A stretch of DNA of 64,000 bases from the UHGV virus genome UHGV-1351569. One strand, given 5' to 3'. The notes under the pieces are model-generated. The model did no database searches, was not told where the DNA came from, and saw nothing but the letters and a program-made list of their open reading frames with translations. The stretch is from a virus. The number at the start of each line of letters is the position of its first letter. Position 1 is the stretch's first letter. Positions 1 through 64,000 of the stretch are shown piece after piece. Both the position numbers and the translations under genes were made by a program.

Positions 1-16
1 TCATAATCGGAATGCA

Positions 17-346
17 ATGATGACAGACACGCAACTTTTCGAATATCTTTATTTTTCGCCAAAAACTATTAAAAATAAATTGGTGAATCATTTTGAAATT
101 TTGGCAAATAACAACGTCTTGAGCGAATTTTATCCTAAGCAATACAAATTACAAAAAGGCGTATTCAAAGGATGCAGAGTTTTGTGTACTGCTCCTAATG
201 CAAGATTAATGAATAAAATTCCATATTTTACCATGGAATTTATTGATGGACCTTTTAAAGGACTAATCACACAGAGTTTAATGGCATATGATTCTGAGCC
301 ATTTTTAATTAAAGAACAATCTTGGATAAATTTATTTTCTAATTGA
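17..346 (+). CDS. hypothetical protein (vs-region small ORF)
   Basis: 109-aa ORF from track; dense same-strand gene packing; no recognisable motif. Confidence 0.5.
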
Positions 347-353
347 GGTTTAT

Positions 354-716
354 ATGAAAGCATATCAAATTCTTGAAGGCACACATAAAGGCACTATTTA
401 TTTTGAAGATGGTATTCAAGCACGAATTATTGTTTCTAAAACCTTTAAAGAGGACTCTTTTGTAGACCCAGAAATTTTCTATGGTTTGCATGCCCGTGAA
501 ATTGAAATTGAGCAACAGCCTACAGTTAAAATTGAAGGTGGTCAACACCTGAACGTTAACGTTCTGCGTCGTGAAACTCTGGAAGATGCAGTTAAGCATC
601 CGGAAAAATATCCACAGCTGACCATCCGTGTATCCGGTTATGCAGTTCGCTTTAACTCTCTGACTCCGGAACAGCAGCGCGACGTTATCGCTCGTACCTT
701 CACTGAGAGTTTGTAA
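354..716 (+). CDS. GrcA/YfiD-like autonomous glycyl radical cofactor (T4 Y06I-like)
   Basis: C-terminal [24 protein letters not shown] matches the glycyl-radical RVSGY motif of PFL/GrcA; RBS gaggtt before ATG. Confidence 0.8.
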
Positions 717-937
717 TGGCAAAGATAATTATTGAAGGTTCTAAAGATGTGCTAAATGCTTTCGCCGAGTGGTTTAGTAATTCAGGCGAACAGCAATTTA
801 ATGAAGCATGGAATATGGGTGATATTGATGGAATTTATCCTACGACAGAAATTTCTGTTCAGGGATATGGCATTCATGAACCTATTCGTTTAGTTGAATA
901 TGATTTAGGTACTGGTGAGGAAGTAAAATATGATTGA
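716..937 (+). CDS. hypothetical protein, 73 aa
   Basis: ORF start overlaps the previous stop (translational coupling). Confidence 0.5.
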   Translation: MAKIIIEGSKDVLNAFAEWFSNSGEQQFNEAWNMGDIDGIYPTTEISVQGYGIHEPIRLVEYDLGTGEEVKYD

Positions 938-1196
938 AGATATTAAGGGTTATAAGCCACATACTGAAGAGAAAATCGGTAAAGTGAATGCTATCAAAGA
1001 TGCTGAAGTTCGTTTAGGACTTATCTTTGACGCTTTATATGATGAATTTTGGGAAGCACTAGATAATTGCGAAGACTGTGAACTCGCGAAGAATTATGCC
1101 GAAAGCCTTGATCAGTTAACTATTGCTAAAACGAAACTCAAAGAAGCCAGTATGTGGGCTTGCCGTGCAGTGTTCCAACCAGAGGAAAAATACTAA
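930..1196 (+). CDS. hypothetical protein, 88 aa (vs-cluster)
   Basis: ORF from track, overlapping-stop coupling. Confidence 0.5.
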
Positions 1197-1474
1197 TGGC
1201 TCAATTAAGCGCAGGGTTTGGTTATGAGTATTATACTGCCCCTCGTCGTGTATCTGCTGCTCCTAAGAAAATTCAGAGTCTTGATGACTTCCAGGAAGTA
1301 GTTCGTAACGCTTTCCAGGACTATGCACGTTATCTTAAAGAAGATTCACAGGACTGTCTCGAAGAAGATGAAATTGCTTACTATACGCAGCGTCTTGAAC
1401 AGCTCAAAAATCTACATGAGGTTCGTGCAGAAGTTTCAAAGTCTATGAATAAATTGATTAGATTTAAAGAATAA
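1196..1474 (+). CDS. hypothetical protein, 92 aa (vs-cluster)
   Basis: ATG at 1196 overlaps previous stop (taATG) and follows agaggaaaaa RBS; the track's 1154 GTG start is less likely. Confidence 0.5.
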
Positions 1475-1476
1475 TT

Positions 1477-1506
1477 GTTTACTTTTCCTCTTGACTGTGG
1501 TATAAT
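1477..1506 (+). promoter_or_regulatory. T4-type early (sigma70) promoter upstream of regB
   Basis: GTTTAC at 1477-1482, 18-bp spacer, TGgTATAAT extended -10 at 1501-1506. Confidence 0.6.
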
Positions 1507-1533
1507 TTTTCTATCAGTTAAGAGGAGAACAAC

Positions 1534-1995
1534 ATGACTATCAACACAGAAGTTTTTATCCGTCGAAATAAGCTCCGTCGTCACTTTGAGTTGGAGTTTC
1601 GTCAAATTAACAATGAGATTCGTGAGGCATCAAAAGCAGCAGGGGTCTCATCGTTTCATCTAAAATATTCTCAACATCTTCTTGATCGCGCAATTCAACG
1701 GGAGATTGATGAGACATACGTTTTTGAATTATTCCATAAAATAAAAGACCATGTTTTAGAAGTTAATGAATTCCTGAGTATGCCTCCGCGTCCTGACATT
1801 GACGAGGATTTTATTGATGGGGTTGAATACCGTCCTGGACGTTTAGAAATCACAGATGGAAATCTTTGGCTTGGATTTACAGTTTGTAAACCTAATGCGA
1901 AGTTCAAAGACCCGTCGCTTCAGTGCAGGATGGCAATTATCAACAGTCGTCGTTTACCAGGAAAGGCTTCTAAAGCAGTAATTAAAACTCAATGA
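1534..1995 (+). CDS. regB: RegB sequence-specific endoribonuclease
   Basis: 153 aa; sequence and size match recalled T4 RegB; position between vs genes and tk side. Confidence 0.85.
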   Translation: MTINTEVFIRRNKLRRHFELEFRQINNEIREASKAAGVSSFHLKYSQHLLDRAIQREIDETYVFELFHKIKDHVLEVNEFLSMPPRPDIDEDFIDGVEYRPGRLEITDGNLWLGFTVCKPNAKFKDPSLQCRMAIINSRRLPGKASKAVIKTQ

Positions 1996-2002
1996 GGTAA
2001 GC

Positions 2003-2548
2003 ATGAGAAAAGCACTACTCGCTGGTCTATTGGCCATTTCAATGATGGCACATAGCTCCGAGCATACTTTCAGTAATGTCCAACTCGATAACATGCGTTA
2101 CGCGTATCAATTCGGGGAACAATTTTCTAAGGATGGAAAATATAAAACACACAAAAATATCCACAAGAGCGGATTAGGTCATATAATGGCTGCTATTTTA
2201 TGGCAAGAAAGCTCTGGCGGAGTTAATTTAAAATCTAAACCAAAGCATCACGCTTACGGAATGTTCCAAAATTATTTGCCTACTATGCGAGCAAGAGTTA
2301 AGGAACTTGGTTATAATATGACCGACGCTGAAATAAAAAGAATGTTGAATAAACGATCCAATTCAGCTTCCTGGGCGTACATTGAACTTTCTTATTGGTT
2401 AAATATACATAAGGGCGATATAAGAAAAGCAATATCCTCTTATAATTCGGGATGGAATGTTAAAGCAGGTTCTAAATATGCTTCTGAAGTCCTAGAAAAG
2501 GCTAATTACCTTAAAAATAATAAACTTTTGGAAATAGTAAATGACTAA
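2003..2548 (+). CDS. secreted protein with N-terminal signal peptide (T4 vs.1 position)
   Basis: 181 aa; hydrophobic N-terminus MRKALLAGLLAISMMAHS. Confidence 0.6.
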   Translation: MRKALLAGLLAISMMAHSSEHTFSNVQLDNMRYAYQFGEQFSKDGKYKTHKNIHKSGLGHIMAAILWQESSGGVNLKSKPKHHAYGMFQNYLPTMRARVKELGYNMTDAEIKRMLNKRSNSASWAYIELSYWLNIHKGDIRKAISSYNSGWNVKAGSKYASEVLEKANYLKNNKLLEIVND

Positions 2549-2888
2549 AATTTTGGTTTTATGTATAGGATTAATTTCATTTTCTGCTTCTGCGTCAGCA
2601 GATACATCATATACTGAAATTAGAGAATATGTAAACCGCACTGCGGCAGATTATTGTGGGAAAAATAAAGCATGCCAAGCTGAATTTGCACAGAAATTAA
2701 TATATGCATATAAAGACGGAGAAAGAGATAAATCAAGCAGATACAAAAACGATACATTATTAAAACGATATGCTAAAAAGTGGAATACTTTAGAATGTTC
2801 AGTTGCGGAGGAGAAAGATAAAGCCGCTTGTCATTCAATGGTTGACCGTTTGGTAGATTCTTATAATCGAGGATTGAGTACTAGATGA
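2541..2888 (+). CDS. small exported protein (T4 vs position)
   Basis: 115 aa; N-terminal signal-like segment LVLCIGLISFSASASA; overlapping start/stop. Confidence 0.55.
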   Translation: MTKILVLCIGLISFSASASADTSYTEIREYVNRTAADYCGKNKACQAEFAQKLIYAYKDGERDKSSRYKNDTLLKRYAKKWNTLECSVAEEKDKAACHSMVDRLVDSYNRGLSTR

Positions 2889-3364
2889 TTGTAAAATATA
2901 TCAAGGGCGATATTGTCGCCCTATTTCTTCAAGGTAATATTATTGCGCACGGGTGTAACTGTTTTCATACAATGGGCAGTGGTGTAGCTGGTCAATTAGC
3001 AAGAGCCTATCCCAAAATTTTAGAAATAGATAAGACCACAACTGAATATGGTTCGCGTGAAAAACTCGGTGATATGTCTATTGTTTTTAAACATAAACCT
3101 AATGGTTTTGGCATATGTTATAACTTGTATACGCAATACGAACCAGGTCCTAATCTTGATTATGGTGCTTTAGTAAACTGCATGATAGAATTAAATCTAC
3201 AGGCAGAAACCCTTTTGTTTAAACCAGTAATTTACATTCCACGCATAGGTTGTGGTATTGCTGGCGGTGATTGGGATAAGGTTTCTAAATTAATCGACAT
3301 GTTTACTCCTGATATTGATTTAATAGTGGTGGATTATGAAAGTACATTACCCACATCCGTTTGA
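2885..3364 (+). CDS. macro-domain-like protein (putative ADP-ribose binding/processing)
   Basis: N-terminal GDIVALF...GNIIAHGCNCF...MGSGVAGQLARAYP resembles the macro-domain GDIT...NAAN...GGGV signature. Confidence 0.55.
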   Translation: MIVKYIKGDIVALFLQGNIIAHGCNCFHTMGSGVAGQLARAYPKILEIDKTTTEYGSREKLGDMSIVFKHKPNGFGICYNLYTQYEPGPNLDYGALVNCMIELNLQAETLLFKPVIYIPRIGCGIAGGDWDKVSKLIDMFTPDIDLIVVDYESTLPTSV

Positions 3365-3548
3365 TCCTAAAAACAAAGCAGAAATTATTCGTCAATGGGA
3401 ACGCATTTGCCGTACTAAATGCCCAATTAATAGTTCACATGATGTAAATAAAGACTATATTGGAACATTCGTTGAATATACCTTTATTGATAAGAAAGGT
3501 CGTAAACAGCACGTAGAAGAATATTGCTTAAAGGTTACATGGTTATGA
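3336..3548 (+). CDS. hypothetical protein, 70 aa
   Basis: ORF from track. Confidence 0.45.
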   Translation: MKVHYPHPFDPKNKAEIIRQWERICRTKCPINSSHDVNKDYIGTFVEYTFIDKKGRKQHVEEYCLKVTWL

Positions 3549-3751
3549 GCCAAACTAGTATTCTTAAAAATGCCCATTGTGAAAAGTGTAAATGGCCTGT
3601 TGTTTTTGCTTTATGTAATGATGAAATGGCTTGTGATTTCGATTATTGGTGCTATTGTTCGAACAAAGGATGTAGCAATCATAAAGGTGAAGGGTTTTAC
3701 TCGGGATTTTACCCTTATCCTGATTTCGTTAAAGAAGGTGAACCAAAATGA
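3545..3751 (+). CDS. Cys-rich small protein (putative metal-binding)
   Basis: ATG at 3545 overlaps previous stop (ATGA); HCEKCKW...CNDEMACDFDYWCYCSNKGCSNH. Confidence 0.5.
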   Translation: MSQTSILKNAHCEKCKWPVVFALCNDEMACDFDYWCYCSNKGCSNHKGEGFYSGFYPYPDFVKEGEPK

Positions 3752-3924
3752 ATGATGATTTAAAATATCAATTATTACGTGAACTTGATGTTTTGATTGA
3801 ACTTTCTGCACAAAAAGGATTTATAATTGGATCGGGTCAAAAAGACCCCAACGGTCATTCAATCGTATCGGTTATGAATCAGAAACGAGTCATTTTAAAA
3901 CTTTTGGGGATTGACATACTGTGA
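3748..3924 (+). CDS. hypothetical small protein, 58 aa (below track size cutoff)
   Basis: Hand-translated; ATG overlaps upstream stop (aATGA); stop overlaps next start. Confidence 0.4.
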   Translation: MNDDLKYQLLRELDVLIELSAQKGFIIGSGQKDPNGHSIVSVMNQKRVILKLLGIDIL

Positions 3925-4106
3925 GCCTAAGCAAAGAACAAAAAGATAAATTGTTTGAGCTTATCCATGAACTTCTAGATGAGCATACAGAAGCAAACAC
4001 CTTTTATGATGAATACGGCCCGCTATCTCCCGAACAGCAGGAAGAATTTGCTGATCGGTTTGATAAGAAAGAAAATGAATTAATAGCTTATGTGAATACG
4101 CTTTAA
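3921..4106 (+). CDS. hypothetical protein, 61 aa
   Basis: ORF from track (GTG start), acidic helical. Confidence 0.45.
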   Translation: MSLSKEQKDKLFELIHELLDEHTEANTFYDEYGPLSPEQQEEFADRFDKKENELIAYVNTL

Positions 4107-4115
4107 GAAGGTGAT

Positions 4116-4697
4116 ATGGCGAGTTTAATTTTTACTTATGCAGCAATGAATGCTGGAAAATCTGCTTCTCTTTTGACTGCTGCGCATAATTATAAAGAAC
4201 GCGGAATGGGTGTATTAGTTCTTAAGCCTGCTATTGATACTCGCGATTCTGTCTGTGAAGTCGTTTCTCGCATCGGAATTAAACAGGAAGCGAATATTAT
4301 TACGGATGATATGGATATTTTCGAGTTCTATAAATGGGCTGAAGCACAAAAAGATATTCATTGTGTATTTGTAGATGAAGCTCAGTTTTTAAAAACTGAA
4401 CAGGTGCATCAATTAAGCCGAATTGTTGATACATATAATGTTCCTGTTATGGCTTATGGACTAAGGACTGATTTCGCTGGAAAATTATTTGAAGGTTCTA
4501 AAGAACTTTTGGCGATTGCAGATAAACTTATTGAACTAAAGGCAGTTTGTCATTGTGGTAAAAAAGCTATTATGACAGCTCGATTAATGGAAGATGGAAC
4601 ACCAGTTAAAGAAGGCAATCAAATCTGTATTGGTGATGAAATTTATGTTTCTTTGTGTAGAAAACATTGGAATGAATTAACTAAAAAGCTCGGTTAG
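4116..4697 (+). CDS. tk: thymidine kinase
   Basis: 193 aa; P-loop AAMNAGKS; C-terminal CHCGKKA...CxxH zinc motif typical of type II TK; matches recalled T4 Tk. Confidence 0.95.
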   Translation: MASLIFTYAAMNAGKSASLLTAAHNYKERGMGVLVLKPAIDTRDSVCEVVSRIGIKQEANIITDDMDIFEFYKWAEAQKDIHCVFVDEAQFLKTEQVHQLSRIVDTYNVPVMAYGLRTDFAGKLFEGSKELLAIADKLIELKAVCHCGKKAIMTARLMEDGTPVKEGNQICIGDEIYVSLCRKHWNELTKKLG

Positions 4698-4706
4698 TGC
4701 AAAAGT

Positions 4707-4714
4707 TATAAATA
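4707..4714 (+). promoter_or_regulatory. possible T4 late promoter core (TATAAATA)
   Basis: Exact TATAAATA about 25 nt upstream of the 4740 ORF. Confidence 0.4.
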
Positions 4715-4739
4715 GGTTTATCTAACTAAAGGGGTATAT

Positions 4740-4952
4740 ATGCTACAATTAACTGAAAAGCAACTTCGCAATCTTACTGTTCTTCAATTAGATGAAATTC
4801 GTAGGGAAGTTGGAAATATCATTTCAGCTTTGCGTCGAGAAGTATCGCTCAACCAATCTCCGGCAGACTATACTAGATTGCGAAATTTTGAAAAATACCT
4901 TGATAAAGTTAAGGCCGTGCATCGGCATAAAGTAAATACAGGACAAAAATGA
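4740..4952 (+). CDS. hypothetical protein, 70 aa
   Basis: ORF with ggggtatat RBS. Confidence 0.5.
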
Positions 4953-4964
4953 TAGGAGGCCTTT

Positions 4965-5258
4965 ATGGCCTTAAAAGCAACGGCACTTTTTGCCATGCTA
5001 GGATTGTCATTTGTTTTATCTCCATCAATTGAAGCGAATGTCGATCCTCATTTTGATAAATTTATGGAATCTGGTATTAGGCACGTTTATACACTTTTTG
5101 AAAATAAAAGCGTAGAATCGTCTGAACAATTCTATAGTTTTATGAGAACGACCTATAAAAATGACCCGTGCTCTTCAGATTTTGAATGTATAGAGCGAGG
5201 CGCGGAGATGGCACAATCATACGCTAGAATTATGAACATTAAATTGGAGACTGAATGA
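4965..5258 (+). CDS. rI: RI lysis-inhibition regulator (antiholin)
   Basis: 97 aa; N-terminal signal/SAR-like segment; near-identical to recalled T4 RI. Confidence 0.85.
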   Translation: MALKATALFAMLGLSFVLSPSIEANVDPHFDKFMESGIRHVYTLFENKSVESSEQFYSFMRTTYKNDPCSSDFECIERGAEMAQSYARIMNIKLETE

Positions 5259-5641
5259 AATTCAGCGACTTTTCACAAAGTGGAAAACCTTCAAAGGCAG
5301 ATGAATACTTAGGTTTATTAATGGCTGCACAAGCTTATTTTCATTCTGCGCATTTTGAAACTAAAAGTTATGCTAGACACAAAGCATACGATTTTATTTT
5401 CTCTGAGTTACCAGATTTGATTGATAAATTTGGTGAGCAATATTTGGGGTATTCTGGTAGAAAATACACACCTTCAATTCCAGATGCCAGTAAACTTCCT
5501 ACCGACACAATTAAAATGATTGATCGCATACTAGACCAATCTAACAGCATTTACAAAGAAATGCCTCCAGCCATTCAAAGCACGATAGATGATATTACTG
5601 GAATGTTTTACCAGAGTAAATATCTTCTTTCCCTCGAATAA
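5255..5641 (+). CDS. hypothetical protein, 128 aa
   Basis: ATGA overlap with rI stop. Confidence 0.6.
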
Positions 5642-5644
5642 CAT

Positions 5645-5668
5645 TAGTCTCCTTCGGGAGACTTTTTT
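5645..5668 (+). terminator. rho-independent terminator (UUCG tetraloop hairpin + U tract)
   Basis: gtctcc-ttcg-ggagac then tttttt. Confidence 0.6.
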
Positions 5669-5677
5669 CATTTTACC

Positions 5678-5707
5678 GGTTTACTTTCCATTTGAGCTGT
5701 GATACTA
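5678..5707 (+). promoter_or_regulatory. T4-type early promoter
   Basis: GTTTAC, ~17-bp spacer, TAnnnT -10; directly follows the terminator. Confidence 0.5.
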
Positions 5708-5736
5708 TACAACCATCAGATAAAGAGGAGAACATC

Positions 5737-5925
5737 ATGAAAATTGAAGCACTTAATCAAGAAGGAAATATCTACGTCATCATTAATGGTGATTTTTTCG
5801 TCAACATGGATGAAGTTACCAGTGAAGAACTTGAAAAACTTCTTAAGAAACGCTATGATATGTGTGATGAAGCTGCAACTCATATGGCGTGTGCAATATT
5901 CTCTCTTTCATATGTGGTGGAATAA
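5737..5925 (+). CDS. hypothetical protein, 62 aa
   Basis: ATG at 5737 preceded by aagaggagaa RBS (track start 5692 lacks RBS). Confidence 0.5.
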
Positions 5926-6128
5926 TGATTAGTATTGAACAAGCAGATAAAATTAAAGAATTGGTAGCTTTAATTCGCAAAGCAGACGAGGAACTTAGTG
6001 ACTTTGCTTGGTTTTCGGCAGGCATTGCAAATAAAGGCGCTGAAGAACTTGAAGCTAAAGTTGATAATGCTGTAGAAGCTTTAGATATGTTTCTTGATGA
6101 AATTATCGATCATAATACGAGAGTTTAA
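5925..6128 (+). CDS. hypothetical protein, 67 aa
   Basis: taATG overlap with upstream stop. Confidence 0.5.
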   Translation: MISIEQADKIKELVALIRKADEELSDFAWFSAGIANKGAEELEAKVDNAVEALDMFLDEIIDHNTRV

Positions 6129-6130
6129 GT

Positions 6131-6325
6131 ATGCTAACACGTGAACAGTTTGAAAAAATCATTAAATTAGCACGTGATATTGAAATAGATTCATACCAAT
6201 TGGCAGTTGAGCATTGTGAAGGATATTCATACGATGGTATAGAAGCAGCTAAAAAGGATTTGGATAAATCCAAAGCTAAGTTAGTTCAATATCTTGAAAT
6301 GATTAGGTGGAATAATGAAAACTGA
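6131..6325 (+). CDS. hypothetical protein, 64 aa
   Basis: ORF from track. Confidence 0.5.
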   Translation: MLTREQFEKIIKLARDIEIDSYQLAVEHCEGYSYDGIEAAKKDLDKSKAKLVQYLEMIRWNNEN

Positions 6326-6488
6326 AAAGCAGATGTTTTTAATGAAGCTAATTGAAGAATATGCTAATGCAGTTTCTGACTATGAGTATTCTTCTAGGGA
6401 AAGAGGTACAGCTTTCGCAAAGGAAGAAATGAAAATCATGGTTGATGCTCACACAAAGCTTCAGAATTTTATTGAAAACGTCATTTAA
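6315..6488 (+). CDS. hypothetical small protein, 57 aa (below track cutoff)
   Basis: Hand-translated; overlaps end of previous ORF. Confidence 0.35.
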   Translation: MKTEKQMFLMKLIEEYANAVSDYEYSSRERGTAFAKEEMKIMVDAHTKLQNFIENVI

Positions 6489-6490
6489 TG

Positions 6491-6520
6491 GTTTACAAGT
6501 TGGCAAGGTTATGGTATAGT
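6491..6520 (+). promoter_or_regulatory. T4-type early promoter
   Basis: GTTTAC 6491-6496, 18-bp spacer, TATAGT. Confidence 0.5.
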
Positions 6521-6655
6521 AATCTTGTCAACTGCCAAGGAGAAGAGAATGAAAGTTTTGTTTGTTGTGTATGTGATGATTCAATATTATCACCCGATGT
6601 TTACTTATAATCTGGTGAACAACATTATTGATATTATTCAAAGGAGTATGTAATT

Positions 6656-7033
6656 GTGAGTGAGTCGAAGAGAATCAATATGAAACGATTGGTATTAGAA
6701 GTTAGTCCACTTTTTGGTGAATTGGCTATAGAAAAAGTAAATAACATGTATCGTTTGACGCAAGAAGACGATATGCTGTATTTTACGCCTAGTGAAATCA
6801 TTCATTTAACCCAAATTGAATATCCTTATACTGATAAAATAGTAAGCATCAATGATGAGCACAAAATTCATTTTTATTCTTCATGCCCAGGATTTAATAT
6901 TAAAAGTGAGTCAATGTGTTTATCAGTTATCCATTGGGATAGTTTTATAGATAAGATTAAATATTTTTATTATTCTAATGAAAGAAAACATAGTTTAAAA
7001 TGGTTTAAAAAATTGCAATGCTATTATTACTAA
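6656..7033 (+). CDS. hypothetical protein, 125 aa (GTG start)
   Basis: aaggag RBS 9 nt upstream of GTG; see finding on downstream start-less open frame. Confidence 0.5.
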   Translation: MSESKRINMKRLVLEVSPLFGELAIEKVNNMYRLTQEDDMLYFTPSEIIHLTQIEYPYTDKIVSINDEHKIHFYSSCPGFNIKSESMCLSVIHWDSFIDKIKYFYYSNERKHSLKWFKKLQCYYY

Positions 7034-7220
7034 CGCTTGCAATCAGAACGATGAAACTCTTTTAAATGTATCAAAATGTTATGAAGATGGAGATGTCTTA
7101 ACTATTCGTCAAATTGATGATTTTCGATCGCATATTGTCACATTTACCAAAGACGAAGCTATTGCGCTAAAGACTTATCTTGATTCTGTCATTCCAACTA
7201 TGATTTCAAAGTGAGGAAAT

Positions 7221-7742
7221 ATGTTTATTTCAAGTGAAAGCGGTTTAATTCGTGTTGAATTTAAAAATGACATCTTTCTTATTCAAGGAGATGATATTAT
7301 TAAAATGAGTTATGACGAAATCAAGAAAATTTGTAATGCTCTTGAAAATCATGGAAAGGTGAATGCTGTCATTGATATTGGCGATTTATGGGTGACACTT
7401 TATGAAGTATCCGAAGGATTTAACATTGAAGATGAAAACAACATCTTAGCTATTGATAAAAGAAGCGATTTGTTTGATGTGTTAAAAGTTTATGAACAGT
7501 CAAACGGTGGAAGAAAAGCTGCATTGATTTATCAAAAACCACATTCATGCGGAACTGCTTCAATCATTTCCAATATTGAAGGCGAAGTTGATACTTATAT
7601 GTGTGTTTTAAAAGCTGGTGGTGACCGTCATCCGGATTTTATTTCTATTCGTCAAAACAATGGAGAAATTTCATTATCAAAATCAGAAGCTGAAGCTATG
7701 ATTAAGTATTTAACAACCGTTACGCCTTCAATGAAAGGATAA
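7221..7742 (+). CDS. hypothetical protein, 173 aa
   Basis: gaggaaat RBS. Confidence 0.6.
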   Translation: MFISSESGLIRVEFKNDIFLIQGDDIIKMSYDEIKKICNALENHGKVNAVIDIGDLWVTLYEVSEGFNIEDENNILAIDKRSDLFDVLKVYEQSNGGRKAALIYQKPHSCGTASIISNIEGEVDTYMCVLKAGGDRHPDFISIRQNNGEISLSKSEAEAMIKYLTTVTPSMKG

Positions 7743-7744
7743 TT

Positions 7745-8206
7745 ATGATTATTAATGAAAACTCTTGGCACTATAAATTATTCAAATTGTTTAACGATGA
7801 ATGGCAACGACCTAAGACACTATGCGCATATTTTTGGTCTATTGCCATTCCTACATTTTTCGTTTCTATTTTTGGATGTGCTATACTCGTAGGGCTAACA
7901 ATTATTTGTGCAGAAAGCCTACAACGTTGGCTTATTTTTGGTAGTTTATGGACTTTGCTTCCATCAGCATTTATACTTGCGATTTTGGTTGTTTTACTTA
8001 TTATCGGTTCATTTGTTATTCCTGCACATTTGCGTGAAAAATATAAAGATTATAAATGGAAAAAGGATTATGCTTTACACGTAGAAAATATTGATAGGGC
8101 GTATAAAGGTTTACCTCCTATTCAACCCAAGAAATCGATTATCGTTGAATTTTTAAAAGCTCGTAAAGCTAAAGTATGTCCTGTTATTGAATATAAGGCT
8201 GAATGA
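7745..8206 (+). CDS. hypothetical membrane protein, 153 aa
   Basis: Two long hydrophobic segments. Confidence 0.6.
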   Translation: MIINENSWHYKLFKLFNDEWQRPKTLCAYFWSIAIPTFFVSIFGCAILVGLTIICAESLQRWLIFGSLWTLLPSAFILAILVVLLIIGSFVIPAHLREKYKDYKWKKDYALHVENIDRAYKGLPPIQPKKSIIVEFLKARKAKVCPVIEYKAE

Positions 8207-9216
8207 TGAAAACAGTAATGAAAAGCTATTTTGGTAGTCATCTTTATGGAACTTCTACCCCAGAATCTGATGTAGATTTTAAAGAAATCTTTGTTCCTCC
8301 TGCTCGCGATATTCTTATCGGAAATGTCAAAGAGCATATGAGTAAAAACACTAACAACACATCATCTAAAAACACTAAAGATGATATTGACCATGAACTA
8401 TACAGTCTTAAGTATTTCTTTAAATTAGCAGCAGATGGTGAAACCGTAGCATTGGATATGCTCCACACTCCACCTGAGCTAGTGGTTAAATCTGATTTAC
8501 CTGATGTATGGAAATTTATCCAAGACAATCGTTCACGGTTTTATACAACTAACATGAAATCCTATTTAGGATATGTCCGCAAGCAAGCTTCTAAATACGG
8601 TGTCAAGGGTTCTCGTTTGGCCGCATTACGTGATGTATTGAAAGTAGTTAATCAAATCCCTGAGCAATGGGTTGATTACCAAGAAGACGGCTCCATTAAG
8701 CAGCGTCGCACTAAAGTTGAAGATATTAAGCATCGTCTTCCAGAGAACGAATTCTGTGAATGGGTATTCCATAATCATGAGAAAACAGGTCCACAAACGT
8801 TCTACACTGTGTTGGGTCGTAAATATCAAACAACGCTTTCTCTTATTGAGCTTAAGCAGTCACTGAATAAATTAGATGCTGAATACGGCGAACGTGCTCG
8901 TAAGGCTGAAGCGAATGAGGGCATCGACTGGAAAGCTCTGAGTCATGCTTGTCGTGGTGGACTCCAACTATTGGAAATTTACAAAACTGGTGACTTAGTC
9001 TATCCACTTCAAGACGCTCCATTTATTCTCGACGTGAAGTTGGGTAAACATCCATTTAAAACTGTTCAAGAGTTTTTGGAAGATGTGGTCGATCAAGTAG
9101 AAGCAGCATCCATTGAAGCTTCTAAGAACGGTATGCAGCAAAAAGTAGACATGGGTTTCTGGGATGACTTCCTTGAGAGGGTTTATCTTGAAAACCACCG
9201 AAGTTATTATAAATGA
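8203..9216 (+). CDS. predicted nucleotidyltransferase-fold protein
   Basis: 337 aa; N-terminal GSHLYGTSTPESDVDF fits the pol-beta-type NTase G[SG]x9-13Dx[DE] motif. Confidence 0.6.
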   Translation: MMKTVMKSYFGSHLYGTSTPESDVDFKEIFVPPARDILIGNVKEHMSKNTNNTSSKNTKDDIDHELYSLKYFFKLAADGETVALDMLHTPPELVVKSDLPDVWKFIQDNRSRFYTTNMKSYLGYVRKQASKYGVKGSRLAALRDVLKVVNQIPEQWVDYQEDGSIKQRRTKVEDIKHRLPENEFCEWVFHNHEKTGPQTFYTVLGRKYQTTLSLIELKQSLNKLDAEYGERARKAEANEGIDWKALSHACRGGLQLLEIYKTGDLVYPLQDAPFILDVKLGKHPFKTVQEFLEDVVDQVEAASIEASKNGMQQKVDMGFWDDFLERVYLENHRSYYK

Positions 9217-9218
9217 TA

Positions 9219-9243
9219 GGGAGCCTTCGGGCTCCCTTTTTTA
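9219..9243 (+). terminator. rho-independent terminator
   Basis: gggagcc-ttcg-ggctccc then tttttta. Confidence 0.65.
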
Positions 9244-9266
9244 TTTCAAAATTTTTTCACAAAACG

Positions 9267-9296
9267 GTTTACAAGCATAAAGCTTTATGGTACTAT
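9267..9296 (+). promoter_or_regulatory. T4-type early promoter with conserved leader (PeSL-like cassette)
   Basis: GTTTAC, 18-bp spacer, TACTAT; leader repeated elsewhere. Confidence 0.5.
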
Positions 9297-9330
9297 ACAA
9301 CTATCAACTGATACGGATTTGGAGAATAAA

Positions 9331-10300
9331 ATGAAAACTGTAACTATCAATAAGGGTATCTACTTCGGTAAAGAAATCTCTGGAACTTTTGAGCTCTTAG
9401 GCGAATGGTTCCCAGATAATGCTCCGGTAGATGCACAAGGAGATGGTAAAGTTTTTGTTGAAATTGACGGTAAACGTCGCGGTGTTTGGGTTTACAAATC
9501 AGATATTTCATATGATGGTGTAAAAGTTGAAGAAGTTAAAGAATCGTATGAAGATATGAAAACCCGCATTAATAAAAGATTTAATGTTATGGGAATGATG
9601 ACGAATGGTATTATTAATGGAAATATTCGTTCATTGATTATCTCTGGTGCAGCAGGTATTGGTAAAACGTATTCTTTAGATAAAGCTTTAAATAAAGCAA
9701 ATGATATTGGATACATTGAATATAAAAGCATTAATGGTAAAATCTCTGGTATTGGTCTTTATGAGCAGCTTTGGAATAATCGTGAAGAGAATTCTGTCCT
9801 TTTGATTGATGATGTGGATGTTTTCTCTGATATGGACATTCTTAATCTTCTAAAAGCTGCTCTGGACACTGGAGAGACCCGTAAAGTCTGCTGGAGCACG
9901 GCGTCTTCTTACTTAGAAGAAAAAGGCATTGAGCGTGAGTTTGAATTTAAAGGAACGATTGTTTTTATCACAAACGTTGACATTGACCGCGAATTAGACC
10001 GTGGTACTAAACTTGCCCCCACACTTACAAGCATTAGTGTCCCGCTCGGTTTATTTGGATTTAGGCGTTCACACTAATGAAGAAATTATGGTCAGGGTTG
10101 AAGATGTTATTCTTTCAACTGACATGATGCAAAAGCGCGGTCTTTCTGATGAAGAAACTTATAAAGCATTATCATGGATGAAAGTTAATGTTAATCGTTT
10201 ACGCAATGTTTCACTGCGTACTGCTCTTTATCTTGCTGACTTTATTATGACCGACAAAAACGGTTGGGAAGAAATTGCTGAGGTTACTCTTCTGAAATAA
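9331..10300 (+). pseudogene. AAA+ ATPase gene interrupted by a frameshift (N-part 9331-10077, C-part frame from 10001)
   Basis: Walker A GAAGIGKT, Walker B VLLIDDVD, sensor-1 TIVFITNVD in first frame; lid-like C-domain continues in the next frame; frames meet at a C5 run 10016-10020. Confidence 0.6.
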
Positions 10301-10389
10301 TTCATAAGAGGACTTCTATGACAAAAAGGCAGTTCAGAAATAGATTATATGGACTGCCATTAAAAAGATGACTAGAATTAAACTGGTGA

Positions 10390-10704
10390 ATGGAGGTAAT
10401 GATGTTATACTCAAAGGCTCGTGAAATTTACGAAACTAAAATTAAAGAAGCAGTATTTCAGTTCGCAACAACGATGCGATGGACAAATGATTGGGAGTAT
10501 TCAAAAAATCATAAGAAGCCCATGGTGACAAGAAAGGCTCATATGTTAGTGTTAATAGACCGTGAGCAGATTAAAGCCCGAGAAGCCCTCCAGAATCATA
10601 AAAAGGCTGCCTTTGAATGGTTTATGGATAACACTGCTCCTGAGACTAAGAAAGCAGTGAGCGCCTGGTTCAGTGGAAAAAATTGTGAAAGAAGTTTCTT
10701 TTAG
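10390..10704 (+). CDS. hypothetical protein, ~100 aa
   Basis: ggagg RBS; exact start among adjacent ATGs uncertain. Confidence 0.5.
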   Translation: MEVMMLYSKAREIYETKIKEAVFQFATTMRWTNDWEYSKNHKKPMVTRKAHMLVLIDREQIKAREALQNHKKAAFEWFMDNTAPETKKAVSAWFSGKNCERSFF

Positions 10705-10706
10705 TG

Positions 10707-10736
10707 GTTTACAAGACTGTTCCTCTGTGGTACTAT
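10707..10736 (+). promoter_or_regulatory. T4-type early promoter with conserved leader (PeSL-like cassette)
   Basis: GTTTAC, 18-bp spacer, TACTAT, leader acaactatcaactacggaggaacagaaaATG. Confidence 0.5.
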
Positions 10737-10764
10737 ACAACTATCAACTACGGAGGAACAGAAA

Positions 10765-11292
10765 ATGAACGCTAAAGATATTTTCAACTTGGTAAATTAC
10801 AACGATGGTAAATTTAAATCTGAAGCACAAAGCAAGTTCTTTAACGACATCTCAATCGGAGGTGAAATTACTGTTGATGGAGGACAAATTTACAAATCCC
10901 GTTGGAATTGGATCGTTATTATCGATGAGATTGGTATTGTAGAAATTTACAAGAATACGAATAAAAATCGTACATTACACTGGTCTCGTGATACTAATGA
11001 ACAGTACAAAAAGGATAAAGCATCTAAATTATCTCGTGTAACTCAAGAAGATATTGAGTTCATCAAGAAAGATATTTTAATGTATGATAACTTAATTGCT
11101 GAAGAGCAAGCTGTTATTGATAAATTTGACGAGATTAAAGCTTCTCGTGAAATTCCTGATTTTATGAAAGAATCAGTAAATGAACGATACTCTCTCATTT
11201 CAGAGCGTATTGAAACTTACAAAAAGCAAAGAGCTGAACGCCAAAATACTCTTCGGAAGTTTGAAGAACGGTTAAAGACGGTACTCGCATAA
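10765..11292 (+). CDS. hypothetical protein, 175 aa
   Basis: ORF downstream of conserved leader. Confidence 0.6.
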   Translation: MNAKDIFNLVNYNDGKFKSEAQSKFFNDISIGGEITVDGGQIYKSRWNWIVIIDEIGIVEIYKNTNKNRTLHWSRDTNEQYKKDKASKLSRVTQEDIEFIKKDILMYDNLIAEEQAVIDKFDEIKASREIPDFMKESVNERYSLISERIETYKKQRAERQNTLRKFEERLKTVLA

Positions 11293-11347
11293 CCGCTTTA
11301 TACCAAGGATGGTATAATGGTTCTAAGCCCTTTTAATTGAGATTGTT

Positions 11348-11752
11348 ATGAAACAGTTGATAATTAAAAGATTGAATTTATTGATATGTTGTTTATGTAT
11401 AGTAATTGCATATGGTTATTACGCAATTAATGATTATATGCATTATAAAGATTATGATGTTACTGTAGTTAATACCTTTACAGGAACTCAAGGAAAGGGG
11501 TCTAGTTTATCGTTTATTGCTGTATATGAACTCAAAGACGGTTATAGATTTAGCGAATATATTTCACCAGAGATGTATTCATCAATAGAAAAAGGCGATA
11601 ATATTACTGTAAGTTTACGTCCTTTCGACGTAAAACAGACATTGTTTGATAATATTGTTTGGTTCTTTGGAATGGTATTAGTTCAATCTGTATGCGGTGC
11701 TTATATAGTCTTTTCCATCATATTCTGCATATTTAGTAAAATTGAAAATTGA
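11348..11752 (+). CDS. hypothetical membrane protein, 134 aa
   Basis: N- and C-terminal hydrophobic helices. Confidence 0.55.
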   Translation: MKQLIIKRLNLLICCLCIVIAYGYYAINDYMHYKDYDVTVVNTFTGTQGKGSSLSFIAVYELKDGYRFSEYISPEMYSSIEKGDNITVSLRPFDVKQTLFDNIVWFFGMVLVQSVCGAYIVFSIIFCIFSKIEN

Positions 11753-12651
11753 GTGAGGAAAATATGTCAGTAGTAATTAATAATGTCAATGCAGTAATTA
11801 AATCTTTAGTTAATAAAAAATTGAATGAATGGACTGTACTTCGTCGTGGAGAGCCAGATAAATTTTTTCATAGATTTAACCCAACTTTGGATTTGAATGT
11901 TATTGACAGAGATGTTCATGCTGAAATTTTAGATAAATTTAAAGTTGATATTGGGTTTGGATTAGATAAACATTTACAACGAACAAACGGGTCTGGAATG
12001 GGTTTATCTAATCGCATCATGAAAGCCCTTAATAAAATTGGAGCGTTGTCTCGTATTAATGCGAGTGAAATCCTTCGTAATTATAATAAAGGATATGACC
12101 TTTATGGTCGACTAATGCCAAAATTATCATTCGATCAAATGATTGCGGATTTGTGGGAAAATCAACGACGATTATTAGCATTGGGAGCTCGATTAGCTAA
12201 AGGTCTAGATAAACAAATGATTTTTAAGACCAATAATACAGAAGACCTTAAATGCTTTAAATTTAGTATTCGTGGCGATGATTATTACATCAGAACTCGC
12301 TCCACAGATTATGTCAATATGGGCCATCATCTCTGTTTAGCTTTTGAAGTTTTAAAAGAAGCTGGAACATTAGAATATACGTCTGGTACTAAATGCCCGA
12401 TTGGTTCAAATTGTATTTTGATTTATCGCCCGGATGAATCCAGTTCAACTAAATTGCCTACGAAACCTGTACCAGTTCGTAGTAATGAAAAACATTCTGA
12501 ACAAATTGATTATTTTAATAAGCAAATTGAAGAGCTGAATATTTCTATTCAACAGTATGACGATGAAATTTTCAGACTATCTGGATTGAGTAGTAAAGCT
12601 AAATCTGAGCGTGAAAAGTTAATTAAAATTGTCGATTTACTTAAATCTTAA
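11749..12651 (+). CDS. hypothetical protein, 300 aa, C-terminal coiled-coil tail (member 1 of 4-gene tandem family)
   Basis: ATGA overlap upstream; C-terminal heptad-like helix. Confidence 0.6.
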   Translation: MSEENMSVVINNVNAVIKSLVNKKLNEWTVLRRGEPDKFFHRFNPTLDLNVIDRDVHAEILDKFKVDIGFGLDKHLQRTNGSGMGLSNRIMKALNKIGALSRINASEILRNYNKGYDLYGRLMPKLSFDQMIADLWENQRRLLALGARLAKGLDKQMIFKTNNTEDLKCFKFSIRGDDYYIRTRSTDYVNMGHHLCLAFEVLKEAGTLEYTSGTKCPIGSNCILIYRPDESSSTKLPTKPVPVRSNEKHSEQIDYFNKQIEELNISIQQYDDEIFRLSGLSSKAKSEREKLIKIVDLLKS

Positions 12652-12659
12652 GGAACACC

Positions 12660-13688
12660 ATGAAAACTCGTTCTCAAATTGAAGATATGGTTCGTAACGC
12701 CAGCTATACTCGTGATGTTATGACATTTTTGTGCCAAAATAATTTAGACCCTGATAAAGTTAATCGTGTTATTCATCACTTTAAGTATACGAATAGCAGT
12801 GAATGGGTGCGTAATTTTAGTAAAGCGGGGTATATTACACAAATGACTGCTCGTGAGCAGCTCACCGATTTCTGTAAAACTATTGATTATAAAAATCCTC
12901 TATTTGTTCAAGGCGTTGGTCAAAGTAAGGTCGATTTATCAACAGGATTTTTTAATCCAAATCATTATCGTATTGAATGGAGATTTATTGCTCTATTCCG
13001 TAAACAATTAAAGCAAATTTTGTCTACTGCTAGTCGATTAAAAGGTTCTGATATTAACTTAAAGAATCTGAAATTTGATGGTTATACTCTTCAGATGGAA
13101 GTAAGACCATTAAAAGAAAATAACAGAACTGCACGAATTAGCTTTAAACCTAATACAAAAAATTCTCTTTCAATTTGCGAATGCCTTAAATCGCAGTTGA
13201 CAGAAGCATTTAAGTATATGGATGTTGTTGCTGCTGTTCAGTCTAAGATTTCACAACATTTCGAACGATTTAAATTAGACACAACAACATATGAACTTGA
13301 TATGATCGTTTCATTTAAATATGAATTTTTGAGAAAGGACGAAGTTACACAAGAGAAAAAGCAAGAAGTGCAAGATAACTTAAATTTAAATTTATCCAAT
13401 TACTCATCAAACGATCCTAAATTTTGGATGTATAGTTCAGGTAATAAGGATGCATGGAAATTCAATAAAGTGAATTTTCTTCCTGTTGAAAATCCGAGTC
13501 TTAAACCTGTTGAAAAATGGCATGCAGATGCGATTGAGAAGTCTATCAAGGCAGTAGATGATGAACTCGTTAAAGCAACTAATGAAGTGCTAGAAGCTGA
13601 AAAGATGCTAGAAAAAGCTCAAGAAAAAGTCAAAAATCTCACGAAGCAACGTTCTAAACTGAACAATGCACTAAATGCACTGAACTAG
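12660..13688 (+). CDS. hypothetical protein, 342 aa, C-terminal coiled-coil tail (family member 2)
   Basis: N-terminus MKTRSQIEDM; C-terminal KAQEKVKNLTKQRSKLNNALNALN. Confidence 0.6.
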   Translation: MKTRSQIEDMVRNASYTRDVMTFLCQNNLDPDKVNRVIHHFKYTNSSEWVRNFSKAGYITQMTAREQLTDFCKTIDYKNPLFVQGVGQSKVDLSTGFFNPNHYRIEWRFIALFRKQLKQILSTASRLKGSDINLKNLKFDGYTLQMEVRPLKENNRTARISFKPNTKNSLSICECLKSQLTEAFKYMDVVAAVQSKISQHFERFKLDTTTYELDMIVSFKYEFLRKDEVTQEKKQEVQDNLNLNLSNYSSNDPKFWMYSSGNKDAWKFNKVNFLPVENPSLKPVEKWHADAIEKSIKAVDDELVKATNEVLEAEKMLEKAQEKVKNLTKQRSKLNNALNALN

Positions 13689-13718
13689 TTTACTTTACCA
13701 CAGGGATGTGGTATAATG
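13689..13718 (+). promoter_or_regulatory. T4-type early promoter
   Basis: GTTTAC, 18-bp spacer, TGgTATAAT. Confidence 0.5.
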
Positions 13719-13745
13719 TTCTTACTTTCTACTGAGGAGATTAAT

Positions 13746-14747
13746 ATGACTCGTAACGAATATATCAAATCATTCAATAGCGTTATTGATGATAAAGCTA
13801 TACCGATGTTTGGCCAAAATAGCGTTCTTTCTATTATCAATCAATGGCTCAATAGTGTTGATGCAAGTATTGTTTCTTCTACTAAATTTATTCATGAAAT
13901 TCGTAAAATTTCTAGCCGTGTAGATAAAGATGTTATCAAGAAAACCTTTAAAGAGTCTCGTCTTCTTTCATATTTGGTTAATCGGGATATTCTTGGTAAT
14001 TTTGGGAAAGAAATTAAACGAACCAAAGATGTAGTAGGATATAATTGGTTCGGTGATGTTAATTCTTATCATCTTAATAATAAAGAAGACCCTGAGAATA
14101 TTTTTACTCGTCGTTGGATTAGTAATTTCAGACTTTTCAAAGGACAGATTCTAAAATCAGCTTCTAAATTATGTTATGGCGATTATCGTCAAATTCATCC
14201 TTTGGCTTCTGATATGATTATCATAAAAGAATATGAACTTGATAAAAATAAAGTATCTATTTTTGTGAATTATGGATTTTTTACACCAGAAACTAACCAA
14301 AAGAATATTAATAAATTTTTCTCAATTGCTAGCACTATAACTCGTCAATTAGAGACCGCATTACTTTGTATGGAAACAGTAGAAAATATTCATACATATC
14401 CTTTTAAGAATATATGCGGATGGGAAGGATATAAAATTGTAATTAGTCTTCGTGAAGTGAAATGTGCTTATTCACCTACTGATAAAGAAATTTATCAACA
14501 AAAATGTGAGGAAATTGTGAATACTCCTAAAGAAGAAACTACCCTTGAGGAACTAATGGAATGTCTTGATGATTCACCTGAACCGGTAGAAATTCGTCCA
14601 GAAGTTATTGCATTAGAAAAAGCTTATAAAGAAGTTCTAGAAATTTCTAATAAAGCGCAGAAAGAATATGAGCAGGCTAAAAGGATTTGGGAAGAATCTG
14701 TTAATCGTCTTGATCGTCTGGAACAAGCTTTACAGTTAATTAAGTAA
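13746..14747 (+). CDS. hypothetical protein, 333 aa, C-terminal coiled-coil tail (family member 3)
   Basis: ATG at 13746 after gaggag RBS; N-terminus MTRNEYIKSF. Confidence 0.6.
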   Translation: MTRNEYIKSFNSVIDDKAIPMFGQNSVLSIINQWLNSVDASIVSSTKFIHEIRKISSRVDKDVIKKTFKESRLLSYLVNRDILGNFGKEIKRTKDVVGYNWFGDVNSYHLNNKEDPENIFTRRWISNFRLFKGQILKSASKLCYGDYRQIHPLASDMIIIKEYELDKNKVSIFVNYGFFTPETNQKNINKFFSIASTITRQLETALLCMETVENIHTYPFKNICGWEGYKIVISLREVKCAYSPTDKEIYQQKCEEIVNTPKEETTLEELMECLDDSPEPVEIRPEVIALEKAYKEVLEISNKAQKEYEQAKRIWEESVNRLDRLEQALQLIK

Positions 14748-14799
14748 TTTAAAGCCAAGGATGGCTCGGAGTATAAACTATTAACCAAGTGAGAAGAAC

Positions 14800-15726
14800 A
14801 TGAAAACTCGTAAACATTATATTGATTATTTTGACAGTCTTATTACTAAACATCGTAATTATCAGATAGGACACAGAGCAGTAATCAATAATATTCTTCG
14901 TGATTTTTTAGACTATATTGGATGGGAAAACCATATTTGTAAAGATACACAAAATGCGTATTCACATTCTCTTGGTTCTTTGCTCGAGTGGTTCAAACGT
15001 TCCCGATTACTATCTTCTGTGATAGCTGTTAATAATGTTAAAAAATTTATGTATCCAAGCTACATTGAGACTAATGTATCAAATGCTAGTGTTGTTACAT
15101 TTAATATTATTAACGACGTGAAAAGAACTTATTTAGAAGAATGGTTTTCTAAAGATAGTAAAGAAAAATTTGCCAGTGAGTTTTCACACGAATTTAATAA
15201 TAATGTGAATATGCTTTTTAAGCATTCTCGTAGACTGTTTTGTCATGGCGATGACCGTACTATTAATGTAAATGTAAAAGATTGGGTTACGGCTAAATTC
15301 ATTCCATCATCACAGAATGGACCATTTGAATTGTCAATTATTGTTTGTGCTCCGCATGAAATATATAAAAATATTCCATATATGAAACCATGTGAAGCTA
15401 ATAAACATAATAAAACGATTCGTTCTTTGACTTATAATCTTCGTACGTTATTGTCTAAAATGGACGTAGTTGAATCCTTTGATGATAATACGAATTATGG
15501 TCTTTCACTATTTGAAACTAAAGTTGTTATTAAGTTAAAGGACCCTAGTAAATTTAAACCTACGCCAAAGCCCAATCGTGGGAATGATACTATGAAAGAA
15601 GAACGCGAATATCTCAGTGCTCGTTTGATTGAAGTTGAAAAACAGATTGAAGAGCATACTAAAGTTATTAAGGCTTTAACTGCCAAAGCAAATGGTTTAC
15701 GTGATGCTATTGAGGTACTGAAATGA
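14800..15726 (+). CDS. hypothetical protein, 308 aa, C-terminal coiled-coil tail (family member 4)
   Basis: N-terminus MKTRKHYIDYF; C-terminal helix [31 protein letters not shown]. Confidence 0.6.
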   Translation: MKTRKHYIDYFDSLITKHRNYQIGHRAVINNILRDFLDYIGWENHICKDTQNAYSHSLGSLLEWFKRSRLLSSVIAVNNVKKFMYPSYIETNVSNASVVTFNIINDVKRTYLEEWFSKDSKEKFASEFSHEFNNNVNMLFKHSRRLFCHGDDRTINVNVKDWVTAKFIPSSQNGPFELSIIVCAPHEIYKNIPYMKPCEANKHNKTIRSLTYNLRTLLSKMDVVESFDDNTNYGLSLFETKVVIKLKDPSKFKPTPKPNRGNDTMKEEREYLSARLIEVEKQIEEHTKVIKALTAKANGLRDAIEVLK

Positions 15727-16040
15727 AAAAGCGTTTATTAGAAGATATTGCAGCTTCAAGTAATTCCAGTCTAATTAAAATTATTATGGCTGGTGAAGAA
15801 GACGATCTGGAAATGCGTGGAAAGATTCATGGTTGTGACGATTTAGATTTTAAACCTCCAGCTTGGGATGCCATTATGGCTATGGTTGAACGTCGCGAAA
15901 GGGCTTCTAAAAGCGTTCCTAATTGTCCTGAATGCGGTACTGAACAGGTTCAATTAGTCCATTGGCAGACTAGTAATCTTCGTTATAAATGCCGTCATTG
16001 CAAACACCGATTTAACCGAGAAGAAAATGACCAAGCGTAA
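15723..16040 (+). CDS. small zinc-ribbon protein, 105 aa
   Basis: CPECGTEQ...CRHCKHRF (CxxC...CxxC). Confidence 0.55.
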
Positions 16041-16254
16041 AGAATATATGGAGATTGCTGAAAAGGCAGTACGTGAATTAGCAATAGCATATTATAATGA
16101 ACATGGTAAATTTCCTGATAGATACAGCGTGCTTAAATCTGCTTTAACTCGTTCATATAAAAATATGCTATCAGAAGTAAGTGATATTATTACAAACATA
16201 AAGAACAAACGGGCCAAAGTCTTGATTACGACGAGACTTTTAAACAAGTACTAG
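16027..16254 (+). CDS. hypothetical protein, 75 aa
   Basis: ORF from track. Confidence 0.5.
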
Positions 16255-16269
16255 GAATTAAGGAATAAT

Positions 16270-16533
16270 ATGTTTAAAGTATATGGTTATGATAGCAACA
16301 TCCATAAATGTGTGTATTGCGATAATGCAAAACGTCTTTTGACTGTGAAGAAACAGCCGTTTGAATTTATCAATATTATGCCGGAAAAAGGTGTTTTTGA
16401 TGATGAGAAAATCGCTGAGCTTCTGACGAAACTAGGTCGTGATACTCAAATTGGTTTGACAATGCCACAAGTATTTGCTCCTGATGGAAGTCATATTGGC
16501 GGATTTGACCAATTGCGGGAATACTTTAAATGA
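16270..16533 (+). CDS. nrdC: phage thioredoxin/glutaredoxin NrdC
   Basis: 87 aa; CVYC active site; matches recalled T4 NrdC. Confidence 0.9.
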   Translation: MFKVYGYDSNIHKCVYCDNAKRLLTVKKQPFEFINIMPEKGVFDDEKIAELLTKLGRDTQIGLTMPQVFAPDGSHIGGFDQLREYFK

Positions 16534-16745
16534 TGCTCGAAGGAACTGATTATATCCATGACTACCGCGGAAGCGCGGTATATGTAGGTGATGAGGTTGC
16601 AGTTTATTACGGGTATGGAACTTTGATGACAGCAAAGGTTATTCAAATTAAAAATAACCGTGCTAAACTCGAAGTTTATTATTCTAATGGTGAAAAGTCT
16701 ATTTCTAAGTGGAAATACGGCGATTGCATGGTCAAACTGGGGTAA
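16530..16745 (+). CDS. hypothetical protein, 71 aa
   Basis: ATGA overlap with nrdC stop. Confidence 0.5.
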   Translation: MMLEGTDYIHDYRGSAVYVGDEVAVYYGYGTLMTAKVIQIKNNRAKLEVYYSNGEKSISKWKYGDCMVKLG

Positions 16746-16747
16746 AT

Positions 16748-16918
16748 ATGATTTACGATATTAATGTAGCAAGAGCTCCGTCAATGGTTACTATTCCAGC
16801 TGAAGAATTAGATCGTCTTCAGAAAATTGAAGAGCTTCTTTGGGAAATTGAATCTGATTTGCCATCAGGACTAGAATCCTGGATTGATTATGAAGAACTT
16901 AATAAATTGCGAAATTAA
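16748..16918 (+). CDS. hypothetical protein, 56 aa
   Basis: ATG at 16748 just after upstream stop. Confidence 0.4.
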   Translation: MIYDINVARAPSMVTIPAEELDRLQKIEELLWEIESDLPSGLESWIDYEELNKLRN

Positions 16919-16928
16919 TTGGTGAAAA

Positions 16929-17249
16929 ATGAATATTGAAAATAAATTAGATGTTGATGCAGTTCTGAGCGAAATCATCGAAGACCATGATGCATTTTCA
17001 GAAAATTATGATTTCGATTTTTCGGATTATCTTAAACCTGTCGAAATAGAAGACTGGGTGCAAGATGGTAAATGCCAATATCGTCAGTGTGTTTATTTTA
17101 GTCCAAAACATAACGTTCATGTGTCTGTAAATGAATCTCGTTCAGGTTCTTACCATTCTGACTGGTATTATGCAGTTCCGACTGTTGAACTAGTCGAGCC
17201 CCGTGAACGTGTAGTAACTCAGACAGTACGAGAATGGATTACGCTATAA
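16929..17249 (+). CDS. hypothetical acidic protein, 106 aa
   Basis: ORF from track. Confidence 0.5.
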   Translation: MNIENKLDVDAVLSEIIEDHDAFSENYDFDFSDYLKPVEIEDWVQDGKCQYRQCVYFSPKHNVHVSVNESRSGSYHSDWYYAVPTVELVEPRERVVTQTVREWITL

Positions 17250-17354
17250 AACCTTGGTGGGCGGCTAGATGGGAAACAGTAGAGCCAGAGCCGGAAGAAC
17301 CGGTTTACACTGATGAAGAAACAGTATATAATGAACCAACAATAAATGACTTAA

Positions 17355-17819
17355 TTGATATGGAGATGGGACATGATTACAGTAGATAAGTGGTTTAGAA
17401 TTAATCGTGCTGATAAAGGGCTGTGTAATTACTGGCCGGAACTTAGTGCAGGTACTGTCTTTAAAGTTCGTGAACTTGCAAAAGAATGCGAAGATGATAT
17501 AGAACCTGATACTGGAATTATTGAAATTGAACTTTCTGATGGAAAGATTATTAACATCTATGATAAGCCAATTACATATTGGTGCTTGTGGAATACCGAA
17601 TCAGTAGAAAATGGCGAAATTGAAGAAGTTGTAGAACGAGTTGATCAAGCTATTCATAAACCTAAAGCCGCTTTTCAAGGTGAACGCATTTCATATGCAT
17701 TATCTAAATCGGCGTTGAAAAAAGATATTGATGATTACGAAGGAAATTTAATGCAAGCCGCGGCAGAATATATTGAATGGCTTGAAACTCAAATTTCTTT
17801 TTCTGACCGAGCGTTTTAA
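17355..17819 (+). CDS. hypothetical protein, 154 aa (at the position where T4 carries pin)
   Basis: ORF from track; assignment to pin is positional only. Confidence 0.5.
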   Translation: MIWRWDMITVDKWFRINRADKGLCNYWPELSAGTVFKVRELAKECEDDIEPDTGIIEIELSDGKIINIYDKPITYWCLWNTESVENGEIEEVVERVDQAIHKPKAAFQGERISYALSKSALKKDIDDYEGNLMQAAAEYIEWLETQISFSDRAF

Positions 17820-17995
17820 TGAAAACCGAATTAATTTATACTGAAAAGTTAAATGGTGGTAAGGTTTGGAAACTTTTTATTAAAGGAAGTCCTACTGACC
17901 CTAATATGACCACTTGTATAGGAACTTATTCTCGTCCTACTAAAAAGATGATTCGACAATATAAGCGATTGCATCGAATGTTTTACAATACTTGA
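17819..17995 (+). CDS. hypothetical basic small protein, 58 aa (below track cutoff)
   Basis: Hand-translated; aATG overlaps upstream stop. Confidence 0.4.
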   Translation: MKTELIYTEKLNGGKVWKLFIKGSPTDPNMTTCIGTYSRPTKKMIRQYKRLHRMFYNT

Positions 17996-18007
17996 AAATA
18001 ATAAATA

Positions 18008-18036
18008 CCCTTATCTATTCAAGGTAAGGGTTTATT
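18008..18036 (+). promoter_or_regulatory. stem-loop over the gene 49 ribosome-binding region
   Basis: ccctta...taaggg inverted repeat enclosing the aagg SD, 6 nt before ATG. Confidence 0.45.
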
Positions 18037-18510
18037 ATGTTATTGACTGGCAAATTATATAAAGAAGAAAAACAGAAATTTTATGATGCGCAAAACGGTA
18101 AATGCTTAATTTGCCAACGAGAACTAAATCCTGATGTTCAAGCTAATCACCTTGACCATGACCATGAATTAAATGGACCAAAAGCAGGAAAGGTACGTGG
18201 ATTGCTCTGTAATCTCTGTAATGCTGCAGAAGGTCAAATGAAGCATAAATTCAATCGTTCTGGCTTAAAGGGACAAGGTGTTGATTATCTTGAATGGCTA
18301 GAAAATTTACTTACTTATTTAAAATCCGATTACACCCAAAATAATATTCACCCTAACTTCGTTGGAGATAAATCAAAGGAATTTTCTCGTTTAGGAAAAG
18401 AGGAAATGATGGCTGAGATGCTTCAAAGAGGATTTGAATATAATGAATCTGACACTAAAACACAATTAATAGCTTCATTTAAGAAGCAGCTTAGAAAGAG
18501 TTTAAAATGA
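18037..18510 (+). CDS. 49: endonuclease VII (Holliday-junction resolvase)
   Basis: 157 aa; CxxC...HLDHDH...CNLCN zinc/His-Cys box; matches recalled T4 gp49. Confidence 0.92.
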   Translation: MLLTGKLYKEEKQKFYDAQNGKCLICQRELNPDVQANHLDHDHELNGPKAGKVRGLLCNLCNAAEGQMKHKFNRSGLKGQGVDYLEWLENLLTYLKSDYTQNNIHPNFVGDKSKEFSRLGKEEMMAEMLQRGFEYNESDTKTQLIASFKKQLRKSLK

Positions 18511-19044
18511 CAATTGAAAAAGAAATTGAAGGATTGATTCATAAAACTAATAAAGACCTTTTAAACGAGAATGCTAATAAAGATTCTCGTGTTTTTCCAA
18601 CTCAACGGGACCTTATGGCTGGTATTGTGTCTAAACACATTGCCAAAAATATGGTCCCGTCTTTTATTATGAAAGCGCATGAAAGCGGAATTATCCATTT
18701 CCATGATATTGATTATTCCCCTGCTCTTCCATTTACTAATTGCTGTTTAGTAGATTTAAAAGGAATGCTTGAAAACGGATTTAAGCTCGGTAATGCACAG
18801 ATTGAAACTCCTAAATCAATCGGCGTTGCTACTGCAATTATGGCACAAATTACTGCACAGGTTGCTTCCCACCAATATGGCGGAACGACTTTTGCGAATG
18901 TAGATAAAGTACTTTCTCCTTATGTTAAACGCACCTATGCAAAACATATTGAGGATGCAGAAAAATGGCAAATCGCTGATGCGTTGAATTATGCTCAATC
19001 CAAAACAGAAAAAGATGTCTATGATGCATTCCAGGCGTATGAGT
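18507..19044 (+). CDS. nrdD: anaerobic ribonucleotide reductase NrdD, exon 1
   Basis: Exon ends after gagT where P1 pairing augagu/gcucau with intron IGS is visible. Confidence 0.85.
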
Positions 19045-19254
19045 TAATTTAATTCAGGCTCATGTAAAACCGGTCTAAACGGGGAACCTCTCTAGTAGAC
19101 AATCCCGTGCTAAATGTTCTTTTGAACTAAATGCCTAACGACTAACCGTGATGAATGTAGCGGTGTAGAATAGAAGCTAATGCTATTCGAAACGGCCGGC
19201 ATCGAAAGATGAAGATATAGTCTAATCTGCATGGCGACATGCAGCAGTCATCTT

Positions 19255-19262
19255 GTATAAAT
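19255..19262 (+). promoter_or_regulatory. T4 late promoter core (TATAAATA) inside intron, upstream of endonuclease ORF
   Basis: Exact TATAAATA 30 nt upstream of the ORF ATG. Confidence 0.55.
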
Positions 19263-19292
19263 AAGATTATCTTATGAATACGAGGTGAAACA

Positions 19293-20063
19293 ATGAAATG
19301 GATAAAAAGACGTTGTACTAAAATAAAAGATAAAGACGCATTTACATACTTAGTTAAGTTTTCTAATGGCGACATTTATATCGGTTATAAAAAAGTTAGA
19401 ACAATTAAAAACAAGCCCACAAACTGGAAAACTTACACAACGTCATCTAAGTATATAAATGAACGCTTAAAAACTGATACACCTACTAAATGGATAATTT
19501 TAAAAACATTTGATAGTTATAAAGACGCATTAAAACATGAAGAAGAGGTCATACGTAAATATTTTTATAGCAAAAAATGTTTAAATAAATCCATAGGCGG
19601 TAAAAAGTTTTATAAGCATCCGGATACTGAAGAACATATTCAAAAATTAAGAGATGCTCATAAGGGTAAAGTGTTATCCGAATCTCATAAAAACAATATA
19701 AAATCTTCTGTAGCTGAATATTATGCTAAAAACGGAAGATCTAAGGAACATGTGCAAAATAATATCAATAGTCGAAAAAGTAAAAAACAAGTATCGATAA
19801 AGCTTAAAAATAAAACTTTTAGAAGTTTTAAAAAAGCGGCGGAATATTTAAATTGCACTGAAAGTGAAGTCGAAACTCATCCTCTTGTTTTGAGTATTAA
19901 GACTACTATTCATAAAGTTCCTGAATATGTGGTTGTTGACGGTATTAAGTATACGTCTTATATAGAAGCAGCTAAAGCGCTAAATTTTCATCCTAGCACT
20001 ATAAAAGAACGTTGCGTATCTATGGACTATCCAAATTTTGTTGTTTCATATAAACGGGCATGA
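19293..20063 (+). CDS. intron-encoded homing endonuclease (I-TevII-like)
   Basis: 256 aa ORF wholly inside the intron; size and position match T4 I-TevII. Confidence 0.8.
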   Translation: MKWIKRRCTKIKDKDAFTYLVKFSNGDIYIGYKKVRTIKNKPTNWKTYTTSSKYINERLKTDTPTKWIILKTFDSYKDALKHEEEVIRKYFYSKKCLNKSIGGKKFYKHPDTEEHIQKLRDAHKGKVLSESHKNNIKSSVAEYYAKNGRSKEHVQNNINSRKSKKQVSIKLKNKTFRSFKKAAEYLNCTESEVETHPLVLSIKTTIHKVPEYVVVDGIKYTSYIEAAKALNFHPSTIKERCVSMDYPNFVVSYKRA

Positions 20064-20077
20064 ATTTGCGACTCATG

Positions 20078-21369
20078 CCGAATATAATGATGAAGTAAAT
20101 ACACTTTTCAGCTCTAATGGACAAACGCCTTTTGTAACAATTACGTTTGGTACGGGAACTGACTGGACTGAACGAATGATTCAGAAAGCAATTCTGAAAA
20201 ATCGTATTAAAGGTCTTGGTCGCGATGGGATAACTCCTATTTTCCCTAAGCTTGTTATGTTCGTTGAAGAAGGTGTTAATCTTTATAAAGATGACCCGAA
20301 CTATGATATTAAACAGCTTGCTCTAGAGTGCGCAAGCAAAAGAATGTATCCTGACATCATTTCGGCTAAGAACAATAAAGCTATCACCGGTTCATCTATT
20401 CCTGTTTCTCCAATGGGTTGCCGCAGTTTCTTGAGCGTATGGAAAGATTCGACTGGTAATGAAATTCTTGATGGACGTAATAATCTTGGCGTTGTAACAC
20501 TGAATCTTCCTCGCATCGCGTTAGATTCTTATATTGGAACACAGTTCAATGAACAGAAATTTGCCGAATTGTTCAATGAACGAATGGATTTATGTTTTGA
20601 AGCTTTGATGTGTAGAATTAGTTCCTTAAAAGGAGTTAAAGCGACTGTTGCTCCTATTCTTTATCAAGAAGGTGCATTCGGGGTTCGTCTTAAACCAGAT
20701 GACGACATAATTGAGTTATTTAAAAACGGTAGAAGTTCAGTGTCTTTGGGATACATTGGTATTCACGAATTGAATATTCTTGTCGGTCGTGATATTGGGC
20801 AGGAAATTTTGACTAAAATGAATGCTCATCTTAAGCAGTGGACTGAAAGAACCGGTTTTGCTTTTAGTTTGTATTCTACACCTGCTGAAAACCTGTGCTA
20901 TCGCTTCTGTAAACTTGATACCGAAAAATATGGAAGTGTAAAGGATGTTACTGATAAAGGCTGGTACACTAACAGTTTCCATGTTTCAGTAGAAGAAAAT
21001 ATCACTCCGTTTGAAAAGATTTCTCGTGAAGCGCCATATCATTTCATTGCGACAGGTGGTCACATTTCTTATGTTGAACTTCCTGATATGAAAAATAACT
21101 TAAAAGGTCTTGAGGCTGTATGGGATTATGCTGCACAACATTTAGATTATTTTGGCGTTAACATGCCAGTAGATAAATGTTTTACGTGTGGAAGTACCCA
21201 TGAAATGACTCCTACTGAAAACGGGTTTGTTTGTTCTATTTGTGGAGAAACTGATCCTAAAAAGATGAACACAATAAGAAGAACTTGTGGTTATTTGGGA
21301 AATCCGAACGAACGTGGATTTAATCTTGGCAAAAATAAAGAAATCATGCATAGGGTTAAACACCAATGA
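20078..21369 (+). CDS. nrdD: anaerobic ribonucleotide reductase NrdD, exon 2
   Basis: In-frame continuation; C-terminal RRTCGYLG glycyl-radical motif; joined product about 609 aa. Confidence 0.85.
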
Positions 21370-21836
21370 ATTATGATAGATTTTATCCTTGCGATTTTGT
21401 GAATGGCCCTGGATGCAGGGTCGTTCTTTTCGTTACAGGTTGTTTGCATAAATGTGAAGGGTGTTATAATAAATCAACATGGAATGCTAGAAATGGCGTT
21501 CCATTCACTGGTGAAACACTAGAACAATTAATTGAATGTTTGAATAATGATTATATAGAAGGATTAACTATAACTGGAGGTGACCCTCTTTATCCTGATA
21601 ACCGAGATGTTATTCATTGCATTGTTCAAACAGTAAAAAATCTTTATCCGAATAAAAGCATTTGGTTGTGGACCGGATATAAGTTTGAGGATATTAAACA
21701 ACTAGAAATGCTTAAATATGTTGATGTTATTATTGATGGGAAGTATGAGAAAAATCTTCCGACCAAAAAGCTGTGGCGAGGATCAGATAATCAGCGACTT
21801 TGGTCAAATACCGATGGGGTGTGGAAACATGATTAA
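21366..21836 (+). CDS. nrdG: anaerobic RNR activating enzyme (radical SAM)
   Basis: 156 aa; Cys cluster CRVVLFVTGCLHKCEGC; ATGA overlap with nrdD. Confidence 0.88.
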   Translation: MNYDRFYPCDFVNGPGCRVVLFVTGCLHKCEGCYNKSTWNARNGVPFTGETLEQLIECLNNDYIEGLTITGGDPLYPDNRDVIHCIVQTVKNLYPNKSIWLWTGYKFEDIKQLEMLKYVDVIIDGKYEKNLPTKKLWRGSDNQRLWSNTDGVWKHD

Positions 21837-21926
21837 ATTGAATTATATTATGGACACTATAAATGATATGATTTTTCATTTTGGTCCAGAATTTTATTCG
21901 CAATATAGTTTAGTGCTTATCAATGC

Positions 21927-22163
21927 TTGGTTAATCAATTAAGGGTAAATATGTATAAATTTCGTAAAGGTTTAGCTGATTTTCTTACAACCGTAACGTT
22001 CTTTTTGTTTATGGCAGTTGGTGCTATTTTTCTTATTCCTTTTATTGCTATATTTTTCGTGATTAGCTTAATTTCTCCAGAAAAAGGCTTATCTTCTAGC
22101 GAATTCAATGAGCGTCTGGATAAAATTACTAACAAGCTTAATGCTGCTCTTAGTAAGGAATAG
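21927..22163 (+). CDS. small membrane protein, 78 aa
   Basis: Central hydrophobic helix. Confidence 0.5.
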   Translation: MVNQLRVNMYKFRKGLADFLTTVTFFLFMAVGAIFLIPFIAIFFVISLISPEKGLSSSEFNERLDKITNKLNAALSKE

Positions 22164-22165
22164 TT

Positions 22166-22474
22166 GTGAAACAAAACAAGATTGAAGTCTATGGAATTCC
22201 AGATGAAGTAGGTCGTTGTCCTGGATGTCAATCAGTTACAAAACTTTTAAAGGAGCTCAATGCTCCTTTTACTTTCTATAAAGTTCTTACAAATAATGGT
22301 AAGATTGAGTATGATCGTCCACTGATTGTATCTCTTGCTAAACGAGCTGGATTCGCATCTCTTAGCATTCGTTATCCAGTCATTTTCATCAATGATTCTA
22401 GACAAAAGAACATTAAACACTTCAAAGAAACTCTCATTTCACTTGGATATGATAGAGATATCATAGAAGACTAA
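22166..22474 (+). CDS. nrdH: glutaredoxin-like protein (NrdH-type)
   Basis: 102 aa; CPGC redox motif near N-terminus. Confidence 0.75.
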   Translation: MKQNKIEVYGIPDEVGRCPGCQSVTKLLKELNAPFTFYKVLTNNGKIEYDRPLIVSLAKRAGFASLSIRYPVIFINDSRQKNIKHFKETLISLGYDRDIIED

Positions 22475-22477
22475 GAC

Positions 22478-22500
22478 GGGCCCTCTGGGCCTTTCTTTCT
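22478..22500 (+). terminator. putative rho-independent terminator
   Basis: GC hairpin ggccc-tct-gggcc then T-rich run. Confidence 0.45.
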
Positions 22501-22572
22501 CACATTCTGTATATTACCATTCTAAGCTATCGTTCCCTTCTTATCGTTCCCTAAAATAATTTTCACAAAGTT

Positions 22573-22602
22573 GTTTACAAGAAGTTCAAACTGTGGTATT
22601 AT
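22573..22602 (+). promoter_or_regulatory. T4-type early promoter
   Basis: GTTTAC, 18-bp spacer, TGgTATTAT. Confidence 0.5.
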
Positions 22603-22632
22603 TAACATATGAATTGCCTTTGAGGAATTGAT

Positions 22633-22809
22633 ATGGTTGATAAAGAGATTAAAAGGGATCAGTATTATCGTGTTAACGGACATATTGTTATTGTTACAGC
22701 AGTAGATGATCTAGATGTTCATTATACTGTACTTAAATGGAACAAACGCATGATTTGTGATCGTGCTGTATTTAGTTCAGTTGCTAAGGAAATTAAACTC
22801 CATGGGTAA
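22633..22809 (+). CDS. hypothetical small protein, 58 aa (below track cutoff)
   Basis: Hand-translated; gaggaa RBS 6 nt upstream. Confidence 0.4.
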   Translation: MVDKEIKRDQYYRVNGHIVIVTAVDDLDVHYTVLKWNKRMICDRAVFSSVAKEIKLHG

Positions 22810-23023
22810 AACGTATCGTCGTAAAGATTTAAAAGTACGTGATTATGACTATTTCGGAAAGCGTAAAGCTCCTGATGGTGTAAGTCATAAAGATATGGTT
22901 GAAAACATTTTTCGCTCTGATAAATGGCGTAGAATGAAAGGCATTGATTCAGAAGTTAAAGATGAGTTAAATCGTCAATTGCGTGGTGAAGTAAGAAAGT
23001 TGAAAAAAATCAGTTTACATTGA
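22802..23023 (+). CDS. highly basic small protein, 73 aa
   Basis: ATG at 22802 overlaps upstream stop; Lys/Arg-rich. Confidence 0.5.
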   Translation: MGKTYRRKDLKVRDYDYFGKRKAPDGVSHKDMVENIFRSDKWRRMKGIDSEVKDELNRQLRGEVRKLKKISLH

Positions 23024-23235
23024 CGATGATTTTGATTACAATACTTCTCAACGAGTTGCTAAGCGTAAATCAAACGAGTGCTATCGTTACAGCTGAGGAA
23101 AATATGAATATCAAACGCATGCTTTTTAAACAAGGATTATACACTTTAAATATTGCTCCAAAAGGCGATACGACCAAGTGGTCAGTAAATGACTGGATTA
23201 AATTCATTGATGAAAACGGTAACTGGAAAATTTAA
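23020..23235 (+). CDS. hypothetical protein, 71 aa
   Basis: ORF from track. Confidence 0.45.
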   Translation: MTMILITILLNELLSVNQTSAIVTAEENMNIKRMLFKQGLYTLNIAPKGDTTKWSVNDWIKFIDENGNWKI

Positions 23236-23436
23236 ATGAATCCTGAATCTAAATTATCACAACGAATTGCCGAAGCTCGTCGTCAGTTCTTTGAAAATAT
23301 GATAGCCCAAGGTATTGATGACGAAGTTTTTCTGAACTGGTTTTGGAATCACAAATATTCAAAATGCGCAGGAGCAATATTAATATCAGCTGCAATGATG
23401 TACGAAGGCTGGAAGGGTGCCAAACGGTTTAGCTAA
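23236..23436 (+). CDS. hypothetical protein, 66 aa
   Basis: ORF from track, followed by terminator. Confidence 0.5.
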   Translation: MNPESKLSQRIAEARRQFFENMIAQGIDDEVFLNWFWNHKYSKCAGAILISAAMMYEGWKGAKRFS

Positions 23437-23454
23437 GGGCTTCGGCCCTTTTTG
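23436..23454 (+). terminator. rho-independent terminator
   Basis: gggc-ttcg-gccc then ttttt. Confidence 0.6.
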
Positions 23455-23488
23455 GATAATAAAATTTTAACGTAATTGAGGATAATGT

Positions 23489-23815
23489 ATGACTATTCAA
23501 ATTAAAAACGCCATCAATTCTTATGCATATGATAAAGTAGTTTCTTTGCTAGAAAAAGGCGATATTGTAACTCCTCAAATTTTGGATAAATGGGAAAAAG
23601 AGCTTCATCAGACGATGAAACAGAATGATCAGAAAATTGGACGCAATACTGTCCGTGAATTGTTGGTTCAATATATCTTGTCAGAATTTGATGTTAAAGC
23701 TTTTGGCGTAGAATCTAAAGCTTATCAAAAGCATGAAATTTCTGATAAAACTATTCGTCGTATGAAAAATCAACGCAAGAAAAAATTTGCTGATCTGAAA
23801 ATTACTAAGGCATAA
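23489..23815 (+). CDS. hypothetical protein, 108 aa
   Basis: gaggataatgt RBS. Confidence 0.55.
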   Translation: MTIQIKNAINSYAYDKVVSLLEKGDIVTPQILDKWEKELHQTMKQNDQKIGRNTVRELLVQYILSEFDVKAFGVESKAYQKHEISDKTIRRMKNQRKKKFADLKITKA

Positions 23816-23817
23816 TT

Positions 23818-24033
23818 ATGAATGAAGCTCTTATTAACGATTTACGTCTTGCTGGGTATGAAGTAAATACAAATGGCATTGGTTTAACTCAAATTGAAGG
23901 AAACGGATTCATCCTTGAGTATGAATTTAGCCAATGGTGGTTATACGCTAATTACGGCGAATTGATTGAATACGTTGACCAATTTGATTCACTAGATGCA
24001 GCTCTCGAAGCGGCTAAGTTGATGAATGTATGA
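23818..24033 (+). CDS. hypothetical protein, 71 aa
   Basis: ORF from track. Confidence 0.5.
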   Translation: MNEALINDLRLAGYEVNTNGIGLTQIEGNGFILEYEFSQWWLYANYGELIEYVDQFDSLDAALEAAKLMNV

Positions 24034-24299
24034 AATTTATTAATATTTCTATTACTATTGAAAATTATGGAATTTTCTATGTTGATCAATACATGAAAAT
24101 TTCATTTTTCCCAAATAAGACTGGTGTTGGATATTGGGAAAGCCATGTTTCTGAATTAAATGAAAGCGAATATGTTAGCACACATGAAAAGTTTTTAGAC
24201 TTTTTATATCATGCTGATTTAACTAGTCATTATATAGATATTCATGAATTTAAAAAGATGATGGAGAAAGTATTCCAAGCATACTGTTTACTTAGATAA
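24030..24299 (+). CDS. hypothetical protein, 89 aa
   Basis: ATGA overlap. Confidence 0.5.
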   Translation: MKFINISITIENYGIFYVDQYMKISFFPNKTGVGYWESHVSELNESEYVSTHEKFLDFLYHADLTSHYIDIHEFKKMMEKVFQAYCLLR

Positions 24300-24310
24300 C
24301 TGATATCCTC

Positions 24311-24350
24311 TATGCTTTAAGATAGATCTTCAAATATTATGATATAATAG
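24311..24350 (+). promoter_or_regulatory. possible MotA-dependent middle promoter upstream of gene 55
   Basis: MotA-box-like TGCTTTA at 24313-24319; downstream TAnnnT candidates at irregular spacing. Confidence 0.35.
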
Positions 24351-24377
24351 ATCTATGAATTGAGCTAAGAGGTGAAA

Positions 24378-24935
24378 ATGTCAGAAACTAAGCCTAAATA
24401 TAATTACGTAAACAATAAAGAGCTTTTACAAGCTATTATTGATTGGAAAACAGAATTAGCAAATAATAAAGACCCAAATAAAGTAGTTCGTCAGAATGAT
24501 ACTATCGGATTAGCCATTATGCTTATTGCAGAAGGCTTATCTAAACGTTTCAACTTTTCAGGATACACCCAATCCTGGAAACAAGAAATGATTGCAGATG
24601 GTATAGAAGCTTCTATTAAGGGGCTTCATAATTTTGATGAAACGAAATATAAAAACCCACATGCGTATATAACTCAAGCTTGTTTTAATGCATTCGTCCA
24701 ACGTATTAAAAAAGAACGTAAGGAAGTTGCAAAGAAATATAGTTACTTCGTTCACAATGTCTATGACAGTCGTGACGACGATATGGTTGCGTTAGTAGAT
24801 GAAACTTTTATTCAAGACATCTACGATAAAATGACGCATTACGAAGAATCAACCTATAGAACACCGGGGGCTGAAAAGAAAAGTGTTGTAGACGATTCTC
24901 CTAGTTTGGATTTTTTATATGAGGCTAACGATTAA
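24378..24935 (+). CDS. 55: late-transcription sigma factor gp55
   Basis: 185 aa from ATG 24378 (gaggtg RBS); matches recalled T4 gp55 size and sequence. Confidence 0.9.
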
Positions 24936-25137
24936 CCTCTCCGGATTCTTGGAAGAAATACCCGAAGTTGAAGCTATTCCCTATTTACTTAAAATGTATC
25001 TCAGGGAAGTTTTAGCTCTTGACATTGATATTGATCCAGAAAATCCGTATGATACCGCTTTTAAATCTAATGGTGTAGAATTAAACTATCGGTATCATTT
25101 AACAGATGATGATTTTTATTTTATATTAGAGAAATAA
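24919..25137 (+). CDS. hypothetical protein, 72 aa
   Basis: ORF from track. Confidence 0.45.
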
Positions 25138-25138
25138 T

Positions 25139-25456
25139 ATGACTGATAAACCCGAAATTAATGATGAAGTGGAAAAGCTTATTTCTTCTATTGAAGAAAA
25201 GAACCGTCTTGAAGCAGAAAGAAAAGCAAATAAGTTATTGTCTAAAAACAAACGCGAACTGAACCGTCTCTATAAGCACGCTCAGATTGCAGCTGAAAAC
25301 AATAATTTTGCTCAATACGAATATGCTATCAAGAAAAGTCGGGATATTCTAAAACAGCCATATAACGATGAACTCATTAGTATTCTTTGGAAGACTACTA
25401 GATCGCAGATTGAGGATATGATTGATGCTTACACGCGTAAAATTCAAGCGTCTTAA
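25139..25456 (+). CDS. hypothetical protein, 105 aa
   Basis: ORF from track. Confidence 0.5.
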   Translation: MTDKPEINDEVEKLISSIEEKNRLEAERKANKLLSKNKRELNRLYKHAQIAAENNNFAQYEYAIKKSRDILKQPYNDELISILWKTTRSQIEDMIDAYTRKIQAS

Positions 25457-25628
25457 AATTAATGCAGGATTTACTGAATCTTTGAATGGTCATCTTTGCG
25501 TGAAAATTTCTGAAAAGGAATACCATGATAGTTCAATTAAAGAAGTTAATCCTCCTATTGTAAGAGCAGACCCTAATATGAAAGTGTGGGTTGATTCCTA
25601 TCAAGTCAAAAAATGGTGGCAACTGTGA
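25422..25628 (+). CDS. hypothetical protein, 68 aa
   Basis: ORF from track. Confidence 0.45.
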   Translation: MMLTRVKFKRLKINAGFTESLNGHLCVKISEKEYHDSSIKEVNPPIVRADPNMKVWVDSYQVKKWWQL

Positions 25629-25631
25629 AAG

Positions 25632-25805
25632 ATGAACACCCAGACTTCTGAAATAGATTATAATAAAATTCGTTCCTCTAAAGTAGAAATGATGAGACGC
25701 TTTAAAGAGTCTCATGATAAAGCTAAAGCAGAAGGAACTATAACATATAAGCGTATAAAATTTAGAAGCTCTAATGAGCCTCTGTATGGTGTATTATGCG
25801 GATAG
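25632..25805 (+). CDS. hypothetical small protein, 57 aa (below track cutoff)
   Basis: Hand-translated; stop overlaps the downstream hairpin. Confidence 0.35.
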   Translation: MNTQTSEIDYNKIRSSKVEMMRRFKESHDKAKAEGTITYKRIKFRSSNEPLYGVLCG

Positions 25806-25821
25806 GAGCTTCGGCTCCTAT

Positions 25822-25847
25822 ATTGCTTTACAAATTTTTGGTAAAAT
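25822..25847 (+). promoter_or_regulatory. MotA-dependent middle promoter upstream of alpha-gt
   Basis: TGCTTTA at 25824-25830, 11-bp spacer, TAAAAT. Confidence 0.5.
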
Positions 25848-25871
25848 AAACCAAAACAATGAGGATATTAA

Positions 25872-27074
25872 ATGAAAGTATGCATTTTTATGGCTCGAGG
25901 TCTTGAAGGTTGCGGTGTAACTAAATTTTCTCTTGAGCAACGTGATTGGTTTATTAAAAACGGTCATGAAGTAACTTTAGTTTATGCTAAAGATAAATCA
26001 TTTACCCGTAATTGCGCGCATGATTATAAATCATTTTCAATTCCGGTTTTATTGGCAAAAGAATACGATAAAACACTTAAGCTGGTAAATGATTGTGATA
26101 TTCTAATTATCAATTCAGTTCCTGCTACTTCAGTCGAAGAAGACACTATTAATAACTATAAAAAAATTATTGATAACATTAAACCTTCGGTTCGTGTTGT
26201 AGTTTATCAACATGACCATTCTTCTCTTTCTTTGCGTCGAAATTTGGGATTAGAAGAAACTGTTCGCCGAGCTGATGTTATTTTTAGTCATTCTGATAAT
26301 GGTGATTTTAATAAAGTTCTGATGAAAGAATGGTATCCAGAAACTGTTTCACTGTTTGATGATATTGAAGAAGCACCGACCGTATACAACTTTCAGCCTC
26401 CTATGGATATTGCGAAGGTTCGATCAACCTACTGGAAAGATGTTTCTGAAATTAACATGAATATCAACCGTTGGATTGGTCGTACGACTACATGGAAAGG
26501 TTTTTATCAGATGTTTGATTTTCACGAAAAACATCTTAAACCTGCAGGACTAAGTACTATTATGGAAGGTCTGGAACGTTCTCCAGCGTTCATTCCTATT
26601 AAAGAAAAAGGAATTCCATACGAGTATTATCGTCTTCATCAAGTAGACCAAATTAAAATTGCTCCTAATTTGCCAACGCAAATTCTTGACCGTTATGTAA
26701 ATAGCGAAATGCTTGAACGCATGAGTAAATCCGGATTTGGTTATCAGCTGAGTAAATTAGATAAAAAATATCTACAACGTTCTTTAGAATATACTCATCT
26801 CGAGCTTGGTGCATGTGGAACAATTCCAGTATTTTGGAAATCTACTGGCGAAAATTTAAAATTCCGTGTTGATAATACTCCGTTAATTTCTCATGATAGC
26901 GGTATCGTTTGGTTTGATGAAAATGACATGGAATCAACATTTGAGCGTATTAAAGAACTGTCATCTGACCGAGCTCTTTATGACCGTGAACGCGAAAAAG
27001 CTTATGAATTTTTGTATCAGCATCAAGATTCAAGCTTCTGCTTTAAAGAACAGTTTGACATTATTACAAAATAA
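25872..27074 (+). CDS. agt: DNA alpha-glucosyltransferase
   Basis: 400 aa; near-identical to recalled T4 alpha-gt along its length. Confidence 0.92.
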   Translation: MKVCIFMARGLEGCGVTKFSLEQRDWFIKNGHEVTLVYAKDKSFTRNCAHDYKSFSIPVLLAKEYDKTLKLVNDCDILIINSVPATSVEEDTINNYKKIIDNIKPSVRVVVYQHDHSSLSLRRNLGLEETVRRADVIFSHSDNGDFNKVLMKEWYPETVSLFDDIEEAPTVYNFQPPMDIAKVRSTYWKDVSEINMNINRWIGRTTTWKGFYQMFDFHEKHLKPAGLSTIMEGLERSPAFIPIKEKGIPYEYYRLHQVDQIKIAPNLPTQILDRYVNSEMLERMSKSGFGYQLSKLDKKYLQRSLEYTHLELGACGTIPVFWKSTGENLKFRVDNTPLISHDSGIVWFDENDMESTFERIKELSSDRALYDREREKAYEFLYQHQDSSFCFKEQFDIITK

Positions 27075-27092
27075 AGGGCTTCGGCCCTTTAG
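27075..27092 (+). terminator. rho-independent terminator-like hairpin
   Basis: gggc-ttcg-gccc then ttt. Confidence 0.5.
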
Positions 27093-27113
27093 CTTTATAC
27101 GGAGTTTGATATA

Positions 27114-27254
27114 ATGATATTTCTTGGATATGTGATACTTTTTCTCGCATTTTATCTATTCACTAGAGCATGTTGGATTGGGTTCTTTAGCACTCCAGAT
27201 GGATTTATTTCAATAATTTTATTTTGCATTTCAATGACGGTTCTTGATATATGA
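27114..27254 (+). CDS. small hydrophobic protein, 46 aa (below track cutoff)
   Basis: Hand-translated; ggag RBS; stop overlaps gene 47 ATG. Confidence 0.35.
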   Translation: MIFLGYVILFLAFYLFTRACWIGFFSTPDGFISIILFCISMTVLDI

Positions 27255-28270
27255 AAATTTTAAATTTAGGTGATTGGCATTTAGGCGTTAAAGCTGATGA
27301 TGAATGGATTCGCGGTATTCAAATTGATGGAATTAAGCAAGCGATAGAATATTCTAAGAAAAATGGAATTACTGTATGGATTCAATACGGTGATATTTTT
27401 GATGTACGAAAAGCGATCACGCATAAAACTATGGAGTTTGCTCGTGAGATAGTTCAAATGCTTGATGACGCTGGAATCACATTACATACTATTGTAGGAA
27501 ATCACGATCTCCACTATAAAAATGTAATGCATCCAAATGCTTCTACTGAGCTTTTGGCTAAATATCCTAATGTTAAAGTATATGATAAGCCTACTACAGT
27601 AGATTTTGACGGATGTTTGATTGATTTAATTCCTTGGATGTGCGAAGAAAATACTGGTGAAATTCTTGAACACATCAAAACTTCATCTGCTTCTTTTTGT
27701 GTTGGTCACTGGGAACTGAATGGATTTTATTTTTATAAAGGAATGAAATCTCACGGTCTTGAACCTGATTTCCTTAAGACTTATAAAGAGGTGTGGTCTG
27801 GTCACTTCCATACTATCTCTGAGGCTGCTAACGTCAGATATATTGGGACACCATGGACACTAACTGCAGGTGACGAGAATGACCCTCGTGGGTTCTGGAT
27901 GTTTGATACAGAAACAGAACGAATGGAATTTATTCCAAACAACACCACCTGGCATCGTCGAATTCAATATCCATTTAAGGGAAAAATTGACTATAAAGAT
28001 TTTACAAATTTATCAGTACGTGTTATAGTAACTGAGGTAGACAAAAATCTAACGAAGTTCGAATCTGAACTAGAAAAAGTTGTGCATTCATTACGAGTTG
28101 TGTCAAAGATTGATAACTCTGTCGAGTCAGATGATAGTGAAGAAGTTGAAGTTCAATCTCTTCAGACGTTGATGGAAGAATACATTAATGCAATTCCAGA
28201 CATCACTGATTCTGACCGCGAAGCACTTATTCAATATGCAAATCAGTTATATGTAGAGGCAACACAATGA
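27251..28270 (+). CDS. 47: recombination nuclease subunit gp47 (Mre11-like)
   Basis: 339 aa; phosphoesterase motifs GDWH, GNHD, GHFH. Confidence 0.92.
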   Translation: MKILNLGDWHLGVKADDEWIRGIQIDGIKQAIEYSKKNGITVWIQYGDIFDVRKAITHKTMEFAREIVQMLDDAGITLHTIVGNHDLHYKNVMHPNASTELLAKYPNVKVYDKPTTVDFDGCLIDLIPWMCEENTGEILEHIKTSSASFCVGHWELNGFYFYKGMKSHGLEPDFLKTYKEVWSGHFHTISEAANVRYIGTPWTLTAGDENDPRGFWMFDTETERMEFIPNNTTWHRRIQYPFKGKIDYKDFTNLSVRVIVTEVDKNLTKFESELEKVVHSLRVVSKIDNSVESDDSEEVEVQSLQTLMEEYINAIPDITDSDREALIQYANQLYVEATQ

Positions 28271-28530
28271 CTTTTGATGAATTTAAAAATGTTATGATGA
28301 GTCAGCATTTTGAATGTGAAGTAAAAGATGATATTGGGCATAAAGAAATTATTGAATATTGGTTTGAACCGCTAGAGGTTGAAGATAATTGTATTAAAAA
28401 GGTCACGGTCTGCACTGACTGGGCTGTATCTTTTAACTTCAACATTTTAGATAATGACACACCTAAATCATTACAAGATATGGCTGTATCTTGTATTAAG
28501 GATGCATACTGTGAAGTTTTCGACATTTGA
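28267..28530 (+). CDS. hypothetical protein, 87 aa
   Basis: ATGA overlap with gene 47. Confidence 0.5.
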   Translation: MTFDEFKNVMMSQHFECEVKDDIGHKEIIEYWFEPLEVEDNCIKKVTVCTDWAVSFNFNILDNDTPKSLQDMAVSCIKDAYCEVFDI

Positions 28531-28717
28531 CATTAACGATGAATTCATAGCAAATATTGATTACACCGAAGAAGATTCTAGATATGTTGGAATAATTTAT
28601 ATCACATCAAAAGCAGCACAAGGTGTTGTTTGCATGGCTGAATTTGATGAATACTTTTTAGATTATGATGATATGATAGAATGGTCTAAAAGATACATTA
28701 AAAGGAATCTTTTGTGA
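28502..28717 (+). CDS. hypothetical protein, 71 aa
   Basis: ATG at 28502 after aagga RBS; track start 28454 less likely. Confidence 0.45.
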   Translation: MHTVKFSTFDINDEFIANIDYTEEDSRYVGIIYITSKAAQGVVCMAEFDEYFLDYDDMIEWSKRYIKRNLL

Positions 28718-30396
28718 AGAATTTTAAACTAAACCGAGTTAGGTATCAAAATATAATGTCAGTAGGTGGAAATCCTATTGACATTCAATTAGATAAGGTT
28801 CAAAAAACTCTTATTACTGGACGAAATGGCGGTGGTAAGTCTACTATGTTAGAAGCCATCACATTTGGGCTTTTTGGCAAGCCATTTCGTGATGTAAAGA
28901 AAGGTCAATTAATAAACAGCACAAATAAGAAAGAACTTTTAGTTGAACTGTGGATGGAATATGATGAGAAAAAGTACTATATCAAAAGAGGACAAAAACC
29001 AAACGTTTTCGAAATCACCGTTAACGGTACACGTCTTAATGAATCTGCCAGCAGTAAAGATTTCCAAGCAGAATTTGAACAGCTTATCGGAATGTCATAT
29101 GCCAGTTTCAAGCAGATTGTTGTTCTTGGTACAGCAGGGTATACCCCTTTCATGGGTTTGTCGACCCCTGCACGAAGAAAGCTTGTGGAAGACCTGCTTG
29201 AGGTAGGAACATTAGCTGAAATGGATAAGCTTAATAAAGCACTAATACGTGAATTAAATTCACAAAACCAAGTGCTTGATGTTAAAAAAGATAGTATTAT
29301 CCAACAAATTAAAATATATAATGATAACGTTGAACGCCAGAAAAAATTAACTGGTGATAACCTTACTCGTCTGCAGAATATGTATGATGATTTGGCAAAA
29401 GAAGCTAGAACGTTAAAATCGGAAATAGAAGAAGCTAATGAAAGATTAGTTAATATTGTTTTGGATGAAGACCCGACTGATGCATTTAATAAAATCGGTC
29501 AAGAAGCATTTTTGATTAAATCAAAAATTGACTCGTATAATAAAGTCATTAATATGTATCACGAAGGTGGATTATGTCCAACCTGTTTGTCACAATTAAG
29601 TTCCGGCGATAAAGTTGTTTCTAAAATTAAAGATAAAGTTTCTGAATGCACGCATTCGTTTGAACAGCTTTCAACACATCGTGATAATTTAAAAGTTCTT
29701 GTTGATGAATACCGAGATAATATTAAAACCCAACAGTCGTTGGCGAATGATATTCGCAATAAAAAGCAATCTCTAATCACGACTGTAGATAAAGCTAAAA
29801 AAGTTAAAGCGGCTATAGAAAAAGCATCTTCTGAGTTTATTGACCATGCTGATGAAATAGCACTGCTTCAAGAAGAACTTGATAAAATTGTTAAGACAAA
29901 AACTAATTTAGTAATGGAAAAATACCATAGAGGAATTTTGACTGATATGCTCAAAGATTCTGGTATTAAAGGTGCTATTATTAAAAAGTACATTCCATTA
30001 TTTAATAAGCAAATTAACCATTATCTTAAAATAATGGAAGCGGATTATGTGTTTACATTAGATGAAGAATTTAATGAGACAATTAAATCCCGTGGTCGTG
30101 AAGATTTTAGTTATGCTTCATTTAGTCAAGGTGAAAAAGCACGAATTGATATTGCTCTTTTATTTACTTGGCGTGATATTGCTGAAAAAGTTTCAGGTGT
30201 TAAAATAAACACACTAATTCTTGATGAAGTTTTTGATTCAGCAACCGATGTTGAAGGTGTAAAAGCTATTTCAACTATTTTAGATAGTTTAAAAAATACT
30301 AATGTTTTTGTTATTTCACATAGAGACCATGACCCACAGGCATATGGTCAGCATCTCCAAATGAAGAAAGTTGGTCGATTTACTGTAATGGTTTAA
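28714..30396 (+). CDS. 46: recombination ATPase gp46 (Rad50/SbcC-like)
   Basis: 560 aa; Walker A GRNGGGKST; central coiled coil with CPTC zinc hook; C-terminal LILDEVFD. Confidence 0.92.
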   Translation: MKNFKLNRVRYQNIMSVGGNPIDIQLDKVQKTLITGRNGGGKSTMLEAITFGLFGKPFRDVKKGQLINSTNKKELLVELWMEYDEKKYYIKRGQKPNVFEITVNGTRLNESASSKDFQAEFEQLIGMSYASFKQIVVLGTAGYTPFMGLSTPARRKLVEDLLEVGTLAEMDKLNKALIRELNSQNQVLDVKKDSIIQQIKIYNDNVERQKKLTGDNLTRLQNMYDDLAKEARTLKSEIEEANERLVNIVLDEDPTDAFNKIGQEAFLIKSKIDSYNKVINMYHEGGLCPTCLSQLSSGDKVVSKIKDKVSECTHSFEQLSTHRDNLKVLVDEYRDNIKTQQSLANDIRNKKQSLITTVDKAKKVKAAIEKASSEFIDHADEIALLQEELDKIVKTKTNLVMEKYHRGILTDMLKDSGIKGAIIKKYIPLFNKQINHYLKIMEADYVFTLDEEFNETIKSRGREDFSYASFSQGEKARIDIALLFTWRDIAEKVSGVKINTLILDEVFDSATDVEGVKAISTILDSLKNTNVFVISHRDHDPQAYGQHLQMKKVGRFTVMV

Positions 30397-30408
30397 TTTA
30401 TTAGAGAT

Positions 30409-30434
30409 TATGCTTTAATTTATTAGAGTATAAT
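30409..30434 (+). promoter_or_regulatory. MotA-dependent middle promoter
   Basis: TGCTTTA 30411-30417, 11-bp spacer, TATAAT 30429-30434. Confidence 0.55.
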
Positions 30435-30451
30435 CTCTATGGAGGAAAAAC

Positions 30452-30640
30452 ATGGAATATTCAACTGGACAGCATCTATTAACTATTCCTGAAATAAAAC
30501 GATATATTCTGAGAAATAATTTTTCTAATGAAGAGCATATAGTTACTGAATCTATGCTTAAGAATGCATTTAAATCAGAATATACGAAAATAATGTCCAA
30601 CAGGAATGAAGCTTGGACTGTTACTGATTATTATGACTAA
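30452..30640 (+). CDS. hypothetical protein, 62 aa
   Basis: ggagg RBS. Confidence 0.5.
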   Translation: MEYSTGQHLLTIPEIKRYILRNNFSNEEHIVTESMLKNAFKSEYTKIMSNRNEAWTVTDYYD

Positions 30641-30649
30641 AGGTGTATT

Positions 30650-31039
30650 ATGACTAAAATTACTGTGAATTATACTGTTGATGTAAAAGATATTCAGCCA
30701 AAACACGTGCGTTCTGAATCAAATCCACAAAACCAAAATAAAATTCGTCGAGCATGGGTTTTGTCTCTTTCTGATAATGCAATGGAAGTTATTCAGAACA
30801 AAATTAAATCTGCACCTGCTCGTCATGCGTATTATGAAGCTATTGATCGTGAAGTGAGTGATAAATGGATTGAACTGATGCGCAAACATACGGCAGAATC
30901 TCTAAACGCTGGTGCCAAATTTATTATGACTTCATGTGGTGAACGCCTTGAAGATGATTACTGCGGTAATGCAGATGAACGTCTAATTGTTGCTGCTCAA
31001 ATTGTTGCTGAAACAATTGCTGCTGATTTTAATCGTTAA
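30650..31039 (+). CDS. rpbA: RNA polymerase-binding protein RpbA
   Basis: 129 aa, size and position between 46 and 45 as in T4. Confidence 0.75.
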
Positions 31040-31065
31040 TTGCTTTATTAAATTAGTTATAAAAT
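31039..31065 (+). promoter_or_regulatory. MotA-dependent middle promoter upstream of gene 45
   Basis: TGCTTTA 31041-31047, ~12-bp spacer, TAAAAT. Confidence 0.5.
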
Positions 31066-31094
31066 TAAATCTCATTTGAATTGAAGGAAATTAC

Positions 31095-31781
31095 ATGAAA
31101 CTGTCTAAAGATACTACTGCTCTGCTTAAAAATTTCGCTACTATTAACTCTGGTATTATGCTTAAATCCGGTCAATTTATTATGACTCGCGCAGTTAATG
31201 GTACAACTTATGCGGAAGCAAATATTTCTGACACTATTGATTTTGATGTAGCGATTTACGATTTGAACGGTTTTCTCGGTATTCTGTCTCTAGTTAATGA
31301 CGATGCAGAAATTTCCCAGTCAGAAGATGGAAATATTAAAATTGCTGATGCCCGTTCAACAATTTTTTGGCCAGCAGCTGATCCGAGTACAGTAGTTGCT
31401 CCTAATAAACCAATTCCATTCCCGGTAGCATCTGTTGTTACCGAAATTAAAGCTGAAGACCTTCAACAGCTGTTGCGTGTATCTCGCGGTCTGCAGATTG
31501 ATACAATTGCTATCACAGTAAAAGAAGGTAAAATTGTAATTAACGGTTTTAACAAAGTAGAAGATTCTGCTTTGACCCGTGTTAAATATTCTTTGACTCT
31601 TGGTGATTATGATGGTGAAAATACATTTAATTTCATTATCAATATGGCAAATATGAAAATGCAACCAGGAAATTATAAACTTCTTCTCTGGGCAAAAGGT
31701 AAACAAGGCGCTGCTAAATTTGAAGGTGAACATGCGAATTATGTAGTAGCTCTTGAAGCTGATTCTACCCACGATTTTTAA
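31095..31781 (+). CDS. 45: sliding clamp gp45
   Basis: 228 aa; matches recalled T4 gp45. Confidence 0.93.
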   Translation: MKLSKDTTALLKNFATINSGIMLKSGQFIMTRAVNGTTYAEANISDTIDFDVAIYDLNGFLGILSLVNDDAEISQSEDGNIKIADARSTIFWPAADPSTVVAPNKPIPFPVASVVTEIKAEDLQQLLRVSRGLQIDTIAITVKEGKIVINGFNKVEDSALTRVKYSLTLGDYDGENTFNFIINMANMKMQPGNYKLLLWAKGKQGAAKFEGEHANYVVALEADSTHDF

Positions 31782-31783
31782 TA

Positions 31784-31801
31784 AAGGGCTTCGGCCCTTT
31801 A
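31784..31801 (+). terminator. terminator-like UUCG hairpin
   Basis: gggc-ttcg-gccc then ttta. Confidence 0.45.
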
Positions 31802-31832
31802 TAATTTACACTAAAACTTGAATGAGGAAATT

Positions 31833-32792
31833 ATGATTACTGTAAATGAAAAAGAACACATTCTTGAACAGAAATATCGTCCATCTACTATCGATGAATG
31901 TATTCTTCCCGCCTTTGATAAAGAAACCTTTAAATCTATTACAAGTAAAGGTAAAATTCCACATATTATTCTTCATTCTCCTTCTCCAGGAACAGGTAAA
32001 ACAACCGTAGCAAAAGCATTGTGTCATGATGTAAATGCTGATATGATGTTTGTGAATGGATCAGACTGTAAAATTGATTTCGTTCGTGGTCCTTTGACTA
32101 ATTTTGCTAGTGCAGCTTCATTTGATGGTCGTCAAAAAGTAATCGTTATTGATGAATTTGACCGTTCAGGGTTAGCAGAGTCTCAGCGACATCTTCGTTC
32201 CTTTATGGAAGCTTATAGTTCAAACTGTAGTATTATTATTACTGCTAACAATATTGATGGTATTATTAAACCGCTTCAGTCACGCTGTCGAGTTATTACA
32301 TTCGGTCAACCGACCGATGAAGATAAAATTGAAATGATGAAGCAGATGATTCGTCGATTGACTGAAATCTGCAAGCATGAAGGAATTGCTATAGCTGATA
32401 TGAAAGTTGTAGCAGCTTTGGTTAAAAAGAATTTTCCTGATTTTCGTAAAACTATTGGCGAGCTCGATAGTTATTCATCTAAAGGTGTTTTGGATGCTGG
32501 TATTTTATCACTGGTTACTAACGATCGTGGTGCTATTGATGATGTTCTTGAGTCTCTCAAAAATAAAGATGTTAAACAACTCAGAGCTTTAGCACCAAAA
32601 TATGCAGCTGATTATTCGTGGTTCGTAGGTAAACTTGCCGAAGAAATCTATACACGCGTAACTCCGCAAAGTATTATTCGTATGTATGAAATTGTTGGTG
32701 AAAATAACCAGTATCATGGAATTGCGGCTAATACTGAATTACATTTAGCATATCTTTTCATTCAATTGGCATGTGAAATGCAGTGGAAGTGA
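31833..32792 (+). CDS. 44: clamp loader large subunit gp44 (AAA+)
   Basis: 319 aa from ATG 31833; Walker [11 protein letters not shown], Walker B VIVIDEFD. Confidence 0.93.
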
Positions 32793-32793
32793 T

Positions 32794-33357
32794 ATGAGCT
32801 TATTTCAAGATGATATTCAATTAAACGAGCATCAAGTTGCTTGGTATTCAAAAGATTGGACAGCTGTCCAATCCGCTGCTGATTCTTTTAAAGAAAAAGC
32901 TGAAAATGAATTTTTTGAAATAATTGGAGCTATTAATAATAAAACTAAATGCTCTATTGCTCAAAAAGATTATTCAAAATACATGGTTGAGAATGCATTA
33001 TCACAATTTCCTGAATGCATGCCAGCTGTATATGCTATGAATTTAATTGGATCAGGTTTAAGCGATGAAGCCCATTTTAATTACCTGATGGCTGCTGTTC
33101 CTCGGGGTAAAAGATATGGTAAATGGGCAAAACTGGTCGAAGATTCTACTGAAGTATTGATTATTAAGTTACTTGCTAGGCGGTATCAAGTTAATACAAA
33201 TGATGCAATTAACTATAAATCAATTCTTACTAAAAATGGAAAACTTCCTTTAGTATTAAAAGAACTAAAAGGTTTAGTCACGGATGATTTTTTAAAAGAA
33301 GTGACTAAGAATGTAAAAGAACAGAAACAACTCAAAAAACTAGCATTGGAATGGTAA
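32794..33357 (+). CDS. 62: clamp loader small subunit gp62
   Basis: 187 aa from ATG 32794, immediately after gene 44 stop. Confidence 0.88.
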
Positions 33358-33358
33358 A

Positions 33359-33727
33359 ATGATTGAAATTACTCTTAAAAAACCTGAAGATTTTCTGAAA
33401 GTAAAAGAAACTTTGACTCGTATGGGAATTGCTAATAATAAAGATAAAGTTCTGTATCAGTCCTGTCATATTCTTCAGAAAAAAGGACTATACTATATCG
33501 TTCATTTTAAAGAAATGCTTCGTATGGATGGTCGTCAAGTTGAAATGACAGAAGAAGATGAAGTTCGTCGTGATTCGATTGCATGGTTGTTAGAAGATTG
33601 GGGACTGATTGAAATCGTTCCTGGTCAAAGAACTTTTATGAAAGATTTAACTAATAACTTCCGAGTTATTTCTTTTAAACAAAAACATGAATGGAAACTC
33701 GTTCCTAAATATACGATTGGTAATTAA
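33359..33727 (+). CDS. regA: translational repressor RegA
   Basis: 122 aa; matches recalled T4 RegA. Confidence 0.9.
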   Translation: MIEITLKKPEDFLKVKETLTRMGIANNKDKVLYQSCHILQKKGLYYIVHFKEMLRMDGRQVEMTEEDEVRRDSIAWLLEDWGLIEIVPGQRTFMKDLTNNFRVISFKQKHEWKLVPKYTIGN

Positions 33728-33728
33728 T

Positions 33729-33950
33729 ATGACTGCTATAACTCCACAAGAATACATGGCGTCTCTTAAAGAAAAATATAATCTTTCTGCAACAGAAACA
33801 CTTTTCGATTTACCAGAAAACCTTCAACTAAAATTTCAGGTAGAATTTCAAAAATTAATTCACCCAGAACAAAAACACTTTACTGCGGTCGTTAAGTCAA
33901 TTAATGCAGATGGAATGACAATTTTTCACCGACAAATAGTACTAATTTAA
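33729..33950 (+). CDS. hypothetical protein, 73 aa
   Basis: ATG at 33729 after regA stop; track start 33687 overlaps regA. Confidence 0.45.
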   Translation: MTAITPQEYMASLKEKYNLSATETLFDLPENLQLKFQVEFQKLIHPEQKHFTAVVKSINADGMTIFHRQIVLI

Positions 33951-33953
33951 GCA

Positions 33954-33973
33954 AGGGGCTTCGGCCCCTTATT
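33954..33973 (+). terminator. rho-independent terminator
   Basis: ggggc-ttcg-gcccc then ttattt. Confidence 0.55.
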
Positions 33974-33992
33974 TGGAGTATAATATATCAAG

Positions 33993-34028
33993 AGCCTAAT
34001 AACTCGGGCTATAAACTAAGGAATATCT
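33993..34028 (+). promoter_or_regulatory. gene 43 translational operator (hairpin + RBS)
   Basis: agcc-TAATAACTCG-ggct hairpin followed by aaggaatatctATG. Confidence 0.6.
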
Positions 34029-36725
34029 ATGAAAGAATTTTATATCTCTATCGAAACAGTCGGAAATAACATTGTTGAACGTTATATTGATGAAAACGGA
34101 AAGGAACGTACTCGTGAAGTAGAATATCTTCCGACTATGTTTAGACATTGTAAGGAAGAGTCAAAATACAAAGACATCTATGGTAAAAATTGTGCTCCTC
34201 AAAAATTTCCATCAATGAAAGATGCACGAGATTGGATGAAGCGGATGGAAGACATCGGTCTCGAAGCTCTCGGTATGAACGATTTTAAACTCGCTTATAT
34301 CAGTGATACATATGGTTCAGAAATTGTTTATGACCGAAAATTTGTTCGTGTAGCTAACTGTGACATTGAGGTTACTGGTGATAAATTTCCTGACCCAATG
34401 AAAGCAGAATATGAAATTGATGCTATCACTCATTATGATTCAATTGACGATCGTTTTTATGTTTTCGACCTTTTGAATTCAATGTACGGTTCAGTATCAA
34501 AATGGGATGCAAAGTTAGCTGCTAAGCTTGACTGTGAAGGTGGTGATGAAGTTCCTCAAGAAATTCTTGACCGAGTAATTTATATGCCATTTGATAATGA
34601 GCGTGATATGCTCATGGAATATATTAATCTCTGGGAACAGAAACGACCTGCTATTTTTACTGGTTGGAATATTGAGGGATTTGACGTTCCGTATATCATG
34701 AATCGTGTTAAAATGATTCTAGGCGAACGCAGTATGAAACGTTTCTCTCCAATCGGTCGAGTAAAATCTAAACTAATTCAAAATATGTACGGCAGCAAAG
34801 AAATTTATTCTATTGATGGCGTATCTATTCTTGATTATTTAGATTTGTACAAGAAATTCGCTTTTACTAATTTGCCGTCATTCTCTTTGGAATCAGTTGC
34901 TCAACATGAAACCAAAAAAGGTAAATTGCCGTACGATGGTCCTATTAATAAACTTCGTGAGACTAATCATCAACGATACATTAGTTATAACATCATTGAC
35001 GTAGAATCAGTTCAAGCAATTGATAAAATTCGTGGGTTTATCGATCTAGTTTTAAGTATGTCTTATTACGCTAAAATGCCTTTTTCTGGTGTAATGAGTC
35101 CTATTAAAACTTGGGATGCTATTATTTTTAACTCGTTGAAAGGTGAACATAAGGTTATTCCTCAACAAGGTTCGCACGTTAAGCAGAGTTTTCCAGGCGC
35201 ATTTGTGTTTGAACCTAAACCGATTGCTCGTCGATACATTATGAGTTTTGACTTGACGTCTCTGTATCCTAGCATTATTCGTCAGGTTAACATTAGTCCT
35301 GAGACTATTCGTGGACAGTTCAAAGTTCATCCAATTCATGAATATATCGCAGGAACAGCTCCTAAGCCAAGTGATGAATATTCTTGTTCTCCGAATGGAT
35401 GGATGTATGATAAGCACCAAGAAGGTATTATTCCAAAGGAAATCGCTAAAGTATTTTTCCAGCGTAAAGACTGGAAAAAGAAAATGTTCGCGGAAGAAAT
35501 GAATGCCGAAGCTATTAAAAAGATTATTATGAAAGGTGCAGGGTCTTGCTCAACTAAACCAGAAGTTGAACGATATGTTAAGTTCAATGATGATTTCTTA
35601 AACGAATTATCGAATTACACCGAATCTGTTCTTAATAGTCTGATCGAAGAATGTGAAAAAGCAGCTACACTTGCTAACACAAATCAGCTGAACCGTAAAA
35701 TTCTTATCAACAGTCTTTATGGTGCTCTTGGTAATATTCATTTCCGTTACTATGATTTGCGAAATGCTACTGCTATCACAATTTTTGGTCAAGTCGGTAT
35801 TCAGTGGATTGCTCGTAAAATTAATGAATATCTGAATAAAGTATGCGGAACTAATGGTGAAGATTTCATCGCAGCAGGTGATACTGATTCAGTATATGTT
35901 TGTGTAGATAAAGTTATTGAAAAAGTAGGTCTTGACCGCTTTAAAGAACAAAATGATTTAGTTGAATTCATGAATCAGTTTGGTAAGAAAAAGATGGAAC
36001 CTATGATTGATGTTGCATATCGTGAGTTATGTGATTATATGAATAACCGCGAGCATCTGATGCATATGGACCGTGAAGCTATTTCTTGCCCTCCGCTTGG
36101 TTCAAAGGGTGTTGGTGGATTTTGGAAAGCGAAAAAACGTTATGCTCTGAACGTTTATGATATGGAAGATAAGCGATTTGCTGAACCGCATCTAAAAATC
36201 ATGGGTATGGAAACTCAGCAGAGTTCAACGCCAAAAGCAGTACAAGAAGCTCTCGAAGAAAGTATTCGTCGCATTCTTCAGGAAGGCGAAGAGTCTGTCC
36301 AAGAATACTATAAGAACTTTGAGAAAGAATATCGTCAACTTGATTATAAAGTTATTGCTGAAGTAAAAACTGCGAACGATATAGCGAAATATGATGATAA
36401 AGGTTGGCCAGGGTTTAAATGCCCGTTCCATATTCGTGGTGTACTAACTTATCGTCGAGCTGTTAGTGGTTTAGGTGTAGCTCCAATTTTGGATGGAAAT
36501 AAGGTAATGGTTCTTCCGTTACGTGAGGGAAATCCATTTGGTGACAAGTGCATTGCTTGGCCATCGGGTACGGAACTTCCAAAAGAAATTCGTTCTGACG
36601 TACTGTCTTGGATTGACTACTCAACTTTGTTCCAAAAATCGTTTGTTAAACCACTTGCGGGCATGTGTGAATCGGCAGGTATGGACTATGAGGAAAAAGC
36701 TTCGTTAGACTTCCTGTTTAGCTGA
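34029..36725 (+). CDS. 43: DNA polymerase gp43 (family B, with 3'-5' exonuclease)
   Basis: 898 aa; exo motif VANCDIEV, polymerase motifs SLYPS and YGDTDS. Confidence 0.97.
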   Translation: MKEFYISIETVGNNIVERYIDENGKERTREVEYLPTMFRHCKEESKYKDIYGKNCAPQKFPSMKDARDWMKRMEDIGLEALGMNDFKLAYISDTYGSEIVYDRKFVRVANCDIEVTGDKFPDPMKAEYEIDAITHYDSIDDRFYVFDLLNSMYGSVSKWDAKLAAKLDCEGGDEVPQEILDRVIYMPFDNERDMLMEYINLWEQKRPAIFTGWNIEGFDVPYIMNRVKMILGERSMKRFSPIGRVKSKLIQNMYGSKEIYSIDGVSILDYLDLYKKFAFTNLPSFSLESVAQHETKKGKLPYDGPINKLRETNHQRYISYNIIDVESVQAIDKIRGFIDLVLSMSYYAKMPFSGVMSPIKTWDAIIFNSLKGEHKVIPQQGSHVKQSFPGAFVFEPKPIARRYIMSFDLTSLYPSIIRQVNISPETIRGQFKVHPIHEYIAGTAPKPSDEYSCSPNGWMYDKHQEGIIPKEIAKVFFQRKDWKKKMFAEEMNAEAIKKIIMKGAGSCSTKPEVERYVKFNDDFLNELSNYTESVLNSLIEECEKAATLANTNQLNRKILINSLYGALGNIHFRYYDLRNATAITIFGQVGIQWIARKINEYLNKVCGTNGEDFIAAGDTDSVYVCVDKVIEKVGLDRFKEQNDLVEFMNQFGKKKMEPMIDVAYRELCDYMNNREHLMHMDREAISCPPLGSKGVGGFWKAKKRYALNVYDMEDKRFAEPHLKIMGMETQQSSTPKAVQEALEESIRRILQEGEESVQEYYKNFEKEYRQLDYKVIAEVKTANDIAKYDDKGWPGFKCPFHIRGVLTYRRAVSGLGVAPILDGNKVMVLPLREGNPFGDKCIAWPSGTELPKEIRSDVLSWIDYSTLFQKSFVKPLAGMCESAGMDYEEKASLDFLFS

Positions 36726-36737
36726 TAGAATAAATCT

Positions 36738-36760
36738 AGGGACCTCCGGGTCCCTTTTTC
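36738..36760 (+). terminator. rho-independent terminator
   Basis: gggacc-tccg-ggtccc then ttttt. Confidence 0.65.
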
Positions 36761-36842
36761 ATATAAGTAATATAAATCTATACTTATGAAAAAGAGATGA
36801 TTCTGGACCTTTTGGATTCATTAAAAATTTTTTCACAAAACT

Positions 36843-36872
36843 GTTTACATCTCTGTTCTTCCATGGTACTAT
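36843..36872 (+). promoter_or_regulatory. T4-type early promoter with conserved leader (PeSL-like cassette)
   Basis: GTTTAC, 18-bp spacer, TACTAT, leader acaactatcaactacggaggaacagaaaATG. Confidence 0.5.
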
Positions 36873-36900
36873 ACAACTATCAACTACGGAGGAACAGAAA

Positions 36901-37152
36901 ATGAAAAATATTCAAACTAATTTTATTCAAAATTTAAAAGTTGTTAACGCAGAAAAAGCGAATAAACTTTTTAAAGTTAAAGAATTTGAAAATGAAGGTA
37001 ACACTTACGGTATTATAGAACAAAATGGAATGGTGACTGGATTAGAAATTTATAATGGTAAAGGAAAATTTCAGTCACAGCCAATTTCTGTTATGGGTGT
37101 AAGAAAAGGAATTAAAACTGAAGATGCTTTAAAGTTATTTGTTAAGTTTTAA
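36901..37152 (+). CDS. hypothetical protein, 83 aa
   Basis: ORF downstream of conserved leader. Confidence 0.55.
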   Translation: MKNIQTNFIQNLKVVNAEKANKLFKVKEFENEGNTYGIIEQNGMVTGLEIYNGKGKFQSQPISVMGVRKGIKTEDALKLFVKF

Positions 37153-37164
37153 GAGGAAATTATT

Positions 37165-37545
37165 ATGAAAATCGCTATTTTGGTTATTGCATTAGGTCTT
37201 ACTGGTTGTGTAGCTCAAGGACCGGTAGTAAATCAGTCTGATGTAGGAAAAATTGTAAACTGTTCAAGCAAGTTTTATAATCCTAATGTCAAGTGTTATA
37301 AAGAAGCTCCAAAACAGACAGTAGAACAAATGCAGGCGAATTTTGACGAAGCTATTCGTCCAGATGAATCTGCTCAAGCATATCGTAATTCGGATGTAAT
37401 TACACGCGAAGAAAAAATTGAAAACTACTGCGCAGAACTTTGGGCAAATTGGGCTAATAATTACCAATGGCGTACTGGTAAAAATGCTCCGATGGAGTAT
37501 GTAGTGAATTCTTATAATTCATGTGTAAAAAATTTGACTAAGTGA
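37165..37545 (+). CDS. putative lipoprotein, 126 aa
   Basis: Signal peptide with lipobox LGLTGC at residues 11-16. Confidence 0.6.
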   Translation: MKIAILVIALGLTGCVAQGPVVNQSDVGKIVNCSSKFYNPNVKCYKEAPKQTVEQMQANFDEAIRPDESAQAYRNSDVITREEKIENYCAELWANWANNYQWRTGKNAPMEYVVNSYNSCVKNLTK

Positions 37546-37552
37546 GGAAAAC

Positions 37553-37804
37553 ATGGAAACTTTAGTAGCAGGTTCAATTTTTATGGTTTTAGTTTCAGGT
37601 GTGTTGGCTATTATTATATACATGCTTCCATGGTTTATCGCCTTGATGCGTGGGTCAAAATCGACAGTAGGAATCTTTTTCACATCTTTACTGTTTAACT
37701 GGTCAATTATTGGTTGGTTTATTACATTTATTTGGTCAATTGCAGGTGAAACTAAAAAGTCTGCACAGCCAAATCAGGTAATTATCATCAGAGAGAAGGA
37801 ATGA
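37553..37804 (+). CDS. imm: superinfection immunity protein Imm
   Basis: 83 aa, two TM helices, position before gene 42. Confidence 0.8.
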   Translation: METLVAGSIFMVLVSGVLAIIIYMLPWFIALMRGSKSTVGIFFTSLLFNWSIIGWFITFIWSIAGETKKSAQPNQVIIIREKE

Positions 37805-37950
37805 AAAGCAAAATTATAACAGTGTTGCTTTTAATCTTGATGATTATAATAAGTATATACTATAGTGTAACGGTTCCTCTTATGATTCCAACTATTATTT
37901 TAGGTTGGGGTTTATTACTGTTACAAGTTAAATATGAATGTATCAATTGA
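37801..37950 (+). CDS. small membrane protein, 49 aa (below track cutoff)
   Basis: Hand-translated; aATGa overlap with imm stop; strongly hydrophobic. Confidence 0.4.
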   Translation: MKSKIITVLLLILMIIISIYYSVTVPLMIPTIILGWGLLLLQVKYECIN

Positions 37951-37957
37951 GGTTTAA

Positions 37958-38698
37958 ATGATTAGTGACTCTATGACAGTTGAAGAAATCCGTCTTCATT
38001 TGGGACTTGCATTAAAAGAAAAAGATTTCGTAGTTGATAAAACTGGCGTTAAAACTATTGAAATTATTGGCGCATCATTTGTAGCAGATGAACCGTTTAT
38101 TTTTGGCGCTCTTAATGATGAATACATTCAGCGTGAACTTGAATGGTATAAATCTAAAAGCTTGTTCGTTAAAGATATTCCAGGTGAAACACCGAAGATT
38201 TGGCAACAAGTAGCATCTTCTAAAGGTGAAATTAACTCGAATTATGGTTGGGCTATCTGGTCAGAAGATAACTATGCCCAGTATGATATGTGTTTAGCTG
38301 AACTTGGTCAAAATCCTGATTCTCGACGTGGTATCATGATTTATACTCGTCCATCCATGCAATTTGACTACAATAAAGATGGCATGTCAGATTTCATGTG
38401 TACTAATACAGTACAGTACCTGATTCGTGATAAGAAAGTCAATGCAGTAGTAAGCATGCGCTCAAATGATGTGGTCTTCGGATTCCGTAATGATTATGCA
38501 TGGCAAAAATACGTATTAGATAAATTAGTATCTGATTTGAATGCAGGCGATTCAACTCGTCAGTATAAAGCAGGTTCTATTATATGGAATGTTGGAAGTC
38601 TTCATGTATATTCTCGTCATTTTTACTTGGTTGATCATTGGTGGAATACTGGCGAAACTCATATTGTGAAAAAAGATTATAACGGTGAGTGGAAATGA
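37958..38698 (+). CDS. 42: dCMP hydroxymethylase gp42
   Basis: 246 aa; thymidylate-synthase-like fold; size and position as in T4. Confidence 0.9.
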   Translation: MISDSMTVEEIRLHLGLALKEKDFVVDKTGVKTIEIIGASFVADEPFIFGALNDEYIQRELEWYKSKSLFVKDIPGETPKIWQQVASSKGEINSNYGWAIWSEDNYAQYDMCLAELGQNPDSRRGIMIYTRPSMQFDYNKDGMSDFMCTNTVQYLIRDKKVNAVVSMRSNDVVFGFRNDYAWQKYVLDKLVSDLNAGDSTRQYKAGSIIWNVGSLHVYSRHFYLVDHWWNTGETHIVKKDYNGEWK

Positions 38699-39537
38699 TT
38701 CAATTCGTAATTCCAAGCTATCAACGCGTAGGGGCAGTTTCTGCCCTTGATATGTTTCCGACTGATTATGAACCTCATATTGTAGTACGTGAACACGAAG
38801 AAAAAGCTTATTATGACGCTTACGGGTCTAGGGCTAAAATTATAACTATTCCTGATGATGTAAACGGAATTGCCGGTACTCGTAAAGCAATTACTGATAT
38901 GTATGCAGGTCAACGAATCTGGATGATTGACGATGATACTACTATTCGTATGAGTTCAATGCGAAAAAGAGATGATCGTCGTTGTGTAGATAAAGTCAAT
39001 CAATTGACTCGTGAACAGTTCTATGAATTGATTCAATATGTTGAGGATGCCATGGATTGTGGGTATTATCATGGCCATGCTCGTCTACCTATTTTTAAAA
39101 TTACTTCATCTTGGGGTAATTATCGTGAAAATTCATATGGATTCACGAATACATGGTATGACCTCGGAAAACTTACTACAGAACAAATTGGGTATGGAAA
39201 AATTGATTTATGCGAAGATATGTATGCATTTCTCAATTTAATTAATCAAGGTTATCCGCATTTGGCCTTGTTCAAATATCTGGTTGTATCTGGAAAAGCA
39301 CAAGCTCCTGGCGGGTGTAGTTCAATTCGTAGTAATTCTAAACATAATAGAGCGCTTGAGCAAATCAATAGAGAGTTTCCAGAGCAAGCTCGTTGGAAAA
39401 CTTCTAATATTGAAAAACGAAAATCGTTGGGTGAAGAAGACGAGCCATTAAAGGTTCTTCGTATGTGTGTTTCGCGTAAAGAAAAATCAGAAGCATTTCA
39501 TAAGTTTAATGCTATTCATCCAATAGCAGTTGATTAA
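38695..39537 (+). CDS. putative DNA glycosyltransferase (T2/T6 beta-alpha-gt-like), 280 aa
   Basis: Occupies the 42-uvsX slot where T4 has beta-gt but does not resemble T4 beta-gt; ATG 38695 overlaps gene 42 stop. Confidence 0.5.
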   Translation: MIQFVIPSYQRVGAVSALDMFPTDYEPHIVVREHEEKAYYDAYGSRAKIITIPDDVNGIAGTRKAITDMYAGQRIWMIDDDTTIRMSSMRKRDDRRCVDKVNQLTREQFYELIQYVEDAMDCGYYHGHARLPIFKITSSWGNYRENSYGFTNTWYDLGKLTTEQIGYGKIDLCEDMYAFLNLINQGYPHLALFKYLVVSGKAQAPGGCSSIRSNSKHNRALEQINREFPEQARWKTSNIEKRKSLGEEDEPLKVLRMCVSRKEKSEAFHKFNAIHPIAVD

Positions 39538-39614
39538 TGCCTAAATTTATTGTGTTATAATTACCCTATCTTTAACCAGTGAGGAAAATATAATGATGCC
39601 TATGGAAAAAATGA

Positions 39615-40796
39615 ATGTCTATTGCAGATTTAAAATCCCGTTTGATTAAAGCTTCCACTTCTAAAATGACTGCTGAACTGACTACATCTAAATTCTTTAA
39701 TGAAAAGGATGTAATCCGTACAAAAATCCCAATGCTTAATATCGCTATTTCAGGTGCGATTGACGGTGGTATGCAGTCTGGTTTAACCATTTTTGCAGGT
39801 CCTTCTAAACACTTTAAATCAAATATGTCTTTGACTATGGTTGCGGCGTATTTGAACAAATATCCTGACGCGGTATGTCTATTCTATGATAGCGAATTTG
39901 GTATTACACCAGCTTATTTGCGATCCATGGGAGTTGACCCGGAACGAGTAATTCATACACCAATTCAGTCAGTTGAACAGCTGAAAATTGATATGGTGAA
40001 TCAGCTTGAAGCTATTGAGCGTGGTGAAAAAGTTATTGTATTCATCGACTCAATCGGTAATATGGCTTCTAAGAAAGAAACGGAAGATGCCTTGAATGAA
40101 AAATCTGTGGCAGATATGACTCGTGCTAAATCACTGAAGTCATTATTCCGTATTGTTACTCCTTATTTTAGTATTAAAAACATTCCATGTGTTGCGGTTA
40201 ACCATACAATTGAAACAATTGAAATGTTTAGTAAAACCGTGATGACAGGTGGTACAGGCGTAATGTATTCGGCTGATACTGTATTCATTATCGGTAAGCG
40301 CCAGATTAAAGATGGTTCTGATCTTCAGGGGTATCAATTTGTTCTAAATGTAGAAAAATCTCGTACCGTTAAAGAAAAAAGTAAATTCTTTATTGATGTT
40401 AAATTTGATGGTGGTATCGATCCTTATTCTGGATTGCTAGATATGGCTCTAGAATTAGGATTTGTAGTAAAACCTAAGAATGGTTGGTATGCTCGTGAAT
40501 TTCTTGATGAAGAAACCGGCGAGATGATTCGCGAAGAAAAATCTTGGCGTGCAAAAGATACCAACTGCACTACATTCTGGGGTCCTTTATTTAAGCATCA
40601 ACCATTCCGAGATGCTATTAAACGTGCTTATCAGTTAGGTGCTATTGATAGTAATGAAATTGTTGAAGCTGAAGTTGACGAATTGATTAACTCAAAGGTT
40701 GAAAAATTTAAATCTCCAGAAAGTAAAAGTAAATCAGCAGCTGATTTAGAAACTGACCTAGAACAGTTAAGTGATATGGAAGAATTTAATGAATAA
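39615..40796 (+). CDS. uvsX: recombinase UvsX (RecA-like)
   Basis: 393 aa; Walker A GPSKHFKS; very similar to recalled T4 UvsX. Confidence 0.95.
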   Translation: MSIADLKSRLIKASTSKMTAELTTSKFFNEKDVIRTKIPMLNIAISGAIDGGMQSGLTIFAGPSKHFKSNMSLTMVAAYLNKYPDAVCLFYDSEFGITPAYLRSMGVDPERVIHTPIQSVEQLKIDMVNQLEAIERGEKVIVFIDSIGNMASKKETEDALNEKSVADMTRAKSLKSLFRIVTPYFSIKNIPCVAVNHTIETIEMFSKTVMTGGTGVMYSADTVFIIGKRQIKDGSDLQGYQFVLNVEKSRTVKEKSKFFIDVKFDGGIDPYSGLLDMALELGFVVKPKNGWYAREFLDEETGEMIREEKSWRAKDTNCTTFWGPLFKHQPFRDAIKRAYQLGAIDSNEIVEAEVDELINSKVEKFKSPESKSKSAADLETDLEQLSDMEEFNE

Positions 40797-41133
40797 AGAT
40801 GATTTAGATTTAGATCTAGAAATTATCGATGAATCCCCCTCTTCGGAGGGGGAAGAAGAAAGAAAAGAACGTCTTTTTAATGAATCTCTTAAGATAATTA
40901 AATCTGCCATGGAAAATGTTATCCAGGAGATTGTCATTAAACTAGAAGATGGTTCTACACATATAGTGTATGTAACTAAACTGGATTGGGTTGATGGAAA
41001 GGTTGTAATGGACTTTGCTGTTCTTGACCAAGAAAGAAAAGCTGAGTTAGCTCCTCATGTAGAAAAATGTATTACAATGCAACTACAAGATGCATTTAAT
41101 AAAAGGTCAAAGAAAAAATTTAAATTCTTTTAA
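40789..41133 (+). CDS. 40: gp40 head-assembly protein
   Basis: 114 aa from ATG 40789 overlapping uvsX end; position as in T4. Confidence 0.75.
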   Translation: MNKDDLDLDLEIIDESPSSEGEEERKERLFNESLKIIKSAMENVIQEIVIKLEDGSTHIVYVTKLDWVDGKVVMDFAVLDQERKAELAPHVEKCITMQLQDAFNKRSKKKFKFF

Positions 41134-41142
41134 GGAGTAAGT

Positions 41143-42570
41143 GTGGTAGAAATTATTCTTTCTCATCTCATATTTGATCAAGCTTATTTTTCAAAAGTTT
41201 GGCCATATATGGATTCAGAATATTTTGAAAGTGGTCCAGCTAAAAATACATTCAAATTAATTAAATCTCATGTCAATGAGTATCATAGCGTTCCATCTAT
41301 TAATGCGTTAAATGTTGCATTAGAAAATAGTTCATTTACTGAAACAGAATATTCTGGTGTAAAAACACTTATTTCAAAACTGGCTGATTCTCCGGAAGAC
41401 CACAGCTGGTTAGTAAAAGAAACAGAAAAATATGTTCAGCAAAGGGCGATGTTTAATGCTACGTCTAAAATAATCGAAATTCAAACTAATGCTGAGCTTC
41501 CTCCGGAAAAACGAAATAAGAAAATGCCAGATGTAGGTGCTATTCCTGACATCATGCGCCAAGCATTATCAATTTCATTTGATAGCTACGTTGGTCATGA
41601 TTGGATGGATGACTACGAAGCACGTTGGCTATCTTATATGAATAAAGCTCGTAAGGTTCCATTTAAACTCAAAATTCTAAATAAAATTACTAAAGGCGGA
41701 GCTGAAACTGGAACACTGAACGTTTTAATGGCTGGTGTTAACGTTGGTAAGTCATTAGGATTGTGTTCATTGGCAGCAGATTATTTGCAGCTCGGACACA
41801 ATGTTCTTTACATTTCCATGGAAATGGCAGAAGAAGTCTGTGCTAAGCGTATTGACGCTAATATGCTCGATGTTTCTCTTGATGACATTGATGATGGGCA
41901 TATTTCTTACGCTGAATATAAAGGAAAAATGGAAAAATGGCGTGAGAAATCTACTCTCGGTCGTTTAATCGTTAAACAGTATCCTACTGGTGGAGCAGAC
42001 GCTAATACATTTCGTTCTCTTTTGAACGAATTGAAGCTCAAGAAGAATTTTGTTCCAACAATCATTATTGTTGACTATCTGGGTATTTGTAAATCTTGCC
42101 GCATCAGAGTTTATTCAGAAAATAGTTACACAACTGTTAAAGCTATCGCAGAAGAATTACGTGCTCTGGCTGTTGAAACCGAAACTGTTCTTTGGACCGC
42201 AGCACAGGTTGGTAAACAAGCTTGGGATTCTTCTGATGTTAACATGAGCGATATTGCAGAATCTGCCGGTCTTCCAGCAACAGCCGATTTTATGCTTGCG
42301 GTCATTGAAACCGAGGAGCTAGCAGCTGCTGAACAACAACTAATTAAGCAAATCAAATCACGATATGGCGATAAGAATAAGTGGAATAAGTTTTTGATGG
42401 GTGTTCAAAAAGGAAATCAGAAATGGGTAGAAATTGAACAAGATTCTACTCCAACTGAAGTGAACGAAGTAGCAGGTTCACAACAGATTCAGGCTGAGCA
42501 GAATCGCTATCAAAGAAATGAATCTACTCGAGCCCAGTTAGATGCTTTGGCGAATGAATTAAAATTTTAG
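41143..42570 (+). CDS. 41: replicative DNA helicase gp41
   Basis: 475 aa; Walker A GVNVGKS; matches recalled T4 gp41; GTG start. Confidence 0.95.
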   Translation: MVEIILSHLIFDQAYFSKVWPYMDSEYFESGPAKNTFKLIKSHVNEYHSVPSINALNVALENSSFTETEYSGVKTLISKLADSPEDHSWLVKETEKYVQQRAMFNATSKIIEIQTNAELPPEKRNKKMPDVGAIPDIMRQALSISFDSYVGHDWMDDYEARWLSYMNKARKVPFKLKILNKITKGGAETGTLNVLMAGVNVGKSLGLCSLAADYLQLGHNVLYISMEMAEEVCAKRIDANMLDVSLDDIDDGHISYAEYKGKMEKWREKSTLGRLIVKQYPTGGADANTFRSLLNELKLKKNFVPTIIIVDYLGICKSCRIRVYSENSYTTVKAIAEELRALAVETETVLWTAAQVGKQAWDSSDVNMSDIAESAGLPATADFMLAVIETEELAAAEQQLIKQIKSRYGDKNKWNKFLMGVQKGNQKWVEIEQDSTPTEVNEVAGSQQIQAEQNRYQRNESTRAQLDALANELKF

Positions 42571-42599
42571 TTTACAAGCTGACGAGACTATGGTATAGT
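42570..42599 (+). promoter_or_regulatory. T4-type early promoter
   Basis: GTTTAC, 18-bp spacer, TGgTATAGT. Confidence 0.5.
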
Positions 42600-42628
42600 A
42601 GTCTTGTTGGTTAAATGAGGAGATTGTT

Positions 42629-42811
42629 ATGGAATTGGTAAAGGTAGTTTTTATGGGGTGGTTTAAGAATGAAAGCATGTTTACTAAAGAAACCACAATG
42701 ATGAAAGATGACGTTCAATGGGCTACTACTCAGTATGCTGAAGTTAATAAAGCGCTAGTTAAAGCTTTCATTGATGACAAAAAAGTATGCGAAGTGGATT
42801 GCCGAGGATAA
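42629..42811 (+). CDS. dmd: Dmd antitoxin (inhibitor of RnlA/LsoA)
   Basis: 60 aa; near-identical to recalled T4 Dmd. Confidence 0.85.
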   Translation: MELVKVVFMGWFKNESMFTKETTMMKDDVQWATTQYAEVNKALVKAFIDDKKVCEVDCRG

Positions 42812-42812
42812 T

Positions 42813-43070
42813 ATGCATATCGTTTTATTTAAACCTACTCCGTATAACGTCAGGAAAAATACTCAATTCAAAGCACTTATTGCAGATACGTGGGAATTGG
42901 TGTTAGATATTCCAGCAGAAGAAAGTCCTCCATTTGGTCGAGTGGAATTTATTAAGTTTGCTGTGCGCCCTACGAAGCGACAGATTCGCCAATGCAAAAG
43001 ATACTTTCGTAAAATCGTCAAGTTAGAGAAACAGTTTGTAACATGTGATTACGCAGAAGTTTTAAAATAA
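42813..43070 (+). CDS. hypothetical protein, 85 aa (T4 61.4 position)
   Basis: ATG at 42813 just after dmd stop; track start 42771 overlaps dmd. Confidence 0.5.
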   Translation: MHIVLFKPTPYNVRKNTQFKALIADTWELVLDIPAEESPPFGRVEFIKFAVRPTKRQIRQCKRYFRKIVKLEKQFVTCDYAEVLK

Positions 43071-43072
43071 CT

Positions 43073-43102
43073 GTTTACTTTTGTTGAAAATTGAGATACT
43101 AT
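43073..43102 (+). promoter_or_regulatory. T4-type early promoter
   Basis: GTTTAC, 18-bp spacer, TACTAT. Confidence 0.45.
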
Positions 43103-43128
43103 AAACATAAACTACTGAGGAGATTATC

Positions 43129-43422
43129 ATGAAAAAATTTATCTTTGCTGCAATTTTTGCTTTATCTTCTTGCGCTGCTCAGCCTGCTATGGCGGGTTAT
43201 GACAAAGATTTGTGTGAATGGTCTATGACCGCAGATCAGACTGAAGTTGAAACTCAAATTGAAGCGGATATTATGAATATCGTTGAGCGTGATCGTCCTG
43301 AAATGAAAGCTGAAGTGCAAAAACAGCTTAAGTCTGGTGGTGTAATGCAGTATAATTACGTTCTGTATTGTGATAAAAACTTCAATAATAAAAATATCAT
43401 CGCTGAAGTGGTAGGTGAGTAA
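43129..43422 (+). CDS. sp: Spackle periplasmic protein
   Basis: 97 aa with signal peptide; matches recalled T4 Sp. Confidence 0.8.
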   Translation: MKKFIFAAIFALSSCAAQPAMAGYDKDLCEWSMTADQTEVETQIEADIMNIVERDRPEMKAEVQKQLKSGGVMQYNYVLYCDKNFNNKNIIAEVVGE

Positions 43423-43434
43423 ATAGAGGTTAGT

Positions 43435-43791
43435 ATGTATAGTTCTGAATTTTCATATTTAAAAATGGAAAAAATTTCATACGATTTTATAGATGAAAAG
43501 GTTTATTATAGTTTCCATGAACCACGTTTTAACAGTGAAGTCGGTTTTATTGTAGTAAAAGATAATTTCATTTTAAAAATATATTCGGCATTAAAGGATT
43601 TTCACTACGAAAATATTAACCTAAAATTTGATAAAGAAAACGTTCATAATTGTGCAGTAACAATTACAGGAAATAAAGGTACATGTGTTATGCTATCTGA
43701 TGAAATTAATGATTTGTTAAATGATGTAGAAAAGGTTGCTGTTCCATCAATTGATGACCAAATTTTTAACGCTTTTATGAATAGAGGTTAA
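43435..43791 (+). CDS. adfA: 61.2-position protein (anti-DarT factor AdfA in T4-like phages)
   Basis: 118 aa at the 61.2 slot between sp and 61; identity rests on synteny and size. Confidence 0.55.
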   Translation: MYSSEFSYLKMEKISYDFIDEKVYYSFHEPRFNSEVGFIVVKDNFILKIYSALKDFHYENINLKFDKENVHNCAVTITGNKGTCVMLSDEINDLLNDVEKVAVPSIDDQIFNAFMNRG

Positions 43792-43792
43792 T

Positions 43793-43957
43793 ATGAAAAC
43801 ATATAAAGAATTTATTAAAGAAGATGTGGTAGCTGGAGATTCAGGTGGTAATCCTGAAAATATCTCTACTGGAACAACAACAGGTGCTGTAGTAAATAAA
43901 GGTCCTGAACAGATTCCTAAAAAGAAAAAAGAGGAATCTAAAGAAAAAGAAGAGTAA
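43793..43957 (+). CDS. small Lys/Glu-rich protein, 54 aa (T4 61.1 position; below track cutoff)
   Basis: Hand-translated; ATG 2 nt after upstream stop, stop 2 nt before gene 61 ATG. Confidence 0.45.
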   Translation: MKTYKEFIKEDVVAGDSGGNPENISTGTTTGAVVNKGPEQIPKKKKEESKEKEE

Positions 43958-43959
43958 AA

Positions 43960-44988
43960 ATGTCATCAATACCTTGGATTGATAATGAGTTTGCATACCG
44001 TGCATTGGCTCATTTACCTAAATTCACACAAGTAAATAATAGTTCAACTTTTAAATTGCGGTTTAGATGCCCTGTTTGTGGAGATTCAAAAACCGACCAA
44101 AATAAAGCTCGTGGATGGTATTACGGTGATAATAATGAAGGAAATATTCATTGTTATAACTGTAACTATCATGCACCAATCGGAATATATTTAAAGGAGT
44201 TTGAACCTGATTTATATCGTGAGTATATCTTTGAAATAAGAAAAGAAAAAGGTAAAAGTCGTCCAGTAGAAAAACCTAAAGAACTTCCTAAGCGACCTGA
44301 GAAGAAAATAATTAAATCTCTTCCGTCATGTGTTAGATTAGATAAACTGGCGGAAGACCATCCAATTATAAAATATGTAAAAGCTCGTTGTATTCCAAAG
44401 GATAAATGGAAATATCTTTGGTTTACAACCGAATGGCCTAAATTAGTTAATAGTATAGCACCGGGAACATACAAAAAGGAAATACCTGAGCCTCGTCTTG
44501 TTATTCCAATTTATAATGCTAATGGAAAAGCTGAGTCTTTTCAAGGCCGTGCGTTAAAGAAAGATGCTCCTCAAAAATATATCACCATCAAAGCTTATCC
44601 TGAGGCAACAAAAATCTATGGAGTCGAACGAGTCAAAGATGGTGATGTATATGTTCTAGAAGGACCTATAGATTCACTTTTTATTGAAAATGGTATAGCT
44701 ATTACAGGTGGTCAATTAGACCTAGAAATTGTTCCATTTAAAGATAGACGTGTATGGGTTTTAGATAATGAACCTCGTCATCCTGACACTATTAAACGAA
44801 TGACTAAATTAGTTGATGCAGGAGAAAGGGTTATGTTTTGGGATAAATCTCCCTGGAAATCAAAAGATGTTAATGATATGATTAGAAAGGAAGGTGCAAC
44901 CCCTGAACAAATTATGGAATATATGAAAAATAATATTGCCCAGGGGTTAATGGCTAAAATGCGGCTATCTAAATATGCCAAGATTTAA
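43960..44988 (+). CDS. 61: DNA primase gp61
   Basis: 342 aa; N-terminal zinc ribbon CPVCGDS...CYNCNYH; matches T4 gp61 size. Confidence 0.93.
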   Translation: MSSIPWIDNEFAYRALAHLPKFTQVNNSSTFKLRFRCPVCGDSKTDQNKARGWYYGDNNEGNIHCYNCNYHAPIGIYLKEFEPDLYREYIFEIRKEKGKSRPVEKPKELPKRPEKKIIKSLPSCVRLDKLAEDHPIIKYVKARCIPKDKWKYLWFTTEWPKLVNSIAPGTYKKEIPEPRLVIPIYNANGKAESFQGRALKKDAPQKYITIKAYPEATKIYGVERVKDGDVYVLEGPIDSLFIENGIAITGGQLDLEIVPFKDRRVWVLDNEPRHPDTIKRMTKLVDAGERVMFWDKSPWKSKDVNDMIRKEGATPEQIMEYMKNNIAQGLMAKMRLSKYAKI

Positions 44989-45185
44989 ATTAACCCAACC
45001 AAAGCAAATGCTAAATCTACGAATGTATCAAGAGTAACTACTGGAATATTAATACCATGCGCAATAGCTACTGGCGATAAAACAAAATTCCAAAGTAAAA
45101 TTCCTATCATAGCAGAAATAGTAAAAGCTATACGTTTTTTATTACCTTTGATGGCATTAACAAGTGCCATTAATTTTTGTACCAT
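44985..45185 (-). CDS. small hydrophobic protein, 66 aa, opposite strand
   Basis: Only ORF in the 61-56 gap; AAGGAGGA RBS 5 nt before ATG on minus strand; two hydrophobic segments. Confidence 0.55.
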   Translation of the reverse strand: MVQKLMALVNAIKGNKKRIAFTISAMIGILLWNFVLSPVAIAHGINIPVVTLDTFVDLAFALVGLI

Positions 45186-45196
45186 ATGTCCTCCTT

Positions 45197-45222
45197 ATTG
45201 CTTTATATATTTATTGTATAAT
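45197..45222 (+). promoter_or_regulatory. MotA-dependent middle promoter upstream of gene 56
   Basis: TGCTTTA 45199-45205, 11-bp spacer, TATAAT 45217-45222. Confidence 0.55.
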
Positions 45223-45256
45223 TAATCTACTAACCCATGAATTGAAAGGAAAAATA

Positions 45257-45775
45257 ATGGCTTACTTTAACGAATGTTCACAACTGATTGAAGGCGCTGA
45301 TAAAGCTCAAAATGAATATTGGGATATTCTCGGCGATGAAAAAGACCCACTACAGGTTATGCTTGATATGCAGAAATCTCTGCAGGTTCGTTTAGCTAAA
45401 GATAAACCTGAATATAACCGTCATCCTGATGATTTGGCTACCGCAGGTGAAGTTGTTGATTGGCTGCGCAATCAGAAAGATTATATTGACGATGAATTCC
45501 GTGAACTTCTGACTTCTCTTGGTGGTATGAGTAATGGTGAAAAAGACGCATCTGCTGTATGGAAACCTTGGAAGTCGCAGCATGGTGAACGTCGTGAAAC
45601 TCTGATTACTGATTTGTCTCCGCAAGACCAGTTAGAAATTAAATTTGAAATGATTGATATTCTTCATTTCGTTCTGAACATGTTCCAAGGTCTCGGTCTT
45701 ACGGCTGAAGAAATCTTTAAACTTTATTATCTAAAAAATGCTGAAAACTTCGCTCGTCAAGACAGAGGTTATTAA
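45257..45775 (+). CDS. 56: dCTPase/dUTPase gp56
   Basis: 172 aa from ATG 45257; close match to recalled T4 gp56. Confidence 0.9.
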   Translation: MAYFNECSQLIEGADKAQNEYWDILGDEKDPLQVMLDMQKSLQVRLAKDKPEYNRHPDDLATAGEVVDWLRNQKDYIDDEFRELLTSLGGMSNGEKDASAVWKPWKSQHGERRETLITDLSPQDQLEIKFEMIDILHFVLNMFQGLGLTAEEIFKLYYLKNAENFARQDRGY

Positions 45776-45819
45776 TGGCTCGTTTATTTAAACGACGACT
45801 TAAAAGCCGCGAGAATTAT

Positions 45820-45827
45820 TATAAATA
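45820..45827 (+). promoter_or_regulatory. T4 late promoter core (TATAAATA) upstream of soc
   Basis: Exact TATAAATA about 30 nt upstream of soc ATG. Confidence 0.6.
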
Positions 45828-45857
45828 ATCATGTAATTTAAATAAAAGGAGAATTAC

Positions 45858-46103
45858 ATGGCTAGTACTCGCGGTTATGTTAATATCAAAACGTTTGAGC
45901 AGAAATTAGATGGAAATAAGAAAATTGAAGGAAAGGAAATTTCTGTAGCTTTCCCTCTTTATTCTGACGTTCACAAAATTTCTGGCGCTCATTACCAGAC
46001 ATTCCCTTCAGAAAAAGCAGCATATACTACTGTATATGAAGAAAATCAACGCGCTGCGTGGATTGCTGCAAACGAAGATTTGTGGAAAGTAACTGGTGAA
46101 TAA
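45858..46103 (+). CDS. soc: small outer capsid protein Soc
   Basis: 81 aa; near-identical to recalled T4 Soc. Confidence 0.93.
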   Translation: MASTRGYVNIKTFEQKLDGNKKIEGKEISVAFPLYSDVHKISGAHYQTFPSEKAAYTTVYEENQRAAWIAANEDLWKVTGE

Positions 46104-46108
46104 ATTCA

Positions 46109-46133
46109 GGGACTCCTTCGGGAGTCCTTTTTT
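46109..46133 (+). terminator. rho-independent terminator
   Basis: ggactcc-ttcg-ggagtcc then tttttt. Confidence 0.65.
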
Positions 46134-46143
46134 CATTTTACCG

Positions 46144-46173
46144 GTTTACTTTCCACAATGAGTATGGTATAAT
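46144..46173 (+). promoter_or_regulatory. T4-type early promoter
   Basis: GTTTAC, 18-bp spacer, TGgTATAAT. Confidence 0.5.
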
Positions 46174-46199
46174 AGAATTATCTTATAGAGGAGAGCACT

Positions 46200-46412
46200 A
46201 TGTTAAATCGTTGGATTAAACCAAATGAAGACCTCCAGAAGGTTCTTGATAAAGCTATCTCTGATAAATGGGGTATGAAAAGCTGGGATTGTGATGTCGT
46301 CACGCATTCATTCATGATGCATGCAGATGGTTCAGTCGAGTTCAATGCTGAAATGCGATACACTGACTGGGGTGGATTTCAAAGAGTCGAATTTCAAAGA
46401 GGCTTTTTGTAA
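46200..46412 (+). CDS. hypothetical protein, 70 aa
   Basis: gaggagagcact RBS. Confidence 0.5.
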   Translation: MLNRWIKPNEDLQKVLDKAISDKWGMKSWDCDVVTHSFMMHADGSVEFNAEMRYTDWGGFQRVEFQRGFL

Positions 46413-46753
46413 TGTTTATCTTTAATTGGTTTAAAAGTTTCTTTACGGATTTTTTCTCTACAGCTCCTGGAGAAGGTGTAGTTCCTATTTCAAACGACTA
46501 CCTTCCTTTAACTGTAGTTGAATATGTTTATATGGGAGATGGAACAGTAGAAGCAGTTACTATGACTTATGAAGAAGCCCAGGAATATTATAAAAATCCT
46601 TGGCGCTGGTCAACACCTACTACATCATCTAATGCACAGAATACACAGTCTAGTTCTGATTCATATGACACTAATGTTCCTGTTCATGTATGGACGGGCG
46701 ATTCGTGTGGAAGTTCTTGTGATTCTAGTTGTTCATCTACATCTTGCGATTGA
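46412..46753 (+). CDS. hypothetical protein with Ser/Cys-rich C-terminal tail, 113 aa
   Basis: C-terminus [18 protein letters not shown]. Confidence 0.5.
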
Positions 46754-46761
46754 GGAAAATT

Positions 46762-47247
46762 ATGGAAGCGATTTTGTTTGAAATGTATATTAGCAGTAAT
46801 AGTATGTCGTTTGCTAAAGATGTTCCAATTACAGTAGCAGTAATGATTGATAAGGGTTATTGTGACCCAATGTATCTCGTAGAAAATTTCGTTTCAATGC
46901 CAGTTCCAGAAGATGCTGAAATAAAACTTAAAAAGATTGGTATCATTGAAACTGTACCAAATATTCCGTTTAGAGCAATTGAAGCATTTACTAAATCCGA
47001 ATACATTAATGTTAGCGCAGAACAATATAATGATAAGCCTTTATCTTTTTATTCGTACGATTCACTATATAGTTGGAAAATAGATAAAGGAAATAAATTT
47101 ATAATTGCAAGTGAAGATGCTTTATCATACTTTATTTCTTCTGTATGGAATAGTTTACATCCAAATTTGCTAAAAATTCATGAATTTGATGATGCTCCTA
47201 CTGTTGTTTTAGGTAAAACAAATGAAAGTTCTGAAGAAAATGTTTGA
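46762..47247 (+). CDS. mrh: Mrh (modifier of rpoH-dependent heat-shock response)
   Basis: 161 aa from ATG 46762 (gaggaaaatt RBS); size/position as T4 mrh. Confidence 0.6.
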
Positions 47248-47425
47248 ATGGTTCAATAGACCAAACTCAATGTATATTGATGATGGTTGGGTTGAACAAG
47301 CAAATAAAGAAATGCAGAACGAATCAGAAGAATGGATGAAATCAATGATTAGTGCTGAGAAAGAAAAGAAATTAGAGCGCTCAGCGCTTAAATTGATGAG
47401 AGACATCTATGGGGATAAATCATGA
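47222..47425 (+). CDS. hypothetical protein, 67 aa
   Basis: ORF from track. Confidence 0.45.
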
Positions 47426-47586
47426 ACAAAGATATGACGTTAGAAGAGGCAAAGGCTAAAGCAAATGAAGCATTGGATTTGCTTCTTAAAATCGGTAGTA
47501 AAATGATGGAAGAAAATGAGAAATACATTCAGGAAAACAAAATTCCTGACGGTCCATTAGTAGGCAAAAGGAAATCACATGATTGA
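47422..47586 (+). CDS. hypothetical small protein, 54 aa (below track cutoff)
   Basis: Hand-translated; ATGA overlap upstream. Confidence 0.35.
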
Positions 47587-48049
47587 AGTAGCAAAACATT
47601 ATTCAATAGAATTTATGTCCAAAGAAGGTAAATCAGTAAATACACTTGATAAAAAATGCTCATTAATTATTCCTTTAGCAGAAAATCCGGATTTTTTAAT
47701 TAAAGATATAAAAGAAAGAAAATATCCAGAAAATGTTATTCTAATTATAAAGCATACTGAAGATATTTTGCAGAATACAGATTCACCATTTTCTTCTTCT
47801 GAAGCTTTAACTATTAAAGGCTATAAAAGAGCTCACGAATATGGTCTTTTTGACATGTTTGAAGACGATAAAGTTAAATTAGCGAGTCAACCTTCTAAAA
47901 GTAAAACATTCATTATTGAAGATATTAAAGATATAAATGCATTTGTTAGGATGGTCTGGGCTCATTTTGATGTTGGACTACGCTGGAGAATGTCCGAAGA
48001 AGAAAGAAAGATTATTGAAGCTAATCGTCACTTTGGTTTTTATCGCTAG
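47579..48049 (+). CDS. hypothetical protein, 156 aa
   Basis: ORF from track. Confidence 0.55.
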
Positions 48050-48057
48050 GAATTAAT

Positions 48058-48240
48058 ATGGATTTATTTGAGATGTTAGAAGATAATCATTCTACGAATA
48101 TCCAGAATGATTCTAGTGATTATAAGAAAGAGTACCGTATAGTATTACAGAATTATGGAATTGAAGCCCCAGATGCTCTTCTAGAAGAACTAGCTTCATA
48201 CCATCTTGACCCTCCGCCCTGGGCTCCCTGGGCAAAATAA
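48058..48240 (+). CDS. hypothetical protein, 60 aa
   Basis: ORF from track. Confidence 0.45.
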   Translation: MDLFEMLEDNHSTNIQNDSSDYKKEYRIVLQNYGIEAPDALLEELASYHLDPPPWAPWAK

Positions 48241-48251
48241 TTCAAAAAGTT

Positions 48252-48281
48252 GTTTACTTTCCTTCCTAACAATGATATGAT
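48252..48281 (+). promoter_or_regulatory. T4-type early promoter
   Basis: GTTTAC, 18-bp spacer, TATGAT. Confidence 0.45.
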
Positions 48282-48307
48282 AGCTTCTGAAGTATACGGA
48301 GGCTATC

Positions 48308-48931
48308 ATGATTATTAATCCTGCAGATGTTGAACAGTTATCTATAAAAGCTGAAAGCGTTGATTTTCAATATGATATGTATAAAAAAGTCTGTGAAAAA
48401 TTTACTGACTTTGAGCAGTCTGTTCTTTGGCAATGTATGGAAGCCAAAAAGAATGAAGCTCTCCATCGGCAGTTGAATAAAATCGTTAAAAAGCATTTAA
48501 CTAAATCACCTTATCAGCTATATCGTGGTATATCAAAATCGACAAAAGAACTCATTAAAGATTTACAAGTTGGAGAAGTGTTTTCAACGAACAGAGTAGA
48601 TTCATTTACTACTAGTTTGCATACAGCGTGTTCTTTTTCTTATGCTGAATATTTCACTGAAATAGTACTTCGCTTAAAAACTGATAAAGCTTTTAATTAC
48701 TCTGACCATATCAGCGATATTATACTTTCTTCTCCTAATACTGAGTTTAAGTATACATATGAAGATACTGATGGATTAGATTCAGAGCGTACTGATAACT
48801 TAATGATGATTGTACGTGAACAAGAATGGATGATTCCAATTGGAAAGTATAAAATAACTTCTATTTCAAAAGAAAAATTACACGATTCATTTGGAACATT
48901 TAAAGTGTATGATATTGAGGTAGTTGAATGA
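48308..48931 (+). CDS. modB: ADP-ribosyltransferase ModB
   Basis: 207 aa; R-S-E ART signature (LYRG, STS, QEWMIP); size and order as T4. Confidence 0.75.
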   Translation: MIINPADVEQLSIKAESVDFQYDMYKKVCEKFTDFEQSVLWQCMEAKKNEALHRQLNKIVKKHLTKSPYQLYRGISKSTKELIKDLQVGEVFSTNRVDSFTTSLHTACSFSYAEYFTEIVLRLKTDKAFNYSDHISDIILSSPNTEFKYTYEDTDGLDSERTDNLMMIVREQEWMIPIGKYKITSISKEKLHDSFGTFKVYDIEVVE

Positions 48932-49530
48932 AATATTCAGCAATGCAATTAAAAGATTTTAAAATCAAATCAATGGATGCATCGGTGCGTGCTTCTATTC
49001 GTGAAGAATTACTTTCTGAAGGATTTAATTTATCTGAAATTGAACTTTTAATTCATTGTATTACTAATAAGCCAGACGACCACTCTTGGTTAAATGAAAT
49101 AATCAAATCTCGTTTGGTTCCAAACGATAAACCTCTTTGGAGAGGTGTTCCAGTTGAGACTAAGCAGGTGTTAAATCAAGGAATTGATATTATTACATTT
49201 GATAAAGTAGTATCAGCTTCATATGATAAAAATATAGCTCTACATTTTGCTTCTGGTTTAGAGTATAACACACAAGTTATTTTTGAATTCAAAGCTCCTA
49301 TGGTATTTAATTTCCAGGAGTATGCTATAAAAGCTCTACGTTGTAAAGAATATAGTCCGAGTTTTAAGTTTCCGGATAGCCATCGCTATCGTAATATGGA
49401 ATTAGTTTCAGATGAACAAGAAGTAATGATACCAGCTGGAAGTGTATTTAGAATTGCAGATAGATATGAGTATAAAAAGTATTCAACATACACTATCTAT
49501 ACTCTTGATTTTGAAGGATTTAATCTATAA
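48928..49530 (+). CDS. modA: ADP-ribosyltransferase ModA
   Basis: 200 aa; LWRG, SASY, QEVMIP; paralogous to preceding gene. Confidence 0.75.
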   Translation: MKYSAMQLKDFKIKSMDASVRASIREELLSEGFNLSEIELLIHCITNKPDDHSWLNEIIKSRLVPNDKPLWRGVPVETKQVLNQGIDIITFDKVVSASYDKNIALHFASGLEYNTQVIFEFKAPMVFNFQEYAIKALRCKEYSPSFKFPDSHRYRNMELVSDEQEVMIPAGSVFRIADRYEYKKYSTYTIYTLDFEGFNL

Positions 49531-49587
49531 TGGAAGGACTTAGATTCATTATACCATGAAATTTTTAAAGCATTTTTACATAAAGTT

Positions 49588-49617
49588 GTTTACAAGTTAA
49601 GGTAAAAATGTTATAGT
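49588..49617 (+). promoter_or_regulatory. T4-type early promoter
   Basis: GTTTAC, 18-bp spacer, TATAGT. Confidence 0.45.
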
Positions 49618-49646
49618 ATAAGTAGTTAACCGTTCGTGAGAAAAAT

Positions 49647-50393
49647 ATGAAACTGTCTAATAATCAAATTCGTAAAATTACACGTCGTCTAGAGCATACT
49701 CAGGCATCAGCTAAAAGACGTTCTAAAGATTTTAACTTAGACTTCAATTACATTAAGAACATTTTAGATCAGAAAGTTTGCGCTTACTCAGGAGAACCTT
49801 TTGATAATCGTATTGAAGGAGAGAAATTATCGTTAGAACGTTTTGATAATAACGTTGGATATATTAAAGGGAATGTTATTGCAGTAAAGAAAAAGTATAA
49901 TACATTTCGTTCTGATTATACTTTAGAAGAGTTGATTGAAAAGCGTGATTTATTTGCTTTGCGAATTGGTCGTTCATCTGCGAAAAAAGTTCATAAACTA
50001 AATTTAGATGAAAAGAAATGGGCTAAAATCAAAAAGACTTATAATCAAATTAAATCTATACAGAAAAAACGTGAAAACCGAATTGAGCACATTTCTCAGC
50101 TTTCTAAATCAAAACAAACTTCTGACGTTAAGCTAACGATTATAGCACTTAAAGCTCGTATTGATGGTTCTCGTATAGCAGAAGGCGCTGAAGTTGTTAA
50201 ATTGAACGTTCTTCTTAAAGGCTCGGATTGGAAAACCGTGAAAAAGTTGTCAGAAGCAGAAATGCAATATGATATGTGTGATAAAATTATTCAAGGTGTA
50301 GAGCGGTATCAAAACTTGTCTTTTATTGATAAACTTAAACTGAAAAGAGGATACCCGCTAAATTGTTCAATTTTTAAACTTATCCGAGGATAA
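49647..50393 (+). CDS. srd: Srd-position protein (sigma-factor-like decoy in T4)
   Basis: 248 aa, between modA and dda.1/dda as in T4; assignment positional. Confidence 0.55.
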   Translation: MKLSNNQIRKITRRLEHTQASAKRRSKDFNLDFNYIKNILDQKVCAYSGEPFDNRIEGEKLSLERFDNNVGYIKGNVIAVKKKYNTFRSDYTLEELIEKRDLFALRIGRSSAKKVHKLNLDEKKWAKIKKTYNQIKSIQKKRENRIEHISQLSKSKQTSDVKLTIIALKARIDGSRIAEGAEVVKLNVLLKGSDWKTVKKLSEAEMQYDMCDKIIQGVERYQNLSFIDKLKLKRGYPLNCSIFKLIRG

Positions 50394-50394
50394 T

Positions 50395-50706
50395 ATGTTT
50401 TATGTATATGCGATAGTGTATAGAGATAAAGATGGATTTGCGGTGCCTGTTCCTCTTGATGAACATCGTCCTGCTGTATTTTTTGAAAGGGAGATTGCTG
50501 ATAAAGTATTTACAACTCTTAAAGAGCAGTATCGACTAGCTTTAGGTATGGGAATTCCGAGATTAGTTGAGACTCCACGCAAGTTTTGGTTTAATAAAAT
50601 AGAAGTTAAACACGTTAAGCCTGATGTAGACACACAAAGATTATATCGGCGAATTTTAGATACTGGGCGTATTGTTAGTATACCAATTGCAGGGAATTTA
50701 CGATGA
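50395..50706 (+). CDS. hypothetical protein, 103 aa (dda.1 position)
   Basis: ORF from track. Confidence 0.55.
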   Translation: MFYVYAIVYRDKDGFAVPVPLDEHRPAVFFEREIADKVFTTLKEQYRLALGMGIPRLVETPRKFWFNKIEVKHVKPDVDTQRLYRRILDTGRIVSIPIAGNLR

Positions 50707-52022
50707 CATTTGATGATTTGACCGAAGGCCAGAAAAATGCCTTTAACATCGTTATGAGGGCTATCAAAGAAAAGAAACATCATGTAACTATTAATGGACC
50801 TGCTGGTACTGGTAAGACTACTCTTACTAAGTTCATCATTGAAGCTTTAATATCTACGGGCGAAACTGGAATTATTTTAGCAGCTCCTACACATGCAGCT
50901 AAAAAGATTCTTTCAAAACTATCAGGGAAAGAAGCGAGTACTATTCACAGTATTCTTAAAATTAACCCAGTAACATACGAAGAAAACGTTCTTTTTGAAC
51001 AAAAAGAAGTACCAGATTTAGCTAAATGCAGGGTATTAATTTGCGACGAAGTGTCAATGTATGATAGAAAGCTATTTAAAATTCTGCTTTCAACTATCCC
51101 GCCGTGGTGTACTATAATTGGAATAGGTGATAATAAGCAAATTAGACCTGTTGACCCAGGAGAAAATACTGCTTATATCAGTCCATTCTTTACACACAAA
51201 GATTTTTATCAGTGTGAACTTACTGAAGTTAAACGTAGTAATGCTCCTATTATTGATGTAGCTACTGATGTTCGCAACGGTAAGTGGATTTATGATAAAA
51301 TTGTTGACGGGCATGGAGTACGTGGATTTACTGGTGATACCGCTTTACGCGATTTTATGGTAAATTATTTTTCAATCGTCAAATCGCTAGATGATTTGTT
51401 TGAAAATCGTGTAATGGCATTTACGAATAAATCCGTTGACAAGTTAAATAGCATTATTCGCAAAAAGATTTTTGAAACTGATAAAGATTTTATCGTTGGT
51501 GAAATTATTGTAATGCAGGAACCATTAATTAAAACATATAAAATTGATGGAAAGCCTGTGTCAGAAATTATTTTTAATAACGGACAATTAGTTCGTATTA
51601 TAGAAGCAGAGTATACATCAACGTTTGTTAAAGCTCGTGGTGTTCCTGGAGAATATCTAATTCGTCATTGGGATTTAACAGTAGAAACTTACGGCGATGA
51701 TGAATATTATCGTGAAAAGATTAAAATAATTTCGTCTGATGAAGAGCTGTATAAGTTTAACTTATTTTTAGGTAAAACGGCAGAAACTTATAAAAATTGG
51801 AATAAAGGTGGAAAAGCTCCGTGGAGTGATTTTTGGGATGCTAAATCACAGTTTAGTAAAGTGAAAGCACTTCCTGCATCAACATTCCATAAAGCTCAGG
51901 GTATGTCTGTAGACCGTGCTTTCATTTATACGCCTTGTATTCATTATGCAGATGCTGAATTGGCCCAACAACTTCTTTATGTTGGTGTTACCCGTGGTCG
52001 TTATGATGTGTTTTATGTGTGA
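50703..52022 (+). CDS. dda: Dda DNA helicase (SF1)
   Basis: 439 aa; Walker A GPAGTGKTT, Walker B LICDEVSM. Confidence 0.93.
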   Translation: MTFDDLTEGQKNAFNIVMRAIKEKKHHVTINGPAGTGKTTLTKFIIEALISTGETGIILAAPTHAAKKILSKLSGKEASTIHSILKINPVTYEENVLFEQKEVPDLAKCRVLICDEVSMYDRKLFKILLSTIPPWCTIIGIGDNKQIRPVDPGENTAYISPFFTHKDFYQCELTEVKRSNAPIIDVATDVRNGKWIYDKIVDGHGVRGFTGDTALRDFMVNYFSIVKSLDDLFENRVMAFTNKSVDKLNSIIRKKIFETDKDFIVGEIIVMQEPLIKTYKIDGKPVSEIIFNNGQLVRIIEAEYTSTFVKARGVPGEYLIRHWDLTVETYGDDEYYREKIKIISSDEELYKFNLFLGKTAETYKNWNKGGKAPWSDFWDAKSQFSKVKALPASTFHKAQGMSVDRAFIYTPCIHYADAELAQQLLYVGVTRGRYDVFYV

Positions 52023-52028
52023 GGCTAT

Positions 52029-52289
52029 ATGATTAACATCAATTCAAAATATTTAAATCGTCTAATAGATGGTATAAAGAAGCATACTGATAAGCAAGAT
52101 AATCTCAGTGTTATGGTAACAGGAGCTGAGCTCCTTTATAAGCTTAATCTTATAAGTGATACTATACTAGCAATTAAACGAATTGAAAAACAATCATATC
52201 ATAGTAATACAGACACTGTAATTGCATTAGATGAAAGTGTCTGTAAATTACTAATTAAATTTGAGGAAGCTATTCGTGGAAATAACTAA
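52029..52289 (+). CDS. hypothetical protein, 86 aa
   Basis: ORF from track. Confidence 0.5.
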   Translation: MININSKYLNRLIDGIKKHTDKQDNLSVMVTGAELLYKLNLISDTILAIKRIEKQSYHSNTDTVIALDESVCKLLIKFEEAIRGNN

Positions 52290-52521
52290 AGACCAGTTTT
52301 ATCTGCTTCAAGATAAAGTGAGCGAAATTTATGAAATAGCTTATAGTAAAAATCGCAAAAACGTGAAAATTGAATCGGGCAAATTAATGCTTCAATTGGA
52401 AGAAATTGAACGAGATTTGATTGCATTAGAATTCTTTTGCGGTGAAGTGAAAACTGTTACAATCAGTGATTATGTTTTAGGTGAAATTAGCCATCTTTAT
52501 AAGGCGGTTATTAATGATTGA
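52261..52521 (+). CDS. hypothetical protein, ~86 aa (paralog of next ORF)
   Basis: Shares LEEI..D......F......V.I.DY..G.I pattern with 52481-52756; start uncertain. Confidence 0.45.
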   Translation: MRKLFVEITKDQFYLLQDKVSEIYEIAYSKNRKNVKIESGKLMLQLEEIERDLIALEFFCGEVKTVTISDYVLGEISHLYKAVIND

Positions 52522-52756
52522 ATTAAGTTTGCAGCAGTTTAAATCTCTTATGACAAATGTTAAAGCTGTCATTCAAGAAAATTCGGGACCTGATAATGTT
52601 ACTATTCGCGAAAAAGCTTTAAAGATAGTATACAGTCTTGAAGAGATACAAAAAGATATTGAATCTATGGCAAAATTTATTGATGAGCCCATTAATAAAG
52701 TTTATATCCAAGATTATACTGTAGGTCAAATTCGCGATTTAGCGAGGAAAATTTAA
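52481..52756 (+). CDS. hypothetical protein, 91 aa (paralog of previous ORF)
   Basis: See previous. Confidence 0.5.
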   Translation: MKLAIFIRRLLMIELSLQQFKSLMTNVKAVIQENSGPDNVTIREKALKIVYSLEEIQKDIESMAKFIDEPINKVYIQDYTVGQIRDLARKI

Positions 52757-53439
52757 TGTTTGATTTTATTATAGATTTTGAAACAATGGGAAACGGTGAA
52801 AAGGCAGCTGTTATTGATTTGGCTGTTATTGCCTTTGACCCTAATCCAGAAGTAGTTGAAACATTTGATGAATTAGTTTCACGCGGCATTAAAATCAAGT
52901 TTGATTTAAAAAGCCAAAAAGGACATCGTCTTTTTACTAAAAGCACTATCGAATGGTGGAAAAATCAGTCTCCTGAAGCTCGAAAAAATATTGCACCATC
53001 AGATGAAGATGTAAGCACTATCGATGGTATTGCAAAATTTAATGATTACATCAATGCACATAACATTGATCCTTGGAAATCTCAAGGCTGGTGTCGTGGA
53101 ATGTCGTTTGATTTTCCAATTTTAGTCGATCTCATTCGCGATATTCAACGTCTTAATGGCGTTTCTGAGAATGAGCTTGACACATTTAAGTTAGAACCAT
53201 GTAAATTCTGGAATCAGCGTGATATTCGTACCAGAATTGAAGCACTTTTGCTTGTTCGTGATATGACCACATGTCCTCTTCCAAAGGGAACTTTAGATGG
53301 ATTCGTTGCACATGATTCTATTCATGACTGTGCGAAAGACATTCTGATGATGAAGTATGCTTTGCGATATGCTATGGGTCTTGAAGATGCTCCATCAGAG
53401 GAAGAGTGCGATCCTCTGTCTCTTCCAACAAAACGATAA
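52756..53439 (+). CDS. dexA: exonuclease A (DEDDh 3'-5' exonuclease)
   Basis: 227 aa; N-terminal DFETMG exo motif; position next to dda. Confidence 0.85.
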   Translation: MFDFIIDFETMGNGEKAAVIDLAVIAFDPNPEVVETFDELVSRGIKIKFDLKSQKGHRLFTKSTIEWWKNQSPEARKNIAPSDEDVSTIDGIAKFNDYINAHNIDPWKSQGWCRGMSFDFPILVDLIRDIQRLNGVSENELDTFKLEPCKFWNQRDIRTRIEALLLVRDMTTCPLPKGTLDGFVAHDSIHDCAKDILMMKYALRYAMGLEDAPSEEECDPLSLPTKR

Positions 53440-53445
53440 AAAGTT

Positions 53446-53478
53446 GTTTACTTCCTCGGTTAGTTGTGGTATTATAAT
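53446..53478 (+). promoter_or_regulatory. T4-type early promoter
   Basis: GTTTAC, 18-bp spacer, TATTATAAT. Confidence 0.5.
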
Positions 53479-53502
53479 ACCATAGCTACTGAGGATAATA
53501 AA

Positions 53503-54000
53503 ATGAAAATTTATCGTGTTGAATCATCGTTTAGTATTCTTGATTATGAAGATGCTATAACAATACGTCGAAATCTTTGTGTTCAAATAACACCGTACAG
53601 GAGTATAATAGATTCATGGAGCGAAGAGTGGCTATTACACGTAGGTTATGACAGACCTAATTTTATGCATCATAACGATAATAAAAGAATTCCTTTACCA
53701 CACGAAGATAAACTATTAGTTAAAAACGCTAATATAGTAATTAATACTAAGTTCAAGAAAGATTATGTTGGAGTAGAATATCATATTCCAGGATGGTTTA
53801 TAGCTCTTTATCATTTTGCTTTCGCTAGTGAATATGATATGATGAGATGGTTCACACGAGAAGAGCGGGAAGAATTATCTTCTAAAGGATTTTATCTCGC
53901 TGTATACGAAGTTCCTGAAGATGAAGTTATCATTGGCGGGCACCAAGTAATGTTCCGCAAATCGCATGCTGAACTCATAGATTTTATTGAAATGAGATAA
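53503..54000 (+). CDS. hypothetical protein, 165 aa
   Basis: ATG at 53503 after gaggataataaa RBS; track start 53464 lies within promoter. Confidence 0.55.
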   Translation: MKIYRVESSFSILDYEDAITIRRNLCVQITPYRSIIDSWSEEWLLHVGYDRPNFMHHNDNKRIPLPHEDKLLVKNANIVINTKFKKDYVGVEYHIPGWFIALYHFAFASEYDMMRWFTREEREELSSKGFYLAVYEVPEDEVIIGGHQVMFRKSHAELIDFIEMR

Positions 54001-54002
54001 TT

Positions 54003-54542
54003 ATGAAATTTAATTATAATCCTGAATACACACCAAATCCGGTAGCTAAACTGATTGATTTTGATGTTGTAAGCACTTATGTATGCCCTGTTAAACCACT
54101 GGAAATTAAGGAACCTACTATGACTACCGCTATTGAAATCGGCAAAATCTACAAACTGGCTGAAACTGAAATTAAAACTACTGAACTAAATTTGGGTTAT
54201 AAAGCATTGACTAATGTTTTTGGTGAAGGCGAGTTTGTGGTTAAAAGCTTTTCAAAAAGTAACTGGCATGATAAGAATAAAGCTTACGTGATTCGAGTGC
54301 ACCGTTTAGATAATGATGAAGTAATTAAAACTATAGTTTTTGAAGCAGAGTTCATCCTCTTTCAAGAATGCGATCCTACTGACCTTCTAACTCGTGCGGT
54401 AGCTATCAAGACTCCATTTATTTCGGTCTGTGGTTGGGTAACAGACCAATGGATTGAAGATGGTGTTGAACTTCTGAACGTTGTTCATGCAGGTGATTTT
54501 AGTGTAGTACCTCGTAGTGCGGTGGTAGCTATTTTAAATTAA
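54003..54542 (+). CDS. hypothetical protein, 179 aa (paralog of next gene)
   Basis: C-terminal CGWVTDQWIEDGVELLNVV resembles CGYITDQWVEDGVKLYNVV of the next ORF. Confidence 0.6.
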   Translation: MKFNYNPEYTPNPVAKLIDFDVVSTYVCPVKPLEIKEPTMTTAIEIGKIYKLAETEIKTTELNLGYKALTNVFGEGEFVVKSFSKSNWHDKNKAYVIRVHRLDNDEVIKTIVFEAEFILFQECDPTDLLTRAVAIKTPFISVCGWVTDQWIEDGVELLNVVHAGDFSVVPRSAVVAILN

Positions 54543-54544
54543 TA

Positions 54545-54574
54545 GTTTACAAACTCTTGGGACCAGAGTATAAT
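54545..54574 (+). promoter_or_regulatory. T4-type early promoter
   Basis: GTTTAC, 18-bp spacer, TATAAT bracketed by gggacc/ggtccc inverted repeat. Confidence 0.5.
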
Positions 54575-54618
54575 GGTCCCGTGGAGTATAAAATCTTTTT
54601 AACAAGTGAGAGATAACT

Positions 54619-55107
54619 ATGATTATTAATATTGGTGAAATTGCTCGTGTATCTGATAAATCCCGTTCTAAAGCAGCAGGAAAATTGGTTGAAATTGTAA
54701 GCATTCAGCTTAAACACGGTGTTAAAGATGAAGATTCTGAAGTAAAAGTGCGTATCATTCCTAAAGATGGAAAGTCTAAACCTCAGTTTGGCTATGTTCG
54801 TGCGAAATTTCTTGAGTCTGCGTTTTTGAAAGCTGTTCCTGCTAAAGGAATTAAAACGATTGATACTTCGCATGTAGGTGTAGACTTTAAGTGGAAACTC
54901 GGTCAATCTATTAAGTTCATTGCTCCTTGTGAATTTAAATTCATCCCAGATGATGGAAAGGCTGTTTATACTCGTGCTATGTGTGGATACATTACCGATC
55001 AATGGGTAGAAGACGGTGTTAAGTTGTACAACGTGGTATTTTTAGGAACATACAAAGTCATTCCTGAAAGTTGGATTAAACACTATAGAAATGCGCTCTA
55101 TGCATAA
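54619..55107 (+). CDS. motB: MotB-position protein, 162 aa
   Basis: 162 aa as T4 MotB and located between dexA and the cef/goF region; assignment positional. Confidence 0.5.
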   Translation: MIINIGEIARVSDKSRSKAAGKLVEIVSIQLKHGVKDEDSEVKVRIIPKDGKSKPQFGYVRAKFLESAFLKAVPAKGIKTIDTSHVGVDFKWKLGQSIKFIAPCEFKFIPDDGKAVYTRAMCGYITDQWVEDGVKLYNVVFLGTYKVIPESWIKHYRNALYA

Positions 55108-55204
55108 AATTTAAAATTTTTTCATAAAACTATATACATCAGTAGTTGATTATGGTACTATATCAATATCAACTACTGATACAGAAAACAACTTGGAGAA
55201 TAAA

Positions 55205-55474
55205 ATGGAAAACTTAATTATCATCGAACAATCTTTCAACGATTATGGTATGGCTTACGGTTATCGTGCGATAATGGAAGATTCTCGTGGATGTGTTATC
55301 GATATTGCTGAATGTAAAGATTTACTGCAGCTTTTGAAGATTGTTCGCAAAAATTGGGATTGTGAAAACATTAAAGTTCGTGTTGTAACGGAAGAAGAAA
55401 CTATTTTTCATGATGTAAAATTTGCCAAAGGTGCTGCTACTCTTCTGAAACGCATCGCTCCACTGTTCAATTAA
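55205..55474 (+). CDS. hypothetical protein, 89 aa
   Basis: ATG 55205 after conserved leader ggagaataaaATG; track TTG start 55193 unlikely. Confidence 0.5.
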   Translation: MENLIIIEQSFNDYGMAYGYRAIMEDSRGCVIDIAECKDLLQLLKIVRKNWDCENIKVRVVTEEETIFHDVKFAKGAATLLKRIAPLFN

Positions 55475-55487
55475 TGAGGAAATTGTA

Positions 55488-55703
55488 ATGAAACGTAAAA
55501 TTGTTCAGAATTGCACTAATGACGAATTTGAAGATGTATTATTCGATCCAGATTTGGTAGTAGTTCAAAAGGAACACACTGCTAAGTTTACTCACTTGAC
55601 TTCGGTTTATGTGTATGAAAAGGTTGGTGATAAACAACCAATTTACGGTGTATTCCGTGAAATCACCGAAGACGGTACAACTTACTGGAAGGAAATTTAT
55701 TAA
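55488..55703 (+). CDS. hypothetical protein, 71 aa (T4 cef position/size)
   Basis: gaggaaattgta RBS; 71 aa equals recalled Cef length. Confidence 0.45.
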
Positions 55704-56122
55704 TGGCTATTAAATTTGAAGTTAATAAATGGTATCAATTTAAAAATAAACAAGCTCAAGAAAATTTTATTAAAGACCATACTGATAACGGAATCTATGC
55801 GCGGCGTTTAGGTATGGAACCTTTTAAAATTTTAGATGTTGACTATTACGGGCGTCCTACTAAAATTGTGACATCTACTGGCATAGTTGGATATTCATCA
55901 CGAGGTACAGTCATTGACGAAAACTTTATCTGGCTTTGTACTAACGAAGCTGGGTTCTTTGATGAAGTGGAAAATCCATACCAAGCAGCTGAAGAGCAAG
56001 AGCAGGAAGAGCAAGAACAAATAGAAGATTTCACAGAATTTCCTGCCATGAAAGTTACTATTGAAAATAATGAACAGGCATGGTCCTTGTATCAGATGTT
56101 GAAAGCACACTTTAAGGAATAA
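55703..56122 (+). CDS. hypothetical protein, 139 aa with acidic [10 protein letters not shown] stretch (T4 goF position)
   Basis: ORF from track; assignment positional. Confidence 0.5.
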
Positions 56123-56124
56123 TT

Positions 56125-56301
56125 ATGCCAATGTATGATTATAAATGCCAATCCGAAGATTGCGGGCATGAATATGAAAAAATTAAAAAGATTTCTGAAC
56201 GAGAAAATGATGTTTGCCCTAAATGTCATCGTCTGTCTATTCGTCGGCCTTCTGCTCCTAAGCATGTGAATGGTGGATTTTACGACTTACTTAAAGGGTA
56301 A
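56125..56301 (+). CDS. FmdB-family-like zinc-ribbon small protein, 58 aa (below track cutoff)
   Basis: Hand-translated MPMYDYKCQSEDCGHEYE...CPKCH fits the FmdB MxxYxYxCxxCGxxFE...CPxC pattern. Confidence 0.5.
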   Translation: MPMYDYKCQSEDCGHEYEKIKKISERENDVCPKCHRLSIRRPSAPKHVNGGFYDLLKG

Positions 56302-56303
56302 TT

Positions 56304-56588
56304 ATGTTTAAAATCGGTAAGAAATATCGCATTCGCGAAGGTGAAGAAAAGAAATATCTATCTTCTGCTATTTATAGGAATGGTTCTATTAATGCCGTAA
56401 TATCTACAAGCGAATTTATCGTTGAAGATATGAAAGGTCATAACGTTACAATGATTAGTACAGCAACTAGCAGAAATGCTGGAAAAATTCTTCACAGTCT
56501 TCGGAGTGAAGTTTTAATTTATGATGAAGAATTTGACTTCTTCGAAGAAGTTCCCGAAGATTTTGATTTGAATGTACTATCACTATGA
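56304..56588 (+). CDS. hypothetical protein, 94 aa
   Basis: ORF from track. Confidence 0.5.
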   Translation: MFKIGKKYRIREGEEKKYLSSAIYRNGSINAVISTSEFIVEDMKGHNVTMISTATSRNAGKILHSLRSEVLIYDEEFDFFEEVPEDFDLNVLSL

Positions 56589-56669
56589 AATCTGGTGACC
56601 CTCTTTCTTTTACAGTTAAAGATGAAAGAAGTCGTTTAAGAATTATTAGTCTCCTTCAAGCCATTAAAT

Positions 56670-56942
56670 TTGAGTGAAATTATGAAATATGTTAATCGTT
56701 CTATCGCGGCATTAGTATTAGCAGTGTCTTTAGCAGGATGTACTGATGCTGATAATGCAACCAAAGTTTTGTCTTCAAGTGGTTTTACTAATATTGAAAT
56801 CACTGGATATAATTGGTTCGGTTGCTCTGAAAATGATTTCCAGCATACTGGATTTCGTGCTATTGGACCTACCGGACAGAAAGTAGAAGGAACAGTATGT
56901 TCTGGTCTATTCTTCAAGGATTCGACTATCCGTTTTAAATAA
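56670..56942 (+). CDS. putative lipoprotein, 90 aa
   Basis: Signal peptide with lipobox LAGC. Confidence 0.55.
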   Translation: MSEIMKYVNRSIAALVLAVSLAGCTDADNATKVLSSSGFTNIEITGYNWFGCSENDFQHTGFRAIGPTGQKVEGTVCSGLFFKDSTIRFK

Positions 56943-56960
56943 AAGGCCTTCGGGCCTTTA
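56943..56960 (+). terminator. terminator-like UUCG hairpin
   Basis: ggcc-ttcg-ggcc then ttta. Confidence 0.45.
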
Positions 56961-57011
56961 GCTTTATGATTACCGGAGTATAATATTCCCGAAACCAAAC
57001 GAGGATAAGTG

Positions 57012-58829
57012 ATGATTAAGAATGAAATTAAAATTCTGAGCGATATTGAACATATCAAAAAGCGTAGCGGCATGTACATTGGTTCTTCTGCTAATGAAAT
57101 GCATGAGCGCTTTCTGTTTGGTAAATGGGAAAGTGTTCAGTATGTACCTGGTCTTGTTAAGCTTATTGATGAAATTATCGATAACTCAGTAGATGAAGGT
57201 ATTCGTACTAAGTTTAAATTCGCGAATAAAATTAATGTTACTATTAAAAACAATCAAGTAACAGTTGAAGATAACGGTCGTGGTATTCCACAAGCGATGG
57301 TTAAAACACCTACTGGTGAAGAAATTCCTGGTCCTGTTGCCGCCTGGACTATTCCAAAAGCAGGTGGTAACTTTGGTGATGATAAAGAACGCGTCACTGG
57401 CGGTATGAACGGTGTTGGTTCTAGTTTAACTAACATTTTTTCTGTGATGTTTGTCGGTGAAACTGGTGATGGTCAAAATAATATTGTAGTTCGTTGTTCA
57501 AATGGCATGGAAAATAAATCGTGGGAAGATATTCCTGGAAAATGGAAAGGAACTCGCGTTACTTTCATTCCTGATTTTATGTCATTTGAAACTAATGAGC
57601 TATCTCAGGTTTATCTTGACATTACACTAGATCGTCTCCAGACACTTGCAGTAGTTTATCCTGATATTCAATTTACCTTTAATGGTAAAAAGGTTCAGGG
57701 TAATTTTAAGAAATATGCACGTCAATATGATGAGCATGCTATCGTTCAAGAACAAGAAAACTGTTCTATTGCGGTCGGTCGTTCACCTGATGGTTTTCGT
57801 CAATTAACGTACGTCAATAACATTCATACTAAGAATGGTGGCCATCATATTGACTGTGTTATGGATGATATTTGTGAAGACCTTATTCCACAAATCAAAC
57901 GCAAGTTCAAAATTGATGTAACTAAAGCACGTGTTAAAGAATGTTTGACTATCGTTATGTTTGTTCGTGATATGAAAAACATGCGATTTGATTCTCAAAC
58001 TAAAGAGCGTTTGACTTCTCCATTTGGTGAAATTCGCAGTCATATTCAGCTTGATGCTAAAAAGATTTCACGTGCTATTCTAAATAATGAAGCAATTTTA
58101 ATGCCAATTATTGAAGCTGCCTTGGCTCGTAAATTGGCGGCAGAAAAAGCAGCAGAAACTAAAGCAGCTAAAAAGGCTTCTAAAGCTAAGGTTCATAAAC
58201 ATATTAAAGCGAATCTTTGTGGTAAAGATGCTGACACTACTCTTTTCTTGACTGAGGGTGATTCTGCTATCGGATATCTTATTGATGTTCGTGATAAAGA
58301 ACTTCATGGTGGTTATCCATTACGTGGTAAAGTTCTCAACAGTTGGGGTATGTCATATGCTGATATGCTTAAAAACAAAGAACTGTTTGATATTTGCGCA
58401 ATCACTGGATTAGTTCTTGGTGAAAAAGCCGAAAACTTGAATTATCATAATATCGCAATTATGACCGATGCTGACCACGATGGTCTAGGAAGCATTTATC
58501 CTTCTCTGCTCGGATTTTTTAGTAATTGGCCAGAATTGTTTGAACAAGGAAGAATTCGCTTTGTCAAAACTCCTGTAATCATCGCTCAGGTCGGTAAAAA
58601 ACAAGAATGGTTTTATACAGTCGCTGAATATGAGAGTGCCAAAGATGCTCTACCTAAACATAGCATCCGTTATATTAAAGGACTTGGCTCTTTGGAAAAA
58701 TCTGAATATCGTGAGATGATTCAAAACCCAGTATATGATGTTGTTAAACTTCCTGAGAACTGGAAAGAGCTTTTTGAAATGCTCATGGGAGATAATGCTG
58801 ACCTTCGTAAAGAATGGATGAGCCAGTAG
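57012..58829 (+). CDS. 39: DNA topoisomerase II ATPase subunit gp39, unsplit form
   Basis: 605 aa from ATG 57012 (gagga RBS); GHKL ATPase N-domain; C-terminal ~130 aa equals recalled T4 gp60 C-terminus, so one ORF covers T4 39 plus 60. Confidence 0.9.
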   Translation: MIKNEIKILSDIEHIKKRSGMYIGSSANEMHERFLFGKWESVQYVPGLVKLIDEIIDNSVDEGIRTKFKFANKINVTIKNNQVTVEDNGRGIPQAMVKTPTGEEIPGPVAAWTIPKAGGNFGDDKERVTGGMNGVGSSLTNIFSVMFVGETGDGQNNIVVRCSNGMENKSWEDIPGKWKGTRVTFIPDFMSFETNELSQVYLDITLDRLQTLAVVYPDIQFTFNGKKVQGNFKKYARQYDEHAIVQEQENCSIAVGRSPDGFRQLTYVNNIHTKNGGHHIDCVMDDICEDLIPQIKRKFKIDVTKARVKECLTIVMFVRDMKNMRFDSQTKERLTSPFGEIRSHIQLDAKKISRAILNNEAILMPIIEAALARKLAAEKAAETKAAKKASKAKVHKHIKANLCGKDADTTLFLTEGDSAIGYLIDVRDKELHGGYPLRGKVLNSWGMSYADMLKNKELFDICAITGLVLGEKAENLNYHNIAIMTDADHDGLGSIYPSLLGFFSNWPELFEQGRIRFVKTPVIIAQVGKKQEWFYTVAEYESAKDALPKHSIRYIKGLGSLEKSEYREMIQNPVYDVVKLPENWKELFEMLMGDNADLRKEWMSQ

Positions 58830-58858
58830 TTTACTTTACCACAAGGATGTGGTATAAT
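58829..58858 (+). promoter_or_regulatory. T4-type early promoter
   Basis: GTTTAC, 18-bp spacer, TGgTATAAT; near-duplicate of promoter at 13689. Confidence 0.5.
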
Positions 58859-58883
58859 TAATTGGGCAAATGAGGATATTGAA

Positions 58884-59087
58884 ATGAAATCATATAAAGT
58901 AAATTTAGAACTTTTTGATAAAGCAGTTCATCGAGAATATAGAATCATTCAACGCTTTTTCGATATGGGAGAAGCCGAAGAGTTTAAAAACCGCTTTAAG
59001 GATATTAGAGATAAAATTCAATCCGACACTGCAACTAAAGATGAACTACTAGAAGTTGCTGAAGTTATTAAACGCAATATGAATTAA
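58884..59087 (+). CDS. hypothetical protein, 67 aa
   Basis: gaggatattgaa RBS. Confidence 0.5.
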
Positions 59088-59097
59088 TGAGGAAATT

Positions 59098-61275
59098 ATG
59101 ATTATCACCACTGAAAAAGAAACAATTCTTGGTAATGGTTCTAAATCAAAAGCATTTAGCATCACAGCATCTCCTAAAGTATTTAAAATTCTGTCATCTG
59201 ATTTGTATACAAACAAGATTCGCGCAGTAGTCCGCGAATTGATTACCAACATGATTGATGCCCATGCTCTCAATGGAAATCCTGAAAAATTTATCATTCA
59301 AGTTCCAGGACGATTAGATCCGCGATTTGTTTGCCGAGATTTTGGTCCGGGTATGAGCGATTTTGATATTCAAGGTGATGATAATTCTCCTGGGTTGTAT
59401 AATTCATACTTTAGTTCATCTAAAGCCGAATCTAACGATTTCATTGGTGGATTTGGTTTAGGTTCTAAATCTCCGTTTAGTTATACTGATACGTTTAGTA
59501 TTACTTCGTACCATAAAGGTGAAATTCGTGGTTATGTAGCTTACATGGATGGTGATGGTCCACAGATTAAACCTACATTCGTAAAAGAAATGGGTCCAGA
59601 CGATAAAACTGGTATTGAAATCGTAGTTCCAGTTGAAGAAAAAGACTTTAGAAACTTTGCTTATGAAGTTTCTTATATCATGCGACCATTCAAAGATTTG
59701 GCTATCATTAATGGTCTTGACCGTGAAATTGATTATTTTCCGGATTTTGATGACTATTACGGTGTAAATCCAGAAAGATACTGGCCAGATCGTGGTGGAT
59801 TGTATGCTATCTATGGCGGTATTGTTTATCCTATTGATGGTGTTATTAGAGACCGTAACTGGTTAAGCATCCGCAATGAAGTGAATTATATTAAGTTTCC
59901 AATGGGTTCACTTGATATTGCTCCATCGCGTGAGGCTCTTTCACTGGACGATCGTACTCGTAAAAATATTATTGAGCGCGTTAAAGAGCTTAGTGAGCGG
60001 GCATTCAATGAAGATGTAAAACGATTTAAAGAATCTACATCTCCTCGTCATACATATCGTGAATTGATGAAAATGGGATATTCTGCTCGAGATTATATGA
60101 TTAGCAATTCAGTCAAATTCACGACTAAAAATCTGTCATATAAAAAGATGCAGAGCATGTTTGAACCTGACAGTAAGTTATGCAATGCAGGGGTTGTGTA
60201 TGAAGTAAATCTTGACCCTCGACTGAAACGCATTAAACAAAGTCATGAAACTTCAGCCGTTGCGTCAAGCTATCGTCTGTTTGGTATTAATACGACAAAA
60301 ATTAATATTGTTATTGATAATACTAAAAATCGTGTTAATATTGTCCGTGGATTAGCACGTGCATTAGATGATAGTGAATTTAATAACACCTTAAATATTC
60401 ATCACAATGAGCGGCTTCTGTTTATTAATCCAGAAGTAGAATCGCAGATTGATTTGCTTCCTGATATTATGGCAATGTTTGAAAGTGATGAAGTTAACAT
60501 TCATTATTTGTCAGAAATTGAAGCTTTAGTTAAAAGTTATATTCCAAAGGCAGTAAAAAGTACAGCTCCTCGTCCTAAAGCTGCTACTGCATTTAAGTTT
60601 GAAATTAAAGACGGGCGCTGGGAAAAAGAGGAATTGTTTACACTTACGTCAGAAGCAGATGAAATTACTGGTTATGTAGCATACATGCATCGTTCTGATA
60701 TTTTCTCTATGGATGGTACTACATCGCTTTGTCATCCATCTATGAATATTTTGATTCGTATGGCTAATCTTATTGGCATTAATGAATTTTATGTTATTCG
60801 TCCGCTTTTACAGAAAAAGGTAAAAGAACTTGGTCAGTGCCAATGTATTTTTGAAACTTTGCGTGATTTATATGTAGATGCTTTTGATGATGTAGATTAT
60901 GATAAGTATGTAGGTTATTCAAGTTCAGCTAAACGATATATTGATAAAATTATCAAGTATCCTGAGTTAGATTTTATGATGAAGTACTTCAGTGTAGATG
61001 AAGTTTCTGAAGAATATACACGACTCGCTAATATGGTTAGTTCATTACAGGGTGTATATTTCAACGGTGGAAAAGATACCATCGGTCATGACATCTGGAC
61101 AGTAACTAATCTTTTTGATGTATTATCAAATAATGCTTCAAAAAATAGTGATAAAATGGTTGCTGAGTTTACCAAGAAATTCCGTATTGTTTCCGACTTC
61201 ATCGGTTATCGCAGCTCTTTAAGTGATGATGAAGTTTCTCAAATCGCTAAAACTATGAAGGCCCTTGCGGCCTAA
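59098..61275 (+). CDS. rIIA: rIIA protein
   Basis: 725 aa, exactly recalled T4 rIIA length; position downstream of gene 39. Confidence 0.85.
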
Positions 61276-61286
61276 TAAGGAAAATT

Positions 61287-62225
61287 ATGTACAATATTAA
61301 ATGCCTGACCAAAAACGAACAAGCTGAAATTGTCAAACTGTATTCAAGTGGTAATTATACCCAGCAGGAATTGGCTGATTGGCAAGGTGTATCGGTGGAC
61401 ACAATCCGTCGTGTTTTGAAAAATGCTGAAGAAGCTGAGCGTTCCAAAGTTACCATTAGCGGTGACATTACAGTTGAAGTTAAGAGTGATGTAGCCATTG
61501 CTCCAGTTGCTAAATCTGACATTATTTGGAATGCATCTAAAAAATTCATTTCAATTACTGTTGATGGCGTAACTTATAACGCAACTCCTAATACTCATTC
61601 AAACTTCCAGGAAATTCTTAATCTGCTTGTTGCAGATAAATTGGAAGAAGCAGCGCAAAAAATTAATGTTCGCCGCGCTGTTGAAAAATATATTTCTGGT
61701 GATGTTCGAATTGAAGGTGGAAGCTTGTTCTATCAAAACATTGAATTACGGTCTGGTTTAGTTGATCGTATTCTCGATTCGATGGAAAAAGGCGAAAACT
61801 TTGAATTTTATTTTCCGTTCTTGGAAAATCTGTTGGAAAACCCGAGCCAAAAAGCGGTATCTCGACTCTTTGATTTCTTGGTAGCAAACGATATTGAAAT
61901 TACAGAAGACGGTTACTTCTATGCTTGGAAAGTAGTTCGCAGTAATTACTTTGACTGCCATTCAAATACTTTTGATAACAGTCCTGGTAAAGTAGTTAAA
62001 ATGCCACGTACTCGTGTGAATGACGATGATACACAAACTTGTTCTCGTGGTCTGCATGTGTGTTCTAAATCTTATATTCGTCACTTTGGCAGTTCAACCA
62101 GTCGAGTTGTAAAAGTTAAAGTACATCCTCGCGATGTAGTATCAATTCCGATTGATTACAACGATGCTAAAATGCGTACTTGCCAATACGAAGTAGTTGA
62201 AGACGTTACTGAACAATTTAAATAA
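61287..62225 (+). CDS. rIIB: rIIB protein
   Basis: 312 aa, recalled T4 rIIB length; follows rIIA. Confidence 0.85.
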   Translation: MYNIKCLTKNEQAEIVKLYSSGNYTQQELADWQGVSVDTIRRVLKNAEEAERSKVTISGDITVEVKSDVAIAPVAKSDIIWNASKKFISITVDGVTYNATPNTHSNFQEILNLLVADKLEEAAQKINVRRAVEKYISGDVRIEGGSLFYQNIELRSGLVDRILDSMEKGENFEFYFPFLENLLENPSQKAVSRLFDFLVANDIEITEDGYFYAWKVVRSNYFDCHSNTFDNSPGKVVKMPRTRVNDDDTQTCSRGLHVCSKSYIRHFGSSTSRVVKVKVHPRDVVSIPIDYNDAKMRTCQYEVVEDVTEQFK

Positions 62226-62253
62226 GGGCTTCGGCCCTTAACTAAGGAAAATT

Positions 62254-62448
62254 ATGTTAGGTTATCAAGCACGAGTAAAAGAAGAATACGATCAATTAAT
62301 GCTCAAAATTAATGCACTGAGCAAATTTTTAGAAAGCACAAAGTTTCTAACGATTAATGAAGTTGAGCAAGAATTGCTGCTTTCACAATTCATCTCAATG
62401 AAATCTTACGCAGATTGTTTAGAAAAAAGAATTGCACAATTCAAATAA
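62254..62448 (+). CDS. hypothetical protein, 64 aa
   Basis: ORF between two UUCG hairpins. Confidence 0.5.
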   Translation: MLGYQARVKEEYDQLMLKINALSKFLESTKFLTINEVEQELLLSQFISMKSYADCLEKRIAQFK

Positions 62449-62452
62449 AATA

Positions 62453-62472
62453 AGGGGCTTCGGCCCTTTTGT
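62453..62472 (+). terminator. rho-independent terminator
   Basis: gggc-ttcg-gccc then ttttgtttt. Confidence 0.55.
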
Positions 62473-62535
62473 TTTAAGGAAAAATTATGATTTATTGTAT
62501 GAATATCAGTGATTCCGACGTAAAAGGAAAGTTTA

Positions 62536-63093
62536 ATGCAGAAAACGAATCCGGGTTTACAGAGACTATTTCAGATTCCGACATTTACCCTATCGAACAG
62601 TGACTTGACTAGTGAAATGAAGGTCAAAATTGCTGATACAGCAAGATACTCTTTAAAACAAAACCCGAACCAGGATAAAGCAGAAGTTATTGAAAGATGT
62701 CGTATCGCGGTGTACGCAGAGTTTTTTGTAGCAGATTGGCTAAGCGGGTATGTTAACAAAGGCCAAGAGGATGTTAATGACCCGTATACATACGCATGGG
62801 ATGTATTGGCGCATCCAAGATATTGCGGGCTTCGTGTAGAAGTTAAGACACACCAAACTGACTCACGTTGGATTTCGGTAACAACCGGATGCAGCGGAGA
62901 GTATCCATACGGTTCTGGAATAAATCTAGGGCCCATTCTGAATCACCAAGTCGCTGACTGTATAATTATATTCAACACTAAAGAAATTCATCCAGGTGTC
63001 ATCCAGTACACTCCGAAGTTCATCGGTGATAGAGAAGACCTTCGTAAAGTTGTAAGAAAAAGCAACTACAACGGATGGTATCTTTCCATTTAA
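62536..63093 (+). CDS. denB: endonuclease IV (DenB)-position protein, 185 aa
   Basis: 185 aa equals recalled T4 DenB length; lies downstream of rIIB as in T4. Confidence 0.6.
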   Translation: MQKTNPGLQRLFQIPTFTLSNSDLTSEMKVKIADTARYSLKQNPNQDKAEVIERCRIAVYAEFFVADWLSGYVNKGQEDVNDPYTYAWDVLAHPRYCGLRVEVKTHQTDSRWISVTTGCSGEYPYGSGINLGPILNHQVADCIIIFNTKEIHPGVIQYTPKFIGDREDLRKVVRKSNYNGWYLSI

Positions 63094-63110
63094 AAAAATT
63101 TCACAAAACA

Positions 63111-63140
63111 GTTTACATACCACAAGGACTGTGGTACTAT
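63111..63140 (+). promoter_or_regulatory. T4-type early promoter with conserved leader (PeSL-like cassette)
   Basis: GTTTAC, 18-bp spacer, TACTAT, leader ...gatacggatttggagaataaaATG. Confidence 0.5.
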
Positions 63141-63174
63141 ATAACTATCAACTGATACGGATTTGGAGAATAAA

Positions 63175-63381
63175 ATGTTTACTACAGCTGAATTAAAACG
63201 AGCAAAAGCTAAGAAAGGGCAAGGAAAATATAAAGCTGAATTAGTTAAAGAACTTCAGTTTGCTGAGGCTGAATTGAATTCAATGATTATTCAAAATGCT
63301 CCAGAAACTGAAATTGCTCTTAAACGTATTGCGAATAAGTGTCTTCGTGATGCAATCGTCGATCTTTTAGCGGATTATTGA
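63175..63381 (+). CDS. hypothetical protein, 68 aa
   Basis: ATG 63175 after conserved leader; track TTG start 63163 unlikely. Confidence 0.5.
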   Translation: MFTTAELKRAKAKKGQGKYKAELVKELQFAEAELNSMIIQNAPETEIALKRIANKCLRDAIVDLLADY

Positions 63382-63650
63382 GTAAAATGAAATTTAAATT
63401 TTATTACGCTAAACATAAAATAACTGATGAGTTTGTGTCAGTTGAATATTCTAGCGATGATGAAGGTATGATTTATACTCGCTTAGGGTTATCGCACTGG
63501 GAGTCTGATACGCCTTATTTTTCAACTCCTGAAGAAATTACACGTTTAGTTAATGGTCATATGAATGACCACTGGAATGTAATTCTTTCAGATAGTCTTA
63601 AAGCGGCTATTAATAGTAATGAAATGAAAATCGCTGAGATTGAACTATGA
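63378..63650 (+). CDS. hypothetical protein, 90 aa
   Basis: ATGA overlap. Confidence 0.5.
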   Translation: MSKMKFKFYYAKHKITDEFVSVEYSSDDEGMIYTRLGLSHWESDTPYFSTPEEITRLVNGHMNDHWNVILSDSLKAAINSNEMKIAEIEL

Positions 63651-63835
63651 GTTCATTATGGTGGTGTTTTGTTTGGTTAATTAGTATTCCATTGATTTGT
63701 TTAGTATTTACTTTTGTGATGAGGTTATTATGAAAATTTTGAATTCTGTACTTATTGCTTGTGCATGGTGGGTTGCACAGGTTTCAGCGGTAGTAGTTGG
63801 TATTCACATTTATTACGAATATTTTTAAAAAAGTT

Positions 63836-63865
63836 GTTTACAAGACTGTTCTTCCGTGGTACTAT
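63836..63865 (+). promoter_or_regulatory. T4-type early promoter with conserved leader (PeSL-like cassette)
   Basis: GTTTAC, 18-bp spacer, TACTAT, leader ...ctatcaactacggaggaacagaaaATG. Confidence 0.5.
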
Positions 63866-63893
63866 TACCCTATCAACTACGGAGGAACAGAAA

Positions 63894-64000
63894 ATGAAAA
63901 AGATTGTTAAAGCTATATGGAATGTAGTTATAATACTAATAGTTTTGAGTATATTCCCAATCGTTTTAATGATTGATGTATTAAACGTTTACTTTGGATT
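63894..64000 (+). CDS. hydrophobic small protein, 5' part only (runs off window end)
   Basis: ATG after conserved leader; an in-frame upstream ATG at 63729 with gagg RBS is an alternative start. Confidence 0.4.
   Translation, partial: MKKIVKAIWNVVIILIVLSIFPIVLMIDVLNVYFG

What the first reader, a model, noticed from the sequence alone, without database searches (positions are those of the whole stretch)
354..716. GrcA-like glycyl-radical spare-part protein in the same genome as glycyl-radical NrdD
The 120-aa protein carries the RVSGY glycyl-radical motif of the PFL C-terminus and GrcA/YfiD. The phage anaerobic RNR NrdD (18507-21369) is itself an oxygen-sensitive glycyl-radical enzyme with an RxCGY motif. 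Whether the small protein rescues host PFL, phage NrdD, or something else is unresolved.
Basis: partly seen in the sequence, partly recalled or inferred. Interest (0 to 1): 0.45.

Follow-up and report, generated by a model that had tools for sequence, protein, structure and literature searches.

The report
Known T4 spare-part glycyl-radical protein
This is the T4-type phage gene vs.6 (Y06I/GrcA), a small protein reported in 2001 to be radical-activated by the host's pyruvate formate-lyase activase and to repair oxygen-cut host pyruvate formate-lyase, so the finding is real but already explained.

Summary
Window 354-716 (+) is a 120-aa ORF with a GAGG ribosome-binding site and an RVSGY glycyl-radical motif (Pfam Gly_radical E=2.5e-18). 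The same genome carries an intron-split nrdD and nrdG.

The gene is not new. It is the ortholog of phage T4 vs.6 (UniProt P13316, GRCA_BPT4, formerly Y06I), 98.3% identical. An identical protein is annotated "autonomous glycyl radical cofactor" in many T4-like phages. Wagner et al. 2001 (cited in PMC8683613) reported that PFL activase puts a glycyl radical on T4 Y06I, which then restores activity to oxygen-cleaved host PFL.

Rescue of NrdD has not been reported. It is unlikely: residues 59-120 are identical to E. coli GrcA and 78% identical to the PflB C-terminus. They resemble the NrdD radical domain no better than shuffled sequence, and the protein has no cysteine for a zinc ribbon.

Two additions:
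- Gene nt 179-353 is a host-derived patch, with 2 of 175 mismatches to E. coli grcA, joined to an AT-rich phage-type N-terminal half.
- In ~350-kb jumbo phages the homolog lies between nrdD and nrdG. This hints at a link through formate, the reductant of class III RNR.

Already known; low interest.

The parts
345..348 (+). Shine-Dalgarno-like GAGG, 5 nt upstream of the ATG; overlaps the stop codon of vs.7 (ORF 17-346)
   Evidence: Read directly from the sequence
354..716 (+). vs.6 / phage grcA coding sequence: 120 aa plus TAA, the autonomous glycyl radical cofactor of T4-like phages
   Evidence: Pfam Gly_radical 2.5e-18. 98.3% aa identity to T4 vs.6. Exact sequence is in a cluster named 'autonomous glycyl radical cofactor', together with P13316 GRCA_BPT4. 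PDB 6OWR 9e-42.
354..531 (+). Phage-type N-terminal half (aa 1-59), AT-rich. It is only distantly related to the N-terminal half of bacterial GrcA, but conserved among the T4-like and jumbo phages aligned and only weakly in the T5-like one (MKAYQIL.G.HKGTI...[11 protein letters not shown]).
   Evidence: GC 0.33 and third-position GC 0.20. No DNA match to E. coli grcA. Protein alignment A3.
532..706 (+). Host-derived tract (gene nt 179-353), nearly identical in DNA to E. coli grcA nt 200-374. It encodes the glycyl-radical domain.
   Evidence: 2 mismatches of 175 in the window; 0 of 175 in phages Aplg8 and RPN187. 97.3% over 185 nt to grcA in 5426 of 5426 E. coli genomes. GC rises to about 0.50. 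Third-position GC 0.43 against 0.20 in the 5' half.
627..641 (+). RVSGY glycyl-radical motif; radical glycine G95 = codon 636-638, equivalent to G102 of E. coli GrcA and G734 of PflB
   Evidence: Residue numbering of GrcA and PflB from PMC12338860.
18507..21369 (+). Context, not part of the gene: nrdD (class III RNR) split by a group I intron (about 19044-20091) that carries a GIY-YIG endonuclease ORF (19293-20063). RRTCGYLG glycyl site is near the end.
   Evidence: Splice sites were not mapped exactly.
21366..21836 (+). Context: nrdG, the radical-SAM activase of NrdD
   Evidence: TIGR02491 6.1e-59; Pfam Fer4_12 / Radical_SAM

Best explanation
The ORF is the phage version of the 'spare part' protein GrcA/YfiD (T4 gene vs.6, old name Y06I).

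Mechanism reported for the T4 ortholog and for E. coli GrcA, not tested here:
- The host radical-SAM activase PflA (PFL-AE) abstracts a hydrogen from the glycine of the RVSGY loop (G95 here), giving a stable glycyl radical.
- The small protein docks onto host pyruvate formate-lyase whose own C-terminal radical domain has been cut off by oxygen at G734.
- It takes the place of that domain and passes the radical to Cys419, so pyruvate + CoA -> acetyl-CoA + formate runs again.

Inferred from the sequence here: the radical domain (aa 59-120) is identical to E. coli GrcA, so it should fit E. coli PflA and PflB exactly. The N-terminal half is a phage-specific variant of the region that, in YfiD, promotes radical installation.

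Inferred physiological role: a phage infecting a facultative anaerobe in a low, fluctuating oxygen setting keeps host fermentation working. That supplies acetyl-CoA, ATP, and formate, which is the reductant used by class III ribonucleotide reductases such as the phage's own NrdD.
For: Identity of the gene:
- 98.3% identical to T4 vs.6, in the same vs.7-vs.6-vs.5-vs.4-vs.3-regB-vs.1 order.
- Its protein cluster includes P13316 GRCA_BPT4.

Domain:
- Pfam Gly_radical 2.5e-18.
- Best solved structure is E. coli YfiD 6OWR at 9e-42, then the PflB C-terminus at 5e-26.
- Residues 59-120 are identical to E. coli GrcA.
- 49 of 63 residues are identical to PflB 697-759.

Published function:
- PFL-AE installs the radical on YfiD/Y06I, and the activated protein complexes with O2-cleaved PFL and restores activity (PMC8683613, citing Wagner 2001).
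- The N-terminal region aids radical installation (PMC13450708).
- GrcA G102 passes the radical to PflB C419 in vivo (PMC12338860).

Selection:
- Homologs occur in 1592 phage records: T4-like, T5-like, jumbo and Vibrio phages.
- In jumbo phage 7t3 the domain keeps 89% aa identity to E. coli GrcA at only 70% DNA identity and third-position GC of 0.08. That pattern means purifying selection in a long-resident phage gene.
- Klebsiella phages carry the TLLDAVEH state found in the Klebsiella and Salmonella GrcA rows of the alignment. Coliphages carry the E. coli TLEDAVKH state.

Formate link: formate is the reductant of class III RNRs (PMC4493059).
Against: - No experiment on this exact protein. 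The biochemistry is on the T4 ortholog (2 residues different) and was taken from secondary citations, because the 2001 paper is not held.
- No in vivo phenotype for vs.6 turned up in the searchable literature.
- The protein scores 154.9 bits against the NCBIfam GrcA equivalog TIGR04365, below its cutoff of 170, because of the divergent N-terminal half.
- The physiological role and the formate-to-NrdD link are inference only.
Confidence: 0.85

Rival explanations
1. Spare part for the phage's own NrdD: NrdG puts the radical on Vs.6, which then replaces the oxygen-cleaved C-terminal glycyl loop of the anaerobic ribonucleotide reductase.
For: - nrdD and nrdG are in the same genome.
- NrdD exon 2 also matches Pfam Gly_radical (9.9e-26), so the two domains are related at profile level.
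- In ~350-kb jumbo phages (7t3, Munch, SE_PL, K64-1, RaK2, Serratia BF, Erwinia pEa_SNUABM) the homolog lies between nrdD and nrdG.
- Reviews state that spare parts for other glycyl radical enzymes remain an open possibility.
- Nolan et al. 2006 speculated on a role for vs.6 in nucleotide metabolism.
Against: - The domain is 100% identical to E. coli GrcA and 78% to PflB. Its alignment to the NrdD radical domain scores no better than shuffles (281 of 500 shuffles reach the score; BLASTP E=4.1).
- NrdD's glycine loop is preceded by a CxxC...CxxC stretch (the Zn-binding domain of T4 NrdD). Vs.6 has no cysteine at all.
- The motif is RVSGY, not RTCGY.
- In coliphages the domain is repeatedly or recently replaced by the host's grcA sequence. 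That fits a host partner, not a co-evolving phage partner.
- In this window the gene is about 18 kb from nrdD.
Confidence: 0.05
2. It still repairs host PFL but is charged by the phage activase NrdG instead of, or as well as, host PflA. This would make the phage independent of the host activase.
For: - Conserved nrdD-grcA-like-nrdG neighbourhood in jumbo phages, with the grcA-like stop overlapping the nrdG start in 7t3.
- NrdG shows weak profile similarity to PflA (TIGR02493, 8e-14).
Against: - PFL-AE is reported to suffice for Y06I activation.
- No data on NrdG acting on an RVSGY substrate were found.
- The gene is not adjacent to nrdG in T4-like or T5-like phages.
Confidence: 0.07
3. It has no repair function: either a passively captured piece of host DNA, or a decoy that titrates host PflA or blocks PFL as part of host shut-off.
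For: The 3' 175 nt are essentially E. coli DNA, showing that host DNA was captured.
Against: - The reading frame is intact, with a phage-type N-terminal half conserved across distant phage lineages.
- Homologs occur in 1592 phage records.
- There is strong purifying selection where no recent host patch exists (7t3).
- Reconstitution of PFL activity by the T4 protein is reported.
Confidence: 0.03

Closest known systems
Phage T4 Vs.6 (UniProt P13316, GRCA_BPT4; called Y06I in Wagner et al. 2001)
   Same: 120 aa, 98.3% identical. Same neighbours (vs.7 upstream; vs.5, vs.4/Acb2, vs.3, regB, vs.1 downstream). Same mosaic of phage-type 5' half and E. coli-like 3' tract.
   Different: Two residues differ: Q54 versus P, and R73 versus H. 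At position 73 the window protein has the E. coli GrcA residue, so its radical domain matches E. coli GrcA perfectly. The downstream vs.5 ORF is 73 aa here against 58 aa in T4.
E. coli GrcA / YfiD (PDB 6OWR; NCBIfam TIGR04365)
   Same: Stand-alone ~14 kDa protein with a C-terminal glycyl-radical domain. Residues 59-120 are identical to GrcA 66-127. DNA is 97.3% identical over the last 185 nt. Weak but colinear similarity in the N-terminal half (AR.IV.K..F.ED).
   Different: The N-terminal half is strongly diverged (no DNA match), 7 residues shorter, AT-rich, and conserved as a phage-specific variant. The whole protein scores 154.9 bits, below the TIGR04365 cutoff of 170.
C-terminal glycyl-radical domain of pyruvate formate-lyase PflB (PDB 1H16, residues 697-759)
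   Same: 49 of 63 residues identical, including [13 protein letters not shown] around the radical glycine. This is the part of PflB that the spare part is reported to replace.
   Different: No catalytic barrel; the protein is only the radical domain plus a short N-terminal extension.
Glycyl-radical domain of class III ribonucleotide reductase NrdD (this window, exon 2)
   Same: Both match Pfam Gly_radical. Both have an R-x-x-G-Y loop.
   Different: No significant pairwise similarity. NrdD has a cysteine-rich Zn-binding insertion before the glycine loop, and Vs.6 has no cysteine. RTCGY versus RVSGY.

Membership tests
Phage Vs.6 / GRCA_BPT4-type autonomous glycyl radical cofactor | Orthology to T4 vs.6: high identity over the full length and conserved position between vs.7 and vs.5/vs.4 | tested here: met
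   98.3% aa identity over 120 of 120 residues to AF158101.6 vs.6. Same gene order. Same 90% protein cluster as P13316.
Phage Vs.6 / GRCA_BPT4-type autonomous glycyl radical cofactor | Small stand-alone protein whose C-terminus is a PFL-type glycyl-radical domain with an RVSGY loop | tested here: met
   120 aa. Pfam Gly_radical 2.5e-18 at aa 60-101. RVSGY at aa 92-96.
Phage Vs.6 / GRCA_BPT4-type autonomous glycyl radical cofactor | Glycyl radical installed by PFL activase (PflA) | not testable with these tools
   Reported for T4 Y06I and E. coli YfiD (Wagner 2001 via PMC8683613). Not tested for this sequence.
Phage Vs.6 / GRCA_BPT4-type autonomous glycyl radical cofactor | Restores activity to oxygen-cleaved PFL | not testable with these tools
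   Reported for T4 Y06I and YfiD. Here only inferred from identity of the radical domain to E. coli GrcA.
Bacterial GrcA equivalog (NCBIfam TIGR04365 spare_glycyl) | Whole-protein score at or above the curated cutoff (170 bits) | tested here: not met
   154.9 bits, E=1.2e-45, matching aa 20-120 only. The shortfall comes from the divergent N-terminal half. I therefore file it as the phage Vs.6 type that works like GrcA, not as a strict bacterial GrcA equivalog.
Pfam PF01228 Gly_radical | Score above the gathering threshold (22.2 bits) | tested here: met
   67 bits
NrdD-type glycyl-radical domain (hypothetical NrdD spare part) | Cysteine-rich Zn-binding element preceding the glycine loop, and an R-x-C-G-Y loop | tested here: not met
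   Vs.6 has 0 Cys and RVSGY. The NrdD region has 5 Cys including CFTCG...CSICG and RRTCGY. The pairwise alignment is no better than shuffles.

The most novel reading that the evidence does not exclude
The phage spare part is functionally tied to the phage's anaerobic ribonucleotide reductase, but not by repairing it. By keeping host PFL alive it secures formate, the reductant NrdD consumes. That would explain why the homolog sits between nrdD and nrdG in jumbo phages and why the grcA-carrying lineages sampled here (T4-like, T5-like, jumbo) also carry nrdD. In coliphages the radical domain is kept matched to the host enzyme by recent or recurrent recombination with the host's own grcA.
Probability: 0.3. 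Interest if true: 0.4.

Novelty: already known. Interest (0 to 1): 0.15.

Why it matters
As a gene call it adds nothing. [quoted passage not shown]

What remains open is the biology.
- I found no in vivo phenotype for vs.6.
- I found no test of NrdG or NrdD with it.

Two observations made here may merit a short follow-up. They bear on how lytic phages sustain anaerobic host metabolism and dNTP supply in the gut.
- A 175-nt patch of E. coli grcA DNA is embedded in an old phage gene.
- The nrdD-grcA-nrdG arrangement is conserved in jumbo phages.

Tried and rejected
- **Pairwise comparison of Vs.6 with NrdD exon 2.** BLASTP and Smith-Waterman with shuffles gave no signal. I rejected direct NrdD mimicry at the sequence level. 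Pfam does put both in Gly_radical.
- **Primary paper and related texts.** Wagner 2001 (pmid 11444864), the YfiD NMR paper (PMC6754787) and the T4 genome review (PMC150520) are not held. The biochemical claims rest on secondary citations.
- **Literature on vs.6 phenotype, phage grcA as an auxiliary gene, or the host-derived tract**. Only Nolan et al. 2006 turned up (Pfam match, speculation on nucleotide metabolism). Absence from this library does not prove that the tract is undescribed.
- **Promoter and terminator scan of 1-2100**. No promoter-like site lies directly upstream of the gene, and counts are no higher than in shuffles. The gene is probably co-transcribed from upstream of the window.
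- **Variable breakpoints.** Longer BLAST alignments in some phages (RPN187 and others) suggested a different 5' breakpoint, which would have meant independent captures. Inspection shows the same breakpoint at gene nt 179, so that argument was dropped. The case for late or recurrent homogenisation rests instead on the deficit of synonymous differences in the 3' half between Tequatrovirus and Mosigvirus.
- **Klebsiella phage KP182.** Its 3' half has third-position GC of 0.59 and Klebsiella-type residues. K. pneumoniae grcA itself was not among the 80 loci returned, and the best match was only 89.6%. Host tracking in Klebsiella phages is suggestive, not shown.
- **Structure prediction and large protein-database searches.** Not run. 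The domain is identical to a solved structure (6OWR), so they would not change the verdict.

Full report
**1. What is at the coordinates**

Window 354-716 on the + strand is an ATG-to-TAA ORF of 120 codons. GAGG lies 5 nt upstream at 345-348 and overlaps the stop of the preceding ORF (17-346). The TAA shares its last A with the ATG of the next ORF (716). This is the tight packing typical of phage early regions.

The protein ends ...[40 protein letters not shown] is aa 92-96 (window 627-641) and the candidate radical glycine G95 is codon 636-638. The match to known glycyl-radical domains is far beyond chance:
- Pfam Gly_radical, E=2.5e-18.
- E. coli YfiD/GrcA structure 6OWR, E=9e-42.
- PflB residues 697-759, E=5e-26.

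A 127-codon TTG ORF on the opposite strand (339-722) covers the gene. It has no support beyond being open.

**2. The genome and the neighbourhood**

The first 3 kb are 98% identical to many Tequatrovirus (T4-like) phages of Escherichia and Shigella. The window runs opposite to the standard T4 map. The neighbours are the T4 genes:
- vs.7 (17-346)
- vs.5 (716-937)
- vs.4 (930-1196; Pfam Acb2/Tad1 hairpin, 5.5e-20)
- vs.3 (1196-1474)
- regB (1534-1995; REGB_T4, 3.8e-68)
- vs.1 (2003-2548; SLT)
- a Macro-domain protein (2885-3364)

These rest. No promoter-like site lies just upstream of the gene within the window, and no terminator follows it on the + strand. It is presumably co-transcribed with its neighbours.

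**3.

The span 18507-21369 does encode the class III reductase, but it is interrupted.
- The exon-1 ORF (18507-19052) matches the NrdD model up to about aa 179.
- A group I intron follows (Rfam RF00028, 75 bits, 19013-19244), with a GIY-YIG/NUMOD endonuclease ORF at 19293-20063.
- The NrdD match resumes at about 20092 and runs to 21369.

RRTCGYLG lies near the C-terminus, preceded by CFTCG...CSICG. nrdG follows at 21366-21836.

**4. Identity of the small protein**

It is 98.3% identical over its full length to T4 Vs.6 (AF158101.6). The two differences are Q54/P and R73/H.

An exact-sequence look-up places it in one 90% cluster with T4 NP_049730 = UniProt P13316, entry name GRCA_BPT4, "Autonomous glycyl radical cofactor". 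The window's exact sequence is a UniRef100 entry with 34 members and was seen on 167 contigs. GenBank records annotate the gene as "autonomous glycyl radical cofactor" or "pyruvate formate-lyase".

**5. What is already known**

PMC8683613 (J Biol Chem 2021) states that Knappe and co-workers found small spare-part proteins in E. coli and in phage T4 (YfiD in E. coli, Y06I in T4). These restore function to O2-damaged, cleaved PFL. [quoted passage not shown] Only these two spare parts have been validated (primary reference Wagner et al. 2001, BBRC 285:456, pmid 11444864, which I could not read).

Other relevant statements:
- A 2026 review repeats that spare parts are known only for formate lyases. 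[quoted passage not shown]
- In vivo work in E. coli places the radical on GrcA G102, passed to PflB C419.
- Nolan et al. 2006 noted the Gly_radical match of vs.6 in six of six T4-like genomes and guessed at a role in nucleotide metabolism.

That Y06I is the old UniProt name of Vs.6/P13316 is my own knowledge. It is consistent with the current entry name and with the gene lying between regB and denV.

**6. PFL or NrdD?**

The sequence points to host PFL.
- Residues 59-120 are identical to E. coli GrcA 66-127.
- 49 of 63 residues are identical to PflB 697-759.
- Against the NrdD C-terminal region, BLASTP finds nothing (E=4.1). A local alignment scores below the mean of 500 shuffles.
- At profile level both belong to Pfam Gly_radical. 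But NrdD carries a cysteine-rich insertion before the glycine loop, the Zn-binding domain seen in the T4 NrdD structure. Vs.6 has no cysteine.

Direct rescue of NrdD is untested experimentally, and I rate it about 5%.

**7. A mosaic gene with a patch of host DNA**

The last 185 nt match grcA at 97.3% in all 5426 complete E. coli genomes. The first 178 nt give no DNA match. GC rises from about 0.30 to about 0.50 across the gene, and third-position GC rises from 0.20 to 0.43.

Base by base, gene nt 179-353 (window 532-706) differs from E. coli grcA nt 200-374 as follows:
- this window: 2 of 175
- T4: 1 of 175
- RB69: 2 of 175
- Aplg8 (Tequatrovirus): 0 of 175
- RPN187 (Mosigvirus): 0 of 175

For scale, the same tract is 98.9% identical between E. 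coli and a sister Escherichia species, 92% for Citrobacter and 83% for Salmonella. The donor was therefore E. coli itself or a very close relative. The direction was host to phage, because the tract has host composition and sits within the enterobacterial gene tree.

Tequatrovirus and Mosigvirus copies differ at 10-12 synonymous codons in codons 1-59, but at only 0-3 in codons 60-118 (Fisher p = 0.001-0.02). The patch is thus younger than the split of these phage genera, or has been re-homogenised or exchanged since. All copies share the same 5' breakpoint, at the point where the protein becomes conserved. I therefore cannot tell one capture followed by phage-to-phage spread from repeated homology-limited conversion.

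No phage record carries the E. coli-type 5' half (0 records with at least 80% coverage).

**8. The wider phage family**

tblastn finds homologs in 1592 of 50,697 phage records. These include T4-like phages of Escherichia, Klebsiella, Cronobacter, Enterobacter, Providencia and Vibrio, T5-like phages of Salmonella and Escherichia, and ~350-kb jumbo phages.

The N-terminal motif MKAYQIL.G.HKGTI...[11 protein letters not shown] is shared across the T4-like and jumbo phages aligned, and only weakly by the T5-like one. It differs from the bacterial [23 protein letters not shown]...ARC.CAKAG.AED, although the two are colinear. This looks like an old phage gene family.

In jumbo phage 7t3 both halves have phage composition (third-position GC 0.08-0.10). 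Yet the domain keeps 89% aa identity to E. coli GrcA at 70% DNA identity, which indicates purifying selection without recent host input.

Klebsiella phages KP182 and Miro have TLLDAVEH, the state found in the Klebsiella and Salmonella GrcA rows. Coliphages have the E. coli state TLEDAVKH. KP182's 3' half has third-position GC of 0.59 against 0.23 in its 5' half. This suggests host tracking, but K. pneumoniae grcA itself was not available for comparison.

**9. A context clue for a link to anaerobic dNTP synthesis**

In Salmonella phage 7t3 the homolog lies between nrdD and nrdG and overlaps the nrdG start. The same nrdD - PFL-like - (DUF4326) - nrdG neighbourhood is annotated in Munch, SE_PL, PHA46, fENko-Kae01, K64-1, Muenster, Escherichia phages A4/ph0011/UE-S1, Serratia BF and Erwinia pEa_SNUABM phages. 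Twenty-three records cover at least 80% of the query. T5-like phages carry both genes at separate sites.

Formate is the reductant of class III RNRs (Mulliez et al. 1995, cited in PMC4493059), and PFL is the cell's formate source. The simplest reading is therefore co-selection of two anaerobic functions: spare part -> PFL -> formate -> NrdD. This is inference. It would also fit NrdG charging the spare part.

**10. Verdict**

The gene is an already known, biochemically characterised phage protein, so novelty is "already known" and interest is low.

The host-DNA patch and the jumbo-phage synteny are minor additions. I could not find them described in the searchable literature, which is not proof that they are new.

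Noticed in passing
L087:1-2324 (Salmonella phage 7t3, MK773491.1); also hits H77-H98: In ~350-kb jumbo phages the GrcA-like gene lies between nrdD and nrdG, sometimes with a DUF4326 gene. In 7t3 its stop overlaps the nrdG start. The arrangement is conserved across Salmonella, Klebsiella, Escherichia, Serratia and Erwinia jumbo phages.
   Followed up: partly
window 532-706: A 175-nt tract inside the phage gene is almost pure E. coli grcA DNA (2 mismatches here, 0 in phages Aplg8 and RPN187). The adjacent 5' half is AT-rich phage sequence. Synonymous divergence between phage genera is much lower in the tract than beside it.
   Followed up: yes
window 930-1196 (+): vs.4 ortholog with a strong Pfam Acb2/Tad1 hairpin match (5.5e-20), two genes downstream of vs.6. 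By my own recollection this family comprises phage sponges for cyclic-nucleotide immune signals.
   Followed up: no
window 19013-20091: Group I intron in nrdD (Rfam 75 bits) carrying a 256-aa GIY-YIG/NUMOD homing-endonuclease ORF (19293-20063). Exact splice sites were not mapped.
   Followed up: partly
window 716-937 versus L002:1863-2039 and L093:585-799: The small gene after vs.6 (vs.5) varies. It is 73 aa here and overlaps vs.4. It is 58 aa in T4. Phage Aplg8 has no annotated CDS in that gap.
   Followed up: no
L089:301-702 (Providencia phage PSTRCR_127) and L090:1501-1869 (T5-like VSe12): Their radical domains carry PflB-like rather than GrcA-like residues (VMNREMLL.AME.P.KY, SLTKEQQ, RTFTQ.M). 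This hints that different phage lineages drew on different host donors (pflB or tdcE versus grcA), or that their hosts' GrcA differ. In VSe12 the gene sits next to a tRNA cluster.
   Followed up: no
window 339-722 (-): A 127-codon TTG-initiated ORF runs antisense across the whole vs.6 gene. No homology or signal supports it; it is probably a by-product of codon usage.
   Followed up: no
window 1478-1506 (+): Best sigma-70-like site of the region (TTTACT-17-TATAAT with an upstream TG) lies just before regB. No comparable site precedes vs.6.
   Followed up: no
window 2885-3364 (+): Macro-domain protein (Pfam 2.4e-08) downstream of the valyl-tRNA synthetase modifier gene. By position it may correspond to T4 tk.4, an assignment from memory; Nolan et al. 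2006 report an A1pp match for tk.4.
   Followed up: no

What the first reader, a model, noticed from the sequence alone, without database searches (positions are those of the whole stretch)
716..1474. Three small uncharacterised proteins upstream of regB, in the region where T4 carries an anti-CBASS gene
Translationally coupled ORFs of 73, 88 and 92 aa with no motifs. From memory of the T4 map, the vs.3-vs.5 genes upstream of regB include vs.4, reported as the cyclic-oligonucleotide sponge Acb2. I cannot tell from sequence which, if any, of these is its orthologue.
Basis: inference. Interest (0 to 1): 0.5.

Follow-up and report, generated by a model that had tools for sequence, protein, structure and literature searches.

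The report
Two known phage immune-signal sponges
The three small genes are the vs.5, vs.4 and vs.3 genes of a T4-like phage. The middle one is the known anti-CBASS sponge Acb2, the last is the known anti-Thoeris sponge TadIV-1, and only the first has no known function, so the finding is correct but already explained.

Summary
Three + strand ORFs of 73, 88 and 92 aa lie at 716-937, 930-1196 and 1196-1474. They are joined by TAATG and ATGATTGA overlaps and sit just upstream of regB in a Tequatrovirus (T-even) genome.

- It is 87/88 identical to the crystallised T4 Vs.4 (PDB 7UQ2).
- It matches Pfam Acb2_Tad1_hairpin at E=5.5e-20.
- Every published cGAMP-contact and hexamer-interface residue is present. 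The only change, F52L, lies in the variable hairpin tip.

It is 91/92 identical to T4 Vs.3, which is TadIV-1, a dimeric sponge for N7-cADPR, the signal of type IV Thoeris (Nat Commun 2026; PDB 9WIW). The window copy is the active long form and keeps R17, R18 and K24.

The first ORF is the intact 73-aa Vs.5. The 58-aa Vs.5 in the T4 reference record comes from a one-base deletion in a legacy sequence. Vs.5 is acidic and confined to T4-like phages. It has a confident α/β model with no fold match, and its function is unknown.

Verdict: already known, low interest. The only open item is Vs.5.

The parts
716..937 (+). vs.5: intact 73-aa Vs.5, an acidic (pI 4.1) small alpha/beta protein of unknown function
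930..1196 (+). vs.4 = acb2: hexameric cyclic-dinucleotide sponge (anti-CBASS 2)
   Evidence: 87/88 identical to PDB 7UQ2 Vs.4. Matches Pfam PF24729 at E=5.5e-20 and phrog_717 at E=3.1e-32. Residues Y8, H11, T12, K23, L29, F33, A66, A73, S74, A77, R79 and F82 are all present, compared with PMC10097602.
1196..1474 (+). vs.3 = tadIV-1: dimeric N7-cADPR sponge (anti-type IV Thoeris), long active form
   Evidence: 91/92 identical to T4 Vs.3. Hits PDB 9WIW_A at E=1.3e-37. R17, R18 and K24 are present. The AF2 model shows residues 1-28 without secondary structure (pLDDT below 50 over 1-20), followed by helices 29-53 and 57-91. This matches the published crystal structure description.
914..937 (+). 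vs.5/vs.4 coupling junction: Shine-Dalgarno GGTGAGGAAG (914-923), with the ATG at 930 overlapping the vs.5 stop TGA at 935-937
   Evidence: Read from the sequence.
1181..1198 (+). vs.4/vs.3 coupling junction: Shine-Dalgarno AGAGGAAA (1181-1188) and a TAATG stop/start overlap (1194-1198)
   Evidence: Read from the sequence.
1478..1506 (+). sigma-70-type early promoter for regB (TTTACT-17-TATAAT with an extended -10 TG); it marks the downstream boundary of the block
   Evidence: Promoter scan, 10 of 12 matches plus TG. Identical in T4. The only GGAG in 650-1560 is in regB's own Shine-Dalgarno at 1524.

Best explanation
This is the vs.5-vs.4-vs.3 gene block of a T-even (Tequatrovirus) phage. It is read as one translationally coupled run, ends just before the regB early promoter, and carries two independent immune-signal sponges side by side.

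Vs.4/Acb2 (930-1196) assembles into a hexamer. It traps 3',3'-cGAMP and other cyclic dinucleotides in three pockets, each formed by two protomers. The bases are stacked by Y8 and F82 and held by H11, K23 and R79. CBASS effectors such as CapV are therefore not activated. Like T4 Acb2 (D61, T68), it should not bind cyclic trinucleotides.

Vs.3/TadIV-1 (1196-1474) is a two-helix hairpin homodimer. Its flexible N-terminal loop (R17, R18, K24) sequesters N7-cADPR, so the Caspase-like effector of type IV Thoeris is not activated.

Vs.5 (716-937) is an unrelated, more widely conserved small acidic protein of unknown function that precedes this variable cargo.

Basis of each step. Shown here: orthology, residue conservation and predicted folds. 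Taken from published work on the 99%-identical T4 proteins: the biochemical activities. Inference: that the window's variants (F52L in Vs.4; A21 in Vs.3, where T4 has V) keep those activities.
For: - Vs.4: 87/88 identical to 7UQ2; matches PF24729 and PHROG 717, the family named for Vs.4 homologues by Jenson et al..
- All published ligand-contact and hexamer-interface residues are present (one search compared, and for Y8/F82). PaMx33 Y11 and K26 align with window Y8 and K23.
- F52L falls in the segment that varies freely among genera (alignment A6). L52 also occurs in AR1.
- D61 and T68 are as in T4 Acb2, which binds cyclic dinucleotides but not cA3 or cAAG.
- Vs.3: 91/92 identical to T4 Vs.3 and E=1.3e-37 to 9WIW.
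- From PMC13243611: T4 Vs.3 alone blocks type IV Thoeris; deleting vs.3 sensitises T4; the purified protein sequesters N7-cADPR; only long forms of about 90 aa are active; R17, R18 and K24 are required.
- The window protein is 92 aa with R17, R18 and K24. Its AF2 model shows a flexible N-terminus followed by two antiparallel helices.
- Purifying selection acts on all three ORFs.
- Independence of the three genes: vs.5 occurs without vs.4 or vs.3 in Gelderlandvirus UTK0003 and in distant T4-like contigs; vs.5 and vs.4 occur without vs.3 in Marfavirus and Jiaodavirus.
Against: - The activity of these exact variants is inferred.
- No phage record encodes a Vs.4 identical to this one (best 87/88), so the C50/L52 combination is untested.
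- Carrying TadIV-1 does not guarantee resistance at the phage level. T2 encodes a functional TadIV-1 yet is sensitive to type IV Thoeris.
- The N7-cADPR pocket of TadIV-1 has never been seen in a crystal and rests on mutagenesis and co-folding models.
- The Vs.5 part of the statement is descriptive only.
Confidence: 0.93

Rival explanations
1. The three coupled proteins work together as one heteromeric anti-defence machine, for example with Vs.5 or Vs.3 as a partner or regulator of the Acb2 sponge, rather than as independent factors.
For: The start/stop overlaps are tight. The order vs.5-vs.4-vs.3 is conserved in Tequatrovirus, Mosigvirus, Gaprivervirus and Dhakavirus.
Against: Vs.4 alone binds cGAMP and blocks CapV in vitro. 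Vs.3 alone blocks type IV Thoeris. The genes are gained and lost independently: vs.5 alone upstream of regB, vs.5 and vs.4 without vs.3, and extra ORFs inserted between them in Moonvirus and Karamvirus.
Confidence: 0.04
2. Vs.3 is a diverged paralogue of Acb2 (a tandem duplicate), since both are small acidic proteins built on a two-helix hairpin with an aromatic or basic N-terminal segment that binds a nucleotide signal.
For: The predicted architectures are similar (compared with the Acb2 description). The genes are adjacent. The TadIV-1 paper itself notes two-helix structures in Acb2 and sequestin.
Against: Profile-profile comparison gives a probability of 1.9%. Vs.3 has no Pfam Acb2_Tad1_hairpin hit at E<=1. 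TadIV-1 is a dimer whereas Acb2 is a hexamer, and the authors find it structurally distinct from all known sponges.
Confidence: 0.04
3. Vs.5 is a third anti-defence or host-targeting factor, and the block is a three-gene counter-defence cassette.
For: - It is small (73 aa) and very acidic (pI 4.1; 14 D/E against 4 K/R).
- It is strongly conserved, with invariant F16, W19, G24-E25-Q26, E30, G50, E61 and E68.
- It lies directly upstream of two proven sponges.
- Its model is confident but has no known fold relative.
- It is restricted to T4-like phages.
Against: - Each of vs.3 to vs.8 was tested against type IV Thoeris and only vs.3 had an effect.
- Vs.5 is more widely and stably conserved than the flanking sponges. 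It stays next to vs.7/vs.8 and regB even where the sponges are absent, and it is fused to a Vs.7-like domain in one record. This fits a conserved module rather than variable counter-defence cargo.
- There is no experimental lead.
Confidence: 0.2
4. The window copies are decayed or inactive alleles (F52L in Vs.4; A21 where T4 Vs.3 has V).
For: No phage record has an identical Vs.4.
Against: The ORFs are full length. All functional residues are intact. Synonymous changes far outnumber non-synonymous ones. Position 52 lies in the hypervariable tip. A21 is shared with AR1, and 64 phage records encode a Vs.3 at least 99% identical to the window's.
Confidence: 0.03

Closest known systems
T4 Vs.4 / Acb2 (anti-CBASS 2; PDB 7UQ2; Pfam PF24729 Acb2_Tad1_hairpin; PHROG 717)
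   Same: The length is the same (88 aa) and 87/88 residues are identical. The genomic position is the same. All cGAMP-contact residues (Y8, H11, K23, S74, R79, F82) and hexamer-interface residues (L29, F33, A66, A73, A77) are present. D61 and T68 are as in T4, which predicts binding of cyclic dinucleotides only.
   Different: There is a single substitution, F52L, in the variable hairpin tip. Compared with Pseudomonas phage PaMx33 Acb2 (8H2J/8IXZ), similarity is only remote (E=0.02), and the R67 residue of the cA3 pocket is missing.
[quoted passage not shown]
   Same: It is 92 aa and 91/92 identical to the T4 protein. It is the long form with the N-terminal flexible loop. R17, R18 and K24 are present. 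The predicted two-helix hairpin lies downstream of a flexible N-terminus.
   Different: Position 21 is A where T4 has V (A is shared with AR1 and many T-even phages). Compared with the crystallised UPEC07 protein (101 aa), the window protein lacks a 9-residue insertion in the loop.
T4 Vs.5 (conserved hypothetical; phrog_1986)
   Same: The locus is the same and the DNA is nearly identical. It is 73 aa, as annotated in the resequenced T4 genomes MT984581.1 and HM137666.1.
   Different: The T4 reference record NC_000866.4 annotates a 58-aa protein that shares only the first 17 residues. The cause is a one-base deletion inherited from X04567.1.

Membership tests
Acb2 / Vs.4 cyclic-oligonucleotide sponge | Sequence membership in the Acb2_Tad1_hairpin family (PF24729) / PHROG 717 | tested here: met
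   PF24729 at E=5.5e-20, 71.8 bits against a cut-off of 27, covering the whole profile. phrog_717 at E=3.1e-32. 7UQ2 at E=1.4e-56.
Acb2 / Vs.4 cyclic-oligonucleotide sponge | Cyclic-dinucleotide pocket residues: Y8 and F82 stacking, with H11, K23, R79 and S74 (equivalent to PaMx33 Y11 and K26) | tested here: met
   All are present at the same positions. The residue list comes from PMC10097602 and PMC12657218.
Acb2 / Vs.4 cyclic-oligonucleotide sponge | Homohexamer; interface residues L29, F33, A66, A73, A77 | tested here: inconclusive
   The interface residues are all present, and the protein is 99% identical to a protein shown to be a hexamer. The assembly itself could not be modelled or measured here.
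Acb2 / Vs.4 cyclic-oligonucleotide sponge | Binds and sequesters 3',3'-cGAMP and relieves CBASS | not testable with these tools
   Needs ITC or a native gel assay, plus plaque assays.
Acb2 / Vs.4 cyclic-oligonucleotide sponge | Second pocket for cyclic trinucleotides (PaMx33 R67 and T74). This is not universal in the family. | tested here: not met
   The window has D61 and T68, as T4 Acb2 does. T4 Acb2 does not bind cA3 or cAAG, even as the D61R mutant. This is a subfamily trait and does not exclude membership.
TadIV-1 / Vs.3 N7-cADPR sponge | Sequence homology to T4 Vs.3 / UPEC07 TadIV-1 | tested here: met
   91/92 identical to T4 Vs.3. 9WIW_A at E=1.3e-37 over the full length. phrog_2037 at E=1.7e-40.
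TadIV-1 / Vs.3 N7-cADPR sponge | Long form (more than 80 aa) with the N-terminal flexible loop; short forms of about 70 aa are inactive | tested here: met
   The protein is 92 aa. In the AF2 model, residues 1-20 have pLDDT below 50 and there is no secondary structure before residue 29. Short forms in Mosigvirus, Dhakavirus and Moonvirus lack residues 2-24.
TadIV-1 / Vs.3 N7-cADPR sponge | Loop residues R17, R18 and K24 required for N7-cADPR binding in T4 | tested here: met
   Present.
TadIV-1 / Vs.3 N7-cADPR sponge | Two antiparallel helices per protomer; homodimer | tested here: inconclusive
   The monomer model has helices 29-53 and 57-91, but its confidence is low (pLDDT 61.7). The dimer was not modelled. 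9WIW did not come up in the fold search of the model.
TadIV-1 / Vs.3 N7-cADPR sponge | Sequesters N7-cADPR and relieves type IV Thoeris | not testable with these tools
   Needs a PsCaspase reporter assay or SPR, plus plaque assays.
Acb2 family (considered for Vs.3 and Vs.5) | Detectable homology to Acb2_Tad1_hairpin | tested here: not met
   Vs.3 against Vs.4 profiles gives an hhalign probability of 1.9%. Neither Vs.3 nor Vs.5 hits PF24729 at E<=1. The Vs.5 model is alpha/beta, not a helical hairpin.

The most novel reading that the evidence does not exclude
Vs.5 (716-937) is a third, still undescribed counter-defence or host-targeting protein. It is a 73-aa, very acidic, strongly conserved protein with a confident fold that matches nothing known. 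It may have been overlooked partly because the T4 reference record mis-annotates it as a frameshifted 58-aa protein, so constructs or searches based on that record would use a wrong or truncated sequence.
Probability: 0.2. Interest if true: 0.5.

Novelty: already known. Interest (0 to 1): 0.15.

Why it matters
The finding is useful mainly for annotation. It shows that this phage carries, back to back, a CBASS sponge (Acb2) and a type IV Thoeris sponge (TadIV-1). This helps predict host range on strains carrying those systems. It also predicts vulnerability to decoy-based systems such as Panoptes, which is triggered by Acb2 (PMC12657218).

Three smaller points follow.
- The slot between vs.5 and the regB promoter is where T4-like phages swap counter-defence cargo.
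- The T4 reference annotation of vs.5 is wrong and should read 73 aa.
- Vs.5 is the one gene in the block still without a function.

Tried and rejected
- **Vs.3 as a paralogue of Acb2.** Rejected: hhalign probability 1.9%.
- **Fold search of the Vs.3 model against the PDB.** Nothing found. Helical hairpins are uninformative and 9WIW did not come up. The sequence search of PDB chains is what found it.
- **Exhaustive profile search for Vs.5 in 1.84 billion representatives.** Only 18 hits. The long hits P0125 and P0129 are FG-GAP repeat proteins that match through a repeated 'WFENNGSQSFTE' motif. I judged this a coincidence, because in Vs.5 the motif lies in a predicted helix and the score is inflated by the repeats.
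- **Context of distant Vs.5 homologues.** Three were on contigs too short to help. Two showed vs.5 directly upstream of regB without the sponges.
- **Family scans of Vs.5 and Vs.3.** Pfam, NCBIfam and PADLOC gave only sub-threshold noise.
- **Rfam on 1-3000.** Nothing.
- **Literature searches for 'vs.3' and 'vs.5'.** Swamped by clinical 'vs. 3' text. Searches for 'Y06H' and similar names (which I inferred from the T4 map, not checked) and for 'vs.5 + anti-defense' found nothing relevant.
- **MotA-box middle promoter inside the block.** No full TGCTT[TC]A match.

Full report
**What is there**

Window 1-2600 is 97.6-98% identical to many Tequatrovirus (T-even) genomes; the best match is Escherichia phage ELT1. 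It is about 98% identical to T4 across 640-1540. The gene order matches T4 and AR1: vs.7 (17-346), vs.6 (354-716, GrcA-like glycyl-radical protein), three small ORFs, regB (1534-1995), vs.1, vs, tk.4.

The junctions are TAATG (714-718), ATGATTGA (930-937) and TAATG (1194-1198). GAGG Shine-Dalgarno sequences lie 9-10 nt upstream of the second and third starts. Synonymous differences from T4 and AR1 far exceed non-synonymous ones in all three ORFs.

A sigma-70-type promoter with an extended -10 lies at 1478-1506, in front of regB. The only GGAG (RegB target motif) between 650 and 1560 is in regB's own Shine-Dalgarno. Rfam finds nothing in the region.

**Middle ORF = Vs.4/Acb2**

It matches Pfam PF24729 (Acb2/Tad1 hairpin domain) at E=5.5e-20 and PHROG 717 at E=3.1e-32. 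It is 87/88 identical to PDB 7UQ2 'Vs.4' (E=1.4e-56). It is remotely similar to PaMx33 Acb2 (8H2J/8IXZ, E=0.02), with PaMx33 Y11 and K26 aligned to Y8 and K23.

Jenson et al. (PMC10097602) showed the following for T4 Vs.4:
- It binds cGAMP with a Kd of about 30 nM.
- It forms a hexamer holding three cGAMP molecules.
- It uses Y8 and F82 for stacking, and H11, K23 and R79 for polar contacts.
- It needs L29, A66, A73, A77 and partly F33 for hexamerisation.
- T12I and S74N are loss-of-function alleles.

All of these residues are unchanged in the window protein. The one difference, F52L, lies in the central segment that varies freely among genera, while residues 1-35 and 66-88 are nearly invariant. 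L52 also occurs in AR1.

The protein has D61 and T68, like T4 Acb2. T4 Acb2 binds the cyclic-dinucleotide spectrum but not cA3 or cAAG (PMC10312549). Acb2 is also the trigger of the Panoptes decoy system, which Y8A and F82C alleles escape (PMC12657218).

**Third ORF = Vs.3/TadIV-1**

It is 91/92 identical to T4 Vs.3. Nothing was found in Pfam. A profile search of PDB sequences, and then the single sequence, hit 9WIW_A at E=7.7e-45 and 1.3e-37. The depositors named that chain 'Endoribonuclease'.

9WIW belongs to Chen et al., Nat Commun 2026;17:5047 (PMC13243611). Their findings:
- T4 Vs.3, renamed TadIV-1, was found by T4 x T6 phage mating.
- It is necessary and sufficient for T4 to escape type IV Thoeris (a TIR protein plus a Caspase-like effector).
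- It acts as a sponge specific for N7-cADPR.
- It is a homodimer of two-helix hairpins with a disordered N-terminal loop that forms the pocket.
- Only the long forms (about 90 aa) are active; the short forms of about 70 aa are not.
- R17, R18 and K24 are required in T4.

The window protein is the long form and has R17, R18 and K24. Its AF2 model shows no secondary structure before residue 29 (pLDDT below 50 over residues 1-20) and helices at 29-53 and 57-91 (pLDDT 61.7), which agrees with the published structure. Position 21 is A where T4 has V; A is shared with AR1 and with many T-even phages.

I tested whether Vs.3 is a hidden paralogue of Acb2. The profile-profile probability is 1.9%, and the paper also reports that the two are structurally distinct.

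**First ORF = intact Vs.5**

It aligns with the T4 reference Vs.5 (58 aa) only over the first 17 residues. The DNA alignment shows a single-base deletion in T4 NC_000866.4 relative to the window.

A 69-nt probe carrying that deletion matches at 100% only X04567.1 (the original partial sequence) and the two reference records derived from it. All independently sequenced T4 genomes carry the extra base. MT984581.1 and HM137666.1 annotate vs.5 as 222 nt overlapping vs.4 by 8 nt, exactly as in the window. The true Vs.5 is therefore 73 aa, and the reference annotation is most likely a legacy sequencing error.

Properties of Vs.5:
- It is very acidic (pI 4.1).
- It matches phrog_1986 over its full length and is present in 989 phage records.
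- It forms a small family confined to T4-like phages: 79 clusters in the 5.8-billion-protein search and 18 representatives in the exhaustive search.
- Invariant residues are F16, W19, G24-E25-Q26, E30, G50, E61 and E68.
- The AF2 model is confident (pLDDT 87; helix 10-33, strands 44-49 and 58-63).
- The FG-GAP repeat hits are a motif coincidence.

In the TadIV-1 study each of vs.3 to vs.8 was tested against type IV Thoeris and only vs.3 worked. I found nothing else on Vs.5 in the held literature.

**Comparative anatomy**

The block differs among genera as follows:

| Genus or contig (representative) | Gene order upstream of regB |
|---|---|
| Tequatrovirus, Mosigvirus | vs.6 - vs.5 - vs.4 - vs.3 (vs.3 is the short form in Mosigvirus) |
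| Gaprivervirus, Dhakavirus | vs.7 - vs.5 - vs.4 - vs.3 (vs.3 is short in Dhakavirus) |
| Moonvirus, Karamvirus | extra small ORFs inserted within the block |
| Jiaodavirus | vs.5 (114 aa) - vs.6 - vs.4; no vs.3 |
| Marfavirus | vs.5 - vs.4; no vs.3 |
| Gelderlandvirus UTK0003; two distant T4-like contigs (L016, L019) | vs.5 directly upstream of regB; no sponge genes |

Another Gelderlandvirus, Melville, does carry a vs.4 homologue.

Vs.5 is therefore the stable element. vs.4 (acb2) and vs.3 (tadIV-1) are independently gained or lost cargo in the slot between vs.5 and the regB promoter. This argues against an obligate three-protein complex.

**Verdict**

The answer to its question is the middle ORF. 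Two of the three proteins are already characterised immune-signal sponges, each 99% identical to the T4 protein, so the finding is already known. The activities of these exact alleles are inferred from sequence and not measured. The only open point is the function of Vs.5. I give a 0.2 probability that it is a further counter-defence factor.

Noticed in passing
window 716-937 (deletion site near 765-766); T4 NC_000866.4 63381-63557: The T4 reference record annotates Vs.5 as 58 aa because of a one-base deletion. That deletion is found only in X04567.1, AF158101.6 and NC_000866.4. Resequenced T4 genomes and essentially all T-even phages encode the 73-aa form seen in the window, so the reference is most likely a legacy sequencing error.
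   Followed up: yes
P0101 (Enterobacter phage PG7, 156 aa); window 17-346 and 716-937: One phage record encodes a single protein whose N-terminal half is Vs.7-like (53% identity to window Vs.7 over 53 aa) and whose C-terminal half is a complete Vs.5. This could be a hint of a functional link between Vs.7 and Vs.5, or a frameshift error in that record.
   Followed up: partly
L016 5001-5216, L019 5001-5207, L007 3001-3231: In Gelderlandvirus UTK0003 and two distant T4-like contigs, the vs.5 homologue lies directly upstream of regB with no vs.4 or vs.3. acb2 and tadIV-1 therefore behave as variable cargo in this slot. Salmonella phage Melville, of the same genus as UTK0003, does have a vs.4 homologue.
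   Followed up: partly
PDB 9WIW; L003 3716-3997; L004 3001-3231: Names have drifted from neighbouring genes. The TadIV-1 crystal structure is deposited as 'Endoribonuclease'. Klebsiella phage KP182 Acb2 is annotated 'RegB-like RNA endonuclease'. Klebsiella phage VAC36 Vs.5 is annotated 'pyrimidine dimer DNA glycosylase'. Such names hide these anti-defence genes from keyword searches.
   Followed up: no
window 354-716: vs.6 encodes a 120-aa GrcA/YfiD-like autonomous glycyl-radical cofactor (Pfam Gly_radical, E=2.5e-18). It is present in Tequatrovirus, Mosigvirus and Jiaodavirus but absent from Gaprivervirus, Dhakavirus, Karamvirus and others, and in Jiaodavirus it lies after vs.5 instead of before it.
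   Followed up: no
window 1478-1533: The regB early promoter (TTTACT-17-TATAAT with TG) is identical to T4's. The only GGAG (RegB cleavage motif) between 650 and 1560 lies in regB's own Shine-Dalgarno at 1524. The Shine-Dalgarno sequences of vs.4 and vs.3 are GAGG, so these messages lack the RegB site at their ribosome-binding sites.
   Followed up: partly
window 930-1196: No record among 50,697 phage genomes encodes a Vs.4 identical to the window's; the best is 87/88. AR1 has L52 together with D50, and T4 has C50 with F52. The window's C50/L52 combination appears to be unique in that collection.
   Followed up: partly
window 2885-3364: The Tk.4-like ORF here is 159 aa, compared with 155 aa in T4 and AR1. 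Its homologues in T4, Moon and VAC36 are annotated as A1pp or macro-domain phosphatases. It lies three genes downstream of regB and could be another candidate for signal or ADP-ribose processing.
   Followed up: no

Follow-up and report, generated by a model that had tools for sequence, protein, structure and literature searches.

A T4-like phage ortholog of tk.4 (adfM) and its predicted glutamine-type macrodomain

What might a macrodomain-like protein do in a phage that also encodes ADP-ribosyltransferases? This question was raised by a short open reading frame (ORF) in the virus genome UHGV-1351569. The window analyzed here, a single stretch of 64,000 nucleotides, contains this ORF at positions 2885..3364 on the plus strand. 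A sequence-only reading had proposed that its product could reverse or read ADP-ribosylation, and had pointed both to host defense systems and to the ModA and ModB enzymes of the phage itself as sources of the modification.

Genomic context of the ORF and its counterpart in T4

In the ORF listing of the 64-kb window, ORF 2885..3364 encoded a protein of 159 amino acids (17.6 kDa, pI 5.3) comprising one single macrodomain. The surrounding locus shared 97.5% identity with genomes of the genus Tequatrovirus, among them that of vB_EcoM-G28, and the source phage is a Tequatrovirus (T4-like phage). In both the window and G28, the genes were arranged in the order regB, vs.1, vs, ORF 2885..3364, tk.3, three small ORFs, tk, rI.1 and rI. 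The upstream gene, vs (2541..2888, plus strand), was approximately 99% identical to that of T4, and its stop codon overlapped the ATG start codon of the ORF within the sequence ATGA at 2885-2888. Downstream, tk.3 (3336..3548, plus strand) overlapped the end of the ORF by 29 nt, as compared with 4 nt in T4; the overlap in IME08 was similar to that of the window, at 32 nt. The ORF had been described as lying beside tk. While tk (4116..4697) is indeed nearby, the two genes are not adjacent and are separated by tk.3 and three small ORFs. A scan for sigma-70 promoters detected 15 sites, as compared with 23.7 in shuffled sequences, with no convincing site directly upstream of the ORF, and the gene is probably cotranscribed with vs. 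A terminator-like hairpin at 2904-2922, within the ORF, was dropped as its stability did not exceed that of shuffled sequence (z = -0.87).

At the same position T4 carries tk.4, which bears the RefSeq label "phosphatase; contains A1pp phosphatase motif". The placement of tk.4 between vs and tk.3 or tk.2, upstream of tk and on the same strand, was found in T4, G28, T2, T6, RB69 and IME08, and this synteny was therefore retained in both a Mosigvirus (RB69) and a Dhakavirus (IME08). The product of ORF 2885..3364 was 57% identical to T4 Tk.4 in a gap-free alignment of 155 amino acids (E = 1e-69). Since the ORF is placed between vs and tk.3, sequence and synteny identify it as the ortholog of tk.4 (adfM), alongside the Pfam, PHROG, AlphaFold2 and Foldseek results described below. 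Deposited phage copies of tk.4 at 95-99% identity number in the hundreds, and several GenBank records already call the window allele itself "Macro domain protein". As early as 2006, an A1pp (macro) domain had been described in the products of tk.4 orthologs (PMC1524935). The gene is not a new observation: it is already annotated (tk.4) and has been functionally assigned in T4 (adfM).

Predicted fold and active-site residues

Residues 22-136 of the window protein matched positions 2-117 of the 118-position Pfam Macro profile (PF01661) with an E value of 2.4e-8 and a score of 34.4 bits, which exceeds the curated gathering cut-off of 22 bits. The ORF product was also matched by PHROG 335 ("phosphatase") at 1.5e-71. 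Sequence matches in the PDB were BT1257 of Bacteroides (2AFC/2FG1, approximately 1e-10), which was the best, together with yeast Poa1p, SCO6735 of Streptomyces coelicolor (5E3B), Mycobacterium tuberculosis DarG (5M3I) and TARG1. An AlphaFold2 model built from 102 tk.4-family sequences had a mean pLDDT of 94.0 and a pTM of 0.89. When this model was compared with the PDB by Foldseek, every top match was a TARG1/ALC1-like macrodomain, at a probability of 1.00 and TM-scores of approximately 0.7-0.8; the best were TARG1, Poa1p, BT1257 and the DarG macrodomains of T. aquaticus and M. tuberculosis. These data identify the product of ORF 2885..3364 as a macrodomain with the three-layer alpha/beta/alpha macro fold. 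A non-macro fold had been named beforehand as an outcome that would speak against the sequence-only reading; Pfam Macro, AlphaFold2 and Foldseek all returned the macro fold. The resemblance had been placed in the N-terminal region, a limit that did not hold, as the match spans the whole protein.

Many macrodomains are weakly active on small molecules such as ADP-ribose-1''-phosphate and O-acetyl-ADP-ribose in vitro without a biological role in these reactions. Tk.4 might likewise be read as an ADP-ribose-1''-phosphate phosphatase or O-acetyl-ADP-ribose deacetylase that clears NAD-derived metabolites during infection. Consistent with such an activity, both the RefSeq note on T4 and the PHROG label name a phosphatase, relatives carry the JGI name "O-acetyl-ADP-ribose deacetylase", and Poa1p was a significant match in structure and in sequence (E = 1.4e-9 with the single sequence and 1.6e-14 with the family profile) and shares an H-x-C-N-C motif with Tk.4. 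However, the phosphatase and deacetylase labels come from the name of the domain and not from assays of the Tk.4 family, and the only known phenotype of T4 tk.4 is specific to DarTG2 (bioRxiv 10.1101/2025.11.20.689424). We therefore consider it very unlikely that Tk.4 functions as a small-molecule enzyme.

In the 102-sequence family alignment, H22, G23, N25, C26, G33, A35, D49, N80, Y82, Q84, P119 and W130 were invariant, and G8, G122, G124, A126, G127 and G128 were nearly invariant. The predicted ADP-ribose-binding elements conserved in window Tk.4 were G8-D9, H22-G-C-N25-C, G31-S-G33-V-A35 and P119-R-I-G122-C-G124-I-A-G-G128. The first of these belongs to a "KGD" motif (G8-D9 at 2906..2911, plus strand) that was invariant among the window protein, Tk.4 of T4, T2 and T6, BT1257, SCO6735, TARG1 and PhiKZ AdfM. 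The Asp of the macrodomain "KGD" motif contacts the adenine of ADP-ribose. Alignment to macrodomains placed the putative substrate-binding loop 1 (H22-G-C-N25-C-F-H-T-M-G-S-G33-V-A35) at 2948..2989, and profile alignments placed the putative phosphate-binding loop 2 (P119-R-I-G122-C-G124-I-A126-G-G128) at 3239..3268, both on the plus strand. The macrodomain loop patterns N-x(5-6)-G-x-G-[VI]-A and P-x-[IL]-G-x-G were present, as was Asp9. In these alignments, N25 corresponded to Asn27 of SCO6735 and Asn23 of PhiKZ AdfM, H22 to His24 of SCO6735, and G122 and G124 to Gly126 and Gly128 of SCO6735, while A126 occupied the position of the catalytic Asp125 of TARG1. Absence of conserved ADP-ribose-contacting residues had been the second outcome named as counting against a macrodomain, and the motifs proved to be conserved across the 102 sequences. 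The fold, orthology and conserved residues of window Tk.4 are established by this analysis.

The position of the catalytic lysine of TARG1 and DarG was occupied by Gln84 (codon CAA, 3134..3136, plus strand). In profile alignments, Gln84 fell opposite two catalytic lysines, TARG1 Lys84 and DarG Lys80 (in both DarG macrodomains), and opposite SCO6735 Gln85 and its BT1257 equivalent. It was invariant in the 102 family members as well as in 80 bacterial relatives. This placement was obtained from the 102-sequence family profile and from hhalign, which were mutually consistent and fit the invariance of Gln84. Pairwise phmmer and a small MAFFT alignment around this residue put the "NMIGQ" of BT1257 into an insertion and were set aside; similarly, a profile alignment to PhiKZ gp104 was shifted by two residues and was replaced by hhalign and the DarG match. 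With Gln84 in place of the catalytic lysine of DarG and TARG1, the Tk.4 subtype differs from that of DarG and PhiKZ AdfM. Thus, on sequence grounds, T4-type AdfM is assigned the Gln-type active site of SCO6735 and not the Lys-type site of DarG and PhiKZ AdfM. This Gln-type site is the sole point that goes beyond the publications consulted. In ALC1, too, a Gln aligned with Gln84, and the ALC1 macrodomain binds ADP-ribose without hydrolyzing it. Because ALC1 shares the residue, the Gln alone is no proof of activity.

Tk.4 resembled SCO6735 and BT1257 in being a stand-alone protein of approximately 155 amino acids with a Gln at the catalytic-lysine position, the supporting Asn, the His and the loop glycines, and in having an Ala where TARG1 has Asp125. 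SCO6735 is itself an orphan hydrolase that counters DarT and not a cognate antitoxin. Identity between Tk.4 and these two proteins was approximately 25%. The "mobile loop" that follows the Gln was 5-6 residues shorter in Tk.4 than in SCO6735 and BT1257; TARG1 aligned with Tk.4 without a gap in this region, and the DarG loop is short too. TARG1 (also known as OARD1 in humans) was the best structural match (TM-scores of 0.72 and 0.80), with a loop of equal length after the catalytic position, and removes thymidine-ADP-ribose from DNA (PMC9411070), but its Lys84/Asp125 dyad is replaced by Gln84/Ala126 in Tk.4.

SCO6735 positions DNA with a pair of lysines, and window Tk.4 had an equivalent of neither, an observation that goes against a hydrolase: K34 aligned to Ser32, and K89 fell in the loop segment that Tk.4 is missing. 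Tk.4 also departed from the electropositive surface of the SCO6735 subclass, with an acidic pI of 5.3 as compared with 9.5 for SCO6735 and 8.4 for BT1257, which is a weak counterpoint of the same kind. This acidity is not decisive, because PhiKZ AdfM is acidic too (pI 5.05) yet active in vitro (PMC13309987).

The DarG macrodomain (5M31, 5M3E, 5M3I) is of the same fold class as Tk.4, has weak but significant sequence similarity to it, and removes DarT2 marks from thymidine, the function proposed below for Tk.4. However, DarG carries Lys80 in an FPTK motif whereas Tk.4 carries Gln84 in LYTQ, and DarG ends in a DarT-binding domain and has darT as its gene neighbor whereas Tk.4 is without both and is flanked by vs and tk.3. 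Window Tk.4 scored 28.1 bits against the NCBIfam DarG model (NF048014), below its equivalog cut-off of 250, a shortfall that also weighs against the hydrolase reading; the PADLOC match to DarG (E = 3.4e-7) covered the macro part only. PhiKZ gp104, which is also called AdfM, is likewise a single phage macrodomain that counters DarTG2 and in which the conserved Asn is important. In vitro, gp104 strips DNA of DarT2 marks, N23A lowers this activity, and the protein is imported into the phage nucleus (PMC13309987). In contrast to Tk.4, gp104 is of the DarG type, with the FPTK lysine and an E value of 9e-25 to M. tuberculosis DarG. Its similarity to Tk.4 was only remote (BLASTP E = 0.001 over 33 amino acids; hhalign probability 95.6%), and the two proteins are not orthologous. 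With gp104 of the DarG type and Tk.4 of the Gln type, the name AdfM thus covers two different subtypes of macrodomain.

A candidate role in resistance to DarTG2

A preprint of November 2025 described the screening of a T4 transposon library on a host expressing DarTG2, with tk.4 as the single significant result; a clean tk.4 knockout sensitized T4 to this defense, and the authors called the gene adfM, for anti-DarT factor macrodomain (bioRxiv 10.1101/2025.11.20.689424). On whether the protein enzymatically frees DNA of ADP-ribose, their wording goes no further than "seems likely" (bioRxiv 10.1101/2025.11.20.689424). T2 and T4 without adfN, and T4 also without adfA, are still resistant to DarTG2 (PMC11825919). 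Given this persisting resistance, another factor was to be expected. The Tk.4 protein of T2 has been detected in infected cells (bioRxiv 10.64898/2026.06.19.733364). The sensitivity of the T4 knockout agrees with the earlier suggestion that a phage macrodomain could reverse the ADP-ribosylation used by a host defense. The requirement of tk.4 for DarTG2 resistance comes from the work of others and applies to the T4 allele only; the modest identity of the window allele to this allele of the genetics is a point against reading the window protein as a hydrolase.

Three proteins of the macrodomain class to which Tk.4 belongs, TARG1, DarG and SCO6735, hydrolyze thymidine-ADP-ribose on DNA (PMC9411070). 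SCO6735, which is without the Lys and Asp residues, removes the DarT-made modification faster than DarG or TARG1; its Q85A mutant is inactive, its N27S mutant is nearly inactive, and its G128E mutant has reduced activity (PMC9411070). The Tk.4 equivalents of Q85, N27 and G128 are Q84, N25 and G124, all of which were conserved. Taking the comparisons and the T4 genetics together, Tk.4 is probably an orphan SCO6735-like, Gln-dependent glycohydrolase that clears DarT2-made thymidine-ADP-ribose from phage DNA. For the window protein, we infer both hydrolase activity on DNA bearing this modification and behavior like that of the T4 allele.

In the proposed mechanism, the host toxin DarT2 would move ADP-ribose from NAD+ to thymidines of single-stranded DNA at TNTC motifs and so block replication. 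In the phage macrodomain, Asp9 and the two glycine-rich loops, which are conserved, would provide the binding site for this ADP-ribose. The invariant Gln84, held by the invariant Asn25, would position the distal ribose for water-mediated hydrolysis of the SCO6735/BT1257 type. Tk.4 would then hydrolyze the bond between thymidine and ribose, and the DNA would be restored. Tk.4 would thus serve as a stand-alone "orphan antitoxin" macrodomain that shields the phage from DarTG2-type defense.

Neutralization of DarT2 could instead occur mainly by binding of the toxin or its product, with Tk.4 acting as a stoichiometric inhibitor or an ADP-ribose reader and not as a hydrolase. Inhibition of DarT in vitro persists with the catalytically dead mutants SCO6735 Q85A, DarG K80A and TARG1 K84A (PMC9411070), and both AdfA and AdfB act on DarT by binding. 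Tk.4 has neither the Lys nor the Asp with which TARG1 performs catalysis, and toxin-specific binding would fit the divergence between the window and T4 alleles in the surface outside the active site, where 5 of 24 residues were identical over positions 132-155. However, the SCO6735-type catalytic residues (Gln, Asn, His and the loop glycines) were invariant in the 102 family members and in the 80 bacterial relatives near which no DarT gene was detected, as is expected of an enzyme, and Tk.4 is without the C-terminal DarT-binding domain of DarG. Binding as the main mode of action is thus unlikely.

The glycohydrolase proposed here for Tk.4 would have a parallel in AdfN (T4 gp30.3), an orphan antitoxin-like hydrolase of T-even phages that undoes DarT marks on DNA (PMC11825919). 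Unlike Tk.4, AdfN has the unrelated NADAR fold, acts on the guanosine marks of DarT1 and has no effect on DarTG2 (PMC11825919).

Relatives, allelic variation and implications

Macrodomain relatives of Tk.4 were found in 2,768 of 50,697 phage records from many phage groups, including Felixounavirus-like wV8 and phages of Pseudomonas, Vibrio and Acinetobacter. When one genome per bacterial species was searched, at least 475 bacterial loci encoded relatives with 34-44% identity; the groups represented included Rhodobacterales, Desulfobacterales and Verrucomicrobia. Among the best 80 of these at least 475 loci, His22, Asn25 and Gln84 were retained in all (80/80). No DarT2 was detected by tblastn within 4 kb of the best 80 loci (best E = 2.2), in a search with one query, P. 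aeruginosa DarT2, which very distant DarT relatives may escape. Clustering of the neighboring ORFs of the same best 80 loci revealed no gene common to more than 7 loci, and those that were shared were housekeeping genes. The possibility that the bacterial relatives are cognate antitoxins beside darT was rejected for these 80 loci on the basis of the two analyses. As neither DarT2 nor a widely shared neighbor was detected there, the Tk.4 family appears to be a stand-alone macrodomain in bacteria too, like SCO6735, and not an antitoxin coupled to a toxin.

The genomic distribution also bears on the suggestion that Tk.4 acts on the phage's own enzymes. The claim that the window encodes ADP-ribosyltransferases was upheld: modB (48308..48931, plus strand) and modA (48928..49530, plus strand) were recognized by 98.4% DNA identity to phage records annotated with ModB and ModA, while a Pfam search of the two window ORFs yielded no match. 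Tk.4 could therefore be imagined to reverse or read the ADP-ribosylation or RNAylation of host proteins by Alt, ModA and ModB, and both TARG1 and SCO6735 can strip ADP-ribose from Glu and Asp of proteins (PMC9411070). However, the tie drawn between the macrodomain ORF and ModA/ModB found no support in the genome, in which the genes lie approximately 45 kb apart without linkage. The macrodomain is also present in many phage groups, leaving their Mod gene content aside, and in bacteria, where its gene surroundings are unrelated. The residue modified by Alt, ModA and ModB is arginine, and this linkage is normally reversed by ARH/DraG-type hydrolases and not by TARG1-class macrodomains. The study of tk.4 in T4 reports no such phenotype (bioRxiv 10.1101/2025.11.20.689424). 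Reversal or reading of the phage's own modifications is therefore extremely unlikely.

A sliding-window comparison of DNA identity with T4 revealed a divergent allele cassette at 2933..3340 on the plus strand. Identity was approximately 100% across vs (about 99%) and the initial 48 nt of tk.4, fell to 40-70% over the central 400 bp at approximately 2933-3340, and returned to 92-97% in tk.3, so that the window allele was bounded by sharp recombination breakpoints. The window-type cassette was found in 339 phage records, and its closest relative outside Tequatrovirus was of the Dhakavirus type (JS98, IME08); T2 and T6 carry the T4-type allele. Synonymous sites were saturated between the two alleles (pS 0.67-0.73), with a dN/dS of approximately 0.15-0.24. 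Positive selection between the alleles was dropped as an explanation in light of this ratio and the saturated dS. These data therefore indicate that the tk.4 alleles are old, are under purifying selection and move by recombination, and that recent rapid evolution is not the source of their divergence.

The two proteins share the same locus, length class, fold and all family-invariant residues, every one of which was retained in the window allele, while the C terminus of the window protein is 4 amino acids longer and runs 29 nt into tk.3. Their phosphate-binding loops differed: the window allele keeps the family consensus, IGCGIAGGDW, whereas T4 is an outlier, IGAGIGKGNW, with Ala, Gly, Lys and Asn substitutions. 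The specificity of the window allele might accordingly differ from that of the T4 allele, extending to other DarT2 variants or, for example, to uracil-ADP-ribose in RNA, such that it may not protect against the E. coli DarTG2 used in the T4 work. Exchange of ancient alleles as a cassette between otherwise near-identical genomes would fit such a difference, as would the differing phosphate-binding loops, and active and inactive alleles are known for both AdfA and AdfB. In contrast, the consensus loop of the window allele, the outlying loop of T4, the retention of all invariant residues and the purifying selection argue against a change of specificity in the window allele, which we judge distinctly unlikely.

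A broader model combines several of these features. Under this model, T-even Tk.4 and its orphan bacterial relatives would be DNA de-ADP-ribosylases that make up a clade of their own, with a short loop and a lysine-independent (Gln84/Asn25) site, distinct from DarG and the PhiKZ "AdfM", and the two swapped ancient alleles would differ in the DarT2 variants or other base-ADP-ribosylating toxins that they neutralize, possibly with the help of added toxin binding. We regard this model as speculative and rather unlikely as a whole; if it is true, the tk.4 allele type would predict phage host range.

DarTG is a common antiphage defense, and the countermeasures of T-even phages are layered, comprising AdfA, AdfN and Tk.4/AdfM. 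Recognition of a non-T4 adfM allele in the window is useful for annotation, as many records say "hypothetical protein" or "phosphatase", and knowledge of adfM alleles may help host-range prediction for therapeutic T4-like phages.

The central allele cassette of tk.4

The central part of tk.4, the adfM ortholog, formed an allele cassette at 2933-3340, as defined by DNA identity to T4. This identity was approximately 100% up to 2932, fell to 40-70% within the cassette, and reached 92-97% again in tk.3. Comparison of the window and T4 cassettes revealed saturation of synonymous sites and a dN/dS of approximately 0.2. Outside Tequatrovirus, the nearest copies of the cassette were found in Dhakavirus-type phages, including JS98 and IME08.

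Extension of the window tk.4 by 29 nt into tk.3 (3336-3364) resulted in a C terminus that differs from that of T4 (…VDYESTLPTSV versus …VDWEPLL). The tk.4/tk.3 overlap is 4 nt in T4; the 32-nt overlap of IME08 is similar to that of the window.

Immediately ahead of the recombination breakpoint, codons 7-13 of tk.4 contain a hairpin at 2904-2922 with a perfect palindromic stem of 8 bp, AGGGCGAT-ATT-GTCGCCCT, and a T-rich run comes after it. An identical copy is present in T4. Since its folding energy was not unusual (z = -0.87), this hairpin was rejected as a real feature and is probably due to chance.

Genes neighboring tk.4

The interval from tk.3 to tk (3532-4100) did not align with T4 tk.2/tk.1. 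Three small ORFs were observed where T4 has two: a Cys-rich, zinc-finger-like ORF with CEKCK...C..C.C motifs, for which two start positions were given (3524/3545..3751), and ORFs at 3748..3924 and 3921..4106.

N-terminal signal-peptide-like segments were present in both vs (2541-2888; MTKILVLCIGLISFSASASA), annotated as a 'valyl-tRNA synthetase modifier', and vs.1 (2003-2548; MRKALLAGLLAISMMAHS), which carries an SLT lytic transglycosylase domain. Export of Vs, if it occurs, would be an awkward fit for a role involving a tRNA synthetase in the cytoplasm. According to the HIDEN-SEQ preprint, vs showed the strongest depletion of all T4 genes in minimal medium (bioRxiv 10.1101/2025.11.20.689424).

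Phage and bacterial relatives and the phosphate-binding loop

PhiKZ gp104 (PMC13309987) and T4 Tk.4 (bioRxiv 10.1101/2025.11.20.689424) each received the name AdfM independently of the other. These two phage macrodomains are non-orthologous: PhiKZ gp104 is of the DarG type, with the lysine in FPTK, whereas T4 Tk.4 is of the SCO6735 type, with the glutamine in LYTQ.

Stand-alone relatives, with 34-44% identity, were widespread in bacteria, including Ruegeria, Desulfobacter and Verrucomicrobia. Among the best 80 of at least 475 bacterial loci (L005-L084), on which all residue and neighborhood counts were based, His22, Asn25 and Gln84 (window numbering) were invariant, and the loop after the glutamine was 3 residues longer in most relatives. 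Neither a DarT2 neighbor, sought with a single DarT2 query, nor a conserved neighboring gene was found around these 80 loci.

The phosphate-binding loop of T4 Tk.4 (T4 locus L002, 5926-6390) reads IGAGIGKGNW, versus a tk.4 family consensus of IGCGIAGGDW (alignment A3), and A126 and G127 were each conserved at ≥90% across this alignment. Judged by sequence, the window allele has the canonical form of the phosphate loop, and the experimentally studied T4 allele is the departure from it.

Follow-up and report, generated by a model that had tools for sequence, protein, structure and literature searches.

The window, the whole 64,000-nucleotide stretch of UHGV virus genome UHGV-1351569 that was analysed, represents the early region of a T4-like (Tequatrovirus) phage. 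Along its plus strand, which follows early transcription, lie tk, rI, the mobD.x and nrdC.x genes, the replication genes and rIIA, in this order. No GenBank record is identical to the window; the closest, PP434423.1, is about 96.8% identical. By the offsets of exact protein matches, the window corresponds to positions 96001-160000 of the 168,202-bp metagenome contig JGI 3300045988 Ga0495776_001669. The mobD.1 locus and its immediate surroundings contain the following features.

6492..6520, plus strand: promoter-like site upstream of mobD.2 and mobD.1 (TTTACA, 17 nt spacer, TG, TATAGT)
6549..6653, plus strand: mobD.2 homologue, 34 aa, with its stop TAA at 6651-6653, 2 nt ahead of GTG 6656
6656..7033, plus strand: truncated mobD.1 orthologue from the ORF list, 125 aa from GTG 6656 or 117 aa from ATG 6680
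7007..7012, plus strand: A6 homopolymer, site of a +1 nucleotide insertion; A5 in intact orthologues (alignments and a run-length table of 10 genomes)
7013..7214, plus strand: presumably untranslated remnant of the C-terminal domain, lying in frame +1 with respect to the ORF, with the ancestral stop TGA at 7212-7214
7031..7033, plus strand: premature stop TAA, seven codons past the insertion, a product of the frame shift
7221..7742, plus strand: intact tandem paralogue of MobD.1, 173 aa, with both domains present

The layout is as the earlier note had described it. A 125-aa ORF with a GTG start ends at TAA 7031-7033, a frame of about 70 codons without a usable start follows, and the next gene begins at ATG 7221. 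The start-less frame is open from 6999 to 7211, between TAA 6996-6998 and TGA 7212-7214, and comprises 71 sense codons; its sole canonical start codon is ATG 7200, four codons ahead of the stop. The A-rich run that had been pointed out in the overlap of the two frames is tttAAAAAAttg, with A6 at 7007-7012. The start of the upstream ORF is ambiguous. Relatives are annotated from ATG 6680, which gives 117 aa for the truncated and 177 aa for the intact protein, and GTG 6656, 2 nt past the mobD.2 stop and preceded by AAGGAG at a distance of 9 nt, is the codon that aligns with the T4 start. The choice between the two has no effect on the frameshift finding.

The promoter-like site at 6492..6520 is the best consensus match in 6300-7800 (10/12, with an extended -10 TG), and it would probably drive a small operon that holds the broken mobD.1. 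The mobD.2 homologue is 85% identical to T4 MobD.2 across all 34 aa (E 4e-20), and the position of mobD.1 between mobD.2 and nrdC.11 is conserved in the annotated neighbourhoods of ime09, SF2-1, PP434423, T4 and T2. Downstream, the paralogue at 7221..7742 aligns over its full length with intact MobD.1a at 28% identity (BLASTP, E 3e-10), matches both Pfam domains of the family (PF24449, E 5.5e-34; PF24448, E 6.1e-23) and is assigned, like MobD.1 itself, to phrog_1502. It is a possible functional back-up for MobD.1. The neighbourhood shows two further peculiarities. At 7745-8206 the window encodes a 153-aa predicted membrane protein, RB69ORF104c-like and without a Pfam match, and this gene together with the MobD.1 paralogue takes the place of the T4 mobD HNH homing endonuclease. 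In addition, Pfam DUF7438 (PF24219) is found in four small genes (3921-4106, 5925-6128, 6131-6325 and 6315-6488), three of them consecutive and just upstream of mobD.2, forming a run of small paralogues.

Both parts of the mobD.1 locus carry recognisable protein domains. ORF 6656-7030 matches Pfam PF24449 (T4_y05I_N) with 134.6 bits against a cut-off of 24.9 (E 2.1e-39, residues 12-108). The start-less frame 6999-7211, searched alone, matches PF24448 (T4_y05I_C) with 68.6 bits against a cut-off of 27 (E 5.9e-19), covering positions 8-69 of the 69-position profile. The PF24448 domain is thus encoded out of frame with the N-terminal PF24449 domain. T4 MobD.1 carries the same pair, and 29 of the 38 homologue clusters combine both domains with a length of 176-185 aa. 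Analysis of periodicity in the downstream frame revealed a coding signal in the orthologues: among intact orthologues the variable sites of the C-terminal part fall 9/1/22 on the three codon positions, a third-position bias, and dN/dS against T4 is 0.17-0.24 for this part and 0.15-0.19 for the N-terminal part. These substitution patterns indicate that the start-less frame is under purifying selection in relatives.

These data bear on the simplest proposal of the earlier note, that the downstream frame is a non-coding spacer that by chance has no stop codons. The lack of a canonical start codon before 7200 is what such a spacer would be expected to show. However, the PF24448 match at E 5.9e-19, the 98.6% identity to the C terminus of ime09 MobD.1a and the third-position bias of variation in relatives all contradict it, and open frames of this kind are rare by chance, since just 1.1% of mononucleotide shuffles of 7034-7211 remain open. 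Because both halves of the locus are coding, as seen from the Pfam matches and the codon-position variation, we reject the spacer outright.

The relatives show what the locus looks like when it is intact. A single longer ORF, which the note had suggested looking for in the orthologous regions of T4-like phages, is present in all four genomes compared: one CDS of 177-181 aa occupies the locus in ime09 (mobD.1a, 177 aa), SF2-1, PP434423 (180 aa) and T4 (181 aa), and in these phages it ends seven bases ahead of the next gene. The mobD.1 orthologues as a group are 177-185 aa long and have the Pfam architecture T4_y05I_N plus T4_y05I_C. In the DNA alignment, the sole length difference within the gene between the window and ime09 or SF2-1 is one extra A, the window reading TTTAAAAAATTGC where the two phages read TTT/CTC-AAAAA-TTGC. 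If one A is removed from the window, the frame is restored, and the resulting 177-aa protein and T4 MobD.1 are 87% identical from end to end. A tblastn search with ime09 MobD.1a likewise recovers two window frames that meet at the A-run, with residues 1-110 at 99% and residues 109-177 at 98.6% identity. The frame shifts at codon 110/111, past Lys110 and six residues into the Pfam C-terminal domain, and homology of the +1 frame to the orthologue runs to the ancestral stop, the TGA being shared. The truncated ORF consequently encodes the full N-terminal domain and 6 residues from the start of the C-terminal domain, followed by the out-of-frame residues KLQCYYY.

ORF 6656-7033 and the start-less frame therefore belong together as the halves of a single gene, orthologous to T4 mobD.1, and the suggestion that an ancestral single gene is now frameshifted holds: relatives have a single ORF, with A5 where the window has A6. 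The mobD.1 locus of the window is a disrupted member of its family, i.e. a pseudogene or a truncated allele. For annotation, this means that the start-less frame should be recorded as the 3' part of a disrupted mobD.1; neither intergenic region nor new gene nor recoding site is the right label for it.

A one-nucleotide change in a homopolymer is also what a sequencing or assembly error would produce, in which case the phage would truly be A5 with an intact gene. This explanation was first suggested by six 1-nt indels that are specific to the window and lie in conserved small genes (mobD.1, nrdC.10, nrdC.1, 55.5, an RB69ORF005c-like gene and the nrdC.7 3' end), as judged against ime09, PP434423 and T4, and the A6 allele was found in no isolate genome. 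The truncated product, however, recurs in independent assemblies, and on this ground we discarded the explanation. The exact 125-aa protein is found on at least seven metagenome contigs, and the 117-aa form on JGI 3300045988 Ga0495776_001669. Three of the contigs come from PRJNA217052 runs (SRR2191451, SRR2191485 and SRR2191108, Fiji gut metagenomes), a project cited by, among others, a Fiji Islands cohort study; others are a SPAdes assembly, ERZ2661092, and a 168-kb contig present in both JGI and ENA. At least three sequencing runs thus yielded the same truncated product, in assemblies made with MEGAHIT (k127/k119) as well as with SPAdes (NODE). Over 0.8-6.4 kb, six retrieved loci match the window at 99.97-100% identity, and one of them also spans the C5 site of nrdC.10. 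These contigs represent one strain and partly one cohort, and they are assembled contigs rather than raw reads, so that their independence is partial; the JGI 3300045988 and ERZ27229741 contigs, which are equal in length, may stem from the same cohort or the same reads. Other frameshifts of the window are reproduced as well: 11 contigs carry the nrdC.10 allele and 22, from several projects, the 55.5 allele. All window-specific coding indels lie in small accessory genes, with 0 in the large replication genes. Taken together, an error at the A-run is extremely improbable. The recurrence of the truncated products in independent assemblies places the A6 allele in a real circulating strain, and since the frameshifts recur in independent runs, this metagenome-assembled phage genome can be trusted at its homopolymers.

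The other indels deserve a short description of their own. The nrdC.10 gene (9331-10297) is frameshifted by C5 at 10016-10020, where relatives have CCCC or CTCC; its ORF 9331-10077 encodes 248 aa instead of 322, the remainder lies in another frame at 99% identity, and the exact product is the one found on 11 contigs. Gene 55.5 (22802-23093) has A7 at 23003-23009 where ime09, PP434423 and T4 have A6, giving 73 aa instead of 97. The presence of this A7 allele on 22 contigs from several unrelated projects marks it as a widespread natural polymorphism. The nrdC.1 gene (16027-16265) has a private -1 at 16190/16191 (75 aa vs 80), the RB69ORF005c-like gene (56304-56674) has T3 at 56567-56569 in place of a T4 run (94 aa vs 123), and the nrdC.7 3' end (11745-11748) has A4 vs A3. 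The 159-aa 'dexA.1' of ime09 also matches the window in two frames, which meet at 52510; the window shows no indel there relative to PP434423 or T4, so the 1-nt difference is private to ime09 and not to the window.

The earlier note had also raised a programmed frameshift. Here, +1 ribosomal frameshifting or transcriptional slippage on the A6 run would yield both a short and a full-length protein from the locus. The shift-site sequence of the locus is TGGTTTAAAAAATTGCAA. The shift needed is +1, and AAA-AAA-T permits +1 re-pairing of tRNA-Lys, as would any A-run; such a slip on AAA-AAA would recreate the exact ancestral WFKNCNA, and the downstream frame is fully intact. The distribution of the allele argues against a programmed site. 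Among 340 matching GenBank phages, a 66-base query with A6 finds 0 exact matches; the best match is 98.5% identical, and all the matches listed differ by a one-base gap. The A5 version has 68 exact and 265 near matches in GenBank. In exact-pattern scans, the A6 pattern is found in 0 contigs of IMG/VR, against 3 with A5, and in 0 JGI contigs, against 4 with A5. The source contig, Ga0495776_001669, is apparently absent from both collections, so these zeros mean just that the allele is on none of their other contigs. The A6 allele of the window occurs in no relative examined, and the relatives encode the protein in one frame.

Stimulatory signals were likewise not found at the shift site. The predicted fold of 6990-7110 is no more stable than that of shuffled sequences (z = +0.39; 130/200 shuffles fold as well), an Rfam search gave no match, an upstream Shine-Dalgarno-like (GGAGG-like) motif is absent, and the A-site codons are AAA and TTG, neither of them a stop. 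Efficient bacterial transcriptional slippage usually needs A/T runs of about 9 or more, and the run at 7007-7012, with 6 nt, is below that length. We rejected a programmed frameshift on the non-conservation of the site and the lack of a downstream structure and of an Rfam family, and regard it as very improbable. The insertion is an ordinary mutation and not a recoding signal, although a little full-length protein may still arise by spontaneous +1 tRNA-Lys slippage or by slippage of RNA polymerase.

To consider what the truncation removes, a structural model of the intact protein is useful. An AlphaFold model of an intact orthologue consists of three beta-beta-beta-beta-alpha units, with a pLDDT of about 90 for residues 1-100 and of about 48-67 for the C-terminal unit. 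The units superpose on solved PUR / Whirly structures. A Foldseek search gave no significant match, and the sequence identity of MobD.1 to proteins with the PUR / Whirly-like fold (Pur-alpha 3k44, MRP1/2 2gia, PBF-2 1l3a) is just 4-10%. According to the model, the N-terminal domain is predicted to have a PUR/Whirly-like fold and the C-terminal domain to be one further beta-beta-beta-beta-alpha unit. By analogy with these proteins, the truncated protein would still have a PUR-like module for nucleic-acid binding but no third repeat. The fold, with its predicted single-stranded nucleic-acid binding, provides a first functional lead for this uncharacterised T4 early gene family. A literature search on mobD.1 found one review, in which the gene is named just as a neighbour of mobD, and a search for y05I returned nothing relevant. 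Several mobD.x genes (e.g. ime09 YP_007004481.1 and T4 NP_049714.1) are annotated as 'molybdopterin-guanine dinucleotide biosynthesis protein MobD'. The wording seems to stem from a clash of names with the T4 symbol, which denotes neighbours of mobile endonuclease D, and not to be a functional prediction.

The phage of the window is not the only one in which mobD.1 is broken. In T4 the run is A6 followed by TGT, in frame. In T2 (7 T2 records and SV76) it is A5 followed by TGT, a -1 shift in the same run, which is accompanied by a 2-nt deletion upstream. pSe_SNUABM_01 has A4 at the same run, again a -1 shift, and the protein tail of IME537 implies A4 as in pSe_SNUABM_01. In fPS-90, mobD.1 is split by a break a few codons further on, and in some T4 variants a deletion fuses mobD.1 to nrdC.11. 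Two homologue clusters show other rearrangements. One (P0021) is a hybrid of mobD.1, in its N-terminal part, and the tandem paralogue, in its C-terminal part, a structure that implies recombination between the two, with a deletion as its outcome; in another (P0023), unrelated sequence follows directly past KWFKK, with the junction at the same A-run. The repeated inactivation of mobD.1 in natural and laboratory T-even phages marks the gene as dispensable, and several of the inactivations can be traced to one A-run. The A-run is a recurrent slippage site in a dispensable gene. Its significance as a hot spot does not go beyond chance, given two hits among five runs of equal length: with the five 5-nt runs of the intact gene as targets, two hits would fall on the same run with a probability of about 0.2 by chance. 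No other run of the gene is as long as this one in the T4/T2 background, and indels are hence expected here.

Recurrence at one run raises the question of whether the truncation is adaptive. Loss of the C-terminal repeat, with the PUR-like N-terminal domain retained, might be selected, e.g. as an escape from a host defence that senses the full-length protein, in which case the A-run would serve to switch the full-length protein on and off by mutation. This run has been struck by at least three indel events, in both directions (+1 in the window, -1 in pSe_SNUABM_01 and -1 in T2), the break at the edge of the C-terminal domain spares the confidently modelled N-terminal domain (pLDDT about 90), and several other accessory genes of the same strain are frameshifted. 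Against selection stand the chance probability of about 0.2 for two hits on the same one of the five 5-nt runs and the length of the run in the T4/T2 gene, which makes it the site where indels are expected in any case. Moreover, the upstream 2-nt deletion of T2 destroys the N-terminal domain, the remaining broken alleles result from deletions or from lesions at other places in the gene, the homologues include no family of N-domain-only proteins besides these broken genes, and the allele is confined to one strain. Selection for the truncation is unlikely. A more elaborate version is quite improbable: in it, the A-run, at the N-terminal edge of the C-terminal domain, would be a hypermutable contingency site at which recurrent +1 and -1 slips alternate the product between a form with three repeats and a PUR-like one with two, the N-terminal domain only. 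Selection by host defences would favour the short form in some hosts, and +1 slippage on AAA-AAA might still supply traces of the full-length protein.

We consider it highly likely that the locus holds a recent, strain-specific +1 frameshift in a dispensable accessory gene, which probably arose by slippage and leaves an N-domain-only protein and an untranslated relic. In the history that we propose, one A was added to the A5 run, giving A6 at 7007-7012, most likely by replication slippage. Translation would then shift past Lys110, read the seven wrong codons of KLQCYYY and stop at 7031-7033. The product would be a protein of 117 or 125 aa that keeps the whole N-terminal domain and loses the C-terminal domain. 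The 3' two hundred bases would be a fresh, undecayed relic that is transcribed but presumably not translated, since it lacks its own start codon. Private window substitutions in the gene number only three (2 synonymous, 1 conservative), and the relic still reaches the ancestral stop, so the insertion is recent. It may have been tolerated because the gene is dispensable and repeatedly broken in other phages, and because an intact paralogue lies next door. This suggests that the truncation is neutral or nearly so, and the truncated N-domain protein could nonetheless be functional, or even favoured.

Several known systems can be set beside this locus. Programmed sites such as the +1 site of prfB, the -1 site of dnaX and the A/T runs of transcriptional slippage likewise have two overlapping frames at a slippery A-run and a short 0-frame product that ends a few codons past the site. 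Unlike these, the A-run of the window is not conserved, has no stimulatory element, stop or structure, and is too short for efficient transcriptional slippage. The intact counterpart is T4 mobD.1 (NP_049711.1, 181 aa, phrog_1502), which occupies the same place, with mobD.2 before and nrdC.11 after it. The repaired window protein is 87% identical to it and has the same two Pfam domains, whereas the reading frame of the window itself is broken by one A; T4, in turn, carries the mobD homing endonuclease where the window has the tandem paralogue and the 153-aa membrane-protein gene.

The closest parallels are the T2 mobD.1 remnant (YP_010073750.1, 97 aa) and pSe_SNUABM_01 gp101 (127 aa), which are the same gene with frameshifts in the same A-run. 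Like the window product, both are annotated as shortened proteins with the N-terminal domain only. Their shifts are of the opposite sign, -1 in T2 (A6 to A5, in the T4-type context) and in pSe_SNUABM_01 (A5 to A4) against +1 in the window, and T2, with its second lesion, the 2-nt upstream deletion, is more decayed than the window. Homopolymer frameshifts by strand slippage are described by the Streisinger model, and the classical frameshift hot spots of T4 rII lie in A runs. Streisinger slippage entails a one-unit change in a short run, in both directions and recurrently at the same site, as is seen here. In contrast to the rII cases, the window carries a natural allele of a gut-metagenome strain and not a laboratory mutation; nothing essential differs otherwise.
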